This document shows, piece by piece, positions 1-27,854 of a DNA stretch of 27,854 bases. The stretch is from positions 1 to 27,854 of the forward strand of contig JBIOZO010000077.1 of the NCBI GenBank assembly GCA_044871215.1, in the 5' to 3' direction. The position numbers were made by a program, and so were the translations under genes. The notes below the pieces were generated by a model. The model did no database searches and was not told the origin of the DNA. It was given only the letters and a program-made list of their open reading frames with translations. Position 1 is the first letter of the stretch, and each line of letters begins with the position of its first letter. This stretch comes from Gaiellaceae bacterium. Lineage in GTDB: Bacteria > Actinomycetota > Thermoleophilia > Gaiellales > Gaiellaceae.

Positions 1-2121
1 GTCGTGATAGACAAGGCGACCGCGTCGAACAACGGCTTCCAGGTCGGCGATCAGATCGGCGTGCAGGCCTTCGGGCCGATCAGGAAGCTGCAGATCAGCG
101 GCATCGCCGAGTTCCCGAACGTCAGCGTCGGCGGCGCGACGTTCGCGATTCTCGACCAGCCCGCCGCCCAGCAGCTGTTCCACAAGGTCGGCCAACTCGA
201 CGGCATTCGCGTTCAGTCGAAGGCCGGGGTCAAGGAGCCCGAGCTGCTGACGCAGATCAAGCCCCTGCTGGGGCCGGCCGAGCAGGTCCGCTCCGGCACG
301 GAGCAGGCGAAGAAGGACCAGGAGTCGGCGGGCAGCTTCATCTCCTTCCTGCGCTACGCGCTACTGGCGTTCGCGGGCATCTCGCTGTTCGTCGGCGCGT
401 TCGTGATTGCGAACACGCTCTCGATCACCATCGCTCAGCGCATGCGCGAGTTCGCGACCCTGCGGACGCTCGGGGCTTCGAGGCGACAGGTGCTGTGGTC
501 GGTCGTGATCGAGGCGCTCGTGATCGGCCTCGTCGGCTCCGTGATCGGCCTCTTCCTCGGCCTCGGCCTGGCGAAGCTGCTGAACGCGCTCTTCGTCGCG
601 ATCGGCATCGACCTGCCGCACGGCTCGACGGTCTTCGCGACCCGGACGGTGATCGTCTCGCTGCTCGTCGGGACGCTGGTGACGCTGTTCGCGAGCATCC
701 GGCCCGCGCGCCGCGCGACGCGCGTCCCGCCGATCGCCGCCGTCCGCGAGGGCTCGGTCCTGCCGCCGTCGCGCTGGGCCAGGTACGGCACGATCACGTC
801 GCTGGCCGTGCTCGTGATCGCGATCGTGATGGTCTCGCTCGGCGCGCTCGCCAGCGGCCTCGCGACCGGGCCGCGACTGCTGCTTCTCGGTCTCGGCGTG
901 CTGCTGCTCTTCCTAGGGGTCTCGATGAACGCCGCGAAGGTCGTCCGCCCGCTGGCCGCCGTGCTCGGTGCGCCCGCCCGCTCGATCGGCGGGGCTCCCG
1001 GCATCCTCGCCCGCGACAACGCGACGCGGAACCCCGCCCGCACCGCCTCGACCGCTTCGGCGCTGATGATCGGCCTCGCGCTGGTCACGTTCGTGGCGAT
1101 CTTCGGCCAGGGGATCCGCAGCTCGTTCGAGGATGCGGTCAACGAGCTCTTCGTCGGCGACTACGCGCTCACCTCGTCGAACACCTTCACGCCTATCGAG
1201 GCGGAGGCCGGCAAGGCGCTCGTCGGCAAGCCGGGCGTCGAGGACGTCTCGGCGATCCGCGCTGGCTCGGCGCGGTACCTCGGCAGCAACAACGACCTCA
1301 CCGCCGTGCAGCCGAACCTGAACAAGACGCTCTTTATGAAGTGGACGCAGGGCAGCGACGCCACGCCGGGGCAGCTCGGCAACGACGGCTTCTTCGCCAG
1401 CAAGAACTACGTGAAGGACCACCATCTGAGCCTGGGCTCGCCGGTCACGCTTCAGTTCCCGAGCGGCAAGAAGACGACCGTGAAGCTGAAGGGTGTCTGG
1501 GACGAGCCCAAGGGCGGGTCGCCCTTCGCGCACATCACGATCTCGACGACGCTGTTCGACAAGTTCACCCCGCGCCCGCGCGACGAGATGGTGCTCGCGA
1601 ACACGCCGCCCGAGGGCGTCACGGACGCGAACACCGCGAAGCTCGAGTCCGCGGTGAAGGGCTTCGCCGACGCGAAAGTGCAGACGCGCGACGAGTTCAA
1701 GGCGAACTTCGAGGCGCCGATCAACAAGCTCCTCAACCTGCTCTACGCGCTCCTGGCGCTGTCGGTGATCGTCAGCCTCGTCGGGATCATCAACACGCTG
1801 GTGCTCACCGTCTTCGAGCGCACGCGCGAGCTCGGGATGCTCCGCGCCGTCGGCATGACGCGGCGGCAGGTGCGGATGATGATCCGCTACGAGAGCATCG
1901 TCACCGCGCTGATGGGCGCGGCGCTCGGGATGGTCGTCGGGGTGTTCCTCGCGGCGCTCGTCACACACGCGTTGTCGAGCTCGGGAATCGTGTTCGCGGT
2001 GCCGTGGATCGAGATCGTGTACTTCGTGATCGCAGCGATCCTCGTCGGCATCCTCGCGGCCGTGATCCCGGCCCGCCGAGCCGCTCGGCTCAACGTCCTG
2101 CAGGCACTCCAGTACGAATAA
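1..2121 (+). CDS. ABC transporter permease, FtsX/MacB-like with two permease repeats; 5'-truncated by the window edge
   Basis: Two FtsX-type TM blocks with signatures 'TIAQRMREFATLRTLGASRRQV' and 'VFERTRELGMLRAVGMTRRQV' separated by an extracytoplasmic domain. The frame is open to the window start. Confidence 0.9.
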   Translation, partial: VVIDKATASNNGFQVGDQIGVQAFGPIRKLQISGIAEFPNVSVGGATFAILDQPAAQQLFHKVGQLDGIRVQSKAGVKEPELLTQIKPLLGPAEQVRSGTEQAKKDQESAGSFISFLRYALLAFAGISLFVGAFVIANTLSITIAQRMREFATLRTLGASRRQVLWSVVIEALVIGLVGSVIGLFLGLGLAKLLNALFVAIGIDLPHGSTVFATRTVIVSLLVGTLVTLFASIRPARRATRVPPIAAVREGSVLPPSRWARYGTITSLAVLVIAIVMVSLGALASGLATGPRLLLLGLGVLLLFLGVSMNAAKVVRPLAAVLGAPARSIGGAPGILARDNATRNPARTASTASALMIGLALVTFVAIFGQGIRSSFEDAVNELFVGDYALTSSNTFTPIEAEAGKALVGKPGVEDVSAIRAGSARYLGSNNDLTAVQPNLNKTLFMKWTQGSDATPGQLGNDGFFASKNYVKDHHLSLGSPVTLQFPSGKKTTVKLKGVWDEPKGGSPFAHITISTTLFDKFTPRPRDEMVLANTPPEGVTDANTAKLESAVKGFADAKVQTRDEFKANFEAPINKLLNLLYALLALSVIVSLVGIINTLVLTVFERTRELGMLRAVGMTRRQVRMMIRYESIVTALMGAALGMVVGVFLAALVTHALSSSGIVFAVPWIEIVYFVIAAILVGILAAVIPARRAARLNVLQALQYE

Positions 2122-2145
2122 GGCGCCGCTTGCGCTGCCGCTTCA

Positions 2146-2172
2146 GGTCGCCCGGAGGTTCTCCGGGCGACC
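2146..2172 (+). terminator. Hairpin after the permease, probable U-tract-less terminator
   Basis: Perfect 12-bp inverted repeat GGTCGCCCGGAG-gtt-CTCCGGGCGACC, 24 nt after the stop codon. Confidence 0.6.
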
Positions 2173-2244
2173 GTCGGAAATGACCGGTCGGGCGCTCTGG
2201 GAATCAGCCGGCGCAATAAAGGCGGCGTCGTCCGGAGGCCTGCA

Positions 2245-2250
2245 TAGGCT
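2245..2250 (+). promoter_or_regulatory. -10 box for a leaderless transcript
   Basis: TAGGCT (TANNNT) lies 6 nt before the GTG at 2257. Confidence 0.5.
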
Positions 2251-2256
2251 CCGGCC

Positions 2257-2445
2257 GTGCGCCGGCTGCGACCGCTCAGCGAGAAAGAGTGCTACCTCCG
2301 CTGCTACGGCGTGGACGAGACGACGGTGCGGGTCGTCCGGATCGAGCCGCGGGCGGCGGCTCCACGCTTTCGGGTGACCGGTGAGGAGCTGCGACGCCTG
2401 TTCGAGGTTCGGCTCGACGCCCGCGAGGCGGAGCTCGCCGCGTGA
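2257..2445 (+). CDS. Small hypothetical protein, 62 aa, with a CxxxC motif
   Basis: MRRLRPLSEKECYLRCYG...; high GC3 codon use, a leaderless -10 directly upstream, and it fills an otherwise empty intergenic gap. Confidence 0.65.
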   Translation: MRRLRPLSEKECYLRCYGVDETTVRVVRIEPRAAAPRFRVTGEELRRLFEVRLDAREAELAA

Positions 2446-2514
2446 AGACCTGCGCCCGTTGGAGCCGCACGCGCCGGGTGATCGGCATGCGCGTCGTGCC
2501 GCGGCCGTCCGCAC

Positions 2515-3087
2515 ATGAGCGGCCTTGCTCGCCGCGGCGACGCTCCGCGGCCCGCTGCCGCTAGCGCCGTTCCGGACGTCCTCGGGCCGGACCTAAGCGT
2601 CGTCTTTTGTGGGATCAATCCCGGCTTCGTCTCCGACGCTGCGAGGGCGCACTTCGCGAATTCGCGCAACGACTTCTGGCGCCTCCTGCACGCGGCCGGA
2701 TTCACTTCGCGGCTGTACGAGCCGGCGGAGCAGTTCGAGGTTCTGCGCGAGGGCATCGGCCTGACGAACGCCGCGCCGCGAACGACACGCGGCTCCGGCG
2801 ACCTGCGGCGGGCCGACTTCGCCGGCGCGGCCGAGCGGCTCGAACAGGTCGCGCTCGAGCTGCGGCCCGGCTGGATCGGGTTCGTCGGCAAAGAGGCGTA
2901 TCGGGGCGCGTTCAACGAGCGGCCGGAGCTCGGACCGCAGGAACGCGTGCTCGGCCGGACGCGGCTCTTCGTGCTGCCGTCAACTTCACCCGCGAACGCC
3001 GCCGTACCGTGGGATGAGCGGCTGCGCTGGTTCCGAGAGTTGCGCGAAAAGGTCAAAAGTCGGCGCCGAACCACGCGCAAGCCCTAG
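2515..3087 (+). CDS. mug: Mismatch-specific uracil/thymine DNA glycosylase (MUG/TDG family); start uncertain
   Basis: Motifs VFCGINPG, 'NDFWRLL', GLTN and LPSTSPAN are typical of UDG family 2. Confidence 0.9.
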   Translation: MSGLARRGDAPRPAAASAVPDVLGPDLSVVFCGINPGFVSDAARAHFANSRNDFWRLLHAAGFTSRLYEPAEQFEVLREGIGLTNAAPRTTRGSGDLRRADFAGAAERLEQVALELRPGWIGFVGKEAYRGAFNERPELGPQERVLGRTRLFVLPSTSPANAAVPWDERLRWFRELREKVKSRRRTTRKP

Positions 3088-3167
3088 CGACCACGCACGG
3101 CCGCGTGGCACGCTGACCGCGAGGGTGGTGGGTGGAAACCCCACCCGAATAGGGTGGGGGTGTGGGT

Positions 3168-3200
3168 GGCGGCCGGCGCGCGAGAGCGCGGCCGGCCGCC
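3168..3200. terminator. GC-rich hairpin between convergent genes
   Basis: GGCGGCCGGC-GCGC-gaga-GCGC-g-GCCGGCCGCC: 10+4 bp with a GAGA tetraloop on +, ending 6 nt beyond the stop of the minus-strand gene. Confidence 0.5.
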
Positions 3201-3206
3201 GAGCGA

Positions 3207-3653
3207 TCAGTCGCCAACGCCGACCGCGGTGAGGAAGACGAGCACGAGCGTCGTCACCGCGAGCAAGCCGTGCAACGCCACGATCGGCACCGGGAAGTGC
3301 TGCTCCGGAGGCGTCTCCGAGGAGCCGGGCTCGCCGGTGACACCGGTCGCGGCGGCTGGGCCGCGCTGACGCCGCTGGTACCAGATGGCGAACATCGTCC
3401 AGCCGAGGGCCGCGACGATCGCCAGCAGCACGAACGCGACCCACGCGAGCGAGTCACTGTCGTTCGCGACGTAGATGATCCAGATCACGAGCCCGGTCGC
3501 GGCGAGCAGGAAGTGCCCGAGGATCAGCGGCGGGCGGATTCTCGACCCGCCTTCTCGACCCTGGCGCATTCCGCCTCGCGACAGCCAGATCGCGAGCAAC
3601 ACGAACCCGCCGCCCGCGGTCGCGATCCAGGCGATCAGTGCAGCCCATTCCAT
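3207..3653 (-). CDS. Hypothetical 4-TM membrane protein, 148 aa, with an internal duplication
   Basis: MEWAALIAWIATAGGG...; SD AAGGAGG 7 nt before the ATG at 3653; four hydrophobic segments. The listed 458-aa ORF extension is a shadow of nadE. Confidence 0.85.
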   Translation of the reverse strand: MEWAALIAWIATAGGGFVLLAIWLSRGGMRQGREGGSRIRPPLILGHFLLAATGLVIWIIYVANDSDSLAWVAFVLLAIVAALGWTMFAIWYQRRQRGPAAATGVTGEPGSSETPPEQHFPVPIVALHGLLAVTTLVLVFLTAVGVGD

Positions 3654-3837
3654 TCCCTCGCCTCCTTGTGGGGTTAGCGCAGCGGAGTACGAATCGTGCG
3701 TGAACTCGGTTTGTCCGCCAGGCAGACGCTTAATCGCACCGGTCACTTCGGGGGATTGGCAGGACGTTCCGGCGGAGGCGTGCGTCGCCCGCCCGAGCTT
3801 CGCATGCGCGGCACGCGCGTCATCTTGACGATGGGGA

Positions 3838-3892
3838 CACGGGGGAAAGCGGGTTTCCCCCGTGAAGCGAGCCCGCGCAAGCGGGCGAAGCG
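3838..3892. repeat. Tandem hairpins directly after the nadE stop; terminator or REP-like element
   Basis: CACGGGGGAAA-gcggg-TTTCCCCCGTG (11 bp, perfect) followed by GCCCGC-gcaa-GCGGGC (GNRA loop on +). Confidence 0.5.
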
Positions 3893-5608
3893 TCAGCCGC
3901 GCCAGTGATTGGTGATCGGCGTGCGCCGGTCGCGCCCGAAGGCCTTGGGTGTCAGCCGCACGCCGGGAGGCGCCTGGCGCCGCTTGTACTCGGCCCTGTC
4001 GATCAGCGCGAGGGCGCGCTCGACGACGTCGGGCTCGAACCCGTCCTGTGAAAGCTCCTCGCGCGATCGGTCCTGCTCGACGTACGCCTCGAGCACGCGG
4101 TCGAGCGCCGGGTAGGGCGGCAGAGAGTCCTCGTCGAGCTGGTCGTCGCGCAGCTCCGCACTCGGTGCGCGCTCGATGATCGTCGCCGGGATCAGCTCCC
4201 TGTCCGCGCGGTCGTTCAGGTACCTCGCGAGCTTGAAGACGTCCGTCTTGAAGACGTCCTTCAGCAACGCGAAGCCGCCTGCCATATCGCCGTACAGGGT
4301 CGCGTACCCGACCGAAAGCTCGGACTTGTTCCCAGTCGCGACGACGAGCCAGCCGAACTTGTTCGACAGGGCCATCAGCAGCACGCCGCGGATCCGCGCC
4401 TGCAGGTTCTCCTCGGTGAGATCGGGCTCTCGCTCCGCGAAGCTCTCGGCGAGCGTCGAGTCGAAGGCGTCGACGAGGGCTCCGATGGGTAGCTCGCGGA
4501 AGTCGGTGCCGAGGTTCTCGGCCAGCCGCCTTGCGTCCGCGCGGGTCTGCTCCGACGAGTAGCGCGACGGCATCGAGATGCAATGCACGCGCTCGGCGCC
4601 GAGCGCGTCGACCGCGAGCGCCGCGGTCAGGGCGGAGTCGATCCCGCCGGAGAGGCCGAGCACCACCTCCTCGAAGCCGTTCTTGCCGACGTAGTCGCGC
4701 AGGCCCAGCGCGAGGGCCAGGCGCATCTGCTCGAGGTCGTTCAGCGGATCCGCCAGGAAGGGCTCGATGCGATCGGCCTGGCCATGACAGTCGCCGAGCG
4801 CGACGACCGGCACGTCGGGCGCCGTGCCGCGCTCACGCGCGAGCGCGCGCCTGCGGACGTCGCGCAGCCGGCGGCCGACCGCGTCCGCGGGGTCGATGTC
4901 GACCACCAGCAGCGCCTCCTCGAAGCCCGGCGCACGGGCGAGCACGTGCCCTTCCTCGTCGAGCACCAGGGAATGCCCGTCGAAGATCAGCTCGTCCTGG
5001 CCGCCGACGGCGTTGCAGAAGGCGACGAAGCAGGCGTTGTCGCGTGCGCGTGTGGCGAACATCTCCTCGCGCTCCCGATCGCGGCCGACGTGGAACGGAG
5101 ATGCCGAGATGTTGGTCAGCAGCTGCGCTCCCGCCAGGGCGAGGTCGGTCGCCGGCGGCCCCGGCTGCCACATGTCCTCGCAGATGGTCGGGCCGACGAG
5201 CGTGCCGCCGAGCTCCAGTAGCAGGAGGTCGCGCGCGGGCGCGAAGTAGCGGTCCTCGTCGAAGACCCCGTAGTTCGGCAGGAAGCGCTTGCGGTAGACC
5301 GCCTGTACCTCGCCCTCGCTGCAGACCGCGCACGCGTTGAAGAGGTCGCGGTCGAAGTGGGGGTAGCCGACCAAGGCAACGAGGCCTCGCGTCTGCGCGG
5401 CGATCTCCTGCACCGACTCCTCGGCAGCGCGGATGAAGCCGGGCCGCAAGAGCAGATCCTCGGGCGGATAGGCCGTCACCGCGAGCTCCGGGAGCAGGAC
5501 GAGGTCGGCTCCTGCGCCGCGGGCTTCGTCGATCGCCTGGAGGATGCGGTCGCGGTTGCGGTCCAGGTCGCCGACCGTGGTGTTGATCTGGGCCAGGGCG
5601 AGTCGCAT
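3893..5608 (-). CDS. nadE: Glutamine-dependent NAD+ synthetase
   Basis: N-terminal nitrilase-fold glutaminase (LPELA, YRKRFLPNY, ICEDMW triad) plus a synthetase domain with GLSGGIDS, ENLQARIR and TGNKSE...GYATLYGD. Confidence 0.97.
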   Translation of the reverse strand: MRLALAQINTTVGDLDRNRDRILQAIDEARGAGADLVLLPELAVTAYPPEDLLLRPGFIRAAEESVQEIAAQTRGLVALVGYPHFDRDLFNACAVCSEGEVQAVYRKRFLPNYGVFDEDRYFAPARDLLLLELGGTLVGPTICEDMWQPGPPATDLALAGAQLLTNISASPFHVGRDREREEMFATRARDNACFVAFCNAVGGQDELIFDGHSLVLDEEGHVLARAPGFEEALLVVDIDPADAVGRRLRDVRRRALARERGTAPDVPVVALGDCHGQADRIEPFLADPLNDLEQMRLALALGLRDYVGKNGFEEVVLGLSGGIDSALTAALAVDALGAERVHCISMPSRYSSEQTRADARRLAENLGTDFRELPIGALVDAFDSTLAESFAEREPDLTEENLQARIRGVLLMALSNKFGWLVVATGNKSELSVGYATLYGDMAGGFALLKDVFKTDVFKLARYLNDRADRELIPATIIERAPSAELRDDQLDEDSLPPYPALDRVLEAYVEQDRSREELSQDGFEPDVVERALALIDRAEYKRRQAPPGVRLTPKAFGRDRRTPITNHWRG

Positions 5609-5638
5609 GAGGTTTTAGACTATCAGTCGAAAACCGCC

Positions 5639-6415
5639 TCAGCGGCGCAGGCGGATGGCGTTCAGGTCGTTCTCGCGGATCTCGTCCGCGCGCCGGATCA
5701 GATCCTCGACGTCGTCGTGCTCGGCGTGGATGTAGCGCCCTGCGAGCGCGTCGGCGCGGCCGGAGGCGAGCACGCGCACCAGCCGCGGCGCGAGCTCCGG
5801 CGGCGTCCACGGTGCGTCGTCGTCGAAGCTGTCCTCCGTCATCTCGGTCCGCACGAGGCCCGGGCTGATGACGAAGACCCGCACCGGCGTCTCCGCAAGC
5901 TCGTTCGCGAGCGTCTCGGCCAGGCGGTTCGCCGCAGCCTTGCTCGACGTGTAGCCGGTGTTGCTGGCACCCGGCAGGTAGCCGGCGCCGCTGCCGGTGA
6001 CGACGATGCGACCGCCGCCGCGCTCCAGCATCTTCGGGATCACAGCGCGAGCGGAGAGGTAGACCCCGAGCACGTTCACCTCGTGCGTCCGCCACCACCG
6101 CTGCGGGTCACTGTCGGCGAGCCTGTCGTCGCCGCTCCCGATGCCCGCGTTCGCTGCCAGCAGGTCGATCGACCCGAGCTCGCGCTCCGTCTCCTCGATC
6201 GCTCGCGCGACCGACGCCTGGTCGGTGACGTCGAGCTCGAGGGCCAAGCCGCCGATCTCCGCCGCGACCTGCTCGACCTGCTCTTTCGTGCGTGCGGCGA
6301 CCGCCACCCTGGCGCCGGCGTCGGCGAGCTCGCGCGCGATTCCGGCGCCGATCCCCCGGCCTCCTCCGGTGACGAGTGCGACGTGTCTGTCAAGGCGGTC
6401 AGCGGGCTGCGACAT
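5639..6415 (-). CDS. SDR-family oxidoreductase, 258 aa
   Basis: TGGGRGIG Rossmann motif, ANAG, catalytic YTSSK (YxxxK) and ISPG. ATG at 6415 with GGAGG upstream, overlapping the acyl-CoA synthetase stop. Confidence 0.93.
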   Translation of the reverse strand: MSQPADRLDRHVALVTGGGRGIGAGIARELADAGARVAVAARTKEQVEQVAAEIGGLALELDVTDQASVARAIEETERELGSIDLLAANAGIGSGDDRLADSDPQRWWRTHEVNVLGVYLSARAVIPKMLERGGGRIVVTGSGAGYLPGASNTGYTSSKAAANRLAETLANELAETPVRVFVISPGLVRTEMTEDSFDDDAPWTPPELAPRLVRVLASGRADALAGRYIHAEHDDVEDLIRRADEIRENDLNAIRLRR

Positions 6416-8336
6416 CGGCGATCTCCTCCAGTGTCTCGGGGTTCTCGAGGGACGAAAGGTCGCCGGCGTCAGACCCGAGCGCCTTGGCGCGAACGGCGCG
6501 CCGGACGATCTTCGCGCTGCGGGTCTTGGGCAGCGCCGAGACGAACAGCACCCGCTCCGGGGCGAACGCCTTGCCGAGTGCATCGGCCGCGCAGCCCCGC
6601 AGCTCCGCCGCGAGCTCCTCGCTCGGCTCGACGCCCGGGACGAGCGCGCAGAAGACCCACGCCACCTCGCCCTTGACCTCGTGCGGGACGCCGACCGCCG
6701 CGGCCTCCGCCACCGAGGGGTGCGCGACCAGCGCCGACTCGAGCTCCGCCGGGCCGAGCCGCTTGCCGGCGATGTTGAGCGTGTCGTCCGAGCGACCGTG
6801 CAGGAACCAGTAGCCGTCCTCGTCGACCGAGGCCCAGTCGCCGTGCACCCAGATTCCGGGCAGCCGCCGCCAGTAGCTGTCGAGGTAGCGCTCGGGATCG
6901 CGCCAGAAGCCGCGCGTCATCCCGGGAAACGGCTTGCGGCAGACGAGCTCGCCCACCTCGCCGCGCACCGAGCGGCCCTCGGCGTCGACGACGTCCATCG
7001 CCATCCCGAGCGCGGGGCCGCCGAGCGAGCACGCCTTGATCGGCGCCGCGGGCGTGGGCGACAGGAAGCACGCGCCGACCTCGGTCCCGCCCGAGCAGTT
7101 GATGATCGGGCAGCGCGAGCCGCCGACGTGCTCGAACAGCCAGCGGTAGGGCTCGGGGTTCCACGGCTCGCCGGTGGTGACCAGCACGCGCAACGAGGAG
7201 AGGTCGTGCCGCTCGACGAGCTCGGCACCGTGCGGGATGAGCGCCCGCACGAGCGTGGGCGAGAGGCCGAGGATCGAGACGCGCTCCTGCTCGACGAGCC
7301 CCCAGAGCCGGTCGGCGGCGGGCCAGTCGGGCGCGCCCTCGGCGAAGACGACCGTGCAGCCGAGCGCCATCCCGCCGACCACCTCCCACGGGCCCATGAT
7401 CCAGCCCATGTCGGTGACGAAGTGGATCACGTCGCCGGGGCTCGCATCCGCCTGGTAGGCGACCTCGCGGGTGATCGAGACGAGGAAGCCGCCCTGGACG
7501 TGGAGGACGCCCTTCGGCGGGCCGGTCGTGCCCGACGTGTAGGTGAGCAGGTACGGATGCTCGGAGTCGACCTCGAGTGGCTCGAGGTCGCCGGGCGACT
7601 CGGCGACGGCCTCGTCCCAGAAGACGTCGCGGCCCTTTTGCATCGGCACCTCGCCGCCGAGGCGCCGCCAGACGACGACGTGCTCGACCGACGGTGAGTC
7701 CTCGAGCGCCTCGTCGACGAGCGCCTTCATCGGCACCTCTCGCCCCCGGCGCAGCGAGCCGTCGGCGGTGATCACGACCTTGGCTTCGCCATGCTGGAGC
7801 CTCGCGGCGACCGCAGGCGCCGCGAAGCCCGAGAAGACGGGCACCTGGATCGCGCCTAGGTGGGCGCACGCGTGCGACGCGATCGCGACCTCGGGCGACA
7901 TCGGCAGGAAGATCGCGACCCGGTCGCCCGCCTCGACTCCGAGCCGCGCGAGTGCCTCCGCCAGCCGCGTCACTTCCGCCGAGAGCTCGCGGTACGAGAC
8001 CGAGCGGCGCTGCCCGTCCTCGCTCTGCCAGACCGCCGCCGGCTCGTCGGCCCGCTCGCCGCGCGCCCAGCGGTGGACGCAGTTCCAGGCGAGGTTGAGC
8101 CGCCCGCCCACGAACCACGTTGCCCACTCAGGCCCGCGCGCCTCGTCGACGACGGCGTCCCACGGGTGCGAGAATTCGAGGCCCATGTCCTCAATCGCCG
8201 CGGGCCAGAAGCGCTCCGGCTCCTCGGCGGAGAAGCGCACGAGGGCGGCGTAGTCGTCGAAGCCGAGCTTGCGCGCGAGCCGCATCGCGTTCGTGCGCTC
8301 GCGCGCTTCCTCGTCCGGGCGCCAGACCACTTCCAC
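6399..8336 (-). CDS. Acetyl/acyl-CoA synthetase (AMP-forming)
   Basis: YTSGTTGPPKG P-loop, TTGEP, GRSDD and LPKTRSAKIVRR with the conserved C-terminal Lys. Confidence 0.95.
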   Translation of the reverse strand: MEVVWRPDEEARERTNAMRLARKLGFDDYAALVRFSAEEPERFWPAAIEDMGLEFSHPWDAVVDEARGPEWATWFVGGRLNLAWNCVHRWARGERADEPAAVWQSEDGQRRSVSYRELSAEVTRLAEALARLGVEAGDRVAIFLPMSPEVAIASHACAHLGAIQVPVFSGFAAPAVAARLQHGEAKVVITADGSLRRGREVPMKALVDEALEDSPSVEHVVVWRRLGGEVPMQKGRDVFWDEAVAESPGDLEPLEVDSEHPYLLTYTSGTTGPPKGVLHVQGGFLVSITREVAYQADASPGDVIHFVTDMGWIMGPWEVVGGMALGCTVVFAEGAPDWPAADRLWGLVEQERVSILGLSPTLVRALIPHGAELVERHDLSSLRVLVTTGEPWNPEPYRWLFEHVGGSRCPIINCSGGTEVGACFLSPTPAAPIKACSLGGPALGMAMDVVDAEGRSVRGEVGELVCRKPFPGMTRGFWRDPERYLDSYWRRLPGIWVHGDWASVDEDGYWFLHGRSDDTLNIAGKRLGPAELESALVAHPSVAEAAAVGVPHEVKGEVAWVFCALVPGVEPSEELAAELRGCAADALGKAFAPERVLFVSALPKTRSAKIVRRAVRAKALGSDAGDLSSLENPETLEEIADVAAR

Positions 8337-8342
8337 GAGCGC

Positions 8343-8348
8343 AGCGTA
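8343..8348 (-). promoter_or_regulatory. -10 box for the leaderless acyl-CoA synthetase transcript
   Basis: TACGCT on the minus strand, 6 nt before the GTG at 8336. Confidence 0.55.
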
Positions 8349-8351
8349 ACT

Positions 8352-8380
8352 TTGACGGTTTGGCTAGTGACCGCTAACCT
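8352..8380 (+). promoter_or_regulatory. Housekeeping-sigma promoter for the MFS-tetR operon
   Basis: TTGACG (8352-8357), 17-nt spacer, TAACCT (8375-8380). Confidence 0.7.
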
Positions 8381-8393
8381 AGTGCGGGCTAAC
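8364..8393. promoter_or_regulatory. Tandem 15-bp repeats, candidate TetR operators
   Basis: CTAGTGaccGCTAAC directly followed by CTAGTGcggGCTAAC (12/15 identical). Each contains TAG-N6-CTA, and together they span the -10. Confidence 0.55.
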
Positions 8394-8414
8394 TTTCGAG
8401 ACGCAGGAGGGCAC

Positions 8415-9845
8415 GTGCGCGCAAAGATCTTCGCGGAGGAGAACCGCAGGTGGTGGACGTTGGGGGCGCTCTGCTTCGCCCTCTTCATGATCATGTTGGA
8501 CAACACCGTTGTGAACGTCGCACTGCCGGCGATCAGGGCGGACCTCGGAATCAGCGTGTCCGAGCTCGAGTGGACGGTCGCGGCCTACGCGCTGACCTTC
8601 GCGTCGCTCCTGCTCACGGGCGGGAAACTCGGCGACCTGCTGGGCCGGCGCCTGATCTTCACGATCGGCCTTGCGGTCTTCACCCTCTCCTCGCTCGCCT
8701 GCGGCCTTTCCTCGAGCGCGCCCGAATTGATCGGCGCCCGCGCGGTGCAGGGGATCGGCGCAGCACTGATGATGCCCGCGACGCTGTCGATCATCTCGGC
8801 AACGTTCCACGCGCGCGAGCGCGGGATGGCGATCGGGATCTGGGCGGGCGTCTCAGCCATGGCGCTCGCGATCGGCCCACTGCTCGGCGGTGTGATCACC
8901 GAGCACATCTCCTGGAACTGGATCTTCTACGTCAACGTCCCGATCGGGGTCGTCGCCGTGCTCGCCGCGATCTTCGTCGTGCCCGAGTCGCGAGACACCT
9001 CGCACGAGCAGCGCCTCGACTTACCCGGCCTGCTCACGTCGGGGGTCGGCCTTTTCGCGCTCGTGTACGCCCTGATCGAGGCGAACACATACGGGTGGAC
9101 CTCGGCGCGCATCCTCGGCCTGTTCGTGGTCGCAGCCGTCGCGCTGACGTCGTTCGTCCTGCTCGAGATGCACCAGCGTCTGCCGCTGCTCGACCTCTCG
9201 CTTTTCCGGAACGGCACGTTCGCCGGAGCGAACCTCGTTGCGATCCTCGTCACGCTCGCGATGTTCGGGATCTTCGTCTTCTTCCCGATCTACATGCAGA
9301 CCTTCCGCGGCTGGTCGCCGATCCAGGCGGGCGCGGCGCTGCTGCCGTGGACGCTGATGGTCGTCGTCTTCGCACCGATCGCGGGCAAGCTCTCCGATCG
9401 CGTCGGGTCGCGCTGGTTGATGGCCGGCGGGATGACCGTGGTCGCCGTCTGCTGCCTGCTGCTCTCGACGGTGACGCTGCAGTCGAGCTTCTGGAACATG
9501 CTCCCGGCGTTCATCCTCGGCGGACTCGGGATGTCGTTCGTGATGACGCCGATGTCGGCCGCCGCCATGGGCGCAGCGCCGGTCGACAAGGCGGGTGTGG
9601 CTTCGGGTGTGCTGAACACGTTCCGCCAGGTCGGGGTCGCGCTCGGGATCGGGATCATGGGCGCGATCATCGCCAACCGCGCCGCGAGCCACGGCGGCCC
9701 GGCGCCGGAGGCGTTCGTCTACGGCCTCACCTTCGGGATGAAGGTCAGTGCGGGGATCTGCTTCGCCGCGGCGATCGCCGCGGCCACGCTCGTGCGCCGC
9801 TACCGGCATGCCGAGGCGAGCACGCCGGCAGAGGCGGCCGCGTGA
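8415..9845 (+). CDS. MFS drug:H+ antiporter, DHA2 (EmrB/QacA) family, 476 aa
   Basis: LDNTVVNVALP (motif D1), GGKLGDLLGRR (motif A) and 'GPLLGG' (motif C); about 14 TM; SD AGGAGG before the GTG at 8415. Confidence 0.95.
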   Translation: MRAKIFAEENRRWWTLGALCFALFMIMLDNTVVNVALPAIRADLGISVSELEWTVAAYALTFASLLLTGGKLGDLLGRRLIFTIGLAVFTLSSLACGLSSSAPELIGARAVQGIGAALMMPATLSIISATFHARERGMAIGIWAGVSAMALAIGPLLGGVITEHISWNWIFYVNVPIGVVAVLAAIFVVPESRDTSHEQRLDLPGLLTSGVGLFALVYALIEANTYGWTSARILGLFVVAAVALTSFVLLEMHQRLPLLDLSLFRNGTFAGANLVAILVTLAMFGIFVFFPIYMQTFRGWSPIQAGAALLPWTLMVVVFAPIAGKLSDRVGSRWLMAGGMTVVAVCCLLLSTVTLQSSFWNMLPAFILGGLGMSFVMTPMSAAAMGAAPVDKAGVASGVLNTFRQVGVALGIGIMGAIIANRAASHGGPAPEAFVYGLTFGMKVSAGICFAAAIAAATLVRRYRHAEASTPAEAAA

Positions 9846-10435
9846 GCTCGAGGCTCTCGGGGCCGGAGCGGCGGCAGGCGGTCGTCGAGACGGCCTGCCG
9901 CGTCTTCGCCAAGAGCAGCTACCGCGGCTCGACGACCGCGCAGATCGCACGCGAGACCGGAGTTACCGAGCCGGTGCTCTACCGCCACTTCGCGTCGAAG
10001 CGCGAGCTCTATCTCGCGTGCCTCGACGCGGTATGGGAACGCGTTCGGGCGCTCTGGGAGAACGCCCTCGAGCAGGAGCCCGACCCGGCGAACTGGCTGC
10101 GCACGATCAGCAAGGCCTACCTCGAGGAACGCGGCGCGGGAAGGATCGTGCTGGTCGACCTCTGGATCCAGGCGCTCACCGAGGCTGCCGACGACCCGGA
10201 GATTCGGCGCGCGCTGCGCGCACAGCTGCGCGAGGTGCACAAGTTCGTCGCGGACGTCATCCGCCGAGCCCAGGACGCAGGAGGGCTGGTCGCCGAGCGC
10301 GACCCCGACGCCGAGGCGTGGATCTTCATCTCCCTCGGGCTGCTGTCGACGATCGATCGCCGGCTAGGCAACCTCGTCGGGGACGAGTTCGACGGCATCG
10401 TCGCGTCACGCCGCGCCTGGATGACCGGGGCGTAG
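9842..10435 (+). CDS. TetR/AcrR-family transcriptional regulator, 197 aa
   Basis: HTH 'STTAQIARETGVTEPVLYRHFASKRELY'; GTGA overlap with the MFS stop. Confidence 0.95.
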   Translation: MSSRLSGPERRQAVVETACRVFAKSSYRGSTTAQIARETGVTEPVLYRHFASKRELYLACLDAVWERVRALWENALEQEPDPANWLRTISKAYLEERGAGRIVLVDLWIQALTEAADDPEIRRALRAQLREVHKFVADVIRRAQDAGGLVAERDPDAEAWIFISLGLLSTIDRRLGNLVGDEFDGIVASRRAWMTGA

Positions 10436-10446
10436 CGCTCCGGACC

Positions 10447-10490
10447 AAAAAGAAAGCCCCCGGCTGCGGCTCCGGGGGCTTTTGGTTTTT
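10447..10490. terminator. Bidirectional intrinsic terminator
   Basis: AAAGCCCCCGG-ctgcggct-CCGGGGGCTTT (11 bp, perfect) with a T-rich tail on + (TGGTTTTT) and on - (CTTTTT). Confidence 0.85.
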
Positions 10491-10620
10491 GCGCTTTGGT
10501 GAGAGGCGACGGCCCGAAGGCCTTGGCTCTGCGGCCCAGCCACTACCTTCGGGCCTTCCGTCGCCGTCTCTGGCGCGCCCCTTGCATCCCGTAAGCCTGG
10601 CGTCCGGCTGGGTGCAAGGT
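10447..10620 (-). ncRNA. Putative ~175-nt structured small RNA, family unassigned
   Basis: Bounded by a near-consensus promoter and a terminator. It folds by eye into two long bulged hairpins plus the terminator and has no convincing ORF or downstream gene. Confidence 0.65.
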
Positions 10621-10626
10621 GGACGC

Positions 10627-10655
10627 AATATAGACCCGACCGGTGGGGGCGTCAA
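10627..10655 (-). promoter_or_regulatory. Strong housekeeping-sigma promoter driving the putative sRNA
   Basis: Minus strand: TTGACG (10655-10650), 17-nt spacer, TATATT (10632-10627); predicted +1 A at 10620. Confidence 0.8.
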
Positions 10656-10788
10656 GTAGCTCGGTCAAGTGATTTTTGTTTCCCCCAGTTCACCCCATTT
10701 GCGGCTCTGGTATGCCCTTTTTGGGGGATATTCCGAAACGGACACTTGCGGATCAGTCAAGTATCCGTTTCACTTCGCCTGCAGGCCT

Positions 10789-12141
10789 ATGTCCTCCCGC
10801 ATGTCCGCAACCCGCCAGCTTCGCCCCGCCGCCCAGCCCGGTAGCGCCCGCCTCGGCGAGCGCGTCCGCCAGCTGCGCGTGGCCGCGGGGCTGACGCAGA
10901 CCGATCTCGCCGGCGACCGTTTCTCCAAGGAGTACGTCAGCCAGATCGAGCGCGGGAAGACCAGGCCCACGCGCGAGACGATCGAGTGGCTCGCCGGGAA
11001 GCTCGGCGTCGATGCCGGCTTCCTCGAGCGCGGTGTCTCCGCCGACGAGCGCAGCCGCGTCGAGACGATGCTGGCCCGCGCGGAGGCGCTGACGAACGCC
11101 GAACGCTTCGACGAGTCGATCGAGGAGTACGACAACCTGCAGACGGCCTTGCTCGCCACGGGCGCGGTCGATCTCGAGGTTCGCGCCCTCACCGGTCGGG
11201 CGTGGGCGCTCGTGGAGCGCGGCGACGTCCGCGACGGGCTCGCCGTGCTCGAGGAGGCCCGCCAGCTCGCCGAGCGGCCGGAGTTCTCGGACATCGACCG
11301 GGCCGACCTGCTCTACCGGATGGGCTACTGCCGCTACAAGCTTTCGAGCAACGCCACCGCGCTCGGCCTCTTCAACGAGGCACTGACGCTGGCCGAGGGG
11401 TCCGGGCTCCCGTGTGACGCTCTGCGGGCCGAGATCTTCCACTCCCGGGCGCTCTGCTACCGCAAGCAGCGCGACTTCGAGGCCGCGCGCGAGGACGTCG
11501 AGCGCGCGCTCGAGCTCGCCGAGGCGCTGGACGACCGGCGCACGATGGCGGACGTGTTCCTGAACGCGTCACTCGTCGCCGAGCGGATGGGCCAGTGGGT
11601 GCTCGCGCGCAGCTACGCCGAGCGGGCCCGCGGCCACTACCAGGAGCTGAACGACGGCCGGAAGTTCGCCGGCGTGCTGAACAACCTCGGCGGCCTGAAC
11701 CTCCTGCTCGGCCGCCCCGAGCAGGCGATCGAGCACCTGAAGGCGTCGTTCGGCGCCGCGCTCGAGGTCGACAGCGTCGAGACGGCCGCGCAGGCCGAAG
11801 GCTCGCTCGCCACCGTGCACCTGCACCTCGGTGACTGGGAGCAGGCGGAGCAGCTGGCGCGACACGCGCTGTCGCTCCTGACCGACCGCGAGGATTATCT
11901 GCACGAGATCGCGCCGACCCAGCTGGTGCTGGGGCGCGCGCTCATGGAGCAGAACAAGCTCGAGGAAGCCGAGCAGTGGCTCCGCACCTCCGACTCGAGC
12001 GCCGAGCGACTGGAGTCGATCGGCCATCGAGCGGCGGCGTGGATCGCGCTCGGGGATCTCGAGACTCGCAGGAACAATCAACCCGAGGCCGCCGTGCTCT
12101 ATCGGCGTGCCGCGGAGGCGCTACAGGATGTCCGGTTCTAA
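10789..12141 (+). CDS. XRE-HTH + tetratricopeptide-repeat transcriptional regulator (NprR/PlcR-like architecture); start at 10789 or 10801
   Basis: N-terminal HTH_3 'LGERVRQLRVAAGLTQTDLA...SKEYVSQIERGKTRP...LAGKLGV' followed by roughly 8-9 helical TPR-like repeats (e.g. 'LLYRMGYCRYKL', 'VLNNLGGLNLLLG'). Confidence 0.9.
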   Translation: MSSRMSATRQLRPAAQPGSARLGERVRQLRVAAGLTQTDLAGDRFSKEYVSQIERGKTRPTRETIEWLAGKLGVDAGFLERGVSADERSRVETMLARAEALTNAERFDESIEEYDNLQTALLATGAVDLEVRALTGRAWALVERGDVRDGLAVLEEARQLAERPEFSDIDRADLLYRMGYCRYKLSSNATALGLFNEALTLAEGSGLPCDALRAEIFHSRALCYRKQRDFEAAREDVERALELAEALDDRRTMADVFLNASLVAERMGQWVLARSYAERARGHYQELNDGRKFAGVLNNLGGLNLLLGRPEQAIEHLKASFGAALEVDSVETAAQAEGSLATVHLHLGDWEQAEQLARHALSLLTDREDYLHEIAPTQLVLGRALMEQNKLEEAEQWLRTSDSSAERLESIGHRAAAWIALGDLETRRNNQPEAAVLYRRAAEALQDVRF

Positions 12142-12160
12142 GGAGTCGAAGGAGGTGAAT

Positions 12161-12283
12161 ATGTACAAGGCGCGCATGATCACTTTCGTCGTTTCGCTGT
12201 CCGTGCTGCTGGCATCGTCCGCGGGCTTCTCGCGTGGGCTGTGCTTCTTCCTTGGGAAGGGCAGCAGCTGGTTCGAGCTCTAG
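12161..12283 (+). CDS. Unannotated 40-aa secreted-type peptide MYKARMITFVVSLSVLLASSAGFSRGLCFFLGKGSSWFEL
   Basis: Perfect SD AAGGAGGTGA at 12149-12158; basic n-region, hydrophobic h-region and small-residue SSA site; 19 nt after the regulator stop; below the ORF-track length cutoff. Confidence 0.8.
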   Translation: MYKARMITFVVSLSVLLASSAGFSRGLCFFLGKGSSWFEL

Positions 12284-12294
12284 TCCGACCAGGC

Positions 12295-12327
12295 GCGTTC
12301 GGAGCGGGTCCTGAAGGCTCCGAACGC
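12295..12327 (+). terminator. Hairpin closing the regulator-peptide transcript
   Basis: GCGTTCGGAGC-11 nt-GCTCCGAACGC, a perfect 11-bp stem 11 nt after the peptide stop; no U-tract. Confidence 0.6.
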
Positions 12328-12418
12328 AGCCGGCACGCGTCGAGCCGCGCTCCTGCTCAGCGGTTCCTCGCAGATTTGCCGGCCGTCCGACCCGTATGAC
12401 CCTGGCTAGACTCGGCCC

Positions 12419-13306
12419 GTGGGTCGCGTCGTCGCCGTCCTCTTCGCGGTAGCGGCTCTCAGCGCCGGTTGCGGCGGTTCTACGACCGCTCACGCCCTCA
12501 CTCTCGACTCGATCCTCCAGCGGCCCGGCCCTGACATCGGCGTCACCGCCGGTGCCGGCGACTTCGCGCCGGGCGCCGTGCGCTTCCCGTTCCTCGTGAT
12601 CGCGAGCAACGCGAAGCCGGTCGAGCGTCCGGCTGCCGCGGTCTGGGTCGCGACGAGCCGGGACGGCAAGCCGTTCCAGCACGTGAGCGCGAAGCTCGAG
12701 CCGATCGGCGTGCCCGGCCGCTCGGAAGCTGCCTTCGGCGGGGTGCGGCGGATCTACGTCGCGCACCTGCGGATACCGCGGCCCGGCCGCTACTGGCTGG
12801 TCGCCGAGCCGCAGGGTGCCGAGCTGCAGGCGCTCGGCGCGATCGACGTGGCGTCGCGGTCGCGCAGCACCGCCGTCGGCGAACTGGCTCCGCGCTCGGA
12901 CACTCCGACGCTCGCGACGGCGCCGGCTGCCCAGATCACCACGAACACCCCGCCGGACCTCCCGCTGCTGCGCTACTCGGTGGCGGAGTCGCTGGCCGCC
13001 CACGTTCCCTTCGTGGTGACGTTCGCGACGCCGAAGTTCTGCACCAGCCGCACGTGCGGGCCGGTCGTGGACGTCGTCGAGGCCGTGCGGAAGCAGTTCG
13101 CCGCGCGCGGGATCCGCTTCATTCACGTCGAGGTGTTCGAGCACAACGACCCGACCCGCGGCTACAACCGCTGGATGCGCCAGTGGGGCCTGCGCAGCGA
13201 GCCCTGGGTGTTCCTCGTCGGCCGTGACGGCCGGGTAAAGGCGAAGTTCGAAGGATCGGTCTCCCAGCGCGAGCTCGCTGGCGCCGTGCGCGCTCACCTG
13301 GGCTAA
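12419..13306 (+). CDS. Putative lipoprotein with a C-terminal thioredoxin-like domain; leaderless
   Basis: Lipobox-like LSAG|C after a hydrophobic stretch; FCTSRTCGP (Cx4C), FIHVE and EPWVFLVGRDG resembling the cis-Pro strand. TAGACT (12407-12412) lies 6 nt before the GTG. Confidence 0.75.
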   Translation: MGRVVAVLFAVAALSAGCGGSTTAHALTLDSILQRPGPDIGVTAGAGDFAPGAVRFPFLVIASNAKPVERPAAAVWVATSRDGKPFQHVSAKLEPIGVPGRSEAAFGGVRRIYVAHLRIPRPGRYWLVAEPQGAELQALGAIDVASRSRSTAVGELAPRSDTPTLATAPAAQITTNTPPDLPLLRYSVAESLAAHVPFVVTFATPKFCTSRTCGPVVDVVEAVRKQFAARGIRFIHVEVFEHNDPTRGYNRWMRQWGLRSEPWVFLVGRDGRVKAKFEGSVSQRELAGAVRAHLG

Positions 13307-13342
13307 GCGTTTGCCGCGCCCAGTAGCGCGGGGAAGAACACG

Positions 13343-14935
13343 GTGATGGCCCCCCGATTCAACCGCACGCGGCGCGCCCGCGAAGTGGTGAGCGTCGCGC
13401 GCAGGCGGAAGCTCGTCCGCGTGATGCGCGAGCTCGGGGTCGCCGGCAGCCGGCCGGCCACGCGCGAGGGCGCCGTCGAGTTCCGCCGGGCCCTCGAGGA
13501 GCTCGGGACGACGTTCCTCAAGCTCGGCCAGCTGCTCTCCTCGCGCCCCGACCTGCTGCCCGACGTTTACATCGAGGAGCTCTCCAAGCTCGTGGACGCG
13601 GTCCCGCCGTTTCCGTTCGCCGAGGTCGAGCGAGTCGTGCGCGAGGACCTCGGCGATGCGGTGGTGCGGCTTGACCCCGAGCCGCTCGCAGCGGCCTCGA
13701 TCGCGCAGATCCACGGCGCGCTCCTCGCCGACGGGCGGGAGGTAGTCCTCAAAGTTCGCCGTCCCGGGATCGTCGAGGAGGTCGACCTCGACCTGGCGGT
13801 GGTGCGCTCGGCGGTCGAGTTCGTCGAGAAGCGCTCGGAGACGGCCGAGCTGCTGCAGCTACGCGCCCTAGCAGACGAGCTCGAGGTGCATCTCCGCGGC
13901 GAGCTCGACTTCGTCGAGGAGGGGAACAACACCGAGCTGATCGCGAAGCAGCTGGAGGACTACGACGACCTCGTTGTGCCCCTCGTGATCCACCCGTACG
14001 TGACCGAGCGCGTGCTCGTCCTCGAGCGGATCCACGGCCGCAAGCTCGACGTCGACCACGGCCTACCGCCCGACCGGGCCGGGCAGCTAGCCGCCGATTT
14101 CTTCCGCGCATACATCCGGCAGGTCACCCAGTCCGGCGTCTACCACGCCGATCCCCATCGCGGGAACGTTCTGCTCACCGACGACGGACGGCTCGCGCTG
14201 CTCGACTTCGGCTTGCTCGGTCGGCTGGACGACGAGACGCGAACGACGCTCGCGCTGCTGCTGCTCGCGCTCGCGCACAACCGCTCGGAGGACGTCGCGG
14301 CCGTCTTGCTCTCGCTCTCGCTGACGACGCTCGATTCCGACGAGCCGGGCTTCGTCCACGAGCTGCGCCGCAAGCTGCCGCGCTACCACTGGCGCCCGCT
14401 CGCGGGCATCCGCTCCGGCGAGGCGCTGGCCGACCTCCAGCGGATCTGCCTCGAGTACGGCATCCGCCTGCCGCCGAGCTTCGCGCTCGTCGGCAAGACG
14501 CTCTCGCAGGCCGATTCGATCGCGCGGACGCTCGACCCGACTCTCGACCCGATCGCGCTGATCGAGGAGGAGTCGCTCGAGTTGATGCTGACCGAGGCCG
14601 AGTCCCGGCTCGAGCCGGAGCAGCTCTTTAGCCTGCTCTTCACGCAGGTCGGGGCGCTCGCCCGCGTGCCGCGGCGGATGGCGCAGATCGCCGACCGCCT
14701 CGAAACGGGCACGCTCAAGGTCGGGGTCGTCCCGACCGGGCTGGAGAGCCTGGAGCACATGCTTCGGTCGCTCGCCAACCGGCTCGGCGCGGCGCTGATC
14801 GTCGTTGGCCTGTTGATCTCCTCCGCGCTGATGGCGCGGGTGAACCACACGGTCGCGCTCGTCGGCTTCCTGCTTTCCGGCGTGCTCGGGCTGTACATGC
14901 TCTGGCGGATCCTTCGAACCCCAGGAGACCTCTAG
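13343..14935 (+). CDS. AarF/UbiB/ABC1-family atypical kinase with C-terminal TM helices
   Basis: KLGQLLS, AAASIAQIH (A-rich loop), VLKVRRP, HADPHRGN and DFG. Confidence 0.95.
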   Translation: MMAPRFNRTRRAREVVSVARRRKLVRVMRELGVAGSRPATREGAVEFRRALEELGTTFLKLGQLLSSRPDLLPDVYIEELSKLVDAVPPFPFAEVERVVREDLGDAVVRLDPEPLAAASIAQIHGALLADGREVVLKVRRPGIVEEVDLDLAVVRSAVEFVEKRSETAELLQLRALADELEVHLRGELDFVEEGNNTELIAKQLEDYDDLVVPLVIHPYVTERVLVLERIHGRKLDVDHGLPPDRAGQLAADFFRAYIRQVTQSGVYHADPHRGNVLLTDDGRLALLDFGLLGRLDDETRTTLALLLLALAHNRSEDVAAVLLSLSLTTLDSDEPGFVHELRRKLPRYHWRPLAGIRSGEALADLQRICLEYGIRLPPSFALVGKTLSQADSIARTLDPTLDPIALIEEESLELMLTEAESRLEPEQLFSLLFTQVGALARVPRRMAQIADRLETGTLKVGVVPTGLESLEHMLRSLANRLGAALIVVGLLISSALMARVNHTVALVGFLLSGVLGLYMLWRILRTPGDL

Positions 14936-14995
14936 CAGGACACGAGCCAAACGTCACGAAATCGGGCGAGGCAGAACAAGCTCCTCCTCTCCCCT

Positions 14996-15029
14996 AGGTG
15001 ACGGCGGCTTCGGCCGTCGTCGCCTTTTT
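14996..15029 (+). terminator. Intrinsic terminator with a UUCG tetraloop
   Basis: AGGTGACGGCGGC-ttcg-GCCGTCGTCGCCT (13 bp including 2 G:U pairs) followed by TTTT. Confidence 0.8.
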
Positions 15030-15110
15030 GGAGGGAATACGGGCGAACCGTCCCTCGTACATGGACGAAACCCCTACAGTTCCCGAAACCGATTTCAGGG
15101 AGAAGCCGCC

Positions 15111-16151
15111 GTGAACCTGGAGACCGGAACCGTCAAGCTCACCGACCTCGCCTCGTGCGGGGGCTGCGCCGCCAAGTACTCGGCCGCGCGCCTCGAGCAG
15201 TTGCTCGCAGGATTCGTCCCGGCAGAGGCCGAGGACCTGCTCGTCGGGCTCGCCCCTGCGGACGACGCCGCCGTCTACCGGCTCGACGACGAGCGGGCGC
15301 TGATCTTTACGCTCGACTTCTTCCCGCCGGTCGTGGACGACCCCGGCGACTACGGCGCGATCGCTGCGACCAACGCATTGAACGACGTGTTCGCGATGGG
15401 CGGCACGCCGCTGCTCGCGCTGTCGATCGCGGCGTTCCCGGAGGAGCTGCCGATGGAGATGCTGGCCGAGATCTTCGCGGCCGCCGACAAGCAGGTGCGC
15501 GCGGCCGGAGGGCTGCTGGCAGGCGGTCATACGATCCGTGACGCCGAGCCGAAGTACGGTCTCGCCGTCGTCGGCACCGTCCACCCGAAGGGCATCTGGC
15601 CGAAGAACGGCGCGCGGCCGGGAGATGCGGTCTTCCTCACCAAGCCGCTCGGCACCGGGCTGATCATGAGCGGCTACAAGCGCGGCCAGGCGGGCGTGCA
15701 GCAGCTCGAGCGCGCGATCCGCTGGATGCGAACGCTGAACAACGAGGCGGCCGACGTGCTGCGCGGGCTCGAGCCGAGCGCCGTCACCGACGTTACGGGC
15801 TTCGGCCTCTTCGGCCATGCGCACGAGGTCGCCGACCGGAGCGGCGCGCGGATCGTGCTCGAGTCCGAGCGCTTCCCCGCCATCGACGGCGCGCTCGACG
15901 CGGCGCGTCAGGGCGTCCGCACGAGCGGCGACCCGCGCAACCGCGACTTCGCCGCGAGCCATGTCGAGCTGGCCGACAGCGTGCCCGACGCGCTCGACGC
16001 GCTCGGTTACGACCCCCAGACGGCCGGCGGTCTGCTCGTGACGATCCCTGCTGAACGCGGCCCCGCGCTCGAGGCGGAGTTCGAGTCGCGCAAGCTGTTC
16101 GTCCGCCGCATCGGCCGCGTGGAGGAAGGCGCCGGCGTCACCGTCGCCTGA
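15111..16151 (+). CDS. selD: Selenide, water dikinase (selenophosphate synthetase), Cys form
   Basis: SCGGCAAK active-site motif (TGC codon, not TGA), DDAAV, DFFPP, NALNDVFAMG, GGHT, DVTGFGL and DPQTAGGLL. Confidence 0.95.
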   Translation: MNLETGTVKLTDLASCGGCAAKYSAARLEQLLAGFVPAEAEDLLVGLAPADDAAVYRLDDERALIFTLDFFPPVVDDPGDYGAIAATNALNDVFAMGGTPLLALSIAAFPEELPMEMLAEIFAAADKQVRAAGGLLAGGHTIRDAEPKYGLAVVGTVHPKGIWPKNGARPGDAVFLTKPLGTGLIMSGYKRGQAGVQQLERAIRWMRTLNNEAADVLRGLEPSAVTDVTGFGLFGHAHEVADRSGARIVLESERFPAIDGALDAARQGVRTSGDPRNRDFAASHVELADSVPDALDALGYDPQTAGGLLVTIPAERGPALEAEFESRKLFVRRIGRVEEGAGVTVA

Positions 16152-16155
16152 GCCC

Positions 16156-16683
16156 GTGGCCCGCGGGATGATCCACGGGCGCTTTCAGCCCTTTCACAAC
16201 GGCCATCTCGAGTACCTGAAGGGCGCCGCGGAGCGCTCGGACGAGGTGTTCGTCGGGATCACGAACCCCGACCCGGCGCGCATCAAGCCCGAGGCCTCGG
16301 ATCCGCTCCGCCACCTGCCCGAGTCGAATCCGTTCACCTACGTCGAGCGGCTGCTGATGGTGAAAGCGGCCGCGACGGATGCCGGCCTCGCACCCGAGCG
16401 GCTGCACGTGATCCCCTTCCCGGTCAACGAGCCGGAGCTCTGGGACGCGTACGTGCCGCCCGACGTCGTCCAGTACATCCGGCTCTTCTCGGACTGGGGT
16501 GGGACGAAGCTGGAACGCCTTCGCGCCGCAGGCTACGAGGTGGTCGTGCTCGACGAAGGGGCCGAGAAGCAGCTCTCGGGAGCGGACGTCCGGGCCGCCC
16601 TGCGCGCCGACGACAATTGGGAACAACTGGTGCCGCCGGGCGTCGCGGCCGCGATCAAGCGGCTCGAGCGCGTGCCCGTGTAA
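16156..16683 (+). CDS. HxGH-type nucleotidyltransferase, NMN adenylyltransferase (NadM)-like
   Basis: GRFQPFHNGH motif, NPFTYVER, and a C-terminal SGADVR...W..LVP resembling archaeal/NadM NMNAT; 4 nt after selD. Confidence 0.85.
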   Translation: MARGMIHGRFQPFHNGHLEYLKGAAERSDEVFVGITNPDPARIKPEASDPLRHLPESNPFTYVERLLMVKAAATDAGLAPERLHVIPFPVNEPELWDAYVPPDVVQYIRLFSDWGGTKLERLRAAGYEVVVLDEGAEKQLSGADVRAALRADDNWEQLVPPGVAAAIKRLERVPV

Positions 16684-16699
16684 GGGTTTTCTAAGGAGG

Positions 16700-16725
16700 C
16701 AAAACTTTTCCGCGGCTCGGCCGTT
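16700..16725 (+). promoter_or_regulatory. Candidate ECF-sigma promoter
   Basis: CAAAAC-N16-CGTT, matching the generic ECF AAC...CGT spacing, about 40 nt before the ATG at 16765. Confidence 0.35.
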
Positions 16726-16764
16726 TGAACCCGTGAGCAATCGCCGCAACCCAGGGGGTTTCGA

Positions 16765-17637
16765 ATGCGCATCGCCGTACTCGCCGCAGTCGCCACGCTC
16801 GCGCTCGCCGTTACCGGCGCGTCGCAGCCGGCGGCGCAGGTGACCAAGACGTTCTCGATCACGGCCACGGGCTTCACCCCGACGAGCCGCACGATCGCGA
16901 CCACGGACGCAATCAAGTGGACGAATAAGGACACCAAGACGCATCAGGTCGTCGCCAACAACGGCAGCTTCGCCTCGCCGGTGCTCGCGCCCGGCAAGAG
17001 CTACACGCACACCTTCAACACGGCCGGCACCTTCCGCTTCCACGACGCGCTGCACCCCGCGCTGACCGGCAGGGTGGTCGTGACCGGCCCGCCGCCTGCG
17101 ATCACGATCGGGGCGACGACGCCGATCCTTGACTACGGGCAGTCCACGCACATCTCCGGCGTCGTTTCGAACGGCAAGGCCGGCGAGACGGTGACCGTGT
17201 ACGCGACGCCGTACGGCACGACTTCCCCGGTCCTGATCGGGACGCTGCTGACCAGCACCAACGGCGTCTGGGATCTCGTCGTCAAGCCCACGCGGCTCAC
17301 GAGCTACTCGGCGCATTGGAAGACCACCGTGAGCCAGCCGATCGGGATCCAGCTCCGCCCGACGGTCGTCTTCGGCGCGAACAAGAAGATCGGCTCGGTC
17401 AAGGTCAAGGCCGACCGCTCGCTGACCGGCAAGAAGGTGTACCTGCAGAAATTCACCAAGTTCCACGAGTGGGTCAAGGTTCGCTCGGTGATCCTCGGCA
17501 ACGGCTCGGCCAAGCGCTTCGCGCTCGGACTTCCGCACCGCCACCGCTACGCGATCCGCATCTTCATGTCGCTGAACCAGATCGGGGCCGGCTACCTCGA
17601 CGGCTTCAGCAAGACCGTCGTCGTCAAGACGGCGTAG
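16765..17637 (+). CDS. Secreted protein with an N-terminal cupredoxin (amicyanin/plastocyanin-like) domain and a beta-rich C-terminal region
   Basis: Signal peptide; 'IKWTNKDTKTHQV' and 'YTHTFNTAGTFRFHDALHPALTGRVVV' match the cupredoxin pattern, but with Cys->Asp and Met->Leu. Confidence 0.8.
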   Translation: MRIAVLAAVATLALAVTGASQPAAQVTKTFSITATGFTPTSRTIATTDAIKWTNKDTKTHQVVANNGSFASPVLAPGKSYTHTFNTAGTFRFHDALHPALTGRVVVTGPPPAITIGATTPILDYGQSTHISGVVSNGKAGETVTVYATPYGTTSPVLIGTLLTSTNGVWDLVVKPTRLTSYSAHWKTTVSQPIGIQLRPTVVFGANKKIGSVKVKADRSLTGKKVYLQKFTKFHEWVKVRSVILGNGSAKRFALGLPHRHRYAIRIFMSLNQIGAGYLDGFSKTVVVKTA

Positions 17638-17676
17638 CGCTCTTCCGGAGACACGGCGCGGGTTAGCCTCCGCGCC

Positions 17677-18924
17677 GTGTATCCGATCTTCGTCCTCCTC
17701 CTCGACGGCCTGGCTGACCGAGCGCACGAAACACTGGGCGGGCGCACTGGCAACGAGGCCGCTGACACGCCGAATCTCGATGTCCTCGCCGCACGTGGCT
17801 CGTGCGGGCTCCTCTACGCCGTCGGGCCGGGCCGCGCGCCGTCGAGCGAGGTCGCGCACTGGTCGATGCTCGGCTACCGGCCCGACGAGTTCCCCGGCCG
17901 CGCGGTCTTCGAGGCGCTCGGACGTGGGCAGGAGGTGAGCGACAACCACGTCTTTGCCTACGCGGCGTTGCGACCTGCGGAGCGGCGCGAGGACGGCTGG
18001 TGGCTGACGGGTCGCCCCGATCCCGGCAACGACGCCGAGCTCGCCCGGGAGCTGGTCGAGCGCTGTGACCCGATCGAGGTCGACGGCTTCACGTTCTCGC
18101 TGACCCACGTCTGGCGCGGCGAGGCCGTGCTGCGAATCTCCGGCGGGGCCGACGAGCGGGTGACCGACAGCGACGCGTTCTTCCGCGCCTGGCACCCGAT
18201 GCTGCGGCCGCAGCCGCTCGTGCCCGCCGCCGAGCGCACCGCCGCGGCGTGCGAGGTTTGGACGCGCGAGGTGATGCGGCGCCTGGAGGGCGAGCGCTTC
18301 AACGTGATCACGCTCAAGTGGTTCGGGCGGCCGCGGCGGGTGCCGAGCTTCCTCGAGCGGCACGGTGTGACCGGTGCCCTCGCCGCCGACTCGGCGTTCC
18401 TGCGCGGCCTGGGGACCGCGCTCGGGCTCGAGGCGGTCGACGCGCCGGAGACCGACGACCCGGTCGAGGATCTGCGCGGCCGCCTGGCCCTTGCGCGCGA
18501 GCGGCTAGACGCGGGCGATAGCTTCGTCTTCTGCCACCAGAAGACGACCGACGCGGCCGGGCACACGAAGGACCCGACCGTCAAGCGCGACACGATCGCA
18601 TCGCTCGACGCGGCGCTGGATGACCTGCCGACCGACCGCGCGATCGTCTGCATCACCGGCGATCACGCCACGCCGGCCTCGCCGGACGTCATCCACTCGG
18701 GCGACCCGGTGCCGCTGCTCGTGGCCGGCCCGGGCGTGCGAGCCGACGACGTGACGGAATTCGGCGAGCTCCCGTTCGCGGGCGGCATCCTCGGCCAGCT
18801 GCGAGGCCCTGACCTGATGCCGGTGCTGCTGAACGCGGCCGATCGTCCACTCTTCCTCGGCTCGCGCCCGACTCCCTTCGAAGGCGCCGACGGCTACCCG
18901 GCCCTTCTGGAGCCACTTCTCTAG
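17677..18924 (+). CDS. ApgM-like cofactor-independent phosphoglycerate mutase family (alkaline phosphatase superfamily); leaderless
   Basis: LLDGLAD, TPNLD.LA..G, PSSEVAHWSMLGY, HQKTTDAAGH and TGDHATP...HSGDPVP. TAGCCT (17664-17669) lies 7 nt before the GTG. Confidence 0.85.
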   Translation: MYPIFVLLLDGLADRAHETLGGRTGNEAADTPNLDVLAARGSCGLLYAVGPGRAPSSEVAHWSMLGYRPDEFPGRAVFEALGRGQEVSDNHVFAYAALRPAERREDGWWLTGRPDPGNDAELARELVERCDPIEVDGFTFSLTHVWRGEAVLRISGGADERVTDSDAFFRAWHPMLRPQPLVPAAERTAAACEVWTREVMRRLEGERFNVITLKWFGRPRRVPSFLERHGVTGALAADSAFLRGLGTALGLEAVDAPETDDPVEDLRGRLALARERLDAGDSFVFCHQKTTDAAGHTKDPTVKRDTIASLDAALDDLPTDRAIVCITGDHATPASPDVIHSGDPVPLLVAGPGVRADDVTEFGELPFAGGILGQLRGPDLMPVLLNAADRPLFLGSRPTPFEGADGYPALLEPLL

Positions 18925-18934
18925 GCTTCGGCGC

Positions 18935-19861
18935 GTGCACGTCGAATCGACGACGCTCCGGCGGTTCGAGCTCTCGCCCGCGCGCTACTTTCAACTCACG
19001 CTTGTCTCGCTCGGCGCGCTCTGGCTGATCGTGGTCACCGGCGCGGCCGTGCGCTTGACGAACTCCGGTCTCGGTTGCCGTCACTGGCCCGGCTGCGAGA
19101 AGGGTGCGCCGCTGCCGGCGAAGGACTACCACGCGTTCATCGAATTCGGCAACCGAGCGCTCGGCGGGATCGTGATCCTCGTGGTGCTCCTGACGGCGGT
19201 GGCCGCGTTCATCGTGCCCGGTCTCGGCCGTTGGCGCCGACTCGCAGTCGCGATCTTCGTCGGCACGCTTGCCCAGGCACCCTTGGGCTATCTCGCCGTC
19301 CACAGCGACCTGCACTGGCCCGTCGTGGCCGCGCACCTCCTGCTGTCGATGGCGCTCCTCGCAGGCGCGGTCGTGCTGGCGCTGGAGACGCTCGCACTTC
19401 GCTCCGGCCGCGCCGAGCCGTTCGCGCCGCGAGAGCTGCGGCTGTGGTCGCTCGCCGTCACGGCCACCGCGGCCATCCTGCTCGTCACGGGCACGCTCGC
19501 GACAGCCGGCGGGCCGCACTCAGGCGGCGGCGCGCAGCAGGTCGACCGCCTCTGGCGCCTGCAGCCGCTGATCTACGTCCACGCCGCGGCGGTGGCAGTC
19601 TTCGCGATCGCGCTCGTCTTCGTCCTCGGCTATCTGGCGGCGGGCCGCGCGCGGTGGCCGCGGCTGTTCGCGCTCGGGCTCGCGGTCTTCGTCGCGCTGC
19701 TCGTTCAGATGGGACTGGGCGATCTCCAGTACCGGACGCACCTCCCCTGGGAGCTGGTGCTCGTCCACGTCGGGCTTGCTGCGGCCGTCTGGGCGCTGCT
19801 CGTCGCCTTCGTCACGGTTCTTTGGCGCCCGCCGGCCGCTCTCGCGGCAGGCCGCACGTAG
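18935..19861 (+). CDS. ctaA: COX15/CtaA (heme A synthase) family membrane protein
   Basis: About 8 TM; GAAVRLTNSGLGC..WPGC loop, IEFGNR, and His in VAAHLL, YVHAA and LVHVG. Confidence 0.8.
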   Translation: MHVESTTLRRFELSPARYFQLTLVSLGALWLIVVTGAAVRLTNSGLGCRHWPGCEKGAPLPAKDYHAFIEFGNRALGGIVILVVLLTAVAAFIVPGLGRWRRLAVAIFVGTLAQAPLGYLAVHSDLHWPVVAAHLLLSMALLAGAVVLALETLALRSGRAEPFAPRELRLWSLAVTATAAILLVTGTLATAGGPHSGGGAQQVDRLWRLQPLIYVHAAAVAVFAIALVFVLGYLAAGRARWPRLFALGLAVFVALLVQMGLGDLQYRTHLPWELVLVHVGLAAAVWALLVAFVTVLWRPPAALAAGRT

Positions 19862-19870
19862 ACTGACCGA

Positions 19871-20758
19871 GTGGCGGACGAGCTTCGCATCGACCACCGG
19901 CCGGAGCTCGAACGGCCGGTTCTCGTCGCGGCCTTCCGCGGCTGGAACGACGGAGCGCAGGCGGCCTCGCTGGCCGCCGGGTACCTGGCCAAGACGTGGG
20001 GCGCCGAGCGCTTCGCGGAGGTCGATCCCGAGAACTTCTTCGACTTCCAGGCGGCCCGGCCGCACGTCTCGCTGGAAGAGGGGCTGACCCGCAGGATCGA
20101 CTGGCCCGAGACGGTCTTCTACCACGCCCGCCCGGACGGGCTCGACCGCGACCTCGTGCTCCTGCTCGGGATCGAGCCGAACCTACGCTGGCGCACCTTC
20201 ACCGACCTCGTGGTCGGTCTCGCCGAGGAGCTCGGGATCGAGATGCTGATCACGCTCGGCGCCCTCCTCGCGGACGTGCCGCACACCCGCTCGGCGCCGG
20301 TCACCGGCAGCGCGACCGACAAGGAGCTCGTCGAGCGGCTCGGGCTCTCGGCCTCGCGCTACGAGGGCCCGACGGGGATCGTCGGCGTCCTGCACGACGT
20401 CTGCGGCAAGCGCGGGATCGCCTCGGCGAGCCTCTGGGCGGCCGTGCCCCACTACGTCTCGTTGACGCCGAGCCCGCGTGGCGCGCTCGCGCTCTGCGAG
20501 CGGCTCGGCTCGGTGCTCGGCATCGAGATCGAGGCCGGCGAGCTCGAGGAGGCGGCTGCCAACTACGAGGAGCAGGTCAGCGAGGCCGTCGCCTCCGACG
20601 AGGAGACGGCCGCCTACGTCGACGAGCTCGAGCGGCGGTCGGACCAACTCGAGGACGCGACCGAGCTACCCTCGGGCGACGCGCTCGCGGCCGAGCTGAC
20701 GCGCTTCCTGCGTGAGCGCGACGAGGAAGACGGCGAAGACGCCGCCAGAGACCAGTAG
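19871..20758 (+). CDS. PAC2-family (proteasome assembly chaperone-like) protein; leaderless
   Basis: FRGWNDGA, FFDFQAARP, GIEPNLRW, LLADVPHTR and LWAAVPHY. TAGACT (19859-19864) lies 6 nt before the GTG. Confidence 0.9.
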   Translation: MADELRIDHRPELERPVLVAAFRGWNDGAQAASLAAGYLAKTWGAERFAEVDPENFFDFQAARPHVSLEEGLTRRIDWPETVFYHARPDGLDRDLVLLLGIEPNLRWRTFTDLVVGLAEELGIEMLITLGALLADVPHTRSAPVTGSATDKELVERLGLSASRYEGPTGIVGVLHDVCGKRGIASASLWAAVPHYVSLTPSPRGALALCERLGSVLGIEIEAGELEEAAANYEEQVSEAVASDEETAAYVDELERRSDQLEDATELPSGDALAAELTRFLRERDEEDGEDAARDQ

Positions 20759-20761
20759 CCG

Positions 20762-22411
20762 CTAGCCGAACGTAAACGCGTAGGCCGCGATCCCGGGCGT
20801 GAAGCGCAGCTCCAGCGCGCCTTCGGCCAACCCGGCGTAGTGCAGCAACGTGTAGAGGCGGCTCAGGCCGCTGACAGGGATCGTCTTCACGGAACGGCCG
20901 CCGACGATCACTTGCAGCCGGCCCTTGCCGCTCAAGACGAGGTAGACGTTCTGTGCGAGGAAGTGCAGGCGCAGCCGCGCGTTGTGGACGGCGACGATCC
21001 GCTGGCGCTCGACCTTCCAGATGCCCGCGTAGGCGAGGTCGTTGAGCGGAATCTCACGTGGGAAGCGGTAGCTGACGGGCACGTTCGCCGAGAGGGGCGA
21101 GCCCACGTAGCGGTCGAGCCGCTCCCAGCCGAGGTACGACTCGGGCGTGGTCAGGTGCTGCGGCGTGCGGTCCTTCACCGAGGCGAGCTGCGCGGTCGCG
21201 GGCTCGCCGAGCAGGGACCGGATTGTCTCCTCGGTCTCGCCGTACTGCCCCTCGCCCTTCTTGATCTCCCGCACGTTGCCGCGCTTGTCGATCAGGTACT
21301 CCGCCGGCCAGGAGTCGTTCTGGTACGCGTCCCACGTCTTGTAGCCGTTGTCGATCGCGACCGGATAGCGGACGCCGAGCTTGCGCGTGGCCTCGCGGAC
21401 GTTCGAGACCACGTGTTCGAACGCGAACTCGGGCGTGTGCACGCCGACGATCACGAGCCCGGCCTTGCGGTAGCGCTTGTCCCACGCCTCGAGGTGCGGA
21501 AGCGTGCGCAGGCAGTTGATGCACGAGTACGTCCAGAAGTCGACGAGCACGACCTTGCCGCGGAGCCCCTGGAGGGTCAGCGGCTTCGAATTGATCCACT
21601 GGGACACTCCAGCGAAGTCGGGCGCCGCACCGTAGTTCGCGAGCTTGCTCGCTGCCGGCTCGGCCTTGAAGCGCGCGGGGCCGCGGTGCTGGAGCTTCGC
21701 GAGCTCGTCCCGTGCGACCGAGCTGCGCTCCGCGCCTTGCAGCGCGTGCGTGTAGTCCGGGAACCAGGTCTGCAGCTTCGTGTCGGCGTTGAAGACGAGC
21801 GCGAGCGCGGCCAGCGCCAGGACCACGCCGAGGCCGGTGCGCAGCGCCTGGGCGTTCATCCGGATGCGCCTCGTCGCCCGCTGGCCAAGCGCCGCGATCG
21901 CCAGCATCGGCAGTGCGGCGCCGAGCGCGTAGGCGAGGGTGATCGCGATCGTCTGCCAGCCGAGGTGCACGCGAGCGGCGTTCGCCGAGATCGCGCCGAT
22001 GATCGGGCCGCCGCACGGGACGAATACGAGCCCGAGGCTCGCGCCGAGCAGGAAGCCGCCGCCGAGGTCGCTTCCGGGACTGCGGCGGCTCAGCCGAGCG
22101 AGCGGCCGCTCGAGCCAGACGCCGAACTGCGGGATGATGAGGCTAGCCGCCACGAGGAAGAGCAGGCCGATCGAGAGGTTGCGCAGGAAGTCCTGCGGCA
22201 GGTGGAGCTGTCGCAGCAGCCAGGTCGCCATCAGCGTGAAAGTCGCGAAGCTCGCGACGAGGCCGGCGATGATCGCGTACGGCTTACGCCGGCCGCCCGT
22301 CGCGCCGCCGGCGAACAGGATCGGCAGCACGGGGAACACGCACGGCGAGATCGCGGTGACGATGCCCGCGGCGAAGGCGATCGGGAGCAGGATCAGGAAG
22401 CGCCCGTCCAT
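20762..22411 (-). CDS. dipZ: DipZ-type cytochrome c biogenesis/redox protein (CcdA TM domain + thioredoxin + C-terminal domain)
   Basis: ISPCVFP and FVPCGGP CcdA cysteines; DFWTYSCINC, GVHTPEF and TPESYLG. Confidence 0.92.
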   Translation of the reverse strand: MDGRFLILLPIAFAAGIVTAISPCVFPVLPILFAGGATGGRRKPYAIIAGLVASFATFTLMATWLLRQLHLPQDFLRNLSIGLLFLVAASLIIPQFGVWLERPLARLSRRSPGSDLGGGFLLGASLGLVFVPCGGPIIGAISANAARVHLGWQTIAITLAYALGAALPMLAIAALGQRATRRIRMNAQALRTGLGVVLALAALALVFNADTKLQTWFPDYTHALQGAERSSVARDELAKLQHRGPARFKAEPAASKLANYGAAPDFAGVSQWINSKPLTLQGLRGKVVLVDFWTYSCINCLRTLPHLEAWDKRYRKAGLVIVGVHTPEFAFEHVVSNVREATRKLGVRYPVAIDNGYKTWDAYQNDSWPAEYLIDKRGNVREIKKGEGQYGETEETIRSLLGEPATAQLASVKDRTPQHLTTPESYLGWERLDRYVGSPLSANVPVSYRFPREIPLNDLAYAGIWKVERQRIVAVHNARLRLHFLAQNVYLVLSGKGRLQVIVGGRSVKTIPVSGLSRLYTLLHYAGLAEGALELRFTPGIAAYAFTFG

Positions 22412-22446
22412 GCGCTATGGGTGCAGTCTGCTGGGGACGCCCGGCG

Positions 22447-24933
22447 TTACGCCTCGGCGGCCGGTGCGGATTGCGGCTCCGGCTGCTGCGCGGCCGGCTT
22501 CGGCCCGTTCCGCGACTGCTTCGGCTGGTTCTGGCCTTGCCCCTGGGTCTGCGCCTGGCCCTTCTTCTTACGCTTACGGCGTCTGCGGCGGGATCTACCG
22601 CCCGCGGCCTTCGGGGCCGGCAGATTGTCGGCGAGCGCGGTCGCGACCTCCTGGATCGTGCCGAGCCGCTCGCGGGCCGCGTCGATCAGCTGGTTCGCGC
22701 GCGGTGTGTAGCCCTCGGCCGAAGCCAGCAGCGCGGCCCCGACCTCTCGTGACTGATCCAGAGCTGCGTTGACGAGCTTCGCCGCGTTCTCCTCGTGCCG
22801 GTGGCCTCGCGAGTTGGCGAGTGCGCCGAGGAGCCGCTTGGCCTCCGGGAACTCGGCGCTGGCTCGCCGATCCTGAACCTTCCGGGTCGAGCGGGCGAGC
22901 CGCCACGTCCAGCGCGCCAGGATTTGCTCGGGCGCGTCGACCTTCGACTCGCCGAGCGCGCGCAGCAGCGTTCGAACACCTTGCACGCGATCCTTTTCCC
23001 AGGTCGGAGCCTGCGTCACGAGCGTGACCAGGTCGTCGAAGTCGGCGCGCTCGACCTTCATCGAGACGCGGTCGGCCAGCGCAGTCAGGCGCAGCCGTCG
23101 GTTCGGGTTCTCGGCGGCGCACGCGGTGAGGAACTGCTCGAGCGCGCCGCGGTTCGCCTTGCCTTCGGTGAACTTCTTCACGAACTCGACGCGCTCGTCG
23201 AAGCGGACGGCACGGCCGGCGATGGTGGCCCAGTAGAGCTGCTCGTCGTCGTCGAGGAAGTGCGGGTCGATGCGCTGCCACTCGCGGTCGATCACGGCGA
23301 GGCGGCGCTTCACGTCAGGGGTGACCGGCACGAGCCACGGCGCCGGCGAGAGCTTCCGCCGCGCCCGCCGCTGGACGCGCCGCCGCGGAGCGGGCGTCAC
23401 ACGCGCGCCCTCGCGGTAGAAGTCCGCGTCGAGCAGGCTGTGCAGCGAGACGACGCGCTCGTTGTGCGTCGCGCCCTTCGGGACGAAGTCGACGACGACG
23501 CCGGCTTCCTTGCGCGGGTGCATGCGCATGATCCGGCCGATGCGCTGCTGGTAGACGCGGCGCGAGGCGGTCGGCGCGAGGTGCATGCAAACCGTGGCGC
23601 GCGGCGAGTTCCAGCCCTCGGCGAGGAGCATCGCGTTGATCAGCACGTTGATCTCTCCCCGCTCGTAGGCCGCGAGCGTCTCGGCGAGCTGCACTGGCGG
23701 CGTCTTGCCGCTGACCGCCTCGGCCTTCAGGCCGACCGCGCGGAACTCCTTCGCCAGGTTGTACGCGTGCTCGACACCGGCCGCGTAGACGATCCCCGGC
23801 GTGTTCTCGAAGCGGTCGCGGTAGAGGCTCGCGGCCGCCTGGTTTAGTGCCTGGTGGTCGAGCACCGCTGCCAGGGCGCGCTCCTCGAAGTCGCCGCCGA
23901 CGATCGGCACCGACGAGATCGCGGCCGCCGGCGGCACGCGCAGGCAGCGCAAGGGCGCGATCAGGCCACGCCGCGCGGCGTCCCCGAGGGGCAGCTCGTC
24001 GATCGAGGCCGGGAAGACGTCCGAGACCTGCTTGGCGATCAGCTGCTCGGTCGCCGTCATGCCGATGTAGATCGGGTCCGAGAAGCTGCGGATTGCCTGG
24101 CTCGTCTTCTCGCCGAGCGCCGTGTGCGCCTCGTCCGCGATCACGAGCTGGTAGACGGTCGGATCGAGGTCCTTCCAGTGCCGGGCGAACCAGGCGTAGG
24201 TTTGGACGGTGACGGGATTCTTCGACTTCGCGTGCGTTCCCTTGAGGACGGCGTCCTCGAAACGCTTGCCATAGCCCTCCGCGGTCAGCTCGCGGTTGAA
24301 CTGCGAGACGAGCAGCCGGCGGTGCGTGAGGATGAGGACGCCCAGCGTGCGCGCCGCCTCGACGAAGCCGGCCGCGGCGATCGTCTTTCCCGAGGCGGTG
24401 GGGTGGCGGAAGCGGTAGCGCCGGCTCGCGCCGGGGTCCTTGCCGTGATGCTCCTCGGGCAGCTCGAGCTCGTCGGCCCGCTCCTCGAGGTGAACGCCGA
24501 GATCCTCCTCGTCCTCCTCGGGCTCGGCCTCGTGGTGCCCGTTCTCGCCGTTGCCGTTGCCGTTCGCCTCCGCGACCTGGGTGGCGGCGATCAGCTCGGT
24601 CAGCATGCCGGCCAGCGCGTCGATCTGGTGACGGCGCAGCTCGGTGCCAGACGCGGTACTGGGCGGCCGCTGGCTGAGCACGCGCTCCAGCCCGAGCATC
24701 AGGGCGTAGCGGATCTTCCATTCGTACGACGGTTCCCGCTCGCCGGCCTCGGTCTCCGCCAGCGCGTCGTCCAGCGCTCGTCGCCTCGCGGTCTCCGGCG
24801 CAAGCGCGACTGCCGGGTCTTCATCCGGATGGAGGAAGGGTTCCCCGGCCCATGCTTCGGCCTGGAGGGCGGAAGCGGCAAGGCCGTCCGGAGCCTCCGG
24901 CGCCAGCGTCGATTGCTGAGTCGCTTCTTGCAT
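22447..24933 (-). CDS. Superfamily II DEAH-box helicase with long N- and C-terminal extensions
   Basis: LRRHQ Q-motif, PTASGKT Walker A, IADEAH, MTAT, LAEGWN and QQRIGRIMR; basic tail RSRRRRRKRKKK. Confidence 0.9.
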   Translation of the reverse strand: MQEATQQSTLAPEAPDGLAASALQAEAWAGEPFLHPDEDPAVALAPETARRRALDDALAETEAGEREPSYEWKIRYALMLGLERVLSQRPPSTASGTELRRHQIDALAGMLTELIAATQVAEANGNGNGENGHHEAEPEEDEEDLGVHLEERADELELPEEHHGKDPGASRRYRFRHPTASGKTIAAAGFVEAARTLGVLILTHRRLLVSQFNRELTAEGYGKRFEDAVLKGTHAKSKNPVTVQTYAWFARHWKDLDPTVYQLVIADEAHTALGEKTSQAIRSFSDPIYIGMTATEQLIAKQVSDVFPASIDELPLGDAARRGLIAPLRCLRVPPAAAISSVPIVGGDFEERALAAVLDHQALNQAAASLYRDRFENTPGIVYAAGVEHAYNLAKEFRAVGLKAEAVSGKTPPVQLAETLAAYERGEINVLINAMLLAEGWNSPRATVCMHLAPTASRRVYQQRIGRIMRMHPRKEAGVVVDFVPKGATHNERVVSLHSLLDADFYREGARVTPAPRRRVQRRARRKLSPAPWLVPVTPDVKRRLAVIDREWQRIDPHFLDDDEQLYWATIAGRAVRFDERVEFVKKFTEGKANRGALEQFLTACAAENPNRRLRLTALADRVSMKVERADFDDLVTLVTQAPTWEKDRVQGVRTLLRALGESKVDAPEQILARWTWRLARSTRKVQDRRASAEFPEAKRLLGALANSRGHRHEENAAKLVNAALDQSREVGAALLASAEGYTPRANQLIDAARERLGTIQEVATALADNLPAPKAAGGRSRRRRRKRKKKGQAQTQGQGQNQPKQSRNGPKPAAQQPEPQSAPAAEA

Positions 24934-25041
24934 ACATGCAGCACGTCGCCGTGCCGCGAATCTCAGTGAGAGAGCGCGCTCGTGCGTGTTTCAGTGGCCG
25001 AGCGTCGCAGCCGAAGCATACCCGATCCGGGGGCCGTTGGC

Positions 25042-25632
25042 CTAGCCGCCGAGGCCGCCGAAGACGGCGAACGGGTTGCTGGGAGTGACTTCCCAGACGA
25101 CCTCGCCTCCGGGCTGCGCCTCGCCGTGGAGGCGGCGGGCGAGCTCGCGTGCCTCTTCCTCCGACGAGGCGCCCACGATCACGTACTTCCAGCGGCGCGC
25201 GACGTCGTAGCCCTCGCCCTCGAGCTCGTCGGCGAGCTTCTCCGCCTCGCCGTGCGAGTCACGCTCGACGCGCACCTCCCACGGCGCGTGGCCGTGCTCG
25301 AGCTCCTCTTCCTCCCACGTCTCAGCAGGCGGCTCGCCCGACCAGCGCTCTTCGTCGGGGAGCCAGCGCTCGCTCACCGTCTCCGCCGCCTGGATGCCCT
25401 CCTCGGACAACTCGGCCTCGACGATCTGCCGCGCCTGATCGAGCCCGGCCGGCGAGTCGAGGTAGACGAAAACGGTGTCCTCATCGTTCGACACGGCGAG
25501 CCGCCGGCCCTTCAGCTCGTCCGCGAGGCGTTTCGCCTCGTCGGAACCGCCGCCGACGCCGAGCCGCCCGAGCAGGGTCTCGGCGTGGGCGGCCTCGCCC
25601 AGCTCGACTCGTATGCGCCAGTCGTCGCTCAT
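25042..25632 (-). CDS. Acidic hypothetical protein, 196 aa
   Basis: High GC3; ATGA overlap with the upstream FadB-like stop; two similar beta-alpha halves (DWRIRVEL.../PWEVRVER...). Confidence 0.8.
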   Translation of the reverse strand: MSDDWRIRVELGEAAHAETLLGRLGVGGGSDEAKRLADELKGRRLAVSNDEDTVFVYLDSPAGLDQARQIVEAELSEEGIQAAETVSERWLPDEERWSGEPPAETWEEEELEHGHAPWEVRVERDSHGEAEKLADELEGEGYDVARRWKYVIVGASSEEEARELARRLHGEAQPGGEVVWEVTPSNPFAVFGGLGG

Positions 25633-27608
25633 GCTCTCGCTCCAGCGCCCAGCTCGGCGAGCGGGCGCCCGAACATCCTCTCTGAAATGCCGACCTGGTC
25701 GAGGTACTTGGTGATCCCGCCGAGCCAGAAGGGCCAGCCCGCGCCGAGCAACAGCGCCGTGTCGACGTCCTTAGCCTCGGCGACGACGCCTTCCTCGAGC
25801 AGATGGTGGATCTCGTCCGCCAGCGCCTCGAGAGCCGCGTCGAGCAGCTCCTCGCGCGAGAGCGGCGCCTGCTCGCGGACGACGATGTCGCTGCTGCCCT
25901 CCGCGTAGCCGGCGAGCGTCGGCGAGAGCGGGAAGCGGTCCGGGTAGGCGGCGTGGAGGGTCTCGAGCACGTGGTTGGCGACGCGCGGCCCGACCATCTG
26001 CAGCAGCACCGACGGGGCCATCGGCAGGCCGAGCGCGAGGATCGCCTCGTCCGCCTCGTCGGGGTCGGTGCCGCGCTCGATCGCGTCGAGGACGACGCTC
26101 ATCAGGCGCGTCAAGACGCGGTTGACCACGAAGGCAGGGGCGTCGGCGACGAGCACCGGGCGCTTCCGCAGGCCTTCTGCGAAAGCCCAGGCCGTGGCGA
26201 GCGTCTCGTCGTCGGTCGCCGGGGTGGTGACGAGCTCGACGAGCGGCAGGACTGCGACCGGGTTGAAGAAGTGGATGCCGACGTCGGCGCCCATCTCTTC
26301 GACCGACAGGCTGGAGGTGTTGGTCGCGAGAACGCAGTCGGACCGAGTGTGCTCACGCAGCTCGGCGAAGACATGCTGCTTTACGCCGAGCTCCTCGAAG
26401 ACCGCCTCGAGCACGAGGTCGCAGTCGGCGAAATCCCCGTAATCCGTCGAGGTCGAGACCAGCGAGGCCAGGAAGCGGGCCTTGCCCTCGTCGTAGCGGC
26501 CCCTGGCGACCTGCTCCTCGAGGCTCTCCTCGATCGCCGGCCGGGCCTGGGCAAGCGCTTCTTCGCTGACGTCGCGCATCGCGACCGGCACCTCGAGCCG
26601 GTGGAGCACCAGGGTCGCGAGCTGCGCCGCCATCAGGCCCGCTCCGACGATCCCGACCTTCCGGATCTGCCTGGGCTCGGCCTGTGGTTTCCCGGGCGGG
26701 TTCTTCGCACGCCGCTCGACGAGATCGAATGCGTACAGCGACGCCTGGGCGTGGCGCCCCGGGAGCAGCCTGCCGATGGTGTCCTCCTCGGCCCGGTAGC
26801 CCTCTTCGAGCGACCAGCCGGTAAGCGCGCCCTCGATCAGCTCGAGCGCGTTGTACGGGGCGGGCGTCGCCGTGTGTACTTGGTCGTCGAGGCGCGCGAC
26901 CGCCTTCCGCATCACCTCGGCCACGTCCACTTCGGGCGCACGGTGACTGTCACTGTGACTGTCACCGGGGTTTCCGAGGCCGAGCGCGAACGCGATCGAC
27001 TCGTCGACGAACTCCGCCGGCTCGAGCAGCCGGTCAGCGAAGCCCAGCTCAAAGGCCTTCGGGCCGGTCAGCATCCGGTTCTGGCGGAGCGGGTTCTCCA
27101 CGATGAACTTCACGGCGGCCTCCGGCCCCACGAGCCGCGGGACGAGCTGGGTGCCTCCCCACGCGGGCACGATGCCGAGGAAGCACTCCGGGCAGGCGAA
27201 GTGGCGAACGGCCGTCGAGATCGTGCGCGCGTCGCAGTGCAACGCGATCTCTACACCCCCGCCGAGACACGCGCCGTTGATCGCCGCCACGGTGGGGTAG
27301 GGCAGGGCTCGGATGCGCCCGAACAGCTCGTGGCCGGCGCGGCTTCCCTCGACGGCGAGCTCCTGCGTGGCCCCGGGAAACTCCGTCACGTCGGCGCCCG
27401 CGGCGAAGATGAACGGCTTTCCCGTCAGCACCAGCGCTTCCCACTCGCCCTCCTCCAGCTCGGGCAGCAGCCGCTCGAGCGACTCGAGCGCCCTGCGTCC
27501 GAAGAAGGTCGGCTTCTTGTGGTCCTCGCCGTTGTCGATCGTGACCAGCGCCACCGCACGGCCGTCCGGCGCGAGGACGCGCGCCAGCTTGAACTCAGTG
27601 TCCGGCAG
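25629..27608 (-). CDS. Fatty-acid oxidation multifunctional enzyme (enoyl-CoA hydratase + 3-hydroxyacyl-CoA dehydrogenase, FadB-like); start either CTG 27608 or GTG 27554
   Basis: FAAGADV and CLGGGVE crotonase motifs, GIVGAGLMAAQ NAD-binding, LEAVFEE, ATNTSSLS and GIHFFNPV. Confidence 0.92.
   Translation of the reverse strand: MPDTEFKLARVLAPDGRAVALVTIDNGEDHKKPTFFGRRALESLERLLPELEEGEWEALVLTGKPFIFAAGADVTEFPGATQELAVEGSRAGHELFGRIRALPYPTVAAINGACLGGGVEIALHCDARTISTAVRHFACPECFLGIVPAWGGTQLVPRLVGPEAAVKFIVENPLRQNRMLTGPKAFELGFADRLLEPAEFVDESIAFALGLGNPGDSHSDSHRAPEVDVAEVMRKAVARLDDQVHTATPAPYNALELIEGALTGWSLEEGYRAEEDTIGRLLPGRHAQASLYAFDLVERRAKNPPGKPQAEPRQIRKVGIVGAGLMAAQLATLVLHRLEVPVAMRDVSEEALAQARPAIEESLEEQVARGRYDEGKARFLASLVSTSTDYGDFADCDLVLEAVFEELGVKQHVFAELREHTRSDCVLATNTSSLSVEEMGADVGIHFFNPVAVLPLVELVTTPATDDETLATAWAFAEGLRKRPVLVADAPAFVVNRVLTRLMSVVLDAIERGTDPDEADEAILALGLPMAPSVLLQMVGPRVANHVLETLHAAYPDRFPLSPTLAGYAEGSSDIVVREQAPLSREELLDAALEALADEIHHLLEEGVVAEAKDVDTALLLGAGWPFWLGGITKYLDQVGISERMFGRPLAELGAGARA
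26941..26967. repeat. Intragenic in-frame palindromic repeat
   Basis: CGGTGAC-T-GTCAC-T-GTGAC-T-GTCACCG: two GTGACTGTCAC units, encoding GDSHSDSHR in the FadB-like linker. Confidence 0.7.
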
Positions 27609-27854
27609 CGACGTTCTCCCAGACCAGCGCCGCGCCCATGCCCATCCCGACGCAGAGTGCGCTGAGGCCGTATCGCACCTCCGGCCGCTCGCGGAAGCCG
27701 TAGGCGAGCTGGGCGAGCAGTCGCACGCCGGTCGCGGCCAGCGGGTGGCCGCAGGCGATCGCGCCGCCGTACGGGTTCAGCCGGTGGTCCTGGGGGTCGA
27801 TTCCAACCCCGTCGCACCAGCTGAGCACCTGCACCGCGAACGGCTCGTTCAGCT
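27595..27854 (-). CDS. Thiolase (acetyl-CoA acyltransferase), C-terminal part only; truncated by the window edge
   Basis: LNEPFAVQ, NPYGGAIACGHPLAATG and LCVGMGMG thiolase signatures. Confidence 0.93.
   Translation of the reverse strand, partial: LNEPFAVQVLSWCDGVGIDPQDHRLNPYGGAIACGHPLAATGVRLLAQLAYGFRERPEVRYGLSALCVGMGMGAALVWENVAAGH

What the first reader, a model, noticed from the sequence alone, without database searches (positions are those of the whole stretch)
10447..10655. Unassigned ~175-nt structured RNA transcribed divergently from the HTH-TPR regulator
Seen on the minus strand: TTGACG-17-TATATT, +1 at about 10620. Hairpin 1 is CCUUGCA-CCC-AGCC[GGACGCCA]GGCU-uac-GGG-a-UGCAAGG. Hairpin 2 is a long bulged stem, GAGA-c-GGCGAC-ggaa-GGCCCGAAGG-uag-UGGCU[GGGCCGCAG]AGCCA-agg-CCUUCGGGCC-GUCGCC-UCUC. 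An A-rich single-stranded linker (ACCAAAGCGCAAAAACCA) precedes the intrinsic terminator. The 3' arm can alternatively fold as GGCC-UUCG-GGCC, suggesting a switchable structure. It has no downstream gene (it converges on tetR), so it is not a cis riboswitch, and I could not match it by eye to tRNA, SRP, 6S, tmRNA or common riboswitch cores. Established: RRNPP systems can act through RNAs (aimX in arbitrium, Anti-Q in the PrgX system). Inference: this RNA may be the output of the adjacent receptor-peptide pair.
Basis: partly seen in the sequence, partly recalled or inferred. Interest (0 to 1): 0.8.

Follow-up and report, generated by a model that had tools for sequence, protein, structure and literature searches.

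The report
Regulator-coupled small RNA of Gaiellales
This is a real, undescribed, roughly 175-base structured non-coding RNA gene of uncultured soil actinobacteria (Gaiellaceae). It always sits back-to-back with a peptide-sensor-type regulator gene, so it is probably that regulator's output, but what the RNA acts on is still unknown.

Summary
On the minus strand a near-consensus promoter (10655-10627) is followed by two hairpins and an intrinsic terminator (RNA about 10620-10447). The stretch is non-coding and matches no Rfam family, tRNA or tmRNA.

- **Distribution:** the RNA is single-copy and found in 45/48 genomes of the genus and 42/45 of the family (Gaiellaceae).
- **Sister version:** a diverged form is in 42/45 genomes of a sister family.
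- **Structure:** stems covary strongly (35/40 pairs with compensatory changes). The loops are nearly invariant: GACGCCA once, GCCGCAG usually twice.
- **Expression:** soil and rhizosphere metatranscriptome assemblies hold the RNA but not its flanks.
- **Linkage:** every copy examined, including duplicates and paralogues, lies divergent from an XRE-HTH/TPR regulator gene. Three genomes lack both.
- **Promoter:** it carries tandem ACTTGAC boxes that are unique in the genome and recur beside distant homologues of the regulator.

The proposed 'switchable' alternative hairpin is not supported. I found no conserved target.

This scan had already found the same RNA family on other genomes (e1-4362120, e1-3107465). 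I found no published description.

The parts
10447..10620 (-). Transcribed small RNA, about 174 nt, from predicted +1 to the end of the U-run
   Evidence: Promoter and terminator scan. Fold z = -6.4. Covariation. Metatranscriptome contigs cover 10476-10612.
10627..10655 (-). Sigma-70-type promoter: -35 TTGACG (10655-10650), 17-nt spacer, -10 TATATT (10632-10627)
   Evidence: The -35 and -10 are invariant while the spacer varies across 30 genomes of the genus. They are kept across the family.
10580..10619 (-). Hairpin 1 with apical loop GGACGCCA (10605-10598)
   Evidence: All three of its helices show compensatory changes (helices 1-3). RNAalifold recovers it de novo on a MAFFT alignment. GACGCCA is present in 36 of 42 distinct family sequences.
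10501..10570 (-). Hairpin 2, a long bulged stem with apical loop GGGCCGCAG (10537-10529)
   Evidence: Helices 4-6 show 18 of 20 pairs with compensatory changes. The apical loop motif is kept in paralogous RNAs, and as UGGGCCG in the sister family.
10453..10482 (-). Intrinsic terminator hairpin with conserved loop GAGCCGCAG (10472-10464). The U-run follows at 10452-10447. The hairpin is bidirectional and also closes the TetR gene.
   Evidence: Helix 7 is 97% paired, with 8 of 10 pairs compensatory. GCCGCAG occurs twice in 37 of 42 sequences. The hairpin is not a genome-wide repeat.
10651..10670 (-). Tandem ACTTGAC boxes with a 13-bp period. The proximal box contains the -35. Candidate operator.
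   Evidence: Boxes at -36/-37 and -49/-50 in 34 of the 36 family loci listed. The exact tandem arrangement is found only at this locus in each of 5 genomes. Similar tandem boxes lie beside regulator homologues of two other families.
10687..10693 (+). Degenerate inverted copy of the box (AGTTCAC here, ACTTGAC-like in many relatives). Likely -35 of the regulator gene's own promoter.
   Evidence: Inverted box near -72 in 15 of 36 loci at one mismatch or fewer. Sequence read. The promoter assignment is inference.
10741..10765 (-). Third ACTTGAC box (10762-10756) inside an imperfect palindrome, 27 nt upstream of the regulator's start codon
   Evidence: a box near -140 in 16 of 36 loci, often paired with an inverted copy near -151.
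10789..12141 (+). XRE-type HTH plus TPR regulator gene (450 aa), divergent from the RNA
   Evidence: Pfam HTH_31, HTH_3 and several TPR families. Adjacent to the RNA in every locus examined.
12161..12283 (+). 40-codon ORF with a hydrophobic, signal-like segment (candidate propeptide), directly after the regulator gene
   Evidence: An equivalent 28-40-codon ORF follows the regulator in 10 of the 12 loci, from several genera, that I inspected; none was listed for L211 and L227's is doubtful. Its role was studied by another agent (e1-5301931) and is only partly checked here.
9860..10435 (+). Convergent TetR-family gene. Context only, probably not part of the module.
   Evidence: Pfam TetR_N. Adjacent in 28/30, 29/30 and 19/30 loci as phylogenetic distance grows. 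Absent from the sister-family loci.

Best explanation
This is an independently transcribed, roughly 175-nt structured non-coding RNA gene of a previously uncatalogued family. It forms one conserved genetic module with the divergently transcribed XRE-HTH/TPR regulator and the small propeptide-like gene behind it.

Proposed mechanism:
1. The regulator binds the ACTTGAC boxes that overlap and flank the RNA's -35, and similar boxes in its own promoter and leader. It thereby sets the RNA's transcription. The direction of control is unknown. Because the promoter is near-consensus, repression or modulation is as likely as activation.
2. The RNA then acts in trans as the module's effector through its invariant apical loops (GACGCCA once, GCCGCAG usually twice). 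It would either pair with mRNAs or hold an RNA-binding protein.

Shown here: the gene, its structure, its presence in RNA libraries, its strict linkage to the regulator, and the conserved boxes.

Inferred: binding of the regulator to the boxes, control by the peptide, and the trans-acting mechanism.
For: Gene anatomy:
- Promoter and terminator.
- Fold z = -6.4.
- No coding signal.

Purifying selection:
- The RNA is 76-94% identical across the genus, while the neighbouring regulator protein is 64-70% identical in most of its genomes.
- Promoter hexamers are invariant and the spacer is free to vary.

Structure:
- 35 of 40 pairs carry compensatory changes. 93.9% of cells are paired against 80.2% in shuffles (0/500). 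Slid controls score 0.09 or less against 0.373.
- An alignment made without the model gives 19 of 22 predicted pairs with compensatory changes.
- Many G-U pairs fit only the minus strand.

Distribution:
- 45/48 genomes of the genus, and 17/17 of the high-quality ones.
- 245/301 genomes of the family by BLAST.
- 42/45 of the family against 0/105 in the order's other four families, with the covariance model.
- A diverged sister RNA with the same promoter design is in 42/45 genomes of one of those four families.

Linkage to the regulator:
- The regulator is adjacent in all loci examined.
- Both RNA copies in G044, and the paralogous RNAs of three genomes of genus g4, each sit beside a regulator gene.
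- G236 (99% complete), G004 and G020 have no orthologue of the regulator and no RNA; G004's only match is 28% identical.

Candidate operator:
- Boxes at fixed positions in 34 of 36 loci.
- The tandem arrangement is unique in each genome.
- It is conserved beside regulator homologues of only 32-44% identity.

Expression:
- In one rhizosphere metatranscriptome, contigs of 134-163 nt cover only 10476-10612 at word depth 79-315. Flanks are at 0-24.
- 18 RNA-type runs (16 on record as RNA) hold words of the RNA. For X1, the 10 sampled words it holds of the 361-nt stretch equal the 10 it holds of the RNA alone, so none come from the flanks.
Against: - No experiment links the regulator, the peptide and the RNA.
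- The promoter is near-consensus and the RNA is abundant in environmental RNA. That would also fit a constitutive housekeeping RNA.
- Four regulator paralogues have neither boxes nor an RNA upstream.
- The boxes contain TTGAC, so part of their conservation is simply promoter conservation.
- No conserved target was found in the locus or in a genome-wide scan of translation start regions.
- Expression evidence comes from assembled contigs of relatives (88-99% identity). These cannot fix RNA ends, strand or level.
Confidence: 0.52

Rival explanations
1. A constitutive, housekeeping-type abundant RNA (for example a ribonucleoprotein component or a global RNA chaperone partner). Its position next to the regulator would be inherited synteny without a functional link.
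For: Near-consensus promoter. One copy per genome and near-universal in the family. High word depth in a metatranscriptome. Loop conservation typical of protein-binding RNAs.
Against: - Co-duplication with regulator paralogues and co-absence in three genomes are not expected from passive synteny.
- The TetR neighbour decays with distance (19/30, then 0/12), while the regulator stays at 30/30 and 12/12.
- The RNA is restricted to two families of one order, which is unlike core housekeeping RNAs.
- A 6S RNA candidate exists elsewhere.
Confidence: 0.15
2. The RNA acts upstream of, or on, its own module rather than as its output. It would tune the regulator or propeptide mRNA, as antisense and countertranscript RNAs do in the enterococcal pCF10 pheromone system.
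For: In several genera, loop 2 can pair with the codons of the propeptide's hydrophobic core at -22 to -28.6 kcal/mol, within the best 0-3% of control windows in the regulator gene.
Against: The pairing is absent in the window's own genus (-16.8 kcal/mol) and in most others, although the loop itself is invariant. There is no transcript overlap, because the promoters are divergent. No consistent site lies in the regulator's leader.
Confidence: 0.1
3. A protein-sequestering RNA. The two identical GCCGCAG loops would each bind one subunit of an RNA-binding protein, in the manner of CsrB/RsmZ. This concerns how the RNA acts and could hold together with control by the regulator.
For: The same 7-nt motif is displayed in two hairpin loops in 37 of 42 sequences, and at least once in all 42. 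Loops are invariant while stems covary. No conserved mRNA target was found.
Against: No candidate binding protein was identified. From my own knowledge, CsrA and Hfq are not known in Actinomycetota. Some family members and the sister family keep only one such loop.
Confidence: 0.15
4. A cis-acting or antisense element for the convergent TetR-MFS operon, acting through terminator read-through or transcriptional interference.
For: The RNA converges on the TetR gene and shares a bidirectional terminator with it. Low-depth contigs span the terminator into TetR (records 10 and 18).
Against: TetR adjacency is lost in 11 of 30 distant loci and in all 12 sister-family loci, while the RNA persists. The terminator is strong. 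Conservation of the internal hairpins and loops is unnecessary for interference.
Confidence: 0.03
5. A small-protein mRNA.
For: A 14-codon AUG frame exists in this copy (read from the sequence).
Against: The AUG is not conserved, and indels of one or two bases are common in relatives. There is no GC3 signal.
Confidence: 0.02

Closest known systems
RNAIII and the agr P2/P3 divergent promoters of Staphylococcus aureus (from my own knowledge)
   Same: A peptide-signalling operon and a structured regulatory RNA are transcribed divergently from one short control region. That region carries repeated boxes. The RNA is the effector arm and uses conserved hairpin loops.
   Different: No sequence or structural homology. 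RNAIII is about three times longer and also encodes delta-haemolysin. agr uses a two-component sensor and a LytTR response regulator, not a cytoplasmic HTH-TPR receptor. None of the regulation is shown here.
AimR-AimP-aimX (arbitrium) of SPbeta-group Bacillus phages, RRNPP family (from my own knowledge)
   Same: An HTH-TPR receptor gene is followed by a short propeptide gene, with a single dedicated promoter for a short transcript as the apparent sole output. The tandem box is unique in the genome.
   Different: aimX lies downstream in the same orientation, whereas this RNA is upstream and divergent. The host is chromosomal and actinobacterial rather than a Firmicute phage. There is no homology. 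RRNPP systems are described only from Bacillota (PMC10075063).
Qrr1-LuxO of Vibrio, and the classical divergent regulator/sRNA pairs OxyR-OxyS, GcvA-GcvB and SgrR-SgrS (from my own knowledge)
   Same: The sRNA gene is transcribed divergently from the gene of the transcription factor that controls it. The sRNA ends at an intrinsic terminator.
   Different: Those sRNAs depend on Hfq and pair through single-stranded seeds. They come from different regulator families, and there is no homology.
6C RNA of Actinobacteria (Rfam RF01066)
   Same: An actinobacterial sRNA whose conserved hairpin loops carry a repeated short motif.
   Different: 6C loops are C-rich, while these are GCCGCAG and GACGCCA. 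The 6C model does not match the window.
CsrB/RsmZ-type protein-sponge RNAs (from my own knowledge)
   Same: A repeated identical motif is displayed in hairpin loops.
   Different: Only two copies of the motif. It is not GGA-centred. No CsrA-family protein is known in this phylum.

Membership tests
Any Rfam 15 family | Covariance-model score at or above the family's gathering threshold | tested here: not met
   0 matches on the whole window. The best sub-threshold hits (26 bits against a threshold of 55) rest on the terminator hairpin only.
tRNA / tmRNA | Cloverleaf or tRNA-like domain with a tag frame | tested here: not met
   ARAGORN finds no gene in 10200-10900.
6S RNA | 5' and 3' ends paired into one long helix with a large central bubble; one copy per genome | tested here: not met
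   This fold is three separate hairpins. RF00013 matches a different locus in relatives: 50 bits in G163, and full-length weak matches in three others.
Cis-regulatory leader / riboswitch | A downstream gene on the same strand whose expression platform it forms | tested here: not met
   An intrinsic terminator is followed by the 3' end of a convergent TetR gene.
Stand-alone bacterial sRNA gene | Own promoter and intrinsic terminator in a non-coding interval | tested here: met
   The promoter hexamers are conserved across the family.
Stand-alone bacterial sRNA gene | Conserved secondary structure supported by covariation | tested here: met
Stand-alone bacterial sRNA gene | Detected as a discrete transcript | tested here: inconclusive
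   Short, high-depth metatranscriptome contigs are confined to the RNA, and RNA runs hold its words but not those of the flanks. Contigs cannot prove ends or strand, and raw reads were not available.
Output RNA of an RRNPP-type peptide-receptor system (aimX-like) | Adjacent cytoplasmic HTH-TPR receptor gene followed by a short secreted-propeptide gene | tested here: met
   Domain architecture. A 40-codon hydrophobic ORF has equivalents in 10 of the 12 loci inspected in other genera. At sequence level, only the HTH region resembles PlcR and ComR.
Output RNA of an RRNPP-type peptide-receptor system (aimX-like) | The receptor binds an operator at the RNA promoter | not testable with these tools
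   Only indirect evidence: conserved ACTTGAC boxes that are unique in the genome.
Output RNA of an RRNPP-type peptide-receptor system (aimX-like) | The RNA level depends on the mature peptide | not testable with these tools
   Needs culture or a heterologous reporter.

The most novel reading that the evidence does not exclude
The RNA is the effector of a peptide quorum-sensing circuit of the RRNPP type in Actinomycetota. It would be wired like staphylococcal agr-RNAIII (divergent promoters, repeated boxes) but use a cytoplasmic HTH-TPR receptor, and be ancient enough to predate the split of two Gaiellales families. This would be the first such circuit, and the first quorum-sensing-controlled riboregulator, outside Bacillota and Proteobacteria. 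It occurs in one of the most abundant uncultured soil lineages.
Probability: 0.4. Interest if true: 0.82.

Novelty: new variant of a known kind. Interest (0 to 1): 0.62.

Why it matters
Gaiellaceae are abundant, almost entirely uncultured soil actinobacteria with essentially no known regulatory biology. Three points make the RNA worth pursuing.

- **A new RNA family.** It is clean, strongly conserved and apparently highly expressed, which makes it a ready candidate for Rfam.
- **A marker.** Its transcripts can be followed directly in soil metatranscriptomes.
- **A testable circuit.** Its fixed pairing with an HTH-TPR/propeptide pair gives a concrete, testable output for what would be the first RRNPP-like peptide signalling system outside Bacillota. 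The literature places such systems only in that phylum (PMC10075063).

If the link fails, it remains an unexplained lineage-specific structured RNA with unusual twin loops.

Tried and rejected
1. **Rfam and ARAGORN.** Rfam at gathering and E<10 thresholds, and ARAGORN, gave no family.
2. **6S RNA.** Rejected, because a separate 6S candidate exists.
3. **Alternative GGCC-UUCG-GGCC hairpin ('switch').** No comparative support.
4. **Terminator hairpin as a genome-wide repeat.** In two complete relatives it is unique. The own MAG has two further 16-mer matches, which is the level of the reversed control. The 9-mer GNGCCGCAG is at chance frequency in the window.
5. **Local target for loop 2.** Matches to its complement in the window are at chance level.
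6. **Feedback pairing with the module's own mRNA.** I tested the regulator leader and the propeptide start region in 28 loci. There is no consistent site. Loop 2 pairs with the propeptide's hydrophobic-core codons only in some genera.
7. **Genome-wide scan.** I scanned 4873 SD-start sites of the own MAG against the three loops and the linker.
   - Top scores were z = -4 to -5, as expected by chance.
   - The atpE leader hit is a look-alike hairpin.
   - The GAF-protein leader site is not conserved beyond the genus.
8. **Odd pattern hits.** Those in Azospirillum and a deltaproteobacterial MAG are not the RNA.
9. **Small ORF.** Not conserved.
10. **A cultured carrier (Gaiella occulta).** The protein search returned only MAG and metagenome entries among the best 120, so this was not determined.

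Full report
**Observation**

- The only sigma-70-like promoter in 9800-11300 is TTGACG-17-TATATT at 10655..10627. It matches 10 of 12 positions, and none is expected in shuffles. An intrinsic terminator lies at 10482..10453 and is followed by a U-run.
- Folding 10622-10447 gives hairpin 1 (loop GGACGCCA), the long bulged hairpin 2 (loop GGGCCGCAG), an A-rich linker and the terminator. Energy is -98.2 kcal/mol, z = -6.4.
- The plus strand folds less exceptionally (z = -3.7). The many G-U pairs seen in relatives fit only the minus strand.
- Third-position GC bias, which marks every gene around it, disappears between about 10440 and 10780.
- Pfam identifies the flanking genes as MFS and TetR (convergent, ending at 10435) and an HTH_31/HTH_3 plus TPR regulator (divergent, 10789-12141).

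**Not a known RNA**

- No Rfam 15 family reaches threshold on the window. Relaxed searches give only terminator-driven noise.
- ARAGORN finds nothing.
- The 6S model matches a different locus in relatives.
- Full-text searches found no description of the RNA.

**Who has it**

Record titles place the window's relatives in Gaiellaceae (Gaiellales, Thermoleophilia). These are almost all soil MAGs.
- BLAST finds the RNA once per genome in 45 of 48 genomes of the genus, and in all 17 high-quality ones.
- BLAST finds it in 245 of 301 sampled genomes of the family, covering 73 of 89 genera.
- A covariance model built from the genus finds it in 42 of 45 family genomes and in none of 105 genomes of the order's four other families.
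- Starting from the regulator instead, I found a diverged RNA of about 185 nt in one of those families (f5). It keeps the same promoter design and a homologous long hairpin with outer stem GGCGA.../...UCGCC and apical loop UGGGCCG.
- That sister RNA is present in 42 of 45 f5 genomes and in no other family searched.
- Six genomes in the tally (G075, G183, G088, G156, G159, G162) are unpublished. One of them supplied L046, which is in alignment A4 and in one row. No conclusion rests on them, and the covariation alignments A5 and A6 exclude them.

**Selection and structure**

- Within the genus the transcribed sequence is 76-94% identical, while the neighbouring regulator protein is 64-70% identical in most of its genomes.
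- The -35 and -10 are invariant, but the spacer between them varies freely.
- Across 42 distinct sequences from many genera, 35 of the 40 modelled pairs show compensatory double changes.
  - 93.9% of cells are paired, against 80.2% in column shuffles (0 of 500 as high).
  - The covariation score is 0.373, against 0.09 or less when partners are slid.
- That alignment was fitted to the model, so I repeated the test with MAFFT plus RNAalifold. Hairpin 1 and the upper half of hairpin 2 are recovered de novo, with 19 of 22 pairs compensatory.
- The loops do not vary. GCCGCAG is present in all 42 sequences and twice in 37, in the hairpin 2 loop and the terminator loop. GACGCCA is present in 36.

**Expression**

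- 18 RNA-type runs (16 on record as RNA), from soil, rhizosphere, sediment and groundwater and spread over many studies, hold 33-67% of the RNA's sampled words.
- For run X1, the 10 words it holds of the 361-nt stretch that includes the flanks equal the 10 it holds of the RNA alone. These assemblies therefore contain the RNA but not its surroundings.
- I laid four runs on 10100-11200. One rhizosphere metatranscriptome has contigs of 134-163 nt confined to 10476-10612 at word depths of 79-315, with flanking genes at 0-24. All of them stop within a few bases of the predicted +1.
- These are contigs of relatives at 88-99% identity. They show presence and suggest high abundance, but they do not prove RNA ends, strand or level.

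**Link to the regulator**

- Every RNA locus examined has the HTH-TPR gene divergent from it: 30/30, 30/30 and 30/30 in three partly overlapping sets, and 12/12 in the sister family.
- TetR adjacency decays over the same sets: 28/30, 29/30, 19/30, then 0/12.
- Both RNA copies in G044, and the partial paralogous RNAs in three genomes of genus g4, each lie beside a regulator gene.
- Genomes without the RNA:
  - G003 has the regulator at a contig end.
  - G101 and G107 have degenerate or truncated RNAs.
  - G236 (99% complete) and G020 have no match to the regulator, and G004 has only a 28%-identical one. None of the three has the RNA.
- I found no RNA without a regulator. Four regulator paralogues do lack an RNA.

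**Candidate operator**

- The RNA's -35 is part of an ACTTGAC heptamer that is repeated 13 bp upstream. Both copies sit at fixed positions in 34 of the 36 family loci listed.
- An inverted copy near -72 is probably the -35 of the regulator's own promoter. Another box lies near -140, in the regulator's leader.
- The tandem arrangement occurs only at this locus in each of five genomes.
- It recurs beside regulator homologues of 42-44% identity (spacing 23 bp) and of about 32% identity (spacing 14 bp, without an evident -10) in other families.
- This is what a dedicated operator would look like, but the boxes overlap promoter elements and binding is untested.

**How it probably works**

The design resembles other cases where a regulatory RNA is transcribed divergently from the system that controls it. 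Examples are agr P2/P3-RNAIII, LuxO-Qrr1 and OxyR-OxyS, and, among RRNPP systems, AimR-aimX.
- I therefore favour a model in which the regulator sets transcription of this RNA and the RNA is the module's trans-acting effector. The regulator may respond to the 40-aa gene product that follows it. An equivalent small ORF follows the regulator in 10 of the 12 loci I inspected in other genera.
- The invariant loops over covarying stems mark the recognition surfaces. Two identical loops would suit either two pairing sites or a dimeric RNA-binding protein.
- I could not identify a target. Complements of loop 2 in the window are at chance.
- Pairing to the module's own mRNA is inconsistent across genera.
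- A scan of 4873 start regions in the own MAG gave only chance-level or non-conserved hits.

**Prior notes, novelty and confidence**

- Earlier agents of this scan found the same RNA family on other genomes and reached similar readings (e1-4362120, e1-3107465).
- The receptor-peptide pair and the boxes on this window were noted separately (e1-5301931, e1-5301933). I re-derived the synteny, boxes, structure and expression evidence independently.
- What I tested here beyond those notes as shown to me: the sister-family version, co-duplication and co-loss, uniqueness of the tandem box, and rejection of the 'switch'.
- Published work places RRNPP systems only in Bacillota and describes small-molecule signals for Actinomycetota (PMC10075063).
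- Confidence:
  - The RNA gene itself is close to certain.
  - Its functional coupling to the regulator is likely, at about 0.7.
  - The full output model stands at about 0.5.

Noticed in passing
L245:363-590 (+), L246 (minus strand), L264-L275: The sister family f5 of Gaiellales has its own RNA of about 185 nt beside a regulator homologue of 42-46% identity. Its promoter is ACTTGAT-N16-ACTTGAC-N17-TATnGT. The apical hairpin GCCGG-UGGGCCG-CCGG is nearly invariant. The 3' hairpin often lacks a U-run. It is present in 42 of 45 f5 genomes.
   Followed up: partly
L234 / L247:316-437 (G101); L248:392-498 (G107): Degenerate versions of the RNA. G101 keeps only a short 5' hairpin plus a terminator whose loop reads GUGUCGCAG. 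G107 keeps hairpin 2 and the terminator loop but scores below threshold.
   Followed up: partly
window 12161-12283, and the regions after the regulator stop in L211-L237: The small ORF behind the regulator is present in 10 of the 12 loci inspected across genera. Its C-terminal tail is genus-specific (for example ...SWSDGH, ...TFSDGD, ...SSWFEL), as expected of a signalling propeptide.
   Followed up: partly
L214, L215, L217, L220: about 43-49 nt after the regulator stop: In some genera the invariant loop 2 can pair (up to 15 bp with G-U, -22 to -28.6 kcal/mol) with the codons of the propeptide's hydrophobic core (...LAAWLG...). This is not so in the window's genus.
   Followed up: partly
L250:300-335, L252:305-335: Regulator homologues of about 32% identity in another Thermoleophilia family (f8) keep tandem ACTTGAC boxes with 14-bp spacing but have no recognisable -10 or RNA downstream.
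   Followed up: no
window 10569-10576 (minus strand): The single-stranded linker between hairpins 1 and 2 contains the perfect 8-nt palindrome GGCGCGCC, kept in 23 of 42 family sequences. It could close a multi-branch stem or mediate dimerisation.
   Followed up: no
G000:C269:740-755 and G000:C301:1128-1143: Two more exact or near-exact copies of the 16-mer that forms the terminator's upper stem and loop occur in the own MAG. Complete relatives have only one. This is chance level by the reversed control, and I did not inspect them.
   Followed up: no
G003:C25:12652-13976: In one genome of the genus the regulator gene is matched in two pieces that meet at 13575, which suggests a frameshift or an assembly error. 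It lies at a contig end, so the RNA region is missing.
   Followed up: no
G000:C288:1700-1760: The leader of the ATP synthase c-subunit gene forms a hairpin (GGCUG...CAGCC) that resembles hairpin 2's apical stem. It surfaced as a false target.
   Followed up: partly
G163:C1:2624448-2624607; G029:C1:2522501-2522660: Candidate 6S RNA genes of Gaiellaceae. Only one of four reaches the Rfam threshold, so the family's 6S is divergent.
   Followed up: no

Follow-up and report, generated by a model that had tools for sequence, protein, structure and literature searches.

A candidate RRNPP-like peptide-signalling cassette conserved in two families of Gaiellales (Actinomycetota)

In an uncultured soil actinobacterium of the Gaiellaceae we find a regulator gene and, directly downstream of it, a 40-codon gene that together probably constitute a two-gene peptide-signalling cassette working like the RRNPP systems of Bacillota. 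More tentatively, the cassette may serve true peptide quorum sensing, which would make it the first RRNPP-type receptor-propeptide family outside Bacillota, a core module of two soil Gaiellales families with a short signal of the [W/F]-x-[D/E]-G type, private 'languages' of receptor and tail, a small-RNA output and, in some genomes, extra leaderless signal copies that act without export. The DNA analysed, called the window throughout, is a 27,854-nt stretch (contig JBIOZO010000077.1 of assembly GCA_044871215.1) from a genome that is 66% complete.

The regulator and its small downstream gene

The features of the pair are as follows.

10789..12141, + strand: regulator gene, 450 aa, ATG at 10789 and stop at 12139-12141 (ORF list)
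12149..12158, + strand: Shine-Dalgarno sequence (SD) AAGGAGGTGA of the peptide gene
12161..12283, + strand: peptide gene, 40 codons plus stop, ATG at 12161 (conserved position and frame, dN/dS)
12260..12280, + strand: predicted active tail GSSWFEL, residues 34-40 (sole confident co-fold contacts; the family's conserved part)
12292..12331, + strand: stem-loop past the peptide gene, 11-bp core, 14 pairs, MFE -30.1 kcal/mol

The original prediction, from the letters of the window, was of a protein of about 450 aa with an XRE-type HTH and multiple TPRs, followed 19 nt on by a 40-aa ORF, and this was borne out by the ORF list and by Pfam. The HTH occupies regulator residues 21-77 (nt 10849-11019) and about nine TPR-like helix pairs take up residues 85-445 (nt 11041-12123); Pfam places HTH_31 at 21-75 (E 1.3e-11; HTH_3, E 2.8e-8) and TPR_12, TPR_2, TPR_1 and other TPR families at about 137-446. 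The longest regulator frame opens at GTG 10669 and would encode 490 aa, but the alignment with homologues begins at about residue 1-20 of the 450-aa protein. The AlphaFold2 model of the regulator is an all-helical superhelix of 24 helices (pLDDT 89.4), and neither sequence nor model has a signal or TM segment. Across the family alignment the HTH hardly varies, residue 299 is always Asn, and N298 has a conservation of 90% or more. Both of these asparagines lie in VLNNLGG; together with N259 in VFLNASL they are the TPR-helix Asn residues to which attention had been drawn, and they are real.

The small ORF had been singled out for its SD, and indeed AAGGAGGTGA has no other perfect copy in the window; relatives keep a GGAGG-type SD at the same place. 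Its description as unannotated was right only in part, in that public gene callers list the ORF and its relatives as 'hypothetical protein', some with an upstream start. It is a real gene under purifying selection: in-frame dN/dS is 0.31 among sequences of its own clade, 0.29 across the genus and 0.28 for the second family, compared with 0.95-2.8 out of frame. Metatranscriptome contigs at 12000-12308 and 11929-12421 cover the 3' end of the regulator gene and the entire small ORF. Such RNA contigs are compatible with more than one transcript, and RNA libraries can hold DNA.

Residues 1-21 of the product (nt 12161-12223) comprise a basic n-region, a hydrophobic h-region and a putative SSA↓G site, followed by a variable middle. 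The same layout holds in both families: the head is basic, hydrophobic and like a signal peptide, the middle varies and the tail is conserved, with the motif [W/F]-x-[D/E]-G in one family and GFH[Q/E]W in the second. Conservation is limited to the last 5-7 residues; in length and sequence the rest of the presumably exported part is variable. By heuristic features, the n-region is net-positive in all 67 distinct peptides, 62 of the 67 have 12 or more uncharged residues in a row, and 59 of the 67 have a small -1/-3 site. Clear AXA-type sites are found in the window (SSA↓G) and at loci L036 (AQA↓K), L059 (SYA↓G) and L076 (AIA↓A); many family members have no canonical AXA site, and neither does the main genus clade, which has AFYL[EQ]G after the h-region. 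His-rich spacers (HVHHH, GHGHDH) occur in many of the peptides. In some paralogues (L036, L059, L078-L080, L119, L122, L123, L164) the tail motif stands in 3-7 tandem copies, which would imply that the propeptide is processed to short units; PMC11343458 describes tandem pheromone copies in Phr-type propeptides of Bacillota RRNPPA systems as well.

The 11-bp hairpin that had been noticed downstream of the small ORF was recovered as the core of the 12292-12331 fold. The stem-loop is probably a terminator without a T tail. Its folding energy alone is not significant (z -1.85), but most relatives in the genus have a stem-loop of other sequence at the same place, a T>C / A>G pair of substitutions in L004 is compensatory, and an RNA contig found in two runs stops at 12308.

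Conservation of the pair

The regulator is present in 72 of the 75 and 61 of the 65 genomes of two Gaiellales families. In a first sample the small ORF was found downstream of it at all 29 loci, and it is found there in other genera of the same family too; six genera of the second family keep the pair at a regulator identity of 42-45%. The check that had been proposed, for an SD-led small ORF beside homologous regulators, thus came out in its favour in two families, down to 42% identity. Counting SD-led signal-like ORFs within 75 nt past the regulator stop gave 70 of 78 independent loci, versus 0 of 78 on the reverse complement, an arrangement far beyond chance.

Searches that started from the tail led back to the regulator. 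GFH[QE]W followed by a stop codon gave 34 sites in 41 genomes, one each (backwards control, 1 match), and all 33 of these that were checkable by coordinates adjoin a regulator gene; WFDGH-stop gave 34 sites in 41 genomes (control, 0), of which 27 adjoin one. The cassette is near-universal, mostly single-copy and chromosomal, and its synteny is fixed in one of the families. No small ORF lies downstream of the orthologue L082, from another family of the class, or of the paralogue L031 in the same genome as the window (27% identity). The best 80 of about 450 loci in the species-representative collection all come from MAGs.

Predicted binding and co-variation

Residues 80-450 of the regulator, its TPR region, were co-folded with residues 31-40 of the peptide and reached a score of 0.79 in each of three runs; the best control among unrelated 10-mers scored 0.02. 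In the calibration, where every chain had at least 30 residues, 58 of 80 solved complexes and 2 of 110 mismatched pairs attained this mark, so that the present prediction, with its 10-residue partner (and a self-made alignment), lies outside the calibrated range of the tool. In the predicted complex GSSWFEL (34-40) lies in the TPR groove with contacts that include N259, N298 and N299, so that the co-folding suggested at the outset placed the C-terminal peptide against the very asparagines that had been named.

The 21 sites of this predicted interface vary little within a tail class. In the GFH[QE]W class 1 of the 21 varies versus 193 of 345 sites elsewhere (P = 1.8e-6, over related sequences), and in the SWFDGH class 5 of 21 versus 165 of 345 (P = 0.026, likewise over related sequences). 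Between the window's clade and its sister class, by comparison, the consensus differs at 13 of the 21 interface sites versus 116 of 345 elsewhere (P = 0.0095, again with related sequences). Receptor pairs that share a tail hexamer differ at 0.1-1% of interface sites, even at 30-35% background divergence. From these alignments the predicted groove interface appears to behave as specificity-determining, and the tail to evolve together with it; that is, the peptide C-terminus, which we had been advised to examine, is the conserved part of the product and varies together with the predicted groove residues.

Upstream elements and a divergent small RNA

Three features lie upstream of the regulator gene.

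10651..10670, unstranded: two direct GTCAAGT boxes with a 13-bp period, candidate operator (conservation)
10744..10762, unstranded: imperfect palindrome ACTTG-N9-CAAGT just 5' of the regulator start, candidate auto-operator
10450..10620, - strand: divergent small RNA of about 170 nt (promoter, terminator, RNA contigs)

The box region is the best-conserved upstream stretch across genera, and GTCAAGT boxes are also found 5' of the regulator gene in the second family; a third family has them there in one genome. A promoter scan places box 1 over the -35 of the small-RNA promoter (TTGACG-17-TATATT, 10655-10627), whose transcript would end at a terminator at 10482-10453, both on the minus strand. 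No such boxes occur elsewhere in the 66%-complete genome, so no further regulon member was found there. The palindrome is unique in the genome and is kept in the genus alignment. The small RNA accompanies the regulator at every primary locus of the family; its contigs (10474-10612) have adapters at both ends and a depth of 140-1000, and an Rfam search of 10300-12500, small RNA included, gave nothing near any gathering score. The small RNA is possibly a regulatory target of the module.

Fold and family membership

We tried to place the regulator among RRNPP proteins by sequence and abandoned this, since Pfam and NCBIfam gave generic TPR and HTH matches, with no RRNPP-specific one, and in the PDB profile search the matches to PlcR and ComR rest on the HTH alone (RapJ, E 1.6e-3). 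The fold search that had been recommended against RRNPP proteins did return them at near-full coverage and Z of 24-28: RapI at 27.7 (353 residues), phage phi105 Rap at 25.8, RapH at 24.4 and NprR at 24.1 (4gpk, 340 of 343 residues aligned), with pLS20 Rap at 23.2. Rap and NprR are the best bacterial fold matches; AimR follows at Z 18-20 and PlcR at Z 20 (2qfc; 3u3w is at rank 35 in Foldseek). Eukaryotic LGN and Pins score Z 30, above every RRNPP protein, and OGT and MalT are also among the top matches. Since Foldseek against the PDB ranks designed and eukaryotic TPR proteins first, fold alone cannot decide the family; and because LGN and Pins outscore RRNPP proteins by fold and no RRNPP-specific sequence match was found, homology to RRNPP proteins is not established. 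The term RRNPP-like, as originally used, therefore stands as a description of how the pair probably works and not as a statement of family membership.

Three of the features that characterize RRNPP(A) systems are present, namely a TPR-domain cytoplasmic receptor, an N-terminal XRE HTH (shared by all members but Rap) and an adjacent small propeptide gene. Systems of this kind also export the propeptide through Sec or PptAB, trim it to a short mature peptide, take this up again by an oligopeptide permease and bind it in the TPR groove, where conserved Asn residues anchor its backbone; for these steps the present pair offers candidate or predicted counterparts. The host, a member of Gaiellaceae in Actinomycetota, is outside the described range, which is Bacillota only (PMC10075063, PMC12700828), and in the literature we found no description of RRNPP or peptide pheromone systems in Actinobacteria or Gaiella.

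Proposed mechanism and alternatives

In the mechanism that we favour, the two genes would be co-transcribed, lying 19 nt apart with the terminator next. The 40-aa product would be exported through its Sec-type signal peptide, with cleavage at SSA↓G, and the pro-part trimmed extracellularly to leave a short peptide ending in ...GSSWFEL. This peptide would re-enter the cell, probably by an Opp/Dpp-type ABC importer. Absence of Opp from the window had been correctly observed; OppA/DppA-type genes are found elsewhere in the 66%-complete genome (three SBP_bac_5 genes, none linked to the cassette). Inside, as the co-fold prediction and the co-variation suggest, the peptide would lie in the concave TPR groove, held by the near-invariant N298 and N299, with residues 222, 255, 258, 259, 292, 294-296, 332, 335, 338, 342 and 373 as putative class-specific groove positions. 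Binding would alter the action of the XRE HTH at the upstream GTCAAGT boxes, which appear to overlap the promoter region of the regulator itself as well as the promoter of the small RNA, a conserved and strongly expressed transcript.

An unlikely alternative is that the peptide binds the TPR groove solely within the cell that makes it, as a partner or antagonist whose head serves membrane targeting or turnover control, so that an extracellular loop would be unnecessary. Co-fold and co-variation fit this equally well, and a near-universal cassette in fixed synteny differs from the pherotype loci of Bacillota, which are mobile and diversify fast. Leaderless forms speak for it as well: seven genomes of the genus have, at second, unrelated loci, SD-led ORFs of 10-11 codons (mini-ORFs) that lack a hydrophobic head and end in SWFDGH, and the regulator-adjacent ORF of L053 has 15 codons and no h-region. 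Hairpins follow the second-site mini-ORFs. These may belong to a mobile element, as 5 of the 7 lie 150-950 nt downstream of a tRNA gene, but no integrase or phage gene was seen within about 1.5 kb of them. Because such leaderless versions exist, the tail may also act without export. However, leaderless yet exported pheromones exist in Bacillota (PMC10518010). A positive n-region in 67 of 67 peptides and a long uncharged run in 62 of 67 would be costly if export were irrelevant, the positive-inside rule would have the tail facing outwards, and 3-7 tandem tails behind a canonical signal peptide resemble secreted polyproteins.

In the window's own clade, a search for S-W-F-E-L-stop gave one extra match, in genome G194. 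We rejected it as a second-site mini-ORF and take it as a chance match, because it lies within an unrelated long frame, without a start codon or SD.

It is equally improbable, in our estimate, that the product is a micro-protein, exported or anchored in the membrane, whose gene shares a transcript with that of the HTH-TPR protein or is under its control, but which is not its ligand, the TPR region sensing something else. The head could be a single N-in TM anchor, as many members are without a canonical AXA site; TPR folds take many kinds of partner, with LGN, Pins, OGT and MalT also among the top fold matches here; and the His-rich spacers could mean extracellular metal binding. Such a role would nevertheless leave unexplained why the predicted groove positions stay fixed inside one tail class and shift from one class to another, why the cognate co-fold scores 0.79 versus 0.02 for unrelated 10-mers, and why conservation is confined to the last 5-7 residues.

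Arrest or monitoring leaders such as SecM, MifM, VemP and ApcA have an N-terminal signal or TM segment, a C-terminal stalling motif and a hairpin-controlled downstream gene. With its signal-like head, a conserved motif at the stop codon and a hairpin directly after (the mini-ORFs also have hairpins), the small ORF could be read as a cis-acting leader of this kind, controlling the downstream gene through the hairpin, yet we consider this very improbable. Unlike in those systems, there is no conserved downstream export gene with a hairpin-masked ribosome-binding site. The pair is surrounded by MFS, TetR, lipoprotein and ABC1 kinase genes in one family and by a DnaJ-like gene in the other; the conserved neighbour of the small ORF is the upstream regulator, whereas the gene downstream differs, encoding a lipoprotein in the first family and a DnaJ-like protein in the second. 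The lipoprotein gene appears to have a -10 (TAGACT) of its own and a leaderless GTG start, in which case there would be no SD to mask. Tandem motif repeats and co-variation with a TPR groove would be unexpected in an arrest leader, and the ten-codon forms are too short for the exit tunnel.

Least probable of all is that the small ORF encodes a RiPP precursor and the HTH-TPR protein a pathway regulator: a short precursor with a conserved C-terminal core and a weak NCBIfam match to a cyclophane-RiPP TPR protein family (E 2e-6, far under cut-off) would suit this, but around the pair neither family has a gene for a modifying enzyme, a protease or a dedicated exporter, and the head looks like a Sec-type signal and unlike the leader of a RiPP.

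Significance

Peptide signalling through cytoplasmic TPR receptors is described in PMC10075063 as a trait of Bacillota with their phages and plasmids, and actinobacterial signals are described there as small molecules made by enzymes. If peptide signalling by the present cassette is true, the RRNPP-type design would occur in a second phylum, through descent or convergence. It would also offer a first way into the social behaviour of very abundant, almost uncultured soil bacteria, and provide new orthogonal peptide/receptor pairs with readable specificity residues. The question can be tested directly with synthetic 6-7-mer peptides and recombinant regulator.

Comparison with known systems

In NprR-NprX the receptor (about 420-450 aa) combines an XRE HTH with about nine TPRs, and a Sec-headed propeptide gene of about 40 codons lies downstream. 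The present pair is like it in the size and domains of the receptor, in the same-strand propeptide gene directly 3' and in a peptide placed, here by prediction, in the TPR groove. It is unlike it in showing no sequence kinship past generic TPR and HTH, in its host (Actinomycetota), in being a core chromosomal module of two families and in its candidate target, a small RNA. Moreover, the active part of NprX is an internal heptapeptide, whereas the predicted active part here is the extreme C-terminus. Rap proteins begin with a three-helix domain instead of an HTH and act on proteins, not DNA. The likeness to Rap-Phr lies in the tandem pheromone copies of some propeptides and in the fold, Rap being the top bacterial match.

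The signal of PlcR-PapR is the C-terminal heptapeptide ADLPFEF of a secreted propeptide (PMC6568020). Like that system, the present one has an HTH-TPR receptor, a downstream propeptide and an aromatic and acidic tail (SWFEL and WFDGH here), and its receptor and tail appear to diversify jointly into classes; PlcR is shorter, at about 285 aa and five TPRs, and the match covers residues 20-303 only. With AimR-AimP-AimX it shares an HTH-TPR receptor, an adjacent propeptide with a C-terminal hexapeptide signal (predicted here) and a candidate small non-coding RNA output. Unlike the phage-borne arbitrium system, the locus here is chromosomal and core, and the small RNA is upstream and divergent, its control by the regulator being presumed. 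The 10-11-codon SWFDGH mini-ORFs and the 15-codon L053 form are like the leaderless peptides of RopB-SIP and other Firmicutes systems (PMC10518010), which are very short, have no signal sequence and serve a cytoplasmic receptor of TPR type, except that the mini-ORFs lie at unrelated loci, alongside a signal-bearing copy next to the receptor. Finally, RRNPP_detector, a tool used on Firmicutes and viruses only, looks for a receptor of 250-500 aa with TPR HMM matches beside a propeptide of 10-70 aa with predicted Sec export (10.1101/2021.08.18.456871; PMC10075063), and the pair described here agrees with this signature in size, in TPR HMMs and in adjacency.

The regulator and the gene behind it

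Our favored reading, held with moderate confidence, is that the peptide encoded just downstream of the XRE-HTH and TPR regulator is, through its last residues (the tail), the ligand of that regulator and acts as an exported signal. The regulator ORF runs from an ATG at 10789 to a stop at 12139-12141 (450 aa), with an XRE-type HTH at residues 21-77 (Pfam HTH_31, HTH_3) and many matching TPR families over residues ~137-446. The peptide ORF starts with an ATG at 12161, 19 bases past the regulator stop, and ends at 12283 after 40 codons; the SD that precedes it at 12149-12158, AAGGAGGTGA, has no other perfect copy in the window. Its product begins with the basic MYKAR, continues through 13 hydrophobic residues to SSA/G and ends in GSSWFEL. 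At 12292-12331 comes a stem-loop that lacks a T tail; its core is 11 bp long and its energy by itself unremarkable (z -1.85). ORFs, Pfam and a motif scan agree with the original prediction of an HTH-TPR gene, a 19-nt gap, an SD-led 40-aa ORF and a hairpin; calling the ORF unannotated was just partly right, because public gene callers list such ORFs as 'hypothetical protein'.

Conservation and coding status

Judging by the names that close homologues carry, the host belongs to Gaiellaceae (Actinomycetota, Thermoleophilia, Gaiellales). Every one of 24 sampled genomes from the window's genus carried the regulator, as did 4/4 of one genus in the other Gaiellales family that carries the pair (second family). 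Across Gaiellales, two families had it in 72/75 and 61/65 genomes and three further families of the order in 0/60; among 400 sampled genomes of the phylum, it was confined to Gaiellales and one genome from a different family of the same class. An SD-led small ORF lay 13-41 nt past the regulator stop in 29/29 loci having downstream sequence, and was also kept in other genera of the window's family (some of these loci being resolved by hand) and in the second family (six genera), whose regulators are just 42-45% identical. In a species-representative collection, 70 of 78 further loci passed a strict automatic test (SD, start within 75 nt, net-positive head and hydrophobic window) vs. 0/78 for the reverse complement of the same stretches. 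Homologous regulators in two families thus keep the ORF, a check that the original prediction had proposed.

Pooled dN/dS for the small ORF was 0.29 (genus), 0.31 (window's own clade) and 0.28 (second family), compared with 0.95-2.8 for the remaining two frames of the same alignments, and variation was highest at third codon positions. Judged by these sequence comparisons, the small ORF is genuinely coding and belongs with the regulator.

At L082, a locus in a single genome from a different family of the same class, a regulator orthologue (E 1e-85) has GTCAAG boxes upstream; no small ORF was found within ~100 nt downstream, where an AT-rich spacer and a MarR-like gene stand instead.

Peptide anatomy

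The n-region was net-positive in 67/67 distinct peptides, with an uncharged run of at least 12 residues in 62/67 and a small -1/-3 site after it in 59/67. Clear canonical AXA-type sites were found in the window (SSA/G) and at four loci in relatives (L036, L059, L074, L076); in the main genus clade (AFYL[E/Q]G) the cleavage region was less canonical. The middle of the peptide varied in length and sequence, and the conserved part was the last 5-7 residues: SWFDGH, SWFDGL, SWWDGP, TW[S/A]DGH, GFFDGH or MWDGPL in the window's family, SWFEL, SWVEW or SWYEG in its own clade, and RGFH[Q/E]W throughout the second family. His-rich spacers were seen in second-family peptides (HVHHH, HHGHH) and in a few from the window's genus (GHGHDH); they might bind metal.

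At some loci the tail unit is tandemly repeated behind a single signal peptide:

L036, L119, L122, L123: SxFDGG repeats (including SMFDGG), three to five units
L059, L164: GMHDGH repeats, three to four units
L078-L080: GFSDGG or DGFSDGN repeats, four to seven units, adjoining paralogous regulators (51-52% identity)

The precursors at L078, L079, L080, L119, L122, L123 and L164 are polyprotein-like, a canonical signal peptide being followed by 3-7 tandem tail units with short spacers between them. Neither a membrane anchor nor an arrest peptide fits easily with tandem tail copies, and several pheromone copies per propeptide are a described trait of RRNPPA systems (PMC11343458).

Tails at second sites

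Back-translated G-F-H-[Q/E]-W-stop gave 34 sites in 41 second-family genomes, one per genome, of which the 33 that could be checked against regulator coordinates lay 130-160 nt past the regulator stop; the backwards control gave 1 match. For the W-F-D-G-H-stop pattern, 41 genomes from the window's genus yielded 34 sites (control 0), and the regulator-adjacent ORF accounted for 27 of these. The remaining seven were unexpected: mini-ORFs 10-11 codons long, each led by an SD and reading M-[L/I]-R-x-x-S-W-F-D-G-H, which lie at unrelated chromosomal loci.

L085:2079-2111, L086, L087, L089, L091, L093, L101: second-site mini-ORFs without hydrophobic head, in relatives within the genus

A hairpin followed each of the seven, its loop containing GTTGCGGC in four, and a tRNA gene lay 150-950 nt upstream of five. 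No integrase or phage genes were found within ~1.5 kb of the five mini-ORF loci whose ORFs were Pfam-scanned. These mini-ORFs could be leaderless copies of the signal, or possibly mobile-element relics. At L053, in another genus of the family, the regulator-adjacent ORF is itself just 15 codons long (MKARQILHRGWTDGH), the start and tail being retained and the hydrophobic segment deleted.

The most serious rival to an exported signal, which we rate as unlikely, is that the tail acts inside the producing cell. It would account for tails encoded with no export head, as in the leaderless mini-ORFs and the L053 form, and for a cassette that is a stable core module of fixed synteny, not a mobile pherotype locus.

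Predicted binding of the tail and co-variation

When the TPR domain (residues 80-450, own alignment supplied) was co-folded with peptide residues 31-40, a check that the original prediction had suggested, the score was 0.79 in 3/3 runs, vs. 0.02 for two unrelated 10-mers and an unrelated receptor. In calibration of the tool 58/80 solved complexes and 2/110 mismatched pairs met the 0.79-level mark, counts that apply just roughly here because the calibration had no chain <30 residues and no user alignments. The confident predicted contacts joined peptide residues 34-40 with 21 receptor residues, among them the Asn residues that had been picked by eye, N259 (VFLNASL) and N298/N299 (VLNNLGG).

We took the 21 contact positions as a prediction and tested it on 72 receptor-peptide pairs. 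In the GFH[Q/E]W class (15 receptors, averaging 72% identity across the rest of the TPR domain), 1/21 interface sites were variable vs. 193/345 others (p 1.8e-6); for the SWFDGH class the values were 5/21 and 165/345 (p 0.026). The window's clade and its sister class have tails that are unlike in their last three residues; consensus residues of the two receptor groups differed at 13/21 interface sites vs. 116/345 others (p 0.0095). Receptor pairs with a common tail hexamer showed 0.1-1% interface differences, even at 30-35% background divergence, and pairs with unlike tails 9-28%, a co-variation that is short of proof because the sequences are related. The site-level contrast is meaningful since all sites share one tree. 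The expected downstream peptide with a co-varying C-terminus was thus found, its last 5-7 residues conserved and changing with predicted groove residues. Were the small ORF instead an exported micro-protein that is not the regulator's ligand, which we consider improbable, both the co-variation and the co-fold would stay unexplained.

Neighborhood and transcription

Different genera of the family share a conserved order: MFS, TetR, small RNA, regulator, peptide, lipoprotein, ABC1 kinase. Features flanking the pair in the window are:

8460-10435: MFS transporter gene and TetR-family regulator gene, upstream
10450-10620, minus strand: small RNA, ~170 nt, with own promoter; terminator 10482-10453
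10651-10670: two direct GTCAAGT boxes upstream of the regulator
10744-10762: palindrome ACTTG-N9-CAAGT upstream of the regulator
12403-13306: lipoprotein gene, 295 aa, conserved downstream; signal ending AGC, C-x4-C motif

The lipoprotein had no Pfam match. A TAGACT -10 lies about 7 nt ahead of its GTG start, so placed that the gene appears leaderless with its own -10, and the TAGACT/TACACT-N-GTG layout recurs in other genera. At several second-family loci (among L025-L028 and L062-L073) the lipoprotein gene is replaced by a DnaJ-like gene (start ...KRDYYEVLGV) behind the pair, as read in L026, L067-L069, L072 and L073. The layout of head, tail and hairpin fits an arrest or monitoring leader of the SecM/MifM type; however, the conserved neighbor is the upstream regulator, whereas the downstream gene differs by family, and the lipoprotein gene's apparent -10 and leaderless GTG also speak against such a leader, which we regard as very improbable. 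A RiPP precursor is the least probable reading, modifying genes being absent nearby.

Four rhizosphere metatranscriptome assemblies contained contigs spanning 12000-12308 (two runs) and 11929-12421, which cover the regulator 3' end and the entire small ORF and so indicate presence in RNA libraries, not a single transcript. The 12000-12308 contig ends inside the hairpin. Strain differences in the RNA contigs alter peptide residues 28-30 and leave the tail intact. Depth in the two runs was 26-28 for that contig (which takes in 140 nt at the regulator gene's 3' end and the peptide gene) and 0-10 for contigs over the remainder of the regulator gene; the peptide gene may have a second promoter within the regulator gene. 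Genes of the phr type are known to have such an extra promoter inside the upstream gene.

The small RNA (contigs 10474-10612, depth 140-1000, adapters at both ends) far exceeded every other feature of these RNA data in abundance; it is conserved beside the regulator throughout the family and had no Rfam match. The GTCAAGT boxes and the palindrome are unique in the window's own genome, a MAG that is 66% complete. The box region is the best-conserved upstream stretch across genera, and GTCAAGT boxes also precede the regulator in second-family genomes and in the lone orthologue outside the two families. A minus-strand promoter, TTGACG-17-TATATT, whose -35 is overlapped by box 1, would drive the small RNA up to its terminator; the regulator may control itself and the divergent small RNA through these boxes.

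Receptor fold and comparison with known systems

The AlphaFold2 model of the regulator (pLDDT 89.4, pTM 0.74) has a five-helix HTH region, after which helix pairs stack into an unbroken superhelix (residues 85-445). Foldseek placed designed TPRs and LGN/Pins on top, with PlcR, phage Rap and NprR at ranks 35-50. The exhaustive VIA-align search gave Z 30.7 for LGN and 30.3 for Pins (both eukaryotic), 27.7 for RapI (353 residues aligned), 25.8 for phage phi105 Rap, 24.4 for RapH, 24.1 for NprR (340 of 343 residues), 23.2 for pLS20 Rap, 22.7 for MalT, 20.0 for PlcR and 19.8 for AimR. In the fold search proposed in the original prediction, the closest bacterial matches to the model are thus RRNPP proteins, aligned over the entire domain (RapI, phage Rap, RapH and NprR at Z 24-28), yet the fold is without discriminating power because LGN and Pins rank higher (Z ~30). 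No RRNPP-specific sequence match to the regulator was found in sequence-family and profile searches, and the term RRNPP-like refers here to the probable mode of action and implies no membership by descent.

RRNPP(A) systems are described for Bacillota only (PMC12700828, PMC10075063), and RRNPP_detector was applied to Firmicutes and viruses only (10.1101/2021.08.18.456871); in the literature searched we found no description of actinobacterial RRNPP-type peptide signaling. The cassette shares the detector's operational signature as regards size, TPR and adjacency. By analogy, its way of working would be that of NprR-NprX or PlcR-PapR, with arbitrium-like and Rap-Phr-like touches.

Follow-up and report, generated by a model that had tools for sequence, protein, structure and literature searches.

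The protein encoded by nucleotides 16765 to 17637 of the window (the whole stretch of 27,854 nucleotides that was analysed) begins with a cupredoxin domain in which an aspartate occupies the place of the copper-binding cysteine. Our preferred reading, to which we give about an even chance, is that of a relict copper site, in which His60 (or an arginine in its place) and Asp94 pair up structurally within a rapidly evolving, secreted three-domain protein of the cell envelope or extracellular space. Comparison with hundreds of relatives, made at the level of sequence, suggests an old copper site in decay, not a conserved new metal centre.

Gene and domain organisation

The open reading frame (16765..17637, +) encodes 290 amino acids and contains no internal stop codon. 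Its translation is entirely without cysteine, as are 120 of its 121 close homologues. A Shine-Dalgarno-like AGGGGG, read from the sequence, occupies positions 16753..16758 (+), with the ATG codon 6 nt downstream; a scan for promoters and terminators between positions 16000 and 18000 found nothing. The amino-terminus is a putative Sec-type signal peptide of around 25 residues (16765..16839, +), consisting of the hydrophobic stretch IAVLAAVATLALAV followed by TGASQPAAQ, with neither a twin-arginine motif nor a lipobox cysteine. In the AlphaFold2 model, a helix is formed by residues 3–14, and residues 1–22 have pLDDT values below 50. The translation contains no carboxy-terminal anchor. On the basis of its hydrophobic amino-terminus the protein is predicted to be secreted, as the earlier note had proposed, and to have no membrane tether. 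A histidine brace like that of the LPMOs was ruled out, the amino-terminal residue of the mature protein not being a histidine.

The signal peptide is followed by the cupredoxin domain (residues 26–108; 16840..17088, +), delimited from the PF13473 match, PDB alignments and the model, which is amicyanin/plastocyanin-like and belongs to what we call the Asp-type. A proline-rich linker, read from the translation as GPPP (residues 108–111; 17089..17100, +), connects it to the rest of the protein; P109 to P111 are close to invariant in close homologues. Two Ig-like beta-sandwich domains complete the chain. The first comprises approximately residues 113–198 (17101..17358, +), with modelled strands between residues 121 and 198 and a pLDDT above 90, and the second approximately residues 199–290 plus the stop codon (17359..17637, +), with modelled strands between residues 200 and 288.

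Four residues of the cupredoxin domain are central to what follows, and a residue count on the translation finds all of them where the earlier note had placed them, one in the segment WTNKDTKTH and three in the carboxy-terminal loop. His60 (codon CAT, 16942..16944, +) lies within WTNKDTKTH, corresponds to His53 of amicyanin and is conserved as histidine or sometimes arginine. Asp94 (GAC, 17044..17046, +) is located at the position of the cysteine ligand and is the signature of the Asp-type clade described below. His97 (CAC, 17053..17055, +), at the position of the second histidine ligand, and Leu100 (CTG, 17062..17064, +), at that of the axial methionine, are both fast-evolving, and the latter is coupled to the former.

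Fold and residue equivalences

Residues 9–106 match the Pfam family PF13473 (Cupredoxin_1) with 37.9 bits, above its 27-bit cut-off. The match to PF00127 (20.2 bits) is slightly below the cut-off of 21.2 bits, and that to the NCBIfam amicyanin model (30.3 bits) fails the cut-off of 110.2 bits. In a phmmer search of the PDB, residues 42–106 pair with residues 35–104 of Paracoccus amicyanin (E values of 3e-6 to 8e-6), in a register that leaves the ligand loop ungapped and in which H60 corresponds to His53, D94 to Cys92, H97 to His95 and L100 to Met98. A profile built from 90 Asp-type domains produces the identical register with an E value of 1e-16. The spacing of the loop is therefore that of Cys92-x2-His95-x2-Met98 in amicyanin, as had been recognised from the letters of the sequence.

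A full-length AlphaFold2 model, calculated from an alignment of 88 orthologues, has a pLDDT of 90.3 and contains three beta-sandwich domains (residues 27–107, 121–198 and 200–288). The cupredoxin domain modelled alone reaches a pLDDT of 97.9, and its Greek-key beta-sandwich superposes on solved cupredoxins: on that of N. maritimus (PDB entry 5fc9) with a Z-score of 15.0 and an r.m.s.d. of 1.1 Å, and on amicyanin (1aac) with a Z-score of 13.1 and an r.m.s.d. of 1.6 Å for 82 residues (both VIA). Alignment and superposition on amicyanin thus agree that the Cys-to-Asp and Met-to-Leu replacements, both put forward in the earlier note, are natural substitutions in a cupredoxin. H60, D94 and H97 would be expected to cluster in space, by homology to amicyanin. 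The PDB sequence matches listed include no solved structure of a domain from the Asp-type clade.

That the motif resembles a copper site by chance, or that the reading frame is not a real gene, has a negligible probability, given that 703 homologues are found at E values up to 0.001 (all of the 120 listed being full-length), that the gene is present in 63 species-level genomes, that the Pfam score exceeds its cut-off, that the model has a pLDDT of 90 and that contigs from four RNA studies lie on the gene. Judged from the alignments and the model, the homology and the substitution pattern are far beyond chance.

The carboxy-terminal 183 residues have no Pfam match, nor any PDB sequence match at E values up to 10; a feature search gave a hint of Big_3_5. 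When the whole model is used as a Foldseek query, the matches are multi-domain chains of the Ig/FnIII type, while the first domain leads to the Nitrosopumilus structure 5fc9. A shape search of the Atlas places the protein in a cluster of its own family, with 270 members from Actinomycetota, and residues 105–290 resemble pairs of Ig-like domains found on secreted actinobacterial proteins with YkuD, S8 and Fn3 domains. Nine further proteins were checked for other fusion partners of the carboxy-terminal module, and none of them has a Pfam domain.

Conservation of the ligand positions

The close set of homologues contains 121 sequences from soil metagenomes and Gaiellaceae that are at least 73% identical. 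His60 and Asp94 are present in all 121 of them, while position 97 is occupied by His in 90, Tyr in 22 and Phe in 9 sequences, and position 100 by Leu in 94, His in 14 and Arg in 13. The tree of this set implies a minimum of 11 losses of His97 and of nine losses of Leu100. Site rates estimated with IQ-TREE from 106 full-length orthologues, for the 83 sites of the domain (median 0.70), give the same picture. H60 (rate 0.16, rank 11 of 83) and D94 (0.20, rank 13) are among the slow sites, H97 (1.15, rank 65) and L100 (1.37, rank 75) among the fast ones, with at least 32 parsimony changes at H97 and at least 30 at L100. Position 60 is His in 96 and Arg in nine of these orthologues, Asp94 is retained in 99 and His97 in 61. 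In eight of the nine orthologues with Arg60, position 94 is still acidic (Asp or Glu). Arginine is not known to serve as a copper ligand.

Conservation of the aspartate and the histidines, which the earlier note had singled out as decisive, is thus found for His60 and Asp94 and not for the variable positions 97 and 100. In these alignments the conserved feature is a His/Arg–Asp pair and not a three-ligand metal site. Under the relict-site reading, strong constraint in the clade would act only on the first histidine (or arginine) and the aspartate. The two side chains may form a buried polar pair, joined by a hydrogen bond or a salt bridge, which would take over from the Cu–S(Cys) link the task of tying the carboxy-terminal ligand loop to the sandwich. 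In this orthologue, His97 and Leu100 would be ancestral leftovers; it is their average constraint and their repeated loss that would mark the classical site as a relict.

The same residues allow another explanation, namely that this orthologue has a functional mononuclear Cu(II/I) site without sulfur, of the type 2 or 'type zero'-like kind. We regard this as possible, at clearly less than even probability. It would apply to roughly half of the family, those members in which His60, Asp94, His97 and Leu100 are all retained, and would imply extracellular copper binding, buffering or redox activity, with the relatives lacking His97 having lost or changed this function. Four positions match the ligands of amicyanin at identical spacing in a confidently modelled domain. 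The ancestral state inferred on the orthologue tree is His/Asp/His/Leu, and the combination (HHDHL pattern) is still dominant in both of the synteny groups described below, being found in 27 of the 33 species of group A and in 20 of the 33 listed domains of group B; this majority persists at an overall identity of only about 40%. At one locus (L045), for example, the loop reads Y-R-D-A-L-H-P-S-L. Where His/Asp/His is found (57 orthologues), Leu100 accompanies it in 54 cases, a coupling that would be expected if the two residues worked together. Against these points stand the rates of His97 and Leu100, which are at or above the average, the many independent losses among near-identical sequences and the replacement of His60 by arginine in some orthologues. 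The 'type zero' idea of the earlier note therefore survives at the level of sequence, as a His/Asp/His set accompanied by a hydrophobic leucine; a site of this kind held by selection is not supported.

The Asp-type clade

To place the domain among its relatives, 1.8 billion cluster representatives were searched exhaustively, and domains were taken from the best 150 proteins. Of these, 138 contain related cupredoxin domains, 455 in all; the position of the cysteine ligand is occupied by Cys in 312 domains, by Asp in 124 and by another residue in 13. The 119 usable Asp-type domains all group, in the domain tree, within a single clade of 137 tips (support 0.79). Since the Asp-type domains share one clade, the replacement of cysteine by aspartate appears, from these sequences, to have been essentially one event, and an ancient one. 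A single replacement of this kind would have founded the whole clade.

The Cys-type and Asp-type domains of these proteins differ sharply in how well the other ligands have been kept. The Cys-type domains have the first His in 312 of 312 cases, the second His in 311 and the Met in 300, and so show essentially no loss of ligands, which counts against a working copper site in the Asp-type domains of the same proteins. Of the Asp-type domains (124), 112 have the first His, 30 the second His and 33 a Leu at position 100. Taken with the site rates, this contrast at the second His speaks against a 'type zero' centre maintained by selection.

Several further proteins show the range of architectures in which such domains occur. 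A paralogue from the same genome, P0292 (L034, G000 contig C248, 6984..7859, -), is 36% identical and has the same three-domain build as the protein described here, but contains Arg60, Gly94 and Lys97; its gene is adjacent to genes for an MFS-cNMP-binding protein and a glycerate kinase. The same genome also encodes a 400-residue protein in which three Asp-type cupredoxin domains stand in tandem (locus L004, G000:C177:7465-10710, ORF 1369..2571, +), whose loops read YHDGLNPQM, YHDALYPCL and YHDSLYPSK, the second His being present in none of them; P0218 is a similar representative with three domains. Many proteins are longer tandem arrays of 420–1150 residues with four to ten cupredoxin domains (P0124, P0125, P0128, P0150, P0160, P0167 and others). 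Where an array includes an Asp-type domain, this is mostly the first, amino-terminal one (HxDNY or HxD--), with canonical His/Cys/His/Met domains after it.

Canonical Cys/His/Met cupredoxins are encoded in the same genome as well, by L001 (ORF 931..1863, +) and L002 (ORF 1465..1803, +). Both have lipoprotein signal peptides (LAAAGC and VVAGC, respectively), unlike the unanchored Asp-type protein. Lipoprotein anchoring is expected for electron carriers in a single-membrane cell, and the lack of a membrane tether is a further point against a working copper site in the Asp-type protein.

Comparison with known metal-binding cupredoxins

The nearest known relatives are those of the amicyanin/plastocyanin family (1aac, 5fc9 and the carboxy-terminal cupredoxin of NirK, 9cck), which have the same fold as the Asp-type domain, with profile E values from 1e-16 to 2e-23, Z-scores of 13–15 and r.m.s.d. 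values of 1.1–1.7 Å. They share with it the x2/x2 length of the ligand loop, the first His and the W-x-N-x-D and F-x-S motifs. Compared to the type 1 copper proteins, the protein described here has Asp for Cys and Leu for the axial Met, with both canonical His positions retained; compared to the amicyanin family, it has two additional Ig-like domains and lacks a membrane tether. Having no thiolate ligand, it could not form a blue centre absorbing at around 600 nm.

Azurin belongs to a different cupredoxin subfamily (Z-score of 9.1 to the Asp-type domain model) and has an additional backbone-carbonyl ligand. In its engineered form C112D/M121L, both substitutions are equivalent to those found naturally here. 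C112D azurin, a type 2 copper protein (PDB entry 3FQY), and C112D/M121L azurin, a 'type zero' copper protein (3FPY), both cited in PMC8915257, bind Cu(II), which favours a working copper site. The azurin sites were defined by spectroscopy, whereas the likeness seen here comes from sequence, and the natural His97 and Leu100 vary. FtrB of Brucella abortus (8VUK) is a natural cupredoxin without cysteine, in which the loop reads D118-x2-H121; it binds Cu(II) with micromolar affinity and loses this binding when Asp118 is changed to alanine (PMC11966278), a further point in favour of a working copper site. Literature searches on natural cupredoxins that lack Cys and carry Asp turned up no other relevant paper. 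A copper-bound Bacillus anthracis protein, Cupredoxin_1 by its title (4hcf), is also structurally close, with a Z-score of 12.5 and an r.m.s.d. of 1.9 Å for 81 residues, and is absent among the sequence matches listed; its closeness, too, speaks for a working copper site. Considering the azurin double mutant, FtrB and the majority state His/Asp/His/Leu together, in vitro binding of copper is quite possible, and this orthologue may bind Cu(II) or Zn(II) through His60, Asp94 and His97.

Sets of two histidines and a carboxylate often bind zinc or ferrous iron. A third explanation is accordingly that the His/Asp/His set binds Zn, Fe(II) or Mn, as a 2-His-1-carboxylate site or as a ferrous-iron cupredoxin like those of FtrB and EfeO; we consider it unlikely. 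FtrB (8vuk, Z-score of 11.8) and EfeO (7wgu, Z-score of 11.9) are structural neighbours, and the FtrB protein and the EfeO Cup domain ('Cup-II') resemble the protein described here in being extracytoplasmic, in lacking Cys and in having Asp-x2-His in the carboxy-terminal loop. However, neither is found among the PDB sequence and profile matches listed, at E values up to 1, and FtrB has no upstream His, while in the Asp-type clade the upstream His and the Asp are the conserved pair. FtrB, which also has a Glu-rich Fe/Mn site, is encoded in the iron-uptake operon FtrABCD; no such genes are located near the open reading frame described here, nor is any gene for an Ftr1/EfeU-type permease or an EfeB-type protein among its annotated neighbours. 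Some orthologues adjoin Fe/Mn superoxide dismutase genes, a point in favour of another metal, but at the four loci inspected these genes converge on the orthologue instead of running in its direction, and His97, which such a site would use, is not conserved.

We return to the relict-site reading. The amino-terminal domain would be a true amicyanin-like cupredoxin, set in a secreted, unanchored protein of three beta-sandwiches made by soil Gaiellaceae. The conserved job of the family would then not be electron transfer in the manner of the blue copper proteins, and it would probably have no physiological dependence on a metal; a binding or scaffold role in the cell envelope or outside the cell is more likely.

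Genomic context and distribution

The cupredoxin gene is located in a row of genes for an ABC1 kinase, a SelD-like AIRS protein, an NMNAT-like cytidylyltransferase, the cupredoxin itself, a cofactor-independent phosphoglycerate mutase, CtaA and a PAC2 protein; beyond the latter, on the other strand, genes for DipZ and a helicase follow. The AIR-synthase-related gene (15111..16151, +) encodes an amino-terminal CGGCAAK motif, with Cys in place of Sec, which resembles that of a selenophosphate synthetase (SelD); it is 80–93% conserved across the syntenic genomes. Further upstream, a reading frame of 295 amino acids (12419..13306, +) has no Pfam match and a counterpart in a related genome with 66% identity and conserved synteny; in L006 and L007, the counterpart is a called gene of 295 amino acids without Pfam domain.

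A locus scan, which selected on HQ[VI]VANNG and RIFMS[LF]NQ and is biased to closer relatives, found the cupredoxin gene conserved in 63 genomes at species level. Flanking reading frames of the related loci were identified by Pfam, as GC3 did not separate real from shadow reading frames. Full-length orthologues have a patchy distribution and are missing from part of the family's genomes. Two synteny groups can be distinguished. In group A, the gene order given above is maintained in 33 species-level Gaiellaceae genomes, in which the cupredoxin gene is 44–80% identical and its neighbours mostly 54–94%; its lower identity indicates that the cupredoxin gene evolves faster than its neighbours. In group B, of about 29 species (L030, L031, L032, L008, L067-L097), the orthologue has a gene for an ECF-type sigma factor on one side and, on the other, either a single convergent gene for an Fe/Mn superoxide dismutase or two of them, and CtaA and DipZ are absent. 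One called protein of 543 residues (P0286) reads as a fusion of a cupredoxin and a superoxide dismutase-like protein and may be an artefact of gene calling.

The genes for a CtaA-like protein (COX15-CtaA, 18935-19861) and a DipZ-like protein with DsbD_TM and thioredoxin domains (20762-22411, -), which the earlier note had pointed out nearby, are both present, but make a weak copper context. CtaA is of the haem A synthase family (PF02628) and not a copper protein, and the phosphoglycerate mutase gene intervenes between it and the cupredoxin gene. As CtaA and DipZ accompany the orthologue in only one of the two synteny groups, their proximity is lineage-specific synteny in a housekeeping block and not a functional copper link. 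No copper-handling gene is found among the conserved neighbours, which again weighs against a working copper site.

Four metatranscriptomic studies, of soil and rhizosphere, contribute contigs that cover the gene between positions 16758 and 17706, and several pieces of these contigs have no more than three mismatches (0–3) over 98–282 nt. The gene, or near-identical alleles of it, thus occurs in RNA libraries; carry-over of DNA is possible, and depth cannot rank the genes. In the four libraries the gene is covered and the bins of the flanking genes are largely uncovered, which permits no ranking of expression. Three contigs run into Illumina adapter sequence at positions 16758, 16766 and 16792, near the start codon, and these are fragment ends. 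Such ends would be consistent with a 5' leader that is short or missing; contigs of this kind, however, cannot map the ends of transcripts.

Significance

To our knowledge, 'type zero' copper has so far been treated as a purely engineered site, and a natural protein with both of the azurin substitutions is an obvious place to ask whether biology uses it. It is rather doubtful, in our estimate, that about half of the three-domain proteins of the Gaiellaceae, this one included, are natural extracellular counterparts of the 'type zero' site. If this were true, the site would function extracellularly, as part of a protein also found in soil RNA libraries. With similarly low confidence, we suggest that soil Actinomycetota may harbour an old clade whose cupredoxin domains are naturally free of sulfur and have a core of His and Asp. 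In related bacteria, long tandem arrays of canonical cupredoxins usually open with an Asp-type domain.

After the replacement of the cysteine, the remaining ligand positions lost their near-absolute conservation. The family offers a natural experiment, and a clean one, on what keeps a blue copper site together, and it comes with its own contrast set: the His/Asp/His/Leu forms, the forms with Tyr, Phe or Lys at position 97, and the paralogue with Arg60 and Gly94.
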